32,000 bases of DNA. It comes from Nitrospinales bacterium. Lineage in GTDB: Bacteria > Nitrospinota > Nitrospinia > Nitrospinales > JAJDAT01. The position numbers were made by a program, and so were the translations under genes. The DNA lies in NCBI GenBank assembly GCA_038154245.1, contig JAYOZP010000004.1:78666-110665 (forward strand), read 5' to 3'. This document shows positions 1-32,000 of this stretch, in pieces; within the stretch, counting starts at the first letter, position 1; every line of letters begins with the position of its first letter. Under the pieces are notes generated by a model. It searched no databases, was not told the DNA's origin, and saw only the letters and a program-made list of their open reading frames with translations.

Positions 1-2209
1 CGTCTAAAAGAGCCTGTGAAAGGACATTACGCAATGTTTTTTCTTTTAAAAAACCAAAAACTTCATCTAAGGAAAAACTATGAACTGAGCCTAACGAGAT
101 CACAATACTATCTTCATTTGCCGCCGCTTGTAACTCAAAGTTAAAAGCTCTACATAATCTCTTGCGTAAAGCCAACCCCCACCCTTTATTGACGCGGCTC
201 CCAAATGGAGAGTGAACGACCATATGCATGTCGCCAACTTCGTCAAAGAATCTCTCTAAAATAATCCTGTCTCTTGTTGGCATACCGCCTAAGGCGTTTT
301 GCCCGGCAAGAAGATACAATACTAATTGTTCCGCCGCATACGTAGACAAACCAACTTCTTCAATAAGCCATTGGGTCGCCTTGTCTTTGATTCCTACATG
401 GTTGGTATTGTTTCGAAGTTCGATAGAATCATCCGATTCTAGAAGGCGGCTAACCTCGGATCGTAATCGCGAAACTGCCTCGGACAATTCTTTAGTTCTA
501 CCGGGTCCTTCTCCAAACCAAAATGGTATAGTCGGAGGCAATCCTTTCGCATCTCTGACTCGGACATTGAGACCTTCTATGCGGATCATTTGCCAACAAT
601 GACTGCCTAACGAAAAAATATCTCCTGGGAGCGACTCAAGAGCAAAGTCTTCATTTAACGAACCCACTATAATATTTTCTGGATCGAGGACTACATTATA
701 GTCAAACATATCCGGAATAGCGCCGCCGTTGGTTAACGCTGTCAGTCGAGCGTTTTTTCTAGCTTTCACTCTATTGTTTATAGCGTCTAAATATAAAAAA
801 GCGCCTCTACGTCCGCGACGAGTCGTAAACCCTTCGCTTAACATTTTGACTATTGAAAAAAATTCTTCCTCTTTTAAATTTCTATAAGGGAACGCTCTTG
901 AAAACACTTTGTACAAAGCGTCGACTTCCCATTCGTCGCCCGAAACTTCGGCGACAATTTGTTGCGCTAAAATATCTACTGGCTTCTCCGGTGGTTTTAT
1001 TTGATCCAATTCTCCTCTACGAATAGAATCCAGCAATGCAGCGCATTCTACTAAGTCGTCCCGAGTCAAAGGAAATAATATTCCTTTTGGAGAACCTCCT
1101 ACCCAATGACCGCTTCGCCCTACCCTTTGAATAAAAGCGGCAATACTTTTTGGCGACGCAAATTGAACAACCAAATCGATAGATCCAATATCAATTCCCA
1201 ATTCCATAGAAGCTGTAGCCACCAGAACTTTAAGTTCTCCAACCTTGAGCCTTTGCTCGGCAGAATGGCGATGCTCCTTACTCATACTTCCATGATGCGA
1301 CGAAACTTGTTCTTCTCCAATTTGTTCTGCAAGCGCCATAGCAAGGCGTTCCGCCAATCGTCTAGTGTTTACAAATATTAGCGTCGTTCTATGCTTCCCT
1401 ATCAACTCCACTAATCTTTTATAAAGGTCGGACCATGCTTCATTACTCATTACCGCAGTAAGAGGCGACTGCGGAACCTCTAAGCTCAAATCGAGTTCTC
1501 GTCGAAGACCTGTGTCAACAAGCTTACAGTTTGGTTTCCCATCCCGAATATTTTTATTTCCGACTAGAAACTTAGCGACCGTCTCTATAGGCTTTTGCGT
1601 CGCCGAAAGACCAATGCGTTGTAGAGGATTGCCAACTAAGGCCTCTAATCGTTCAATGGATAAAGCTAAATGAGAACCTCTCTTATCGCCTAACAAAGCG
1701 TGTATTTCATCGACAATCAAAGTTTGCACGCCGCTTAACATCTTTCTACCGTTACCACTGGTCAACAGTAGATATAAGGATTCTGGGGTAGTTACTAAAA
1801 TATGAGGCGGTTTTTTGACCATCTTTTGACGATCGTTTTGGCTTGTATCGCCGCTTCTAACGGCAACCGTAATATTTATTTCTGATAGATTTAAACGGCC
1901 AAGTTCCTCTTTAATACCTGCGAGCGGAACCTCTAAGTTTCTGTGAATATCGTTACTTAAAGCTTTGAGGGGAGAAATATAAACAACATAGGTTTGATCG
2001 ATTAAAGTTTTACTTAAGCCACGCGTTATTAAATCGTCAATAGCGGCATAAAAAGCGGCCAGGGTTTTTCCACTTCCTGTAGGAGCCGCGATTAATGTAT
2101 GATCTCCATTTTTAATAAATGGCCAAGCTTGAGATTGAGCCTCTGTGGGGTTACCCAAAGTATTTTCAAACCAAGTTCGTGTAGTAATATGGAAATCGCT
2201 TAAAGACAT
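1..2209 (-). CDS. lhr: Lhr-type ATP-dependent DExH-box helicase, N-terminal ~736 codons (3' end beyond the window)
   Basis: Minus-strand frame is open from the ATG at 2207-2209 to the window edge. It is absent from the ORF track because no stop lies in the window. My translation gives [53 protein letters not shown] (Walker A), [10 protein letters not shown] (DExH box), [10 protein letters not shown], and [33 protein letters not shown] (Lhr DEAD-associated region). Confidence 0.85.
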
Positions 2210-2226
2210 AGTTTGCTTTTAAAAAG

Positions 2227-2333
2227 TTAAGGGGATCTCTAAATATTCAAAATTGCCAAGAGCCTAGCCCTTAAAATAAGGGCTTAGGCGACAGCAAACT
2301 AGTAAAAACACGAATTATTAGAGGCTCTCTTAA
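2227..2333. repeat. 107-bp MITE-like intergenic repeat, copy A
   Basis: Aligns without gaps to 26935-27041, about 84 percent identity by hand count in the same orientation. Imperfect terminal inverted repeats (TTAAGGGGATCTCTAAATA vs reverse complement of the 3' end TTAAGAGAGCCTCTAATAA, 13/19). Internal 11-bp bulged hairpin at 2262-2289. Confidence 0.6.
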
Positions 2334-4108
2334 TTCATGTATTTGAATATAAAAATATTTCCATCAACCCATTTTTCTTTTTCTTTGCGTAATTCTACCG
2401 ATTCTCTTAAAAGTAATTCAAATCCAATTCCCTCGGCTAATTTTTCCATAAAAGAATTGTTATGCGCATAACGCCCTGTTTGTCTAATTTGGTAATCGCC
2501 GTCATTGCTATTTTCTGTCGATAAAACGAAAATTGCTCCATCTTCTGCGACATCCTGAACACTTTTAAATAATGGAGCTGGATCTCCGAGGTATATCAAA
2601 ACATCGGCAGCTATGATCAAATCAAATTTCTCATCGCTTTTTGATAAAAACTCTAATAAATCGCTTTCGTAAAAAGCGTCGTAAATCTTTTTCTCTTTTG
2701 CTTTTTCTATCATTTTAGACGATAAATCAACCCCTGAAAGGCGATCTACCGAAGAAATAAACGATTCGCCGGAAAGACCGGTACCGCAACCCAAATCTAA
2801 AGCATTTTTAAAACGATAATCAGTTGGCAACACAGCATCGCAAGTGTCGCGCATTAATTGCGGAACTTTATATTGAAGATTACTAACAAGATGTTCTTCA
2901 AATCTTTTCGAAAACTCGTCAAAAAAGTACCGCACATAATCGGGAGGCGTCGTTTCTGGAGTTTTTCCGGTAAGAGCGGCAGCCAAAAATTCGTCTTTAG
3001 TCGTCGCAATGATTGAATCCTTTTCTTCAAACGAGGACAAACTTACCCCTTGAGTTTCTAAAATAATATTTCCTTCCAATATTTGATATTCTTCTCCAAC
3101 CGCAAAAGCTTTAGACGACACTTCCACCGCTTTTTCTACATCCCCCTGAGACTTTATTAAGTCCGCAAAATAATATTGCGCCTCTGAATAGCTAGGATCT
3201 AATTCAACCGCTCTCTGATAATCGTTCAAAGCTTGAGAAAAATTTTTCAATTTTTGAAAGATTCCCGCGACTTTGTAATGAGCTTTGGCATATTTAGGAT
3301 TAATTTTAATAGCTTCTCGGTAACTCTCAATTGCCTTATCCAGAAATTCCAGATCTTCCAAAATCAAACCTAGATTAAAATGAGCTTCGAAGAAATTTGG
3401 ATTGATTTCAATCGCTTGACGATACAGTTTTATGGATTCGTCTATTTCTCCAAATTCTGAGAGCATATTTGCTAAATTGTAAGGAGCTTGATCTAAATCG
3501 GGGTTCGCCTCCATAGCTTTGCGAAAACAAATGGAAGCCTCTTCCAAACGTCCCATTTCTAGCAAAATATTACCTAAATCGTTTTGCGCTCGACCGTTTT
3601 GCGGCGACGCTTTTAAAATTTGATTATAAACATACGCGGCTTCTTCTAATTTGCCTTCTTTATGAAAATGGAACGCTAAATAACTTGGGTCTTGACCAGA
3701 CGCTATGGAATGTTGATAAGCTTCAACTTCCAAATGATTTTGACTTTTCGACTGTTTCCTTGAATTTTTCTTTTGATTCGACGAGGTAGATTTGAGAGCC
3801 AGAGCGTTTTGAAAAAAATTAAAAGCTTCTTCAAGTTTTTCTTGGGTCTTTAAGATCAAACCTAAATTGTAAAAGAAATAAGGATTTTGTGGATTGCTTT
3901 GTATCGCTTTAAAAATTTTATTAGCGGCTTCTTCGAAGTTTTCAAAGCGATAATCTAGTATTCCTAACAAATGAAGGGCATTGGATTGATCGGGATAAGC
4001 GGCAAGGATTTGGTTGCAAATCTCGCGAGCGGCATTGACATCCCCTTTACTAAAAATTTCCTGAGCTTGTAGAAGTCGTTCCGCTATTTCTAATTCAACT
4101 TCTTGCAT
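2330..4108 (-). CDS. TPR-repeat protein fused to a class I SAM-dependent methyltransferase
   Basis: Track ORF 2330..4111. The first codon there is TTG, and the ATG at 4106-4108 is the more likely start. About eight TPR units span the N-terminal 340 aa. The C-terminus carries SAM motif I (LDLGCGTGLSG) and FDLIIAADVLIYLG. Confidence 0.85.
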   Translation of the reverse strand: MQEVELEIAERLLQAQEIFSKGDVNAAREICNQILAAYPDQSNALHLLGILDYRFENFEEAANKIFKAIQSNPQNPYFFYNLGLILKTQEKLEEAFNFFQNALALKSTSSNQKKNSRKQSKSQNHLEVEAYQHSIASGQDPSYLAFHFHKEGKLEEAAYVYNQILKASPQNGRAQNDLGNILLEMGRLEEASICFRKAMEANPDLDQAPYNLANMLSEFGEIDESIKLYRQAIEINPNFFEAHFNLGLILEDLEFLDKAIESYREAIKINPKYAKAHYKVAGIFQKLKNFSQALNDYQRAVELDPSYSEAQYYFADLIKSQGDVEKAVEVSSKAFAVGEEYQILEGNIILETQGVSLSSFEEKDSIIATTKDEFLAAALTGKTPETTPPDYVRYFFDEFSKRFEEHLVSNLQYKVPQLMRDTCDAVLPTDYRFKNALDLGCGTGLSGESFISSVDRLSGVDLSSKMIEKAKEKKIYDAFYESDLLEFLSKSDEKFDLIIAADVLIYLGDPAPLFKSVQDVAEDGAIFVLSTENSNDGDYQIRQTGRYAHNNSFMEKLAEGIGFELLLRESVELRKEKEKWVDGNIFIFKYMN

Positions 4109-4125
4109 CAAAATTTGCTCTCGTT

Positions 4126-4299
4126 TTATTCTTTTTTAGGGGCTCCAGAAAACTTTTCAAAGTTTTCTTGTAATGGAGCAGAACGGTTTGGAGTGGGATC
4201 AATTAAAGGCCAAATAAGAATGAACACAATAAAGCCTATTACAATGACACCGATAATAAATCCAATCCAATCAAAAAAAGAAAACTTTTCTTTACTCAT
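4126..4299 (-). CDS. Small single-pass membrane protein (57 aa), hypothetical
   Basis: Hand-translated: MSKEKFSFFDWIGFIIGVIVIGFIVFILIWPLIDPTPNRSAPLQENFEKFSGAPKKE. It has ATG and TAA, one clear hydrophobic helix, and ends 17 nt upstream of the TPR-methyltransferase ATG. It falls below the track's length cutoff. Confidence 0.35.
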   Translation of the reverse strand: MSKEKFSFFDWIGFIIGVIVIGFIVFILIWPLIDPTPNRSAPLQENFEKFSGAPKKE

Positions 4300-4379
4300 T
4301 AACGCTTCTAAAAAATTAACAGTCTAATTAAAAATGAAAATTTAAATCGTTCCTTGTGAAAATACTAAAGCTTCAATAA

Positions 4380-4901
4380 CTAGTGGTTCCATGGATCTTT
4401 CATTGGAATCCAACGTGGAACGTTATCCTTATATTTCAAATAAGAATCGCCAAACCTACCCGTTAACTCGGGTTCTTCCAATAAAGGCACATAAATTAAA
4501 TTTGCCGCCACAAAAAATAGCCCCCAACCAAAAATTAAATATGATCTAAAAAGAATAGCCTCTCCAAATAAGACGGAAAAAACTCCAATCATCATTGGAT
4601 TCCGCACATACCGATATAATCCTTTAACGACAAAGTTTTTTGGCGGGTCATAAGGCGCTGGAGTGCCGTCGCCGTAGCTAGTAAATAATGCCACTGTTTT
4701 ATAAATACCAATACCGCCTAGAGCTATTAAAATAAAGCCAAATACTATGGAAAACCATGAGAATATAAAAACATCGTTTTCAAACCAAATCATAGCTGCC
4801 GGAATAGTCCCCATCACATTAAATGGGAAAATAAAAAAAGCCACTATCAAACTTTTAGTGATTTTCATAAAAAACGAATCAAGTTTAAAAACATTCTGCA
4901 A
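4380..4901 (-). CDS. Isoprenylcysteine carboxyl / phospholipid methyltransferase (ICMT/PEMT) family membrane protein
   Basis: 173-aa ORF with multiple hydrophobic helices and the family motif YRYVRNPMMIG. The internal Met (MKITK..., start at 4868) is an alternative start. Confidence 0.8.
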   Translation of the reverse strand: MQNVFKLDSFFMKITKSLIVAFFIFPFNVMGTIPAAMIWFENDVFIFSWFSIVFGFILIALGGIGIYKTVALFTSYGDGTPAPYDPPKNFVVKGLYRYVRNPMMIGVFSVLFGEAILFRSYLIFGWGLFFVAANLIYVPLLEEPELTGRFGDSYLKYKDNVPRWIPMKDPWNH

Positions 4902-4916
4902 CTTTAAGAAAATTTA

Positions 4917-5096
4917 TCAGATTTCAGAATCCTCATTTTTCTTTTCTCTAGTTTCTTCAAAAGAATGTCTTTGCTTAAATCGTTTAAGCAGTATTTTGGC
5001 TGAATCGCTTTTTCTATCAAAGGGTAAAGCATGTCGTTGCCCCTTACGGTCGGCAAGTTTTGTTTTTTCTTCTTTTCCTTTTTTATTTTCCGTCAT
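4917..5096 (-). CDS. Small highly charged protein (59 aa), hypothetical
   Basis: Hand-translated: MTENKKGKEEKTKLADRKGQRHALPFDRKSDSAKILLKRFKQRHSFEETREKKNEDSEI. It has ATG and TGA with a weak purine-rich stretch upstream. It sits between the kinase and the ICMT-like gene on the same strand. I recognise no family. Confidence 0.25.
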   Translation of the reverse strand: MTENKKGKEEKTKLADRKGQRHALPFDRKSDSAKILLKRFKQRHSFEETREKKNEDSEI

Positions 5097-5250
5097 TCAA
5101 CTTCTCTCAGATATTATTCTGCCTTTATTTTATCACGCCTGGAAAATATGGCTAATTGGGAATGACGCAATAAATGAATTTATAAAGTTTAGAAAAAAAA
5201 GAGGCGAACCATTGAAATCCAGATAAACCAAGCTTTTAAAAATTAGCCAA

Positions 5251-8200
5251 CTATACCTTAGGATGACTTTTATCAAATTGATTTATGAACTCCATCATTC
5301 CTTCTGTATCATAATTATTCAGATGTTCTCTTAACTTATCGGCTACTTTCAAACATTCTCCGTCTATACTTTCTACTTCTTTTAAAAGGTTTTCAATTTG
5401 GGTAACGCTGCACAACTCAACAGCTTCTTTAAGAAGATCTAAAATTTCACGGGAAATCTGAACTTTAGAAATATCAAGGGAAGAAACAGCTTTTGCTTCA
5501 ACTTCTTTATTTTCCTCAAAAGTGAATTCAATAGGCAATAATTTGGCTATCGAGCCTACTAGTTTTTCAATGCGAAAAGGCTTTGTCAAAAAGTCGTCAC
5601 ATCCAGAATCCAGAGCGGTTTTTCGTTTTTCCTCCAAACCTAAAGCTGTAACTGCTACTATTTTTAACTGCGAAGAAGGATTACTTTTTCTAATCTCCCT
5701 AGTCGCTTCTATCCCATCCATCTCTGGCATCAAAATATCCATAAAAACGATATCAAACTTCATTTTTTGAACTAATTCTATGGCATCCTTTGCTCCCGAA
5801 GAAACTTGAACGTCAATACCTAAGTCTCTTAAAACTCCCGCTAATATATCTCTATTTGTTTCAATGTCGTCAACCACTAAGGCTTTTAGCTCTTGCCCTT
5901 TGGCTATGCGTAAAACTTCGGAAGCCCGTTTAGAACGCGAACTTGAATTAGGTTTCGCTTGGCTTGGCAAAAGCGGTAAAGAAAAGAAAAATCTAGTTCC
6001 AAAACCGATTTTTGATTCTAACTCTAAATTTCCACCCAGAAGCCTAACTTGATTTTGAACAATAGCTAACCCTAGTCCAGTTCCGCCTTTTTTTAATCCT
6101 TCTTCATGTTGCCGAAAAAATTCGAATAAAGATTTTTGAGCTTCTTCGGAAATCCCGTGCCCAGTATCGGCAATTTCGAAACGATATAAATTAGGTCCTT
6201 TATTATCGACAAAAAAAGTAATCTGACCAGAGTCTGTAAACTTTACAGAATTGCCCAATAAATTAATCAATATTTGCCTCAATTTAGTTTCGTCGCCCTG
6301 AACCATAATAAAGTTATTTTCCAGGCCTCTAAAATTCCATTTTAATTTTTTCTGCGCGCACTGATTTTCAAAGTAATCCGTAATTCCATTAACTAGCTCT
6401 ATTAAATCAAAATCTGTAGGATACACCTCCATCCTGCCCGCTTCGATTTTTGAAATATCAAGAACATCGTTAATTAATTTTAATAAATGGTCTCCAGATC
6501 GCATAATGGTTTTAATACTTTTGAGTTGATCTGGGTTCAAGTTTTTTTGTCTTTGTAGAATTTGAGCATATCCCAAAATTGCATTTAACGGAGTTCGGAT
6601 TTCGTGGCTCATATTTGCCAGAAATGCGCTTTTGGTTCTATTCGCCACCTCCGCATCGTTTTTTGCCTGCTGAAGTTCTTCTTCCGAAATTTTTCGATCA
6701 TGAATATCTTGTAGTGAACCAGCCATTCTGGTGGGTTTACCACCTTCATCGCGGATGGTATCGCCCTTGGCATGAAACCATCTATATTCTCCCGATTTAG
6801 TTTTTAAACGGTATTCAATATCAAATGGAACATTTCTTTCGGAATGTTCTTTTACCGCCTCAACGGTGCGAGGTAAATCCGTTGGGTGCAATAATTTCTT
6901 GAATTGTGAATAACTTGCTTCGATTTCTTCAAACTCATATCCCAACAAATTGTAAAATTGAGGAGACCACCACTCTTTATCATTTGCAAGGTTAGGCCAA
7001 TCCCAGATTCCTTCATTCGACCCATTAATGGCCAAATCAAGGCGCTGTTGTATTTCTACTAGCTTTTTATTGGTGTCTTCAATCGCTTTGGTTTTTTCTT
7101 CGACAAGATTTTCCAGATGATCTTGGTAATTTCTAAGTTCACCCCTAGCCTTGGCATGCTCGTCAACTTCACGCTCCAAAGTCTGATTTGTTGATTTCAA
7201 ATCTTCCGCCTGTCGCCTAGCTTTTTGGGCAAAATAAGCCGCTAATCCTAAAAGACAAGCCATCAACATTCCCGCTATTAAAACAACAAATGGCAATGGA
7301 GATTTCTTTTGAAGCATAAAATCTTCTTGCGGCCAAAGCTTTAAGCGCCAACGCAATGCAAGTAAATTTACTTCGTCGGAAAATTCCCATGCGACTAAAA
7401 TATTGTTGTCTTTATTCAAGCTATAAATTTCACGCTCAGCCGATAAAACAGAAAAACTAAATTCCTCAGTATTCGTCCCAAAAATAATGGAATCCCAGAA
7501 CTTTTTCGCATTACCGCTTAGCAGAAAAAAACCGTCGAATTTTTTATCCAGGTAAACGGGAACATAAAGCAAAAATATTGGCGCTTCGATCTCTGGAAAT
7601 ATTCCAATAACTTGCGATAGTTTTTGGTCTTTTGAATCGGTCAACTGAGGCTTAATTTTTGATAAAATCTTATCAAAAGTTTTTTCAGGCAATCCGGTAT
7701 TTAAAACCCATTTCGTATCTAAAGAAGAATCCAACCAAGCTATGGAATCAAACCCTCCATGATCTGCAAAAAAATTTCTAAATTCTTGTTCCAGTTCTTC
7801 CTTCGAAATCCGTTTTCTACTTTCCCATCTACCTGCAAACCTTTCCATGTAAGTCAACTTATTAGCCAATTCTGATTGGGCTTCCGACCGAATTTTCCCA
7901 ATTTCACTCTCAAACAACCTTTTGAATTGTTGATCCTGTTGTAGATTAAGCGAATGCGACATAAAAACAGAAGCCGCCATTAAACTACCTGCAAGAGTTA
8001 TTGGAATGGTTAAAAATTTGAATGGTTTCATCTTATCTGTTTTAGTGAGCCTAAAAATTTTAGATCCAAGACCAAAACCAGATTTATAAATCTTAGTCCG
8101 ATTCACATTCAATCTCAATTTTCCCCCTTCAAAAAACAAAAAAATCATCCCTCCCTTTTTGAAGAAGATTGGGTCGTCGCTAACCGTCAAAACTCTCTTC

Positions 8201-8586
8201 CCTTTATCTCGCGTTAAAAACTCCAAGGCCAATCGATCTAAAGTTCCAAAATAAACGATGTGGCAATCCCCTAACTCTGTAAGTTGCGAAACATACCTTA
8301 CATTAAATGGGCGCTCGGTCTCCAAGGTTTGAATTAATTCCAATTCATTCTTAAATGAGGTAAGCCCGTAAACGCAAACATTAGAGGACGAAATTTCGAG
8401 GTTATTAGTCGAAGAGCTAGGCCACGTAACATAATCAAATATTTGATATAAAAAAACTGCCTTGGTTTTCCTCTTGATACTTTCTGTATCTGCGAAAGCG
8501 GAATTAGTCCAAAATCCAACGAAAAACGTCGCAACAATTAAACCCCATATCAAAATGGGAAATCTTTGTTTATTTTTTGAGTTCAA
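5251..8586 (-). CDS. Hybrid sensor histidine kinase: signal peptide, YfiR-like (DUF4154) domain, TM, CHASE-like periplasmic domain, TM, coiled coil, PAS, HisKA, HATPase_c, REC, helical tail
   Basis: 1111-aa ORF with a TTG start at 8586 preceded by AGGA at 8 nt. Domain motifs:
- YfiR-like: AVFLYQIFDYVTWP ... RVLTVSDD ... GGMIFLF ... LRLNVN.
- H-box: FLANMSHEIRTPLNAILGY.
- G-boxes: DTGHGI and GGTGLGLAI.
- Receiver: LVVDDIETNR ... DIVFMDILMPEMDG. Confidence 0.9.
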   Translation of the reverse strand: MNSKNKQRFPILIWGLIVATFFVGFWTNSAFADTESIKRKTKAVFLYQIFDYVTWPSSSTNNLEISSSNVCVYGLTSFKNELELIQTLETERPFNVRYVSQLTELGDCHIVYFGTLDRLALEFLTRDKGKRVLTVSDDPIFFKKGGMIFLFFEGGKLRLNVNRTKIYKSGFGLGSKIFRLTKTDKMKPFKFLTIPITLAGSLMAASVFMSHSLNLQQDQQFKRLFESEIGKIRSEAQSELANKLTYMERFAGRWESRKRISKEELEQEFRNFFADHGGFDSIAWLDSSLDTKWVLNTGLPEKTFDKILSKIKPQLTDSKDQKLSQVIGIFPEIEAPIFLLYVPVYLDKKFDGFFLLSGNAKKFWDSIIFGTNTEEFSFSVLSAEREIYSLNKDNNILVAWEFSDEVNLLALRWRLKLWPQEDFMLQKKSPLPFVVLIAGMLMACLLGLAAYFAQKARRQAEDLKSTNQTLEREVDEHAKARGELRNYQDHLENLVEEKTKAIEDTNKKLVEIQQRLDLAINGSNEGIWDWPNLANDKEWWSPQFYNLLGYEFEEIEASYSQFKKLLHPTDLPRTVEAVKEHSERNVPFDIEYRLKTKSGEYRWFHAKGDTIRDEGGKPTRMAGSLQDIHDRKISEEELQQAKNDAEVANRTKSAFLANMSHEIRTPLNAILGYAQILQRQKNLNPDQLKSIKTIMRSGDHLLKLINDVLDISKIEAGRMEVYPTDFDLIELVNGITDYFENQCAQKKLKWNFRGLENNFIMVQGDETKLRQILINLLGNSVKFTDSGQITFFVDNKGPNLYRFEIADTGHGISEEAQKSLFEFFRQHEEGLKKGGTGLGLAIVQNQVRLLGGNLELESKIGFGTRFFFSLPLLPSQAKPNSSSRSKRASEVLRIAKGQELKALVVDDIETNRDILAGVLRDLGIDVQVSSGAKDAIELVQKMKFDIVFMDILMPEMDGIEATREIRKSNPSSQLKIVAVTALGLEEKRKTALDSGCDDFLTKPFRIEKLVGSIAKLLPIEFTFEENKEVEAKAVSSLDISKVQISREILDLLKEAVELCSVTQIENLLKEVESIDGECLKVADKLREHLNNYDTEGMMEFINQFDKSHPKV

Positions 8587-8595
8587 AATAAATTC

Positions 8596-10530
8596 CTAAA
8601 ATTTGAAAGTGGCGCCGCCAAAAACGCCAATTCCCCGACGCAACGGAAAGGTATTAGTTCTACGGGAAAAACTGTCCGGAAAATACACGTCTTCATCTAA
8701 TACATTATCTATAAACAAATTAAGCGCGATATTAGGAATTTCCACCTGCGGTAAAGACTTAGCAAGCTCTAACTCCCCTTTAAACGTTAGCCAATTGTAA
8801 GCATCCGCATCTGGATTGTCCGATGAAGCGGAAGCAATATTCGCAGCGTCTCCAAAATAGCTATTAAATACGCCTACTGAATATCCCTTTGGAGACTCGT
8901 AAGAAAACCCTACCTTCGCCATTTTGTTTGGCACAAAGCCAACATCTTGATTACCACTTTGATTTTCATTTGTTTGATAGCTCAAAGATCCCGTTAATAA
9001 CCAACCAGGAAAGGGATGCGCTTTCCACTCCCACTCCACTCCTTGGAAATCTATTTGCTCGGAGTTGATTATAGTTCCGGAACTAATCTGGGTAGGTCCT
9101 TCTAATTCGCTTACATAATAAGTTAAGGCTGTATAAACTTTTGGCGCGTTATAAAATATTTGCGCATTAAATGTTTTAATTTCTTCCGGCTGAAGATTTG
9201 GGTTTCCCTTTAAAAAAGGTCGATTTACTGACTGTTCTGCGGAAAACGGGGAACGAAACGCTTCGCCATAAAGTAATTTCATTCCAATTTGATCGTTCAA
9301 TTGTGCTGTAATTCCAAAGCGCGGGGTTACATTAAAATCGTTGCCTTCCGGTTTACTAACATTAAAACCGGCTATTAACTTCAAAAATTGCAAGGGTTGA
9401 TAATCCGCCTGCGTATAATAATTAAATCGGTCATTGGTGTAAGGAATAGTTCCATTTTGTAAAGCTCCATCCAATCTTTGATAAATAAACCCAGATATAA
9501 AATTGAAACTTTCAAAAAGCTCGCCGCCAACGGAAACTTCATACAGCAAATCATTAAAGTCAAAATCGCTTCCTAGATTATTGGTAAAATTCAAACCGTT
9601 GTATGTTAAATTTGCAGTCGTCTTCAATTGGGTTTGAAATGTATATTCGTATTGAAGATCCCAAAAGTTTCTAAGAAGTTTTTCTTTATCACCGGCAGGT
9701 TGGAATCCATTTAAATTAAAAGTGGTATCTCTCTTAAACCCTGTAAACCCAGTGAGAGAAAAGTTTTTATATTGAGCGACTCCAGTAACGCCATAATTTT
9801 TTTCGCTAAAATCGTCCGTTATAGTGTTTCCATTTGGATCGTTGATCAGAAAATTCCATCCGTCGCTTTCCAAATACTTTCCTGAAACTAAAAACTTTAG
9901 ATCTCCCATTTGGTTACCAAGTAAACCAGAAGCTTGACTTGTATTGTCAATGCCATATCCTGCAGAAATCTCATTCGCATGATACTCTTCTGGGTTTTTG
10001 GTAATTACATTGATCGCTCCCGCTAAGGCGTTTGTTCCATATAAAACGGAACCAGGCCCTCTCACCATTTCGATTCGTTCAATAATTTCTAAGGGAATCG
10101 CTCGATAAAAGGCCATATTGTGACCTCCCGAAAAGGAATCACGCATTGGCCTTCCGTTTAAAAGTACCAACGATTTATTATCTGTAATATTAAGTTGTTG
10201 ACCGCGAATAGCTGTACCGTTATCCCGTAAAAATGTCGTTGCGTAGCGATAGGTATTTGGTAAACGCGACAAAACGTCTCCTAAATTATTGCCTCCAAAT
10301 TTTTCAATCTCTTCAGAGGTAATTACTGTAATTATTCCAGGAGCTTCGGAAATAGACTCTTCTCTCTTCGAAGCTACAGAGACAGAAAGTTCTTCAATAT
10401 CCAACGCCAGCATTTCTTGGATTGTAGGATCTTGGAGTTTAGAAGATTCTGCTTCAACTCCGTGTGGGCATACATGGATAATAAAAATAAATAAAAAAAG
10501 GGCGCTTAAATTTCTAAAGGAGGAATTCAT
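8596..10530 (-). CDS. TonB-dependent outer-membrane receptor (short, 644 aa)
   Basis: Signal peptide; plug motifs EAPGIITVITSEEIEKFGGNNLGDVLSRLPN and VRGPGSVLYGTNALAGAINVITK; beta-barrel-like alternating sequence; C-terminal aromatic FKF. The TAG stop overlaps the AGGA ribosome-binding site of the downstream kinase, with a 9-nt gap. Confidence 0.9.
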   Translation of the reverse strand: MNSSFRNLSALFLFIFIIHVCPHGVEAESSKLQDPTIQEMLALDIEELSVSVASKREESISEAPGIITVITSEEIEKFGGNNLGDVLSRLPNTYRYATTFLRDNGTAIRGQQLNITDNKSLVLLNGRPMRDSFSGGHNMAFYRAIPLEIIERIEMVRGPGSVLYGTNALAGAINVITKNPEEYHANEISAGYGIDNTSQASGLLGNQMGDLKFLVSGKYLESDGWNFLINDPNGNTITDDFSEKNYGVTGVAQYKNFSLTGFTGFKRDTTFNLNGFQPAGDKEKLLRNFWDLQYEYTFQTQLKTTANLTYNGLNFTNNLGSDFDFNDLLYEVSVGGELFESFNFISGFIYQRLDGALQNGTIPYTNDRFNYYTQADYQPLQFLKLIAGFNVSKPEGNDFNVTPRFGITAQLNDQIGMKLLYGEAFRSPFSAEQSVNRPFLKGNPNLQPEEIKTFNAQIFYNAPKVYTALTYYVSELEGPTQISSGTIINSEQIDFQGVEWEWKAHPFPGWLLTGSLSYQTNENQSGNQDVGFVPNKMAKVGFSYESPKGYSVGVFNSYFGDAANIASASSDNPDADAYNWLTFKGELELAKSLPQVEIPNIALNLFIDNVLDEDVYFPDSFSRRTNTFPLRRGIGVFGGATFKF

Positions 10531-10571
10531 AATTACAGTTTTAGACGCGACAAGGTTAAGAAGTGTACATT

Positions 10572-10614
10572 AAATGTTTTAATTTCATTCTACCTGAATG
10601 GATTAAAAACATTT
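10572..10614. promoter_or_regulatory. Nested imperfect inverted repeat upstream of the TonB-dependent receptor gene
   Basis: AAATGTTTTAAT (10572-10583) pairs with ATTAAAAACATTT (10602-10614). An inner CATTC (10586-10590) / GAATG (10596-10600) stem surrounds a 5-nt loop. The whole structure lies 42-84 nt upstream of the receptor ATG. Confidence 0.3.
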
Positions 10615-10736
10615 GAAATATTTACTCTAATTATCTCAATGACTATATTTACATTTACACCCTCCAAACAAAAAAAATCATTTCTTCAACCTGCAACCCC
10701 CTTATTTTAAGCCTTCAAACACAGCAACACCATATT

Positions 10737-10766
10737 TTACATTCAAAATTCTATCGTTACTATAAT
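10737..10766 (+). promoter_or_regulatory. Candidate sigma70-type promoter for the second hybrid kinase
   Basis: TTACAT (10737-10742), 18-nt spacer, TATAAT (10761-10766), about 90 nt upstream of the ATG at 10855. Confidence 0.3.
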
Positions 10767-10854
10767 TGGCAAAGCGATAATTCTTAAAAAAAATACTCGC
10801 AAAAAATCAATCATTAGGTAAACTAGAAACATCTAATATATTCGAACCAGTTCA

Positions 10855-13800
10855 ATGAAACCAAATAGATCTAAACAATCCGATATTTCGGATATCCAAT
10901 CAAATAAAAACCTAAAACAAGCGATCATTATTTTTCTATCGACTGTTTTAGTTCTTGTTTCTTTGAGCGAATTCTTTATTTATCGAGTTATTGAAGGTCA
11001 GAAAAGCGGAGCCCACATAATCAACATCGCGGGTCGACAAAGGATGCTGAGCCAACAATTGGGCAAAGCTGTACTCCAATTTCAAATTCTAAAATCAGAC
11101 GCTGAAAAATCAAAAGCAAAAGCTAGGATCGAATATATAATCAACATTTTAAACCGCGTGCATTATGGGCTTCAGCAAGGAGATCGTGATTTAAACCTAG
11201 CGCAAAAACCAAGCTCTAAAATTCTTAGGCTCTACTTAGAAATAAATCCAGTTTTCACAAAAATTGAAACTATTACTAAAGACATCGTTTCTTTTCCGTC
11301 GTCTAACGAAGGGTTATCTAACGTCGTTATAGTTCTCCTAGATCAGCTTGATTTATTTTTGGCTCAGATGAATCAAATAGTAAATCAATACGAAAACGAA
11401 CATCGTGAAAATCAAAATTTTCTTAGTTTAATTGAACCTGTTAAATTTATTTTCTTGGCGGGCTCTTTAATTGGGATCAGTTTCTTTATTCTCTTTCCAG
11501 CTATTAGAAAAAATTCGGAAGCATTCAGCAAGATGAAGGAGTCTGAAGAAAAACTGGTCACCCAAAAGAAAGAGCTAGAAAATTGGAGCGCAAACTTAGA
11601 AAAATTCGTCGATAAACGCACAAAACAAATTGATCTTTTAAGAGAAATCGCTATCGAAATTCAAAACGAAACCAATTTCAATCGAGCCATTCAAACTTGC
11701 TTAGATCTTGTATGTGAATATATTAACTGGCCTGTTGGTCACGCTTATCTTGTAGAGGATGAAAAACGCCTAATTCCTAGTAACTTTTGGCACATCCAAA
11801 ACCAAAGCCGCTACAAGAAATTTAGAGAGGTGACCCAAAAGACTTCATTCCAACTAGGCGAAGGGCTTCCTGGAGAAGCATGGAAAACCAAAAGCGTCGT
11901 TTGGTTCGATAACATTAAGGAAGCGACCAATTTCTCTCGAAATAAAATGACAGGAGACTTATTGGTTCAATCGGGTTTTGCTGTTCCCATCGAAAATGAA
12001 AATGGAAACATACTAGCCGTTTTAGAGTTTTTTAACGATCAAACCGAAAAATGCGATCCAAGCCTAGTTCATGTTATGGAAAACCTGAGTCTTCAGTTTA
12101 AGCAAGCTCGAGCTCGGTTACAAAAAGACGGTATCGTAAAAATGTTAGTTGAAAATATGGTCGACGGCCTTATTACCATTGACGAAAAGGGTTCCATCAT
12201 TTCCTTTAACCCAGCTGCAGAAAAGATTTTTGGATATTCATCCGGACAAATCATTGGAGAAAATATAAAGACGTTAATACCTGATGGGTTTTATTCTGAG
12301 CATAGCCAAGACTTAACAGATTATTTAAAACATGAACGCACAATAGATATTGAACAAGAAGTCGTTGGATTACGCAACGATGGCAGCAAATTCCCTTGCG
12401 AACTGGCCATTGCCGAAGTATGGACAGACCAACGCAAACTATTTACTGGAACAGTTAGGGACATTTCAATAAGAAAACAGCGCGAGGACGAACTTGAAAA
12501 AGCTAAAATAGAAGCAGAGTCTTCTAATCAAACTAAAAGCCTTTTTTTGGCAAATATGAGTCATGAAATCCGAACTCCAATGAATGCGATATTAGGTTAT
12601 TCGCAAATATTACTACGTAATAAAAACCTTACGTCTGAACAAAAAGAGGCTTTACAAACTATTTCTTTAAATGGAGAGAATCTATTAAGTCTAATAAACG
12701 ATATTCTTAATTTGTCTAGAATTGATACGAACGAAACGGAAATAAATTCAGTCGACTTTTGCTTGGAAGAGCTCTTACAAGGGTTAAAATTTAAATTTCA
12801 AAATCTGTGTAAACAAAAGAAAATCTACATTCAAATAGAGGGTATTGAGAACTCCTTACCAGTTCATGGCGACGAAATTAAATTAAGACAAATTCTTTCT
12901 AATTTAATCGAAAACGCTATTAAATTCACGTACCAGGGAGGAATCCTTATTAAAGTCGTAAGACAATCTACGGACCATTATCAATTCATGATAAAAGATT
13001 CAGGAAAAGGAATTCCTCTAGAAGCTCAGAAAACAATCTTTCATCCGTTTCAACAAGAAACTGGCGGCGAAGCCAAGGGAGGAACCGGTCTGGGCTTAGC
13101 GATTTGTAAAAAACAAGTTGCGCTTTTAGGGGGAGAAATTACTTTTGATTCTATTATTGGAAAAGGCTCTAGTTTTTATTTTACTCTCCACTTACCTCAT
13201 GCTGAAAACGAAGTGGCAAAAAGATCTAATCGAGACAAAAACATTAGCCATTTAAAAACCGGTTATCAAGTCGAGGCGCTTATTGTCGACGACAAAAAAG
13301 AAGATAGAGACGTACTGGAAAAACTACTATCGGATGTGGGTATAGAGTCTGTTCAAGCGGAAGACGGGAAGACCGCCGTTTCTCTATACAAAGATAATCG
13401 ACCCGATATAGTTTTCATGGATATTCGAATGCCAGTTATGAACGGAGCGGAAACTTTAAACTTATTAAAAAAAGAATTTTCTTCTAATGCTTTGAAAACT
13501 ATTATTGTCTCCGCTTATTTGTCAAAAAATGAGAAGGAACAATTTTCTAACCTAGGCTGCACAGAATTTGTCGACAAACCATTTCGTGCGGAACACGTTT
13601 TTGCTAGCGTCCAAAGCTTACTTAACATCGAGTTTGAATATGAAGAGGATGAAACTGAAATAGAAGTTTTCTCTGCCGAGGAAATAGATTATTCACAGAT
13701 TATAATGTCTAAAAAACTATTAAATCAATTGTCGGAAGCCGCCAACTTAAATAACATCACAAAAATTGAAGAAGGTTTAAACATGTTTGAACCGAGGACA

Positions 13801-13905
13801 ACCGCAGAAGAAGTTTTTTTAAAGACGCTAAAAAACCATGCAAAAGATTATGATATGGAGAGTTTTGAACAAACCCTAAGTAATCTAAATTTATCTTCCC
13901 GCTAA
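10855..13905 (+). CDS. Hybrid sensor histidine kinase: TM, PilJ/NarX-type four-helix sensor, TM, GAF, PAS, HisKA, HATPase_c, REC, helical tail
   Basis: 1016-aa ORF. The sensor has a P-box-like [17 protein letters not shown] between two hydrophobic helices. Other motifs: [25 protein letters not shown] and GGTGLGLAI; receiver [10 protein letters not shown] ... [14 protein letters not shown]. Confidence 0.9.
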   Translation: [1016 protein letters not shown]

Positions 13906-13942
13906 AAAACCTAAAATTCCTTTGAGAATATTGATTTAAAGT

Positions 13943-14821
13943 TCATACAACTTTTCCAAAGTGCGGTCCCCAGTCGGAGGCCAACCTTTTCCCAACCTTT
14001 AATAATTGAGTCGCTTCCCTAGGAGATAAATCCTTAAAGCGTTTCGCCCACTCAACATTCTGCCTCAACTCAGATCTCGCGGCCATTCCAACAACAGCCG
14101 CAGTCACTCCAGGAAGGCTTTGCGCATACCTAAAAGCTTCTTTCAAATATCGATCTGGCATAAGGCGGTGGCTTATTTTTTTTTGTCTTCCTTGTAATTG
14201 GCCGCCAAATACTTTCATAGCAATTAAACCAATGTTTAGCTTTCTTGCAGCGCTCCAAACATCGTTCTCAAAGTTATATGTATGACGATCTACGAAATTA
14301 ACGGCATTTAGCAAAACATCGACTTTAAAGTTTTTTAAGGCTTCTACAAATCGGGAAGGTCTATTGTGCCCGGATAAACCTACGTAGCGTGCGAGTCCAT
14401 CGGCTTTAGCTTTCATCAACGCCTCGTAACAACCTCGTTTTCCAAACACAGTCCTTGGATTCATTTTATCGGCGCCAACGCTATGAACAAAGACTAAGTC
14501 GGCATAATCGGTTTGCAACTCTCGAAGACTCTTTTTCAATAATCTAAGAGCGGCTTCCCCATCCGGCTCAAAACACTTTGTAACTAAAAAGATTTCTTTT
14601 CGTCGTTTTTTTAGCAAATATCCCAACTGTTTTTGAGCTTTACCATAACCCGCAAACTCTGGAGCGGTATCAAAATAGTTCACGCCGGAATCAAGAGCTT
14701 CTTCATACAATGACAACGCTTCTCTAACGTTCAACCTCGTTCCAGCTGGCGCTGTTCCAAAACCTAAAATAGAAATACGTTGTCCCGTTTTACCAAGAAC
14801 TCGCATTGGTATTTTTTCCAT
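13943..14821 (-). CDS. Aldo/keto reductase family oxidoreductase
   Basis: The track ORF extends to a GTG at 14872. The ATG at 14821 (MEKIPMRVLGKTGQRISILGFGT) fits the usual AKR N-terminus. Motifs include YFDTAPEFAGYGKAQKQLG and LSGHN. Confidence 0.85.
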   Translation of the reverse strand: MEKIPMRVLGKTGQRISILGFGTAPAGTRLNVREALSLYEEALDSGVNYFDTAPEFAGYGKAQKQLGYLLKKRRKEIFLVTKCFEPDGEAALRLLKKSLRELQTDYADLVFVHSVGADKMNPRTVFGKRGCYEALMKAKADGLARYVGLSGHNRPSRFVEALKNFKVDVLLNAVNFVDRHTYNFENDVWSAARKLNIGLIAMKVFGGQLQGRQKKISHRLMPDRYLKEAFRYAQSLPGVTAAVVGMAARSELRQNVEWAKRFKDLSPREATQLLKVGKRLASDWGPHFGKVV

Positions 14822-14906
14822 GATCTTCGTTCCTAGTTTAATTTCTTCTTTAGTCAAAGAAACTCTAACCACCTATCAGCAAACAACATATTACGTAGGG
14901 CTTCAG

Positions 14907-14928
14907 TTAGTTACTTGAAAGTAACTAA
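14907..14928. promoter_or_regulatory. Perfect 10-2-10 palindrome (candidate operator) between the divergent reductase genes
   Basis: TTAGTTACTT-GA-AAGTAACTAA. It sits just upstream of, and abuts, a possible TTGTTT-N16-TATAAT promoter (-10 at 14951-14956) facing the nitroreductase gene. Confidence 0.4.
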
Positions 14929-15013
14929 TTGTTTTTTAATTTTCAATAGTTATAATTTTTTAAGAAGAACAAAACCCAAATAAATTAGGAAAAATATAAT
15001 TAAGGAATCAATC

Positions 15014-15634
15014 ATGGAATTCTCGGATATCGTTCAACAACGCCGTAGCGTTAAATCATACGTTCCCGAAAAGAAGATTAGCGACGCCGAACTTGAAGAA
15101 CTTTTTCAAGAAGTCGTTCTAACCCCAAGTTCCTTTAATCTTCAACATTGGACATTTGTTGCCGTCAACTCCGTTGAAAGCAAAAAAAAATTAAAAGAAG
15201 CGGCGTGGGGCCAACAACAAGTGGAAGATTGCTCTGTCGCTTTATTGGTCTGCGGCAAACTAGACGCTTATAAAGACGCGGCAGAAATATATAAAAACGC
15301 GCCGCAACAAGTTCAAGACAACGTTGTGCCTATGATTAATAAGTTTTACGAAGGTAAGGAGCAATTACAACGCGACGAGGCAATCCGTAGCGCTTCGCTT
15401 GCGGCGATGTCTTTAATGTATGCGGCAAAAAATCGCGGTTGGGTTACGGGTCCTATGATCGGGTTTGATCCAGAAGAGATTTCTAAGCTTTTAAAACTCC
15501 CTGAAAATTATATTCCAGTAATGCTCATTGTCATGGGTTACCAAAAAGACGAGCCCAGGCCGCGCGACCATCGAAGGTCCATTGAGGAAGTGGTAAAACT
15601 TAATTCTATGGACGGCCCTGGGCTTAAAGCTTAG
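15014..15634 (+). CDS. Nitroreductase family protein
   Basis: 206 aa, with an AAGGAA ribosome-binding site. Motifs RRSVKSY and PSSFNLQHWTFVAV are typical of NAD(P)H nitroreductases. Confidence 0.85.
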   Translation: MEFSDIVQQRRSVKSYVPEKKISDAELEELFQEVVLTPSSFNLQHWTFVAVNSVESKKKLKEAAWGQQQVEDCSVALLVCGKLDAYKDAAEIYKNAPQQVQDNVVPMINKFYEGKEQLQRDEAIRSASLAAMSLMYAAKNRGWVTGPMIGFDPEEISKLLKLPENYIPVMLIVMGYQKDEPRPRDHRRSIEEVVKLNSMDGPGLKA

Positions 15635-15654
15635 CTAAATTTCTTTGTAAACCT

Positions 15655-16566
15655 TTAGCCAAAACTTAATTTAAATTGTTTATGCAGTTCTTTTTTATAA
15701 ACCATTTCCATCGCTTGCGTTCCGTTTAAATTCCCTTCTCCTTCCGGGAAAGATTCCGCAACGTGTTTGAATAATTCTTGAGCTAACTCTAGCCCTGGCA
15801 AGCTTTCTTTACCATAAAGCTCTTCGTTCACCAATCGAAGATCTTTTAATATATCTTTGACTCTGAAACCAGCCGAGTAATCAGACTGAATCATCTTTGG
15901 CCCCAGATTAGATAAGGCCCATGATCCGGCGGCGCCTGTGCTACAAATTTCCACCACTAAATTAGGATCGATTTCCAAAACTTGAGCTAATCTCATGGCT
16001 TCCGACAAGGCCACCATATGAATGGCCCCAAGATTTTGATTAATTAATTTAACGCCTTGCCCGCTTCCCACAGGTCCACAATGGTGGATATTTTTTCCCA
16101 TAGTTTTAAGAACAGGCAATGCTTTTTCAAAATCTTTTGCATCGCCTCCCACCATTATTGTGAGAGTTCCATTCTGAGCTCCAATATCTCCGCCCGATAC
16201 CGGAGCGTCTAAGAACCTCAACCCGCTACCATTTAATCTATTTCCGATAGATTGCGCCGCCTTAATTCCAATGGTGCTAAAATCGATAACCAACGCGCCT
16301 TTTTTGGCGTGTTTAGAAACTCCATCGTCGCCCAATAGAACTTCTTCAACGTCAGGGACATCCGAAACACAGGTTAAAATAAAGTCTGCGTCTTTTACCG
16401 CTTGAGCAATAGAATCAGCTGCAGAACACCCTGCCTTAATTGCCAGTTGCACGCCTGGTCGTTTAGAAGTTCGGTTCCAAATTAAAGCTTTAAATCCTGC
16501 TCGCGCCATATTTGAAGCCATTGGACCTCCCATGACGCCCATTCCTAAAAAAGCATATTTAGCCAT
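15655..16566 (-). CDS. NAD(P)-dependent beta-hydroxyacid dehydrogenase (3-hydroxyisobutyrate / tartronate semialdehyde reductase family)
   Basis: Rossmann motif FLGMGVMGGPMA, plus LDAPVSGG and GSGQGVKLINQ. It starts 29 nt after the pyruvate kinase stop on the same strand. Confidence 0.85.
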   Translation of the reverse strand: MAKYAFLGMGVMGGPMASNMARAGFKALIWNRTSKRPGVQLAIKAGCSAADSIAQAVKDADFILTCVSDVPDVEEVLLGDDGVSKHAKKGALVIDFSTIGIKAAQSIGNRLNGSGLRFLDAPVSGGDIGAQNGTLTIMVGGDAKDFEKALPVLKTMGKNIHHCGPVGSGQGVKLINQNLGAIHMVALSEAMRLAQVLEIDPNLVVEICSTGAAGSWALSNLGPKMIQSDYSAGFRVKDILKDLRLVNEELYGKESLPGLELAQELFKHVAESFPEGEGNLNGTQAMEMVYKKELHKQFKLSFG

Positions 16567-16594
16567 CGTAATACCCTATTCAAAATTCAAAAAA

Positions 16595-18034
16595 TCATAC
16601 CTTCCAAGGAACCTCTTCGACCCAGATCATATTTGTTCCTTTAGCAATACCTGGAGGGTTTCCAGTAGTAATAACCACTCTCTGCTTTGAAAATAAAAGT
16701 TTTCTTTTTTTCAAGGTTTGAAAAACGTTCTTGAGTTTGTCTAAAAACTGGTGTTCATCGGAAACCAAATTTGGAATAACTCCCCTCAATAAACTCAATT
16801 TTCTCGCCCTATTCAAATTTGAAGTATAAGCGATCACTGGAACCATTGGACGAGGCCCTATTACATTTCGCGCTGTCGCTCCAGAGTTTGTAAAAACTAA
16901 TAACGCCTCCGCTTTTAACAGTTCTACTAAAGTATTAGCTGAATAAGATATTCCATCGCTAATAGAAGGCGGATCTTCATGCGCAAATTGGTTCCAAGGC
17001 AAAATTTTCTGATGATGTCGCTGGTAATTCTCTTGTGTTTTTGCGGTCCTATCCATTACTTCTACCGCTTCTCTAGGATATTTTCCTACAGCCGTTTCTC
17101 CAGAAAGCATGATCCCGTCGGCGCACCCCATAACCGCTTGCGCTATATCCGAAACTTCGGCGCGAGTGGGTCGATGATTACTAATCATGGTCTCTAACAT
17201 TTGAGTGGCTACAATAACGGGTTTTTCATATCGCGCTCCTAACCGCAAAATATCTTGTTGTACTAGCGGCACTTCCGTCAATGGAATTTCAATTCCTAAA
17301 TCTCCTCGCGCTACCATGATCGCATCGGTCGCTTGAATAATTTCTTCTAAATTTTCCAATGCTTTTTTACGTTCTATCTTTGCTACAATTTCCGCTTCGC
17401 TATTCGCTTTGACGATGAGTTTTCGAAGTTGATGAATATCCGCCGCCGAACTGACAAACGATAATGCAACATAATCGACCCCAGCTTGCAATCCAAAGAC
17501 CAAATCTTTTTTATCTTTCGGCGTTAATGCTCCCGTTCGTATAACGGCATCTGGCATATTCAATCCTTTATGATTGGATAATTTTCCGCCGATTTCCACT
17601 TCTACTTCTACACGCTTTCCTTTAATCTTTTTTACGACTACGCAAATATTGCCGTCGTCTAAAAAAACTTTGCTGCCCGGCGCAACATCTTCATGAAACC
17701 TTTGATATTGAACCGGAGCTAAACCCTTTCGCCCTATAACCTTTTCCGTTGTAAAAGTTAAACGTTCCCCTTTGCTCAACTCTATAAATCCATTTTCAAA
17801 TTTTCCTACGCGCATTTTGGGTCCCTGCAAATCGAACAAGATACCCACGAACGTATTTAACTCCTTTTCCGTTTCACGAATCCAATCGATCCACTTTTGC
17901 AAAGCCGCATGATCGCCATGAGAAAGATTCAAACGAAATAAGTTAACTCCCGATTGAATTAAACCTTTAATACTTTTTTTATTTGCGGTTCCTGGACCTA
18001 ATGTCGCGATAATCTTTGTTAGTCGAGGTATCAT
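16595..18034 (-). CDS. pyk: Pyruvate kinase
   Basis: Motifs TKIIATLGPGT, MVARGDLGIEIP and VIVATQMLETMISNHRPTRAEVSDIAQAV. The track ORF begins at a TTG at 18046; the ATG at 18034 is preferred. Confidence 0.9.
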   Translation of the reverse strand: MIPRLTKIIATLGPGTANKKSIKGLIQSGVNLFRLNLSHGDHAALQKWIDWIRETEKELNTFVGILFDLQGPKMRVGKFENGFIELSKGERLTFTTEKVIGRKGLAPVQYQRFHEDVAPGSKVFLDDGNICVVVKKIKGKRVEVEVEIGGKLSNHKGLNMPDAVIRTGALTPKDKKDLVFGLQAGVDYVALSFVSSAADIHQLRKLIVKANSEAEIVAKIERKKALENLEEIIQATDAIMVARGDLGIEIPLTEVPLVQQDILRLGARYEKPVIVATQMLETMISNHRPTRAEVSDIAQAVMGCADGIMLSGETAVGKYPREAVEVMDRTAKTQENYQRHHQKILPWNQFAHEDPPSISDGISYSANTLVELLKAEALLVFTNSGATARNVIGPRPMVPVIAYTSNLNRARKLSLLRGVIPNLVSDEHQFLDKLKNVFQTLKKRKLLFSKQRVVITTGNPPGIAKGTNMIWVEEVPWKV

Positions 18035-18152
18035 GATCCTTTTCAAACCTATTTGAATGGTTGAGCTAAAAAATCACAAAAATTGAACATCTTTGCACTT
18101 GTTATTTTATCCTTAAGATCACAAAATCAAATTACATAAAAATCGGACTGAA

Positions 18153-18626
18153 TCAAAACGCTGGGAACGATATTTCATCTCTAAAAACTGGAGGACTCTT
18201 TGGATTTACAAAACCTTCTACTATAATCATTTGTTTTTGATCGTTGGCTTTCACAACAATTTGCTTTCCTCTCTCTAAATCGGGAGTCGATGCGACTAAG
18301 GCTACGTTTTTGGGAATAGTAGGGATACCAATCTTTTTCATCATCTTTAATTCCTCTGGACCAAACTCTAGCGAATCTTCCAGAGGAGGCCATTCTGCCG
18401 TCCCCATTGGAGAAAACATCCAATCGACAAACCGAGAGGGACTCTTATCTTTCAAGACCATAAAAGAAGACCGTTTTAGCTGCCGTTCCGACGACAAATA
18501 ACGCACAACTCGAACTCCTTTCTTCAGTTGTGGATTTTCAGAGTCTTCCCAGTTTACGAAAAAAAATAACATTGGGAAAAGAAAACCAACCGCAATCCAA
18601 TAACTTGTTTTTCGCATATTATTCAA
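18153..18626 (-). CDS. Hypothetical protein with an N-terminal membrane anchor or signal
   Basis: 157-aa ORF with an N-terminal hydrophobic helix (YWIAVGFLFPMLFFFV). I recognise no family. The overlapping ORFs in other frames look like shadows. Confidence 0.5.
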   Translation of the reverse strand: MNNMRKTSYWIAVGFLFPMLFFFVNWEDSENPQLKKGVRVVRYLSSERQLKRSSFMVLKDKSPSRFVDWMFSPMGTAEWPPLEDSLEFGPEELKMMKKIGIPTIPKNVALVASTPDLERGKQIVVKANDQKQMIIVEGFVNPKSPPVFRDEISFPAF

Positions 18627-18871
18627 ATTAAAATTTGAGCGTAAAAAAACTCAAGAGGAACAAATATGGCGAATTGTAATCAATGGGGAAAACTCAATCC
18701 CAAATCATTAACTGCTTTAATTATACTACTTTGATAGAAAAGTTTGTTTTTTGTTAAATTGGCGTTAGGAGTTCTAATGATATAACTCAAGATCCCGAGT
18801 TAATTTCTGACACTCTAATTTAAATATTCGTTTTATACTTTCCGAAGTTATCTAAAGCTAAAGAGAAAATT

Positions 18872-20266
18872 GTGAAATCCATTAATCCAAATATTTTTCG
18901 AGAATCCGACATACGTGGTTTGGTACAAACCGATCTAACGCCAGATCAAGTGGATAAAATAGGTAAAGCCATCGGCACCTATTTAAAACGACAAGGCGGC
19001 AATGTAATAACCTTAGGCAGAGACGTTCGAAATAGTTCCAAAAATTTCAGGGATGTCATCGCACAAGGGTTACTCTCCACCGGCTGCCAACTAAAAGACA
19101 TTGGCGTTGTTCCGACTCCCGTTTCCTATTTTTCTCAACACCACCTAGAAACCGACGCCGGCATCATGATTACAGGGAGTCATAACCCGGCTGAATATAA
19201 CGGATTCAAAATAAATGTTGGCGGCAATAGCCTCTATGGCGAAAAAATTCAGGAAATATTTCGATTAATTGTGAATCAGGATTATGAAACTGGAAGAGGA
19301 ACTATAGAAGAAATTGACGTCCTTGATAGCTACATAGATAAAATTTGCGAAACCATTTCTATTCAAAGAGAAATTAAGTTAGCGGTTGACGGGGGCAATG
19401 GTTGTTTTGGCATTGTAGGTCCCAAATTATTTAAAAAACTTGGACTAACCCCTATCGAAGTGTTTTGCGATCCAGATGGAGATTTCCCTAACCATCACCC
19501 CGATCCAACGGTGGCGGAAAATTTGCAAGACCTAATCCAAAAAGTAAAACAAAATAACTGCGAATTAGGAATTGGTTTTGACGGAGACGTCGACCGCATC
19601 GGAGCGGTCAACGAAAATGGAGATATTTTGTGGGGCGATCAACTTCTTACTATTTTTGCTAGAGAGATACTGAGCAATCACCCAGGAGCAACTATTGTTG
19701 GGGAAGTTAAATGCTCTCAAAACTTATTCCAAGACATTAAAAATCGAGGAGGCATCCCAATTATGGCCGCCGCAGGGTATTCCCTCATTAAAAAGAAAAT
19801 GAGAGAAACCAATGCATTATTAGCGGGAGAAATGAGCGGACATATCTTTTTTGCAGATAATTATTTTGGGTACGACGACGCCATTTTTGCGGCGTGCAAA
19901 CTACTCCAAATTCTATCGTCGACAGATAAAAAACTTTCCGAAATGCTTACCGATTTGCCAAAGACATTTAATACCCCAGAGATTCGAGTCGACTGCCCAG
20001 ACGACAAAAAATTTGCTATTACTCGCGAAATTGGAGAAGCCTTTAGAAACAAATATGAAGTCCTTGAGATCGACGGTTTTCGGATCAACTTTCCTCACGG
20101 CTGGGGTTTAATTCGCGCTTCAAACACACAACCCGTTTTAGTCTTAAGGTTTGAGTCTCAAAGCAAAGAAGGGTTGCGAGAAATTATTGATATCGTAAAT
20201 TCAAAATTACTAAAATACGGTTATTTTTCTTCCTTTGACCCAAAAAAATACAGCGATGTTCTCTAG
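18872..20266 (+). CDS. Phosphomannomutase/phosphoglucomutase
   Basis: GTG start. Motifs: FRESDIRG, active-site TGSHNPAEYNGFK, metal loop GFDGDVDRIG, and GEMSGH. Confidence 0.9.
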   Translation: MKSINPNIFRESDIRGLVQTDLTPDQVDKIGKAIGTYLKRQGGNVITLGRDVRNSSKNFRDVIAQGLLSTGCQLKDIGVVPTPVSYFSQHHLETDAGIMITGSHNPAEYNGFKINVGGNSLYGEKIQEIFRLIVNQDYETGRGTIEEIDVLDSYIDKICETISIQREIKLAVDGGNGCFGIVGPKLFKKLGLTPIEVFCDPDGDFPNHHPDPTVAENLQDLIQKVKQNNCELGIGFDGDVDRIGAVNENGDILWGDQLLTIFAREILSNHPGATIVGEVKCSQNLFQDIKNRGGIPIMAAAGYSLIKKKMRETNALLAGEMSGHIFFADNYFGYDDAIFAACKLLQILSSTDKKLSEMLTDLPKTFNTPEIRVDCPDDKKFAITREIGEAFRNKYEVLEIDGFRINFPHGWGLIRASNTQPVLVLRFESQSKEGLREIIDIVNSKLLKYGYFSSFDPKKYSDVL

Positions 20267-20284
20267 CGAAAGAAATTGCCTCTC

Positions 20285-22060
20285 ATGAAAATAATTAGAT
20301 TAAATTTAGCTTTGTTTTTTCTTGGATTTTTAATTCTTCTTTCCATACAAAATAAATGCATGTCTAACGAAAACTTAGAATTAGCGCGAATTGAATTTAC
20401 CTCCACTCCCATTCCAAAGGATGTTGGAAATCTAATAGAACCCTATACACGATCTTCAATTCGCCAAATTTTTAAAAACGGCTCATCCAAAGAAATACGC
20501 CTGAAATACAATACGCTATTTCGTTCGGGAGATTCTATTGGCAAGGGAACCGTGGGAGAAATCCTGGATGCCAAGGGGACTTCAATTCAAATCGGCTCCG
20601 TAGAAAACAATACGCAAAAGTTTAAAAAGAAGTCCATATTCCCATCCGGTCCAGACGGTAACTCCCTTATCTCGATACCAGGTTTAAAATTACCAAAGGT
20701 TCCTGGCAATCCACTCTTTTTGGTAACTCAATTTGAGCATCATGGTTGGACTGAAAACTCTGATCCTCAAAAACCGCCATTTCATTCAAAACACGAATTG
20801 CCTATGAATGTTGGCTTCACCTTATTAAGCCAAAATCCAACGACAGGAAAACTAACTCCCGTTAATACCCAAACAATCGATTCTAGTTCGGTCTATGGGA
20901 TTCGCTATCCATGCGCCGCATCGTTAAGCCCCTGGAACAGTCATTTGGGAGGGGAGGAAGGAGAACCAAACGCAAAATGGTTTGAGAATAATCCATTAGT
21001 TCCTATGAATTTATTTTTAAACTCAATCAATAAAACAGTACAAGAAGGGGGAGCCAACCCATACGCATACGGTTTCCCTATAGAAGTAATGGTAACCGAT
21101 CAAGGAACCGCTAACATAAAAAAGCGATACGCAATGGGAAGAGCAAGTATTGAACTACCGCTTGTAATGCCTGACGAAAAAACCGTTTATTTGACCGACG
21201 ACGCAGACGACGGAGTTCGGTTAATGTTCCTAGCGGATAGACCGCGAGATCTAACTTCTGGAACATTATACGCCGCCAAGTGGCTGCAAAACTCAAATAA
21301 AAATGGAGGAACAGCTAATCTAAAATGGATCAAGCTAGGCCACAGTGAAGAAAAAGAAATTAGAAAGTTGATTGACCGGAAAATCGTCTTTTCCGATATT
21401 TTTGACTCTCTATCACTATTTGATCTATTAGATCGAGACTCATTCCGCTCCATTTTTGTCGACCAGGGATTTTCGGACAAACCCTACAACCTCTTTGGCG
21501 AACCTAAAATCAATTATATAAAAGTTAAACCTGGAATGGAGAAGGCGGCGGCATTTTTAGAAACTAGGAGATACGCAGCATATCTTGGCGCCACAACAGA
21601 ATTCACAAAAATGGAAGGTCAAGCTCTTAATAAAAAAGATAAAAAAATTTACACGGCCATATCTACCGCTTCAAAAGGAATGCTTGAAAATAAAAACGGC
21701 GACCGTTTTCAAAACGACATTAGTATAGCGGGAAACTCAAAAGATCTTAATTGCGGAATTATATACGAAAGCGATCTAACCGGAGGAGCCATCGATCAAC
21801 TTGACCATCCAATAGATAGCGAATGGGTCGCTATTAATATGAAAACCTTTTTGCTAGGAAAAGAAAATACAAAAAAAAGCAAAGACAAATGCGATGTCGA
21901 CGCCATTGCAAATCCCGACAACCTAAAGTTTTCAGAAAACATGAGAACTCTTTTTATTGGCGAAGATTCAGATGGAAATCATTTAGCAAACTATCTTTGG
22001 GCTTATTCGGTAGATTCGGGAAATTTATCGCGAATTTTGATAAGTCCAAAAGACGCATAA
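20285..22060 (+). CDS. PhoX-like (DUF839) secreted phosphatase family protein, prematurely terminated
   Basis: ATG at 20285 (the track uses a TTG at 20276). Signal peptide MKIIRLNLALFFLGFLILL. Family-like ANPDNLKFSENMRTLFIGEDS lies near the C-terminus. The ORF ends at TAA 22058-22060, but the frame continues with family-like sequence (see next feature). Confidence 0.7.
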   Translation: MKIIRLNLALFFLGFLILLSIQNKCMSNENLELARIEFTSTPIPKDVGNLIEPYTRSSIRQIFKNGSSKEIRLKYNTLFRSGDSIGKGTVGEILDAKGTSIQIGSVENNTQKFKKKSIFPSGPDGNSLISIPGLKLPKVPGNPLFLVTQFEHHGWTENSDPQKPPFHSKHELPMNVGFTLLSQNPTTGKLTPVNTQTIDSSSVYGIRYPCAASLSPWNSHLGGEEGEPNAKWFENNPLVPMNLFLNSINKTVQEGGANPYAYGFPIEVMVTDQGTANIKKRYAMGRASIELPLVMPDEKTVYLTDDADDGVRLMFLADRPRDLTSGTLYAAKWLQNSNKNGGTANLKWIKLGHSEEKEIRKLIDRKIVFSDIFDSLSLFDLLDRDSFRSIFVDQGFSDKPYNLFGEPKINYIKVKPGMEKAAAFLETRRYAAYLGATTEFTKMEGQALNKKDKKIYTAISTASKGMLENKNGDRFQNDISIAGNSKDLNCGIIYESDLTGGAIDQLDHPIDSEWVAINMKTFLLGKENTKKSKDKCDVDAIANPDNLKFSENMRTLFIGEDSDGNHLANYLWAYSVDSGNLSRILISPKDA

Positions 22061-22264
22061 CCCAGCGGACTTCAAGCCACAACCAATTACAACGGCCACA
22101 CCTATATCATGACCAACTTCCAAAAACATATCCTCCCAGAAGACTTTGCGAAAAACCAGAGTCCCGAAGAAGCTAACAAACTAGTATCCAGAACCGATCT
22201 TCGCGGTATAGTCGGATATTTAGGCCCAATCCCCGTCCCAATATTCAATCAATTGGAAAACTAA
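22061..22264 (+). pseudogene. In-frame continuation of the PhoX-like gene after the TAA (67 codons plus stop)
   Basis: Same frame as 20285-22060: PSGLQATTNYNGHTYIMTNFQKHILPEDF...GYLGPIPVPIFNQLEN, then TAA. It resembles the conserved PhoX tail pattern GxE-TG ... (F/V)N-QH. Confidence 0.5.
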
Positions 22265-22505
22265 AGATTCTCTTCGTAAAATATTTTTAGACCGCCCAGA
22301 GTAAACTTTATCCTATAAAGACTAATCCTTAACCTATGGTAAGTTAAGAAATCGCCTATTCTCTTTTTATTTTTCTCCCGTATATTCAATAGATAAGACT
22401 CTCAAAAAGCAGTTTTGTCATAAATATTCAAATCGCGAAATATGCGGCTTCAAAAGTTTAAGCTGATCAGCCGCTTATTATTTGTCCTTAAATATAGAAA
22501 ACTAA

Positions 22506-22985
22506 ATGAACCAAATAGTTTCAATAAACCGCAAACCAAAAATACAAACTCCAAAAGTTGATTTCGATCCTGAACTTGTAATTTTCAACTATTGGACAGC
22601 TATACTTCATTTTGAAAACAAACTAACTACAGAAATTCAAAAAAGAGGAAAAGTATTTTATTTAGATGATATGAGTCAACAACAAACAGAATTATCAGCT
22701 CCGGAAAAAACAACCATCATCTGGAAGAACGATAACGATTCGGCCGTTTTAAATTTTTCAATCTTCTCTAAAGAAACGTCTCTTGAAATTTTTTGTCTAA
22801 AACTTTTCCCATCAAAAAATTCAATCAAATTAGAATTTAAAAAATCGGGCGACTACTTTTTCAAATACAGGGAACAGAACACTCAGACCGTAACAAAAGG
22901 GAAATTAGAAATCATTTCTTCAGTCAATAGTCAAAACCATCAAACCAAGAATTTAAGCTCCGATTTAAAATCAACCTGGTACTGA
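22506..22985 (+). CDS. Hypothetical protein (orphan-like)
   Basis: 159-aa ORF with no TM segment, signal or recognisable motif. The local sequence is very AT-rich (about 30 percent GC on a hand-counted 60-nt line). Confidence 0.45.
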   Translation: MNQIVSINRKPKIQTPKVDFDPELVIFNYWTAILHFENKLTTEIQKRGKVFYLDDMSQQQTELSAPEKTTIIWKNDNDSAVLNFSIFSKETSLEIFCLKLFPSKNSIKLEFKKSGDYFFKYREQNTQTVTKGKLEIISSVNSQNHQTKNLSSDLKSTWY

Positions 22986-23055
22986 GTCGGTAAAAGCATC
23001 TCTTCCTTGCCTCCTAGCTCATCTTTCTAAACGTTCGTCGCATACTTTTTTGTCT

Positions 23056-23409
23056 CTAACTAACCAGTTTTAAATGGTCGGTAATTCGATCTATATCCTT
23101 CTCGGGGGCTGGACCAATGCCAATACAAGTGAGGGTTCCTGCCTTAATAACTGTTCTTCCCGCATCTTTGATCAGTTGTGCCGGTAAATTAGCGTTTAAG
23201 GCTTTTTGGTAGTATTCAATAAGTTCCCTTTCGCTGTTTGCCGATAGCACAACTTTAGGCATTCCTTCGTCAAGCCATTCCTTCTGACGACTTGAGTTTG
23301 CATCGAGAAAACTAGCCACGGCGGCGTGAGCAACTTGCGCCGCAAGTTTCCCTTTAGGAAGTTTAAGCGGTCCATTAATGATTATTACTTGTTTCACTCT
23401 CAACCCCAC
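23056..23409 (-). CDS. pth2: Peptidyl-tRNA hydrolase, Pth2 (archaeal/eukaryotic type) family
   Basis: 117 aa with a GTG start. KQVIIINGPLKLPKGKLAAQVAHAAVASF and the size match the PTH2 family. An alternative GTG start lies at 23397. Confidence 0.75.
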   Translation of the reverse strand: MGLRVKQVIIINGPLKLPKGKLAAQVAHAAVASFLDANSSRQKEWLDEGMPKVVLSANSERELIEYYQKALNANLPAQLIKDAGRTVIKAGTLTCIGIGPAPEKDIDRITDHLKLVS

Positions 23410-23575
23410 AGTTAACCAATTATTATTAACGCTAGCAGATAAATTATAGCGCTAAAAATGCGGGTAATCGTCCAAACTCTTAGTTAAAAAAGGTTTCACA
23501 CTTCAATTAGCAATATGGGTCAAGACTCATCCTTCCATTCATGGCAAAATAGTTTCGAATTCAGGAGATGACGAA

Positions 23576-24448
23576 TTGAACAAGATAAACTCAAAAAAAT
23601 ATTCTGAGAGAATGAACCTCGTATGCGAATACGTACAACAAAATCTAGATATAGAATTTTCGCTTGAAAAGTTGAGTAGAATAGCAAATTTCTCGAAATA
23701 CCATTTCAATCGGCAATTTTCAGCAACTATGGGGATAGGCGTTTTCAAGTTTATTCAGTTAATGCGTTTGAAACGCGCTTCATACAGCCTTGCTTTTGAC
23801 GACGATACTCGAATAATCGATATCGCGCTTGACGCTCAATTTGAAAACCCAGAATCTTTTTCACGGTCATTCAAAAACACTTTCGGACAAACTCCATCTC
23901 AATTTAGAAAAGAACCCGAATGGCCAAAATGGCATTCAAAATTTGAATTTATATCGCCAATCGCAGAAGGAGTAAAGACGATGGAGGTCAAGATCGTTGA
24001 CTTTAAAGAAACCAAGGTAGCGGTGTTGGAACATCGCGGTTCCCCGGACCGAGTATTTGAATCCGCCAGTAAATTTATTGAATGGCGGAAACAAAGTAAA
24101 TTATCGCCGGTTAAATCCAGCCAAACCTATGGCATAGCCCACGACGACCCAAAAACAACAGAGGCAGAAAGTTTCCGTTTTGATATTTGCGGGTCTCTTG
24201 TTGGCGATGTTTCAGAAAACCCGCAAGGAGTCAAAGCGGGTTTTATTCCCAGTGGACGTTGCGCAGTTATAAGACGCGAAGGTAGCCATGATAATCTCGA
24301 TCAGTATATACATTACTTATACAGAGACTGGTTACCTCAAAGCGATGAAGAACTCCGTGATTTCCCGTGCTTTTTTCATTACCTGAACCTAATTACCGAT
24401 GTTGAAGAATATGAATTGTTAACAGATATTTATCTCCCATTAAAATAA
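23576..24448 (+). CDS. AraC family transcriptional regulator with a GyrI-like effector-binding domain (Rob-like architecture)
   Basis: TTG start 8 nt after AGGAG. HTH motifs LEKLSRIANFSKYHFNRQFSATMG and IDIALDAQFENPESFSRSFKNTFGQTPSQFR. The ~160-aa C-terminal domain and total length of 290 aa resemble Rob. Confidence 0.85.
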   Translation: MNKINSKKYSERMNLVCEYVQQNLDIEFSLEKLSRIANFSKYHFNRQFSATMGIGVFKFIQLMRLKRASYSLAFDDDTRIIDIALDAQFENPESFSRSFKNTFGQTPSQFRKEPEWPKWHSKFEFISPIAEGVKTMEVKIVDFKETKVAVLEHRGSPDRVFESASKFIEWRKQSKLSPVKSSQTYGIAHDDPKTTEAESFRFDICGSLVGDVSENPQGVKAGFIPSGRCAVIRREGSHDNLDQYIHYLYRDWLPQSDEELRDFPCFFHYLNLITDVEEYELLTDIYLPLK

Positions 24449-24651
24449 GTTCGTCTCAGTCGCGAGCCGAGCGAAATCAGACATTTTCAATCAAATCCCT
24501 CATAAAATCTGATAATCCAACCTAAAGATCCCTACCTCGTCATTACCAGTTATTTTCTCTATTTATTAAGTTCTAATTACATTCCCTTTGCGTCTTTTTG
24601 AAAACCATTCCGTCTACATAGTCAAAGAAACTTTAATTCAGGAGAAACAAC

Positions 24652-25116
24652 ATGAAGAGAACATTTAAAGAATCGGCCCGAGTGCATTTAGCGCTTAACG
24701 CAAGTCAAATTGATAAATCGATAGAGTTCTATGAAGTTCTGTTTAACGTAAAACCGAGCAAAGTAAAACCCGGGTACGCTAAGTTTGAGGTCGAAAACCC
24801 TCCGGTTAACTTGACGCTGAATGAAGCTAATCAAGTTTCAGGCAATCAAATTAATCACATGGGTATCGAAATTAAAACCGATAGAGGCGTAAAGAATGAA
24901 ATTGAACGTTTCAAAACCCTAGGTTTAGAAACCCGAATTGAGGAAAACACAACCTGTTGTTTTGCAATACAAGATAAAGTGTGGGTTAATGATCCCGATG
25001 GAAACTCCTGGGAAACTTTTGTCGTTTTTGAAGATTCTGATTTACGAGGCGATCAAAATATAGATCCAACTTGCTGCGTCCCCTCGGATGAAACATCAAC
25101 CGCGGGTTGTAGCTAG
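24652..25116 (+). CDS. ArsI/CadI family VOC (glyoxalase-fold) metalloenzyme
   Basis: Close to the ArsI pattern I recall: SIEFY..F...P.KVKPGYAKF, GNQINHMGIE, the vicinal cysteines in TTCCFAIQDKVWVNDPDGNSWE, and a Cys-rich tail PTCCVPSDETSTAGCS. Confidence 0.85.
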   Translation: MKRTFKESARVHLALNASQIDKSIEFYEVLFNVKPSKVKPGYAKFEVENPPVNLTLNEANQVSGNQINHMGIEIKTDRGVKNEIERFKTLGLETRIEENTTCCFAIQDKVWVNDPDGNSWETFVVFEDSDLRGDQNIDPTCCVPSDETSTAGCS

Positions 25117-25143
25117 GAAATAAAAACAAAAAGAAATAAAGCT

Positions 25144-25695
25144 ATGAGTATTGAGGAAGTTTGGAACGACTATGGAAATCTCTTGCGAGGGTTTCTGCTC
25201 TCAAAAGTTAAAAATTCTGAAGATGCAGAAGATTTATTGCAGGAAATTTTAATCAAAACGCATAATAATATGGATTCGTTAAAAGACCCAAAAAAATTTA
25301 AGTCATGGTTGTTCCAAATTGCCCGCAACACTCTAATTGATTACTATCGAAAACCCGACAACATCTTGGTCGATGAATCGCAACTCTTCGATCTCCAGGA
25401 GGAAAGACCCGATACGCAAGAAACAATGCGCCAAGAACTATCGCAATGCATAAAACCCTTTTTAAAATACCTACCGGATAAATATGGCGTAGTCGTAGAC
25501 GCCATAGACATACAAGGCGCTTCTCAAAAAGAGCTCGCCAAGGAGTTAGGATTGTCCTACTCAGCTTTAAAATCAAGGGTTCAGCGAGGACGACAAAAAC
25601 TTGAAGAGATTTTTCAAGAATGCTGTACCTATAAAGTGGACGCACGCGGAAATATAATGGAGTATGAAATTAAGCCTGATTGTTGCGAGTGTTAA
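25144..25695 (+). CDS. sigZ: ECF-type RNA polymerase sigma factor, SigZ-like, with a Cys-rich C-terminus
   Basis: Region 2 (DAEDLLQEILIKTH ... WLFQIARNTLIDYYR) and region 4 (QKELAKELGLSYSALKSRVQRGRQKL). The tail is ECCTYKVDARGNIMEYEIKPDCCEC. It starts 27 nt after the ArsI/CadI stop. Confidence 0.8.
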   Translation: MSIEEVWNDYGNLLRGFLLSKVKNSEDAEDLLQEILIKTHNNMDSLKDPKKFKSWLFQIARNTLIDYYRKPDNILVDESQLFDLQEERPDTQETMRQELSQCIKPFLKYLPDKYGVVVDAIDIQGASQKELAKELGLSYSALKSRVQRGRQKLEEIFQECCTYKVDARGNIMEYEIKPDCCEC

Positions 25696-25756
25696 AGGAA
25701 ACTGTCACACTATGTCCGCCCAAATTAAATGTCATTTCGAGCTTGTCGAGAAATCT

Positions 25757-25773
25757 ATGCTCCAAAGGAGCAT
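25757..25773 (+). terminator. Weak candidate terminator hairpin after sigZ
   Basis: ATGCTCC-AAA-GGAGCAT (7-bp stem, 3-nt loop) followed by a T-rich but interrupted tract. Confidence 0.2.
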
Positions 25774-25858
25774 GTCCCTTTCAGTTTGCCTTTCTTGAAC
25801 CGCAACTTTCGTCTAATAGCGAAAATTGAGTTGCCCAATAAAATAGGAGTGTATTGAA

Positions 25859-26221
25859 ATGATCAAATTCGTGATGTGTTTAACCCGGCGCTCGGACATG
25901 ACTCGCCAACAGTTTCAAGATTATTGGATGAATAACCACGGCCCTTTCTTCATGAAAAATGCCGACGTTATGAGAGCTAAAAAATATGTGCAATCTCTAA
26001 CGATAAATACCCCACTAAATGAAGGACTAAGAACTTCCAGAGGCATGTTGCCAGAATACGACGGCGTCGCCGAGGTGTGGTTTGAATCGGAACAAGATCT
26101 AATGGAAGCAATGAGTTCGCCAGAAGGGCAAAAATTAAGCGCCGCGCTACTTGAAGACGAGAGGAATTTTATCGATCACTCTAAATCTTCGGCATTCATT
26201 GTTAGAGAGAAAGAGCTTTAG
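25859..26221 (+). CDS. EthD domain-containing protein
   Basis: 120 aa, with an AGGAG ribosome-binding site at 9 nt. The N-terminus MIKFVMCLTRRSDMTRQQFQDYWMNNHGPF is typical of EthD-family proteins. Confidence 0.75.
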   Translation: MIKFVMCLTRRSDMTRQQFQDYWMNNHGPFFMKNADVMRAKKYVQSLTINTPLNEGLRTSRGMLPEYDGVAEVWFESEQDLMEAMSSPEGQKLSAALLEDERNFIDHSKSSAFIVREKEL

Positions 26222-26907
26222 CCTAGCTCCCTTGCTGTGGTGTTCTCTGGAACTTTTTTCTCAATTCGAGTTTTAAAAGTTTTTTTCCAGCTATCAGATA
26301 AAACTGTATTCTTTATTAGAACCTCCATCTTTTTATAGTTAAGCTTGTCTCGGTGCATCAACTGATTTGCAGATTCAACCGAGACCTTTAGGGAACCTTC
26401 TTTTAAAAGACTCATTTCCATATTCGATTCTACCCAACCAGGCTGAATAACTCTGAAGTAATAACCGCTAAACCCAGAGTTTTGCATATGGGAAACCATA
26501 TCGTTGATCGCAAACTTATTATTTAATTTATGGCACGGTTGCCGAGGTTGGCTGCATTCAATAATGGCGTCGCCAATTTTAAACTGATCCCCAATATGTA
26601 TCCCAGCTTCCGTTAAGCCCGAGATACTCAAATTTTCCCCAAAAGCCCCAGCCTTTAGTTTTCGATTGATCCTGTTTTCCCAAAAAGGAAAATGATCTAC
26701 GCAATAAGCGCAAACAGCCTTGTCAGGGCCGCCATGATTTTTATTATCAGCAACCTTGTCTCCTTCAAGCCCCAAATGTCCCAAATAAATTTCCCCCTCT
26801 ATTGGGTTTTTAAATATTCCAGAAAATAGAGCCTTGCCTTTAGTATTTAAAACCTTTTTAGACGTGGAAATGTTTATGGATACAATTTGAGGCTTGTCGT
26901 TTTGCAT
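26218..26907 (-). CDS. MOSC domain-containing protein (YiiM-like)
   Basis: Motifs GENLSISGL and IGDAIIECSQPRQPCHKL (conserved MOSC cysteine), plus a C-terminal helical extension as in YiiM. Its stop overlaps the ethD stop by 4 nt in convergent orientation. Confidence 0.85.
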   Translation of the reverse strand: MQNDKPQIVSINISTSKKVLNTKGKALFSGIFKNPIEGEIYLGHLGLEGDKVADNKNHGGPDKAVCAYCVDHFPFWENRINRKLKAGAFGENLSISGLTEAGIHIGDQFKIGDAIIECSQPRQPCHKLNNKFAINDMVSHMQNSGFSGYYFRVIQPGWVESNMEMSLLKEGSLKVSVESANQLMHRDKLNYKKMEVLIKNTVLSDSWKKTFKTRIEKKVPENTTARELG

Positions 26908-26934
26908 AGTCAGGTTTTTCCAAGAAAAGATAGG

Positions 26935-27041
26935 TTAAGGAGACCTCTAAAATTTAAGATTTGCCAAGAGCATAATCCTTGAAATAAGGGCTTAGGCCAC
27001 AGCAAACTAGTAAAAATACTAATTATCAGAGGCGCTCTTAA
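26935..27041. repeat. 107-bp MITE-like intergenic repeat, copy B
   Basis: Ungapped alignment to 2227-2333, including a 35/36 core GGGCTTAGGC(G/C)ACAGCAAACTAGTAAAAA. Terminal inverted repeats match 12/19. The central hairpin is degraded relative to copy A. Confidence 0.6.
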
Positions 27042-27056
27042 ATTATTATTTCGCGG

Positions 27057-27539
27057 TTAATTTCTTATTTTAGAGAAGACATAGCCATTTTTTTGCTGGG
27101 CGGTGTGACACTGAAAACAACTCTTGCCGCCATCGCCTACCAGTCGTTTACTTTTGCTATTTCCAGAAAACCCCTCAAACCCCCATCCTCCTGTGGATTT
27201 ATAGTTGTTTTCGTTTTTGACCATAACGCCCACAAGTTTCCTCTCGCCCTCCTGAATAGCATGACCCTTTTGGCTGTAACCCAACAGATCGAACACAAGG
27301 ACAGAACCGTCGGAAAAAGTTCCAGTTTTAAATCCATTTAGCGCTTTGTCGTTTCCATATATATGATGGATGCCTTGAAACGGATTCTCCAAAGGATGTC
27401 CAGGTTCGATAAGCATGGATTTTACATGCGCCCAATTGCGATACCCCTCGGGGTAGTCAACCTTGGATTTATCCGCAAAAGCTTGACTGGCAAGAAAAGA
27501 AAAGGCGGTAAGCGTTAAAATCAAAAAATAGTTTTTCAT
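27057..27539 (-). CDS. Cytochrome P460 / c-prime-beta family periplasmic haem protein
   Basis: Signal peptide MKNYFLILTLTAFSFLASQAFA. YRNWAHVKS ... GIHHIYGN ... FSDGSVLVFDLL resembles the P460 family. A single C-terminal CFQCH haem-binding motif is present. GGGAG ribosome-binding site. Confidence 0.7.
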   Translation of the reverse strand: MKNYFLILTLTAFSFLASQAFADKSKVDYPEGYRNWAHVKSMLIEPGHPLENPFQGIHHIYGNDKALNGFKTGTFSDGSVLVFDLLGYSQKGHAIQEGERKLVGVMVKNENNYKSTGGWGFEGFSGNSKSKRLVGDGGKSCFQCHTAQQKNGYVFSKIRN

Positions 27540-27571
27540 CTTTAAAATCTCCCGATTGACATTTCATAATA

Positions 27572-27590
27572 TAGTTTCGACTCGAAACTA
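27572..27590. promoter_or_regulatory. Operator O1: perfect 9-1-9 palindrome
   Basis: TAGTTTCGA-C-TCGAAACTA. It begins 6 nt downstream of the minus-strand -10 (TACTAT) and so covers the predicted P460 transcription start. Confidence 0.6.
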
Positions 27591-27595
27591 AATAA

Positions 27596-27624
27596 ATAGT
27601 AACCTCAATAAAAACATTTGTCAA
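27596..27624 (-). promoter_or_regulatory. Sigma70-type promoter for the P460-MOSC genes
   Basis: On the minus strand: TTGACA (27619-27624), 17-nt spacer, TACTAT (27596-27601). Confidence 0.55.
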
Positions 27625-27646
27625 ACTAATTTCGAATCGATACAAT
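27618..27646 (+). promoter_or_regulatory. Sigma70-type promoter for the marR-family gene (predicts a leaderless or near-leaderless mRNA)
   Basis: TTGTCA (27618-27623), 17-nt spacer, TACAAT (27641-27646). The ATG lies at 27653, only 6 nt after the -10 element. The -35 hexamer overlaps the -35 of the opposing promoter. Confidence 0.55.
27627..27645. promoter_or_regulatory. Operator O2: imperfect 9-1-9 copy of O1
   Basis: TAATTTCGA-A-TCGATACAA matches O1 at 15/18 half-site positions. It lies across the spacer and -10 of the marR promoter. Its centre is 55 bp from the O1 centre. Confidence 0.5.
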
Positions 27647-27652
27647 GTATTT

Positions 27653-28216
27653 ATGAATTCTGAACTATTACACGAATATATAGAGAGAATATCTTGCTTA
27701 TTGGGATCGGAGACCAGGGTGGTAGGAACCGACTTGAACCTACAACCGGTTCAATTAAACGCTCTAAATTACATCAGCCGTTCCAATCGCTATTCTAATA
27801 CTCCGCAAGGGGTGACGGAATACTTGGGTTTAACAAAAGGGACGGTGTCTCAGACATTGGCCATCCTAGAATCCAATGGCCTAATTAAGAAAAGCCCCGA
27901 CAAAAGAGATGGTCGGATAGTTCGATTGAGTGTCACCCCCGCAGGGAATAAATTATTAAGAAAAGCGATTCCTTCGCCATCCATGCGAAATGCTTGGGGA
28001 GAATTAGATCGGCGGGATCAAAACGCCCTTGTGGAAGGGTTGAAGCAGGTTTTATTTGAAATGCAGAAAAAAAATGGTATGCAAGCTTTTGGAATTTGTG
28101 GAACCTGTCGCTTTAATTCCAAGAAAGAGGAAAAGAAATTTTTCTGTGAATTGACCCAGGAAAACTTGAGTCCGAAAGACACCGAACTCCTTTGCAGAGA
28201 ACACCAGCCGACATAA
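27653..28216 (+). CDS. MarR family transcriptional regulator with a C-terminal four-cysteine extension
   Basis: Winged-HTH region TEYLGLTKGTVSQTLAILESNGLIKKSPDKRDGRIVRLSVTPAGNKLL. The tail carries C149-x2-C152-x12-C165-x15-C181. Confidence 0.85.
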   Translation: MNSELLHEYIERISCLLGSETRVVGTDLNLQPVQLNALNYISRSNRYSNTPQGVTEYLGLTKGTVSQTLAILESNGLIKKSPDKRDGRIVRLSVTPAGNKLLRKAIPSPSMRNAWGELDRRDQNALVEGLKQVLFEMQKKNGMQAFGICGTCRFNSKKEEKKFFCELTQENLSPKDTELLCREHQPT

Positions 28217-28282
28217 GATGAGGGGATTTTTTTCGATCACTCTAAATCCTCGGCATTCATTGTCAGAGAGAAAGAGCCTTAA
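28217..28282 (+). pseudogene. Remnant of the 3' end of a second ethD-like gene
   Basis: 66 nt matching 26156-26221 at 58/66 positions. It translates as DEGIFFDHSKSSAFIVREKEP-stop, against DERNFIDHSKSSAFIVREKEL-stop in ethD. It begins immediately after the marR TAA, in the same frame. Confidence 0.6.
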
Positions 28283-28309
28283 ATAACTAAGCGGGATACA
28301 TCAACAAGT

Positions 28310-29140
28310 TCAAGAGTTCGCGCTTAGTTTATCGCGTGCATCTTTAACGTCAGATATCCACAGATCGTCGGTTTGATCGTCAATCGACAGTAATTGTTTT
28401 GCGATAAGCGGCAACAAAGATTTATCGCCAAACTCTGCGGCAGCTTCAAATATTAATGTTGTTGGACTAGGTTTCATCAGTTCCTGTTGAAGAATATGAA
28501 GAACACGCTTATCCTTCCTAAAAGCAAGACCTAGGATTGCTTCACACCTTGTATCGCAATCCAGATCGTCAACTCTAGCCATAAGCGCCTTTCGAATTGC
28601 GGGGGTATCCGTGTCGATTTGGGTCCCCAATCCAAAAGTCGCCCAGTCGCGAACTTTTGCAGATGTATCTCTAGTCAATCTAATTAGGGTTGAAATAGAA
28701 ACCTTATCTTCATGCGTCAAAAGGGCAAACGCAACGGCAAGTCTTACATCCGCTAAATTGTGATTGGCAAATGAAGATAATTTTCTAACTCCTTTAGTAT
28801 CGTCAGAGTCTTGGAGATGTCCAATCGCATAAAGTACAAATATAAGGATTTTGGGATTTTTTTGGGAAGCTAGAAGCGATCGAATAATTGTTAGGGACTT
28901 ACTTCGATAAGATTGATGATATATCCACAATTGAGCAAGTATATTTATTCCCAATATTCTCTTTGTTATATTTCTATTTTGACAAAGTTTTTGCGCCTTT
29001 TGAAACACCTCGTCATTCCCACGGGCACGTAACTCGGAAACACAATTCCAATATGACTCGCTGTTTTCAGACGATGCCAATGCACGCCTAATAAGAGTAT
29101 CGACGCCCCAGGATTTTCTTCCGCCAACTCGTTTACTCAT
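28310..29140 (-). CDS. HEAT-repeat (PBS-lyase-like) protein
   Basis: 276 aa, all-helical, with repeated D-x-x-VR-x-x-A-x-x-(A/G)L-type units (DVRLAVAFALL, AKVRDWATFGLG, CDTRCEAILGLA). Confidence 0.7.
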   Translation of the reverse strand: MSKRVGGRKSWGVDTLIRRALASSENSESYWNCVSELRARGNDEVFQKAQKLCQNRNITKRILGINILAQLWIYHQSYRSKSLTIIRSLLASQKNPKILIFVLYAIGHLQDSDDTKGVRKLSSFANHNLADVRLAVAFALLTHEDKVSISTLIRLTRDTSAKVRDWATFGLGTQIDTDTPAIRKALMARVDDLDCDTRCEAILGLAFRKDKRVLHILQQELMKPSPTTLIFEAAAEFGDKSLLPLIAKQLLSIDDQTDDLWISDVKDARDKLSANS

Positions 29141-29152
29141 TATGTTTTCTTT

Positions 29153-29371
29153 TCATGTACAACCTTCATTGGTCGAGAGCCGATCTTTAGGAGTTTTCTT
29201 GATTCCTTCATCAAAGATAACGATTCTAGTCGACAATGAATGAACCATCAATTCGCTTTTACCCCATCCCTTGCAATTCTTCTCTATAAAATGCCAGAAT
29301 GGGTCTACCAAATCCTCATTAAATAAGAGTCCCTTATAGAATCCGATGATTATTAAGAGACTGCTAGGACG
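29153..29371 (-). pseudogene. Open frame without a canonical start, immediately upstream of the HEAT gene (possible gene remnant)
   Basis: 72 sense codons between two stops: RPSSLLIIIGFYKGLLFNEDLVDPFWHFIEKNCKGWGKSELMVHSLSTRIVIFDEGIKKTPKDRLSTNEGCT. The only ATG leaves 31 aa. The frame ends 13 nt before the HEAT ATG. I recognise no family. Confidence 0.2.
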
Positions 29372-29394
29372 TTACCTGAAAAGGATTAAACCCT

Positions 29395-30273
29395 ATTAAT
29401 TTTATAAATGCGGTAAAAACCAATTTCATTAAGTATTCCAATTTTTCAGGAAGGGCTTCAAGGAGTGAATATTGGTATTTCTCGCTATTCATACTCCTTT
29501 TGTCCTGTTTGACTATGACTATTGACGCAATCGTTTTTGAGGTTTCATTTTGGGAATCCGATGCAGAAAATAGTCCGGTAAACTCTATCGCTTCACTCTT
29601 AGTTTTGCTACCCAGTATAGCCGTCTCGGTAAGAAGGTTACATGATATTAATCGTTCCGGCTGGTGGCTTTTAATCGGAATGACCGTTATCGGAATTTTT
29701 CCTCTCATTTTTTGGGCCGCTAAAGAAAGCGATTTAGGCGATAACAGATTTGGAAGCGACCCTCTAGAAAAACCTAATGAAGAAAGAATTTCTAAACCAT
29801 TATCCAAATGGATTCGCTTTTTAGTCATTCCATTTTTTACAGTCAGTTTTATTGGATTAATGGCGCTCGGGTTGGCTGAGCAAATAGGTTTGCTGTCCGA
29901 GCCACAGATTCTTGCAGGGAAACTTCTACCGGACGATCAACGGGAGAAACTTGAGTCAAAAAATATAATTTCCCAGAAGGAAACAGTAAACTATTTTTAT
30001 TTAGAAGAAGCTCTTCCTTTCGCAGAGTTCGGCCATTTATTAACCGAAGATCGATTAATCGTTTATACAATGGATGAAAATGATCAATATGAAAAGTCTG
30101 AGATGCTTTATAAAAACATAAAAACGATAGAGCTAATTGAGGAGGAGGATGGTAGTTTTTATAAAGTTGTTGGGAATGAAAATTCCGCCTATGAATTCCT
30201 ACCTTTAATTTATTCGACGGAATCTAACGACTTTAAAATATTTTTAAGCGAACTTAAAAGCCGTTTAAATTAA
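29395..30273 (+). CDS. DUF805 (YhaH/YhaI-like) inner-membrane protein with an extra TM and a ~130-aa C-terminal soluble extension; apparent ATT start
   Basis: Motifs FSGRASRSEYWYF and RRLHDINRSGWWLL. The first motif is encoded at 29443-29481, upstream of the track's TTG start at 29500. AAGGA (29381-29385) lies 9 nt before ATT 29395, which gives (M)NFINAVKTNFIKYSNFSGRA. Confidence 0.75.
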   Translation: MNFINAVKTNFIKYSNFSGRASRSEYWYFSLFILLLSCLTMTIDAIVFEVSFWESDAENSPVNSIASLLVLLPSIAVSVRRLHDINRSGWWLLIGMTVIGIFPLIFWAAKESDLGDNRFGSDPLEKPNEERISKPLSKWIRFLVIPFFTVSFIGLMALGLAEQIGLLSEPQILAGKLLPDDQREKLESKNIISQKETVNYFYLEEALPFAEFGHLLTEDRLIVYTMDENDQYEKSEMLYKNIKTIELIEEEDGSFYKVVGNENSAYEFLPLIYSTESNDFKIFLSELKSRLN

Positions 30274-30328
30274 TAGGAATACTGGCCAATAGCCCAGCGC
30301 TTTGGGTTTTGAAAGCAAATCTTTAGAC

Positions 30329-31066
30329 TTACTCTTGAAACGCTGATTCTTTATTATAAATCACCGGCATTTCCCCTTTCCACCCGTTCCATATGCCAGC
30401 GTTGCACATTAGATCTGCCATGAAGCGTCCAACATTGATTCGGCTGGTTTTTCCTGCATCGAAGATGGCGCTTCTAGTCGGCGATGGGTGAACGGTGATT
30501 TCGGTTGTCTCTTCTTCATCGGTTAAGTTATCAGGGCGCACCACAGCCCACTCGATTGTTTCGTCGTTCTGGCCAATCTCGGTGCGCAAAAAATCCGCTG
30601 CATTTTCGTTATCAACATGAGGAGGCAACAGTAAACGAAGAAGTAAGATCACACACTTTTGACCAAACGATATCTTTTCGTCGAGATCCCGATTGCTGTT
30701 GCCGGCAGTGTTCATGAGCACGAACTTGACGGGTTCTTTTGGTTTGTTCGCCTTGACGGCGTTGCAAAGTCTTCGCGTAGCATCGGTTACAAGCCTGCGC
30801 GGAGAACCAAAAATTCCTTTGAAACTCATATTGTGTCCCAAACACGAAGCCACTGCCGAACATTCTCGGACATGTTTGGTCATCTCGGTATCGCTAAGAT
30901 CAAGGACACTTGAGCGAATCACAGACAAGCAACTATGACTCATAACGCGCTCAGAAAAGTTTTCAGTGGATCGCACAATGATCCTTACGCGCTCACCCTT
31001 CTCAAGCAATTGCTCAACGAGAAGCCGCCCGGTTGCCCCACTCGCTCCCACTACAAGAATTGTCAT
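30329..31066 (-). CDS. NAD(P)H-binding (atypical SDR / NmrA-like) oxidoreductase
   Basis: MTILVVGASGATGRLLVEQLLEKG Rossmann motif, 245 aa, GAGGAA ribosome-binding site. Confidence 0.85.
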   Translation of the reverse strand: MTILVVGASGATGRLLVEQLLEKGERVRIIVRSTENFSERVMSHSCLSVIRSSVLDLSDTEMTKHVRECSAVASCLGHNMSFKGIFGSPRRLVTDATRRLCNAVKANKPKEPVKFVLMNTAGNSNRDLDEKISFGQKCVILLLRLLLPPHVDNENAADFLRTEIGQNDETIEWAVVRPDNLTDEEETTEITVHPSPTRSAIFDAGKTSRINVGRFMADLMCNAGIWNGWKGEMPVIYNKESAFQE

Positions 31067-31448
31067 TGCTATTCCTCTTTTATTTAGAACTCATAATAAT
31101 CGTGATCTGTATTACTAACTATATAGTAAAGACAATTTTTCTTCTTCAACAAACCGTTAGCTATTTTATTCAAAGACTAGGGAAATACCTTATAAGAAAC
31201 CAAGCTCAATAACCGGAAAAAAACCGAAATCCTTCGACAAGTTCGGGATGGCGTTCGAAACGAACTTTGCCGCTTCATTTCTTTTTTTAATAATAGTTAG
31301 TTTTCAGAATTTTTAAAACAGTCATTAGCTACTAGGTCAACTTTTTTCAACGCTGTAGACTTTGTGGTGAGAATGAGGTTTAATTAAGTGCCTACTCATT
31401 TTCAAGCAACAAATTATTTATTATCTTTAGTCTAAGTTAGGAGATTTT

Positions 31449-32000
31449 GTGAACAAAATCATATTATTTTGCGCCATCGTCGTTTTCTCAGCTTCAACCG
31501 CCCTGGCCGAAACGCTAAAAACCAAGGAAGAAAAATTGGGATATAGCGTTGGCTTGAATCTTTCCAGCGAAATTCAAGGCGTCATCAAGGAAGGCAACTT
31601 AAACAAAAAAATGATTTTAAAAGGATTTGAAGACGGTCTTTTAGGAAAGGACGCTTCAATCACGCCGGAAGAATTTCGAAAGGTAATGACTGAGTTCCAA
31701 GCGGAATTGAGAGCGAAGCAAGCCAAGCTTCAAGAAAAGAGAATGAAAAGACAAAATGAGCTTGGAAAAATAAATATGGCTGAGGGGAAAGAGTTTCTCG
31801 CCAAAAACGCCAAAAAGAAAGGCGTTAAAACCACCGCAAGCGGCCTGCAATATAAGGTTATTAAAGCCGGGAAAGGTTCTTCTCCGAAAGCCACCGACGA
31901 GGTAGAAACTCACTATCGCGGAACGTTGATCGATGGGACTGAGTTTGACAGCTCGTATAAGCGCGGCCAGCCAGCGACATTCCCTTTAAATAGAGTCATC
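31449..32000 (+). CDS. FKBP-type peptidyl-prolyl cis-trans isomerase (FkpA/Mip-like), N-terminal 184 codons (3' end beyond the window)
   Basis: GTG start after AGGAG. Signal peptide NKIILFCAIVVFSASTALA. FKBP_N-like helix (LGYSVGLNLSSEI ... EEFRKVMTEFQAEL), then YRGTLIDGTEFDSSYKRGQPATFPLNRVI. The frame is open to the window edge, so it is absent from the track. Confidence 0.85.
   Translation, partial: MNKIILFCAIVVFSASTALAETLKTKEEKLGYSVGLNLSSEIQGVIKEGNLNKKMILKGFEDGLLGKDASITPEEFRKVMTEFQAELRAKQAKLQEKRMKRQNELGKINMAEGKEFLAKNAKKKGVKTTASGLQYKVIKAGKGSSPKATDEVETHYRGTLIDGTEFDSSYKRGQPATFPLNRVI

Follow-up and report, generated by a model that had tools for sequence, protein, structure and literature searches.

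A TonB-dependent receptor, a YfiR-like protein and a hybrid histidine kinase in a Nitrospinales bacterium: a divergent form of a triad that is catalogued yet uncharacterised

Introduction

The locus described here raises the question of whether a TonB-dependent receptor (TBDR) can be coupled, through a periplasmic protein related to YfiR, to a sensor kinase of the inner membrane, and whether the YfiR-like domain is a part of that kinase or a separate protein. The genes lie in a stretch of 32,000 nucleotides from a Nitrospinales bacterium (the window). To our knowledge, the YfiBNR branch is the only one of the DUF4154 proteins that has been studied experimentally. A first-pass annotation of the window had proposed that the receptor could play the role of the outer-membrane partner, with the kinase as the regulated enzyme. 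Our best explanation of the whole locus, to which we assign a probability of roughly 0.7, is a divergent triad operon, two genes of which are joined in this sequence by a frameshift, where the YfiR-like protein would control the kinase and the receptor would provide the input.

Results and discussion

Operon layout and a one-nucleotide frameshift

With one extra A removed, the region is a minus-strand operon of three close-set genes, in the order TBDR, yfiR-like and hybrid histidine kinase, separated by a 9-nt gap and then by a 4-nt overlap. The receptor gene (8596..10530, minus strand, 644 aa) was delimited by its ORF and by the Pfam Plug and barrel matches. Its TAG stop (8598-8596) overlaps an AGGA ribosome-binding site and the TTG start of the yfiR-like gene at 8586 follows exactly 9 nt on (spacer 8587..8595, minus strand), as the first-pass annotation had noticed. 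The junction TAGGAATT..TTTTG is common to the window and its relatives L003 and L005, and the 9-nt spacing is also present in L002, L003, L005, L007 and a JGI contig.

In the window, the yfiR-like and kinase genes read as an uninterrupted ORF of 1111 aa (185 + 926 residues), which had been taken for a kinase opening with a YfiR-like domain. This part of the annotation does not hold. The two genes meet at an AAAA run (8040..8043, minus strand) that has one A more than in relatives, as seen in the alignment with contig L002 and in the junctions compared at 13 loci. L002, with 2 differences in 1014 bp, reads AAA, which gives ...RLTKQIR and a TGA overlapping the kinase ATG at 8031. The other relatives (47-83% identity) likewise show two genes, with a stop codon and AAA or an equivalent of it. 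At syntenic loci, separate genes of 184 and 926 aa overlap by 4 nt, the YfiR-like part stands alone in 11 of 11 relatives (161-188 aa), and a free 185-aa form (P0004) is 99% identical to that of the window.

A native fusion would make the YfiR-like domain a secreted, tethered, intramolecular regulator of its own kinase. The uninterrupted ORF is consistent with this idea, as is L001, a second contig with the same AAAA and an identical junction, although L001 and the window may have been assembled from the same reads, in which case its AAAA would not be independent. The remaining genes of the window also appear intact, which indicates that the assembly is not error-prone in general. Nevertheless, dropping a single A brings back the stop and the ATGA overlap of all relatives, including L002, and DUF4154 and kinase-gene domains share an ORF nowhere else among 90 loci (the window and the identical L001 aside) or among the best 150 DUF4154 representatives, the longest of which has at most 476 aa. 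The topology is also impossible: hydropathy places hydrophobic segments at residues 9-27, 191-209 and 431-449 of the joined ORF, so that two spans separate the periplasmic YfiR domain from the cytoplasmic kinase where an odd number is required, and with a signal peptide plus two more spans, the Cache domain and the kinase core could not both face the correct side of the membrane. A native fusion is thus largely refuted by the AAA of L002, the separate genes of the relatives and the topology, and we regard it as very improbable.

Judging from these sequence comparisons, the 1111-aa ORF is the product of a 1-nt frameshift joining two genes that natively meet in an ATGA stop/start overlap, rather than a native fusion. 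The joined allele is probably non-functional. It is fairly likely to be a genuine frameshift allele of that population, and an assembly error is a smaller but substantial possibility. For annotation, the 1111-aa "YfiR-kinase" should be treated as the product of a frameshift and not spread as a domain architecture.

The receptor and its surroundings

The receptor, which has a signal peptide, shows a TonB-box-like LSVSVAS segment, a Plug domain at residues 60-172 (10015..10353, minus strand; PF07715, profile positions 2-107 of 107, E 6e-22) and a match to the 22-strand-barrel profile (PF00593, E 5.5e-17), both above the cut-offs, and it ends in ...TFKF, with a terminal aromatic residue. Its counterparts in L003 and L005 share 83-85% identity with it, and its N-terminal motif ...LE(E/D)L..V.V(T/S)S.SK... 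is common to the TBDRs of the triads surveyed below. There is no N-terminal signalling (STN) extension, as just 59 residues precede the Plug and no additional Pfam domain was found. The earlier remark that no ECF sigma/anti-sigma pair accompanies the receptor is borne out: none was found beside it, and the sole ECF sigma found, a SigZ-like one (25144-25695), is 15 kb away.

As had also been noted, the scanned ORFs of the window contain no cognate response regulator or Hpt gene. Outside two kinases, no receiver domain was found by a search in which the REC model also covered the ORFs 228-602 and 22506-22985, the region below 2330 lying outside all family-library scans; Hpt matches were absent from the Pfam scan, which left out these two ORFs and that region. 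No OmpA-family protein of the YfiB type was found among the Pfam-scanned ORFs, 228-602 and 22506-22985 (both of at least 100 aa) having been scanned with NCBIfam only. One ORF of the region below 2330 runs off the edge of the window.

The YfiR-like protein

With one A fewer, the yfiR-like gene (8028..8586, minus strand; TTG start at 8586, TGA at 8030-8028) encodes 185 aa. A hydrophobic signal-like segment at residues 9-27, followed by AFA/D, precedes the DUF4154 domain (PF13689, residues 40-180, 8047-8469, minus strand), which scores E 7.8e-27 and 94.6 bits (cut-off 24.9). The protein aligns over its full length with the crystal-structure chains of Pseudomonas aeruginosa YfiR (4zhu, E 4.7e-5); the signal peptide and YfiR/DUF4154 assignments of the first-pass annotation are therefore upheld. 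Of the cysteine pairs of YfiR, Cys71/Cys110 is conserved, while the positions aligned with Cys145-Cys152, a pair reportedly essential for the stability of the P. aeruginosa protein (PMC4655355), are both F. The score against the canonical YfiR model NF053586 (sequest_YfiR) is 35.9 bits, below the cut-off of 85, and the AF2 model has low confidence (pLDDT 38). Natively, the YfiR-like protein has a gene of its own and is free in the periplasm, the situation also found in YfiBNR.

The hybrid kinase and its sensor

The kinase gene (5251..8031, minus strand, ATG at 8031, 926 aa) was annotated with Pfam, hydropathy and AF2/Foldseek. On the same strand, hydropathy places TM1 at 7960-8016 and TM2 at 7240-7296, on either side of a periplasmic dCache/CHASE-like domain (about 7306-7803; AF2 model, Foldseek), and Pfam identifies PAS_3 (6718-6972), HisKA (6436-6633), HATPase_c (5971-6297) and REC (5548-5880). 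The 98-aa tail (5254-5547) is unassigned, with nothing in Pfam even at E<=10 and no Hpt. As HisKA, HATPase_c and the C-terminal receiver all exceed their cut-offs, the protein is a hybrid histidine kinase, and its 926-aa orthologues in L003 and L005 are 70-73% identical.

The sensor model (pLDDT 81.5) retrieves dCache/PDC sensors with Foldseek: KinD, CqsR, PctC, PcrK (the sensor domain of the Xanthomonas protein) and LuxQ, the last in its complex with LuxP. Pfam CHASE (PF03924) gives no match at E<=10, while homologues with 24-26% identity carry partial matches. Therefore, of the "CHASE-like/PAS hybrid kinase" first proposed, the PAS and kinase parts stand in full, and the CHASE-like label appears valid at the level of fold and clan, though not as a direct Pfam match. 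CHASE8, HAMP and GGDEF are absent from this kinase according to Pfam, and no REC-GGDEF gene follows it at this locus.

Conservation of the triad

The DUF4154 profile matched 14,878 clusters at 50% identity. We surveyed the 80 loci closest to one representative, with the motif KA[AV]FLYNF, which come from about ten phyla; the proportions given here apply to that subfamily and not to all of the roughly 15,000 DUF4154 clusters. A TBDR lies directly upstream on the same strand in 58 of 69 loci (5 more are divergent and 1 is downstream), and in 60 of 66 the gene that directly follows encodes a kinase (58 loci) or a GGDEF enzyme (2 loci). The full triad is present in 44 of the 57 loci with both flanks, with intergenic gaps mostly between -13 and +45 nt, and a REC-GGDEF gene is found further downstream in 25/59. 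The arrangement is known from Acidobacteriota, Verrucomicrobiota, Nitrospirota, Planctomycetota and other groups. The receptors form one uniform small-TBDR family across phyla, and TBDR-DUF4154 pairs are duplicated as units at L041, L068 and L070. All 64 downstream sensors examined are CHASE8+HAMP, the sensor module of YfiN (the E. coli YfiN/DgcN control gave CHASE8+GGDEF).

The first-pass annotation had made its proposal depend on such a neighbourhood survey, and the adjacency is indeed conserved in many phyla. Most DUF4154 genes of the sampled subfamily thus sit between a dedicated TBDR and a sensor kinase, often feeding a diguanylate cyclase. A functional coupling of receptor, YfiR-like protein and kinase is well supported by these gene neighbourhoods, as conserved adjacency points to a functional link among the three, but not to its direction.

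The triad had been thought to have no assigned function. This stands as regards function, and we found no paper describing the system, but its components are already catalogued in NCBIfam as three linked families: NF053590 (TOL_0244 family TonB-dependent receptor), NF053591 (TOL_0243 family YfiR-like periplasmic protein) and NF053592 (sensor histidine kinase, YfiR-like protein-associated). These match the surveyed loci at or near their cut-offs. In contrast, the window receptor reaches 88.2 bits against NF053590, over its N-terminal 182 residues only (cut-off 645; surveyed loci 578-752). The YfiR-like protein reaches 73.2 bits against NF053591, its best NCBIfam match (cut-off 125; surveyed loci 128-168), and the kinase does not match NF053592 even at E<=10 (cut-off 194 bits; L019 control 204.7 bits).

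Possible signalling mechanism

Homology with YfiR-YfiN suggests that the YfiR-like protein binds the periplasmic sensor of the kinase and sets its activity. The main family shares CHASE8-HAMP with YfiN, which makes YfiR-type periplasmic control of an inner-membrane enzyme a reasonable inference, and to this extent the proposal that the kinase is the regulated enzyme is retained; for the window, where the sensor is not of the CHASE8 type, the analogy has to reach one step further than in the main family. The receptor would provide the input, either by ligand import or by capture of the YfiR-like protein, and the kinase would signal by phosphorelay to a partner whose gene lies elsewhere; in many other lineages this partner would be the REC-GGDEF cyclase of the same operon.

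On the import side, we tentatively suggest that the receptor imports a ligand with TonB energy, which would then be bound by the YfiR-like protein or by the sensor domain. This would resemble LuxP-LuxQ or TorT-TorS, with the outer membrane gating the ligand. Alternatively, the occupied receptor might capture the free YfiR-like protein, in the role of YfiB, and so derepress the kinase with no need for ligand transport. The 9-nt spacer between the gene of the outer-membrane component and the yfiR-like gene, the paired duplications and the uniformity of the receptor family are compatible with such a sequestration, as is the overlap of the YfiB- and YfiN-binding surfaces on YfiR (PMC4655355). However, the TBDR fold is not that of the OmpA-like YfiB, the receptor lacks a periplasmic signalling extension, and its conserved TonB-box-like segment fits real transport, so that we consider sequestration rather unlikely.

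The direction could also be reversed, the YfiR-like protein and kinase sensing another envelope cue and the receptor merely sharing their operon and regulation as an output, in the manner of PfeS/PfeR control of pfeA. TBDR genes are often under the control of adjacent regulators, and the receptor, as the first gene of the operon, would be co-transcribed. Nevertheless, the main-family relay ends in REC-GGDEF cyclases and not in DNA-binding regulators, and co-regulation does not usually go as far as a dedicated receptor family that is inherited and duplicated together with DUF4154 in about ten phyla. We therefore judge this arrangement improbable and retain the receptor as input, which would imply a hitherto unstudied coupling of outer-membrane arrivals to phosphorelay and c-di-GMP decisions.

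A more speculative idea, which we think doubtful, is that the triads add a third route to TonB-dependent signalling at the cell surface, very widespread and present in at least 10 phyla, in which receptor occupancy would be conveyed to an inner-membrane kinase, and in most cases further to c-di-GMP synthesis, through a soluble YfiR-like adaptor that is captured or released, with no sigma/anti-sigma pair. If so, the clade of the window would show this adaptor re-wired from CHASE8 to dCache/CHASE-type sensors.

Comparison with known systems

The YfiBNR (TpbB) system is found in Pseudomonas, E. coli and Yersinia (HmsCDE). As in YfiBNR, the gene of a secreted DUF4154 protein comes just before that of an inner-membrane signalling enzyme, the periplasmic sensor of which belongs to the Cache clan, and the operon also encodes an outer-membrane partner. 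In contrast, this partner is a TBDR encoded by the first gene and not an OmpA-like lipoprotein encoded by the last, a hybrid histidine kinase stands in place of the GGDEF cyclase, its sensor is not CHASE8, and the Cys145/Cys152 pair is missing. With neither YfiR proper, nor YfiN (CHASE8-HAMP-GGDEF), nor an OmpA-like YfiB, the window triad is not a canonical YfiBNR system.

In LuxP-LuxQ and TorT-TorS, a soluble periplasmic partner likewise controls a hybrid kinase via a tandem-PAS/dCache sensor, but these partners are two-lobe binding proteins, whereas YfiR-like proteins are single-lobe, and no dedicated outer-membrane receptor is involved. The receptor also differs from the FecA-type transducers of FecA-FecR-FecI systems, as both the N-terminal STN domain and adjacent genes for an ECF sigma and a FecR-like anti-sigma are missing. 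PfeA with PfeS/PfeR, and the Pir systems, differ from the window in its interposed YfiR-like periplasmic protein.

The closest counterpart is the NCBIfam trio. All three window proteins score under its cut-offs, the sensor is dCache/CHASE-like and followed by PAS_3 instead of CHASE8-HAMP, and the downstream REC-GGDEF is lacking. Nevertheless, the components, their order, strand and tight spacing are the same, and the window receptor has the N-terminal segment and Plug of the family. The locus is therefore a divergent branch of this very widespread receptor/YfiR-like/kinase system, which is catalogued but uncharacterised.

Organization of the receptor locus

The locus lies on the minus strand and consists of a TonB-dependent receptor ORF (10530..8596, 644 aa), with the Plug and TonB-dependent-receptor barrel domains of Pfam, followed by an ORF of 1111 aa with a TTG start (8586..5251). 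The TAG stop codon of the receptor overlaps an AGGA motif, and the spacing from TAG to TTG is exactly 9 nt. In the 1111-aa ORF, Pfam recovers DUF4154 (YfiR/HmsC-like) at residues 40-180 (E = 7.8e-27) and, beyond it, PAS_3, HisKA, HATPase_c and a receiver domain. A signal peptide precedes the DUF4154 part, which can be aligned from end to end with the YfiR chains of a P. aeruginosa crystal structure (4zhu, E = 4.7e-5; residues 24-182 of the query with 31-185 of the 190 in YfiR). The first-pass annotation, which had read a receptor ending 9 nt before a gene with a signal peptide and a YfiR-like domain, was accurate as to domains and spacing.

It had also remarked on the lack of an extracytoplasmic-function (ECF) sigma/anti-sigma pair beside the receptor and of a cognate response regulator or Hpt gene. 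This holds in the window ORFs scanned, in which no receiver domain outside the two hybrid kinases, Hpt family match or neighbouring ECF sigma/anti-sigma pair was found (the family-library scans took in ORFs from 2330 onwards, and ORFs 228-602 and 22506-22985 with NCBIfam instead of Pfam). The sole ECF sigma factor found in these ORFs sits 15 kb from the receptor locus. A group of genes at 24652-27539, comprising an ArsI/CadI-family metalloenzyme (24652-25116), a SigZ-like ECF sigma factor (25144-25695), an EthD protein, a MOSC protein and a cytochrome P460 (27057-27539), is unconnected with this locus. Promoter and terminator scans returned no more sites than in shuffled sequence, and an Rfam search of the window gave no matches.

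A second hybrid histidine kinase (10855-13905, plus strand; PilJ-GAF-PAS-HisKA-HATPase-REC) is divergent from the receptor; it is present in the homologous locus L005 and missing from L003. Like the first kinase, it ends in a tail without Pfam match, of about 100 aa, and no Hpt domain was matched by Pfam in the tail of either window kinase at E <= 10. Between the first kinase and a PEMT-family gene there is a very basic ORF of 59 aa (4917-5096, minus strand), which may be a real small protein since L003-L006 each have a gene call of 59 aa there. A low-complexity ORF of 159 aa (4747-5226, plus strand), which runs opposite to this small ORF and the PEMT gene, is probably spurious; the relatives lack a gene call at the corresponding place.

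The yfiR-like and kinase genes are joined by a single nucleotide

The first-pass annotation assigned the YfiR-like domain to the kinase itself, and this assignment has to be abandoned. The hydrophobic segments of the fused protein lie at residues 9-27 (the signal peptide, followed by AFA/D), 191-209 and 431-449, and if the N-terminal domain is exported, the two membrane spans that come after it make a periplasmic middle domain incompatible with a cytoplasmic kinase core. The YfiR alignment ends a few residues ahead of a methionine and MKPFKFLTIPITLAG..., which resembles the N-terminus of a typical sensor kinase. All 11 relatives of the N-terminal part are stand-alone proteins (161-188 aa, 47-99% identity) ending in ...FRLTKQIK/R, and the syntenic loci L003-L006 present a receptor of 643-653 aa, a gap of 9 nt, a DUF4154 gene of 184 aa and, after a 4-nt overlap, a hybrid kinase of 926 aa. 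In contig L002, from another sequencing run, the sequence differs from the window by one SNP and one A fewer, the junction reading ACT AAA CAG ATA AGA TGA instead of ACT AAAA CAG ATA AGA TGA (the AAAA at 8040-8043), so that a stop codon overlaps the kinase ATG at 8031. This ATGA-type junction is present in all other loci of the window clade, and the lengths agree (185 + 926 = 1111 aa). The best 150 DUF4154-family representatives all measure 476 aa or less, and no other locus among the 90 examined joins DUF4154 and kinase domains.

Judged from these comparisons, the native state is two separate genes, and this conclusion stands whether the fusion is a true allele or an assembly error. We put the chance of a real frameshift allele at about two in three. 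The AAAA run recurs in contig L001, which matches the window at 100% identity and possibly derives from the same reads. An exact-sequence look-up of the fused protein, with the start codon chosen by the gene caller on L001, gave no match. The other window genes match the gene lengths of their relatives, and the assembly is therefore not generally error-prone; an assembly error at the A-run is the less probable explanation. Programmed frameshifting or transcriptional slippage was ruled out by reasoning, as slippage would need a longer run than four A's and we know of no +1 shift site here. The overlap of the yfiR-like stop codon with the kinase ATG suggests translational coupling, which would be lost in the fused allele. 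The fused protein would be expected to mis-insert in the membrane and, together with the removal of the overlapping stop codon, this makes a loss-of-function state probable.

Conservation of the gene triad

A profile of the YfiR-like proteins of the clade recovered 14,878 clusters at 50% identity (E <= 1e-3, 1.84 billion representatives). The genomic context was surveyed by scanning one genome per GTDB species for the family consensus motif KA[AV]FLYNF, which gave at least 535 confirmed candidates, and examining the best 80 loci. The locus search could not be based on the full DUF4154 alignment, whose 114 sequences vary too much, and the 20-sequence KA[AV]FLYNF subset used in its place biases the survey towards its subfamily; the best 80 loci are those nearest to one family representative, and the frequencies must be read as describing a large subfamily, not every DUF4154 gene. 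These loci come from Acidobacteriota, Verrucomicrobiota, Nitrospirota, Desulfobacterota, Planctomycetota, Gemmatimonadota, Armatimonadota, Bacteroidota, and Alpha-, Beta- and Gammaproteobacteria. Domains were mapped with HMMs seeded from the Pfam-verified domains of the window and iterated over six-frame ORFs. A metagenome scan with the alignment of the window clade confirmed two loci, both already represented. Culturable carriers of the triad include Sphingobium nicotianae (L066) and Thalassolituus oleivorans (TOL_0242-0244).

Where at least 2.6 kb was available upstream, a Plug/TonB-dependent receptor was found directly upstream on the same strand in 58 of 69 loci, with a divergent receptor in five, a receptor downstream instead in one and none in five. 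With at least 2.5 kb downstream, the next gene encoded a histidine kinase in 58/66 and a GGDEF enzyme in 2/66, while the full triad was present in 44 of the 57 loci with both flanks. The adjacency of receptor, DUF4154 gene and kinase, for which the first-pass annotation had proposed such a survey, is thus conserved in this subfamily sample, and functional coupling of the three proteins is strongly supported. Most of the gaps between the genes fall between -13 and +45 nt. A REC-GGDEF gene further downstream on the same strand occurs in 25 of the 59 loci with at least 6 kb downstream. The N-termini of the downstream enzymes carry CHASE8 and HAMP in 64/64 cases (Pfam). The receptors are uniform, with 575-620 aa counted from the Plug start and little space for a signalling extension, and share with the window receptor an N-terminal ...LE(E/D)L..V.V(T/S)S.SK... 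segment.

Several arrangements depart from this layout. The receptor is divergent from the DUF4154 gene in L038, L053, L069 and L089 (Verrucomicrobiota), and also in L043 and L067, and it lies downstream of it in L021 and L072. Two receptors and two DUF4154 genes precede a single kinase in L049 and L087. Among the best 150 representatives of the family, about 12 are proteins of 340-395 aa with two DUF4154 domains in tandem (e.g., P0016, P0017, P0019, P0023, P0024, P0055 and P0063). In the Acidobacteriota locus L060 (7117-9561, plus strand), a receptor and a DUF4154 domain share one stop-free ORF, possibly a further case of triad genes fused by a frameshift or by read-through. In the sister locus of L007-L010 (47% identity; e.g., L007:10561-12612), the kinase that follows the yfiR-like gene is reduced to 362 aa and lies directly against an IS110-family transposase; this triad appears to be disrupted by the insertion sequence, the kinase being shortened by the IS110 element.

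The kinase sensor and a candidate signalling route

The region between the two membrane helices of the kinase has no direct Pfam match; the only distant homologues that could be detected, at 24-26% identity and E about 1e-19, show partial CHASE (PF03924) matches. An AF2 model of kinase residues 1-295 was of good quality (pLDDT 81.5, pTM 0.71), and Foldseek related it to dCache/PDC extracytoplasmic sensors, including KinD, CqsR, PctC, Mlp24, Xanthomonas PcrK and LuxQ (LuxP complex). Of the earlier reading as a CHASE-like/PAS hybrid kinase, the PAS and hybrid-kinase parts stand on the Pfam domains, and these homologues and fold matches make "CHASE-like" a fair term when it is taken to mean the Cache-like clan. 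The AF2 model of the YfiR-like protein, from 11 close sequences, was unusable (pLDDT 38).

The three genes of the locus share one orientation and lie close together. They encode a TonB-dependent receptor that has a TonB-box-like strand but lacks a signalling extension, a YfiR homologue that is secreted, and a kinase with a periplasmic Cache-type sensor, in a triad that is deeply conserved. We infer that the YfiR-like protein would bind the sensor domain and set kinase activity, with the receptor supplying the input. How it might do so is a tentative matter. The receptor could import a ligand that is then sensed in the periplasm, a plausible reading that we hold short of even odds; it is favoured by the intact transport features and because YfiR resembles domains that bind ligands in the periplasm. 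That the receptor captures the YfiR-like protein, the sequestration proposed in the first-pass annotation, seems rather unlikely; the dedication of a receptor family to the triad points to it, as does the duplication of receptor-DUF4154 pairs as units before a single kinase (L041, L068 and L070). That the receptor is merely a co-regulated output is the most doubtful of these readings.

Comparison with known systems

The first-pass annotation considered the triad to have no assigned function. We found no paper describing it in the literature searched, but the surveyed loci match, at or near curated cut-offs, three consecutive models of NCBIfam release 20, and so the association was already catalogued by curators: NF053590 (TOL_0244 family TonB-dependent receptor; 578-752 bits, cut-off 645), NF053591 (TOL_0243 family YfiR-like periplasmic protein; 128-168 bits, cut-off 125) and NF053592 (sensor histidine kinase, YfiR-like protein-associated; about 205 bits, cut-off 194). 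P. aeruginosa PA3268-PA3271, considered as a possible example, was dropped as the literature search gave no support; one match treats PA3271 alongside the CrbS/R acetate-regulation system. The only functional hints found in the literature searched concern TOL_0244, which was seven-fold more abundant on n-C28 alkane than in the Tween 80 control and has 40.3% similarity to the Alcanivorax receptor OmpS (PMC6304351; ompS is B5T_01485 in A. dieselolei), described as an essential alkane sensor and chemotaxis trigger (PMC9788540).

In contrast to the surveyed loci, the window receptor reaches 88 bits on NF053590, in its N-terminal part only, and the window YfiR-like protein 73 bits on NF053591, below the cut-off, although this is its best family and YfiR proper gives only 36 bits. 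The window sensor does not match NF053592, and the kinase has neither CHASE8 nor HAMP and no REC-GGDEF nearby. Because of these differences, the window locus is placed beside the catalogued system as a sister branch that has diverged from it, so far known only from a handful of contigs of uncultured organisms with about 38% G+C.

In our Pfam control, E. coli DgcN/YfiN was recovered as CHASE8 and GGDEF, YfiR as DUF4154 and YfiB as OmpA-like. The sensor module on which YfiR is reported to act in YfiBNR (PMC4655355) is also borne by the main-family enzyme beside the yfiR-like gene. The main family therefore shares the CHASE8 of YfiN, with a TonB-dependent receptor standing in for the OmpA-like YfiB, whereas the window branch pairs its YfiR-like protein with a dCache/CHASE-type, PAS-containing hybrid kinase.
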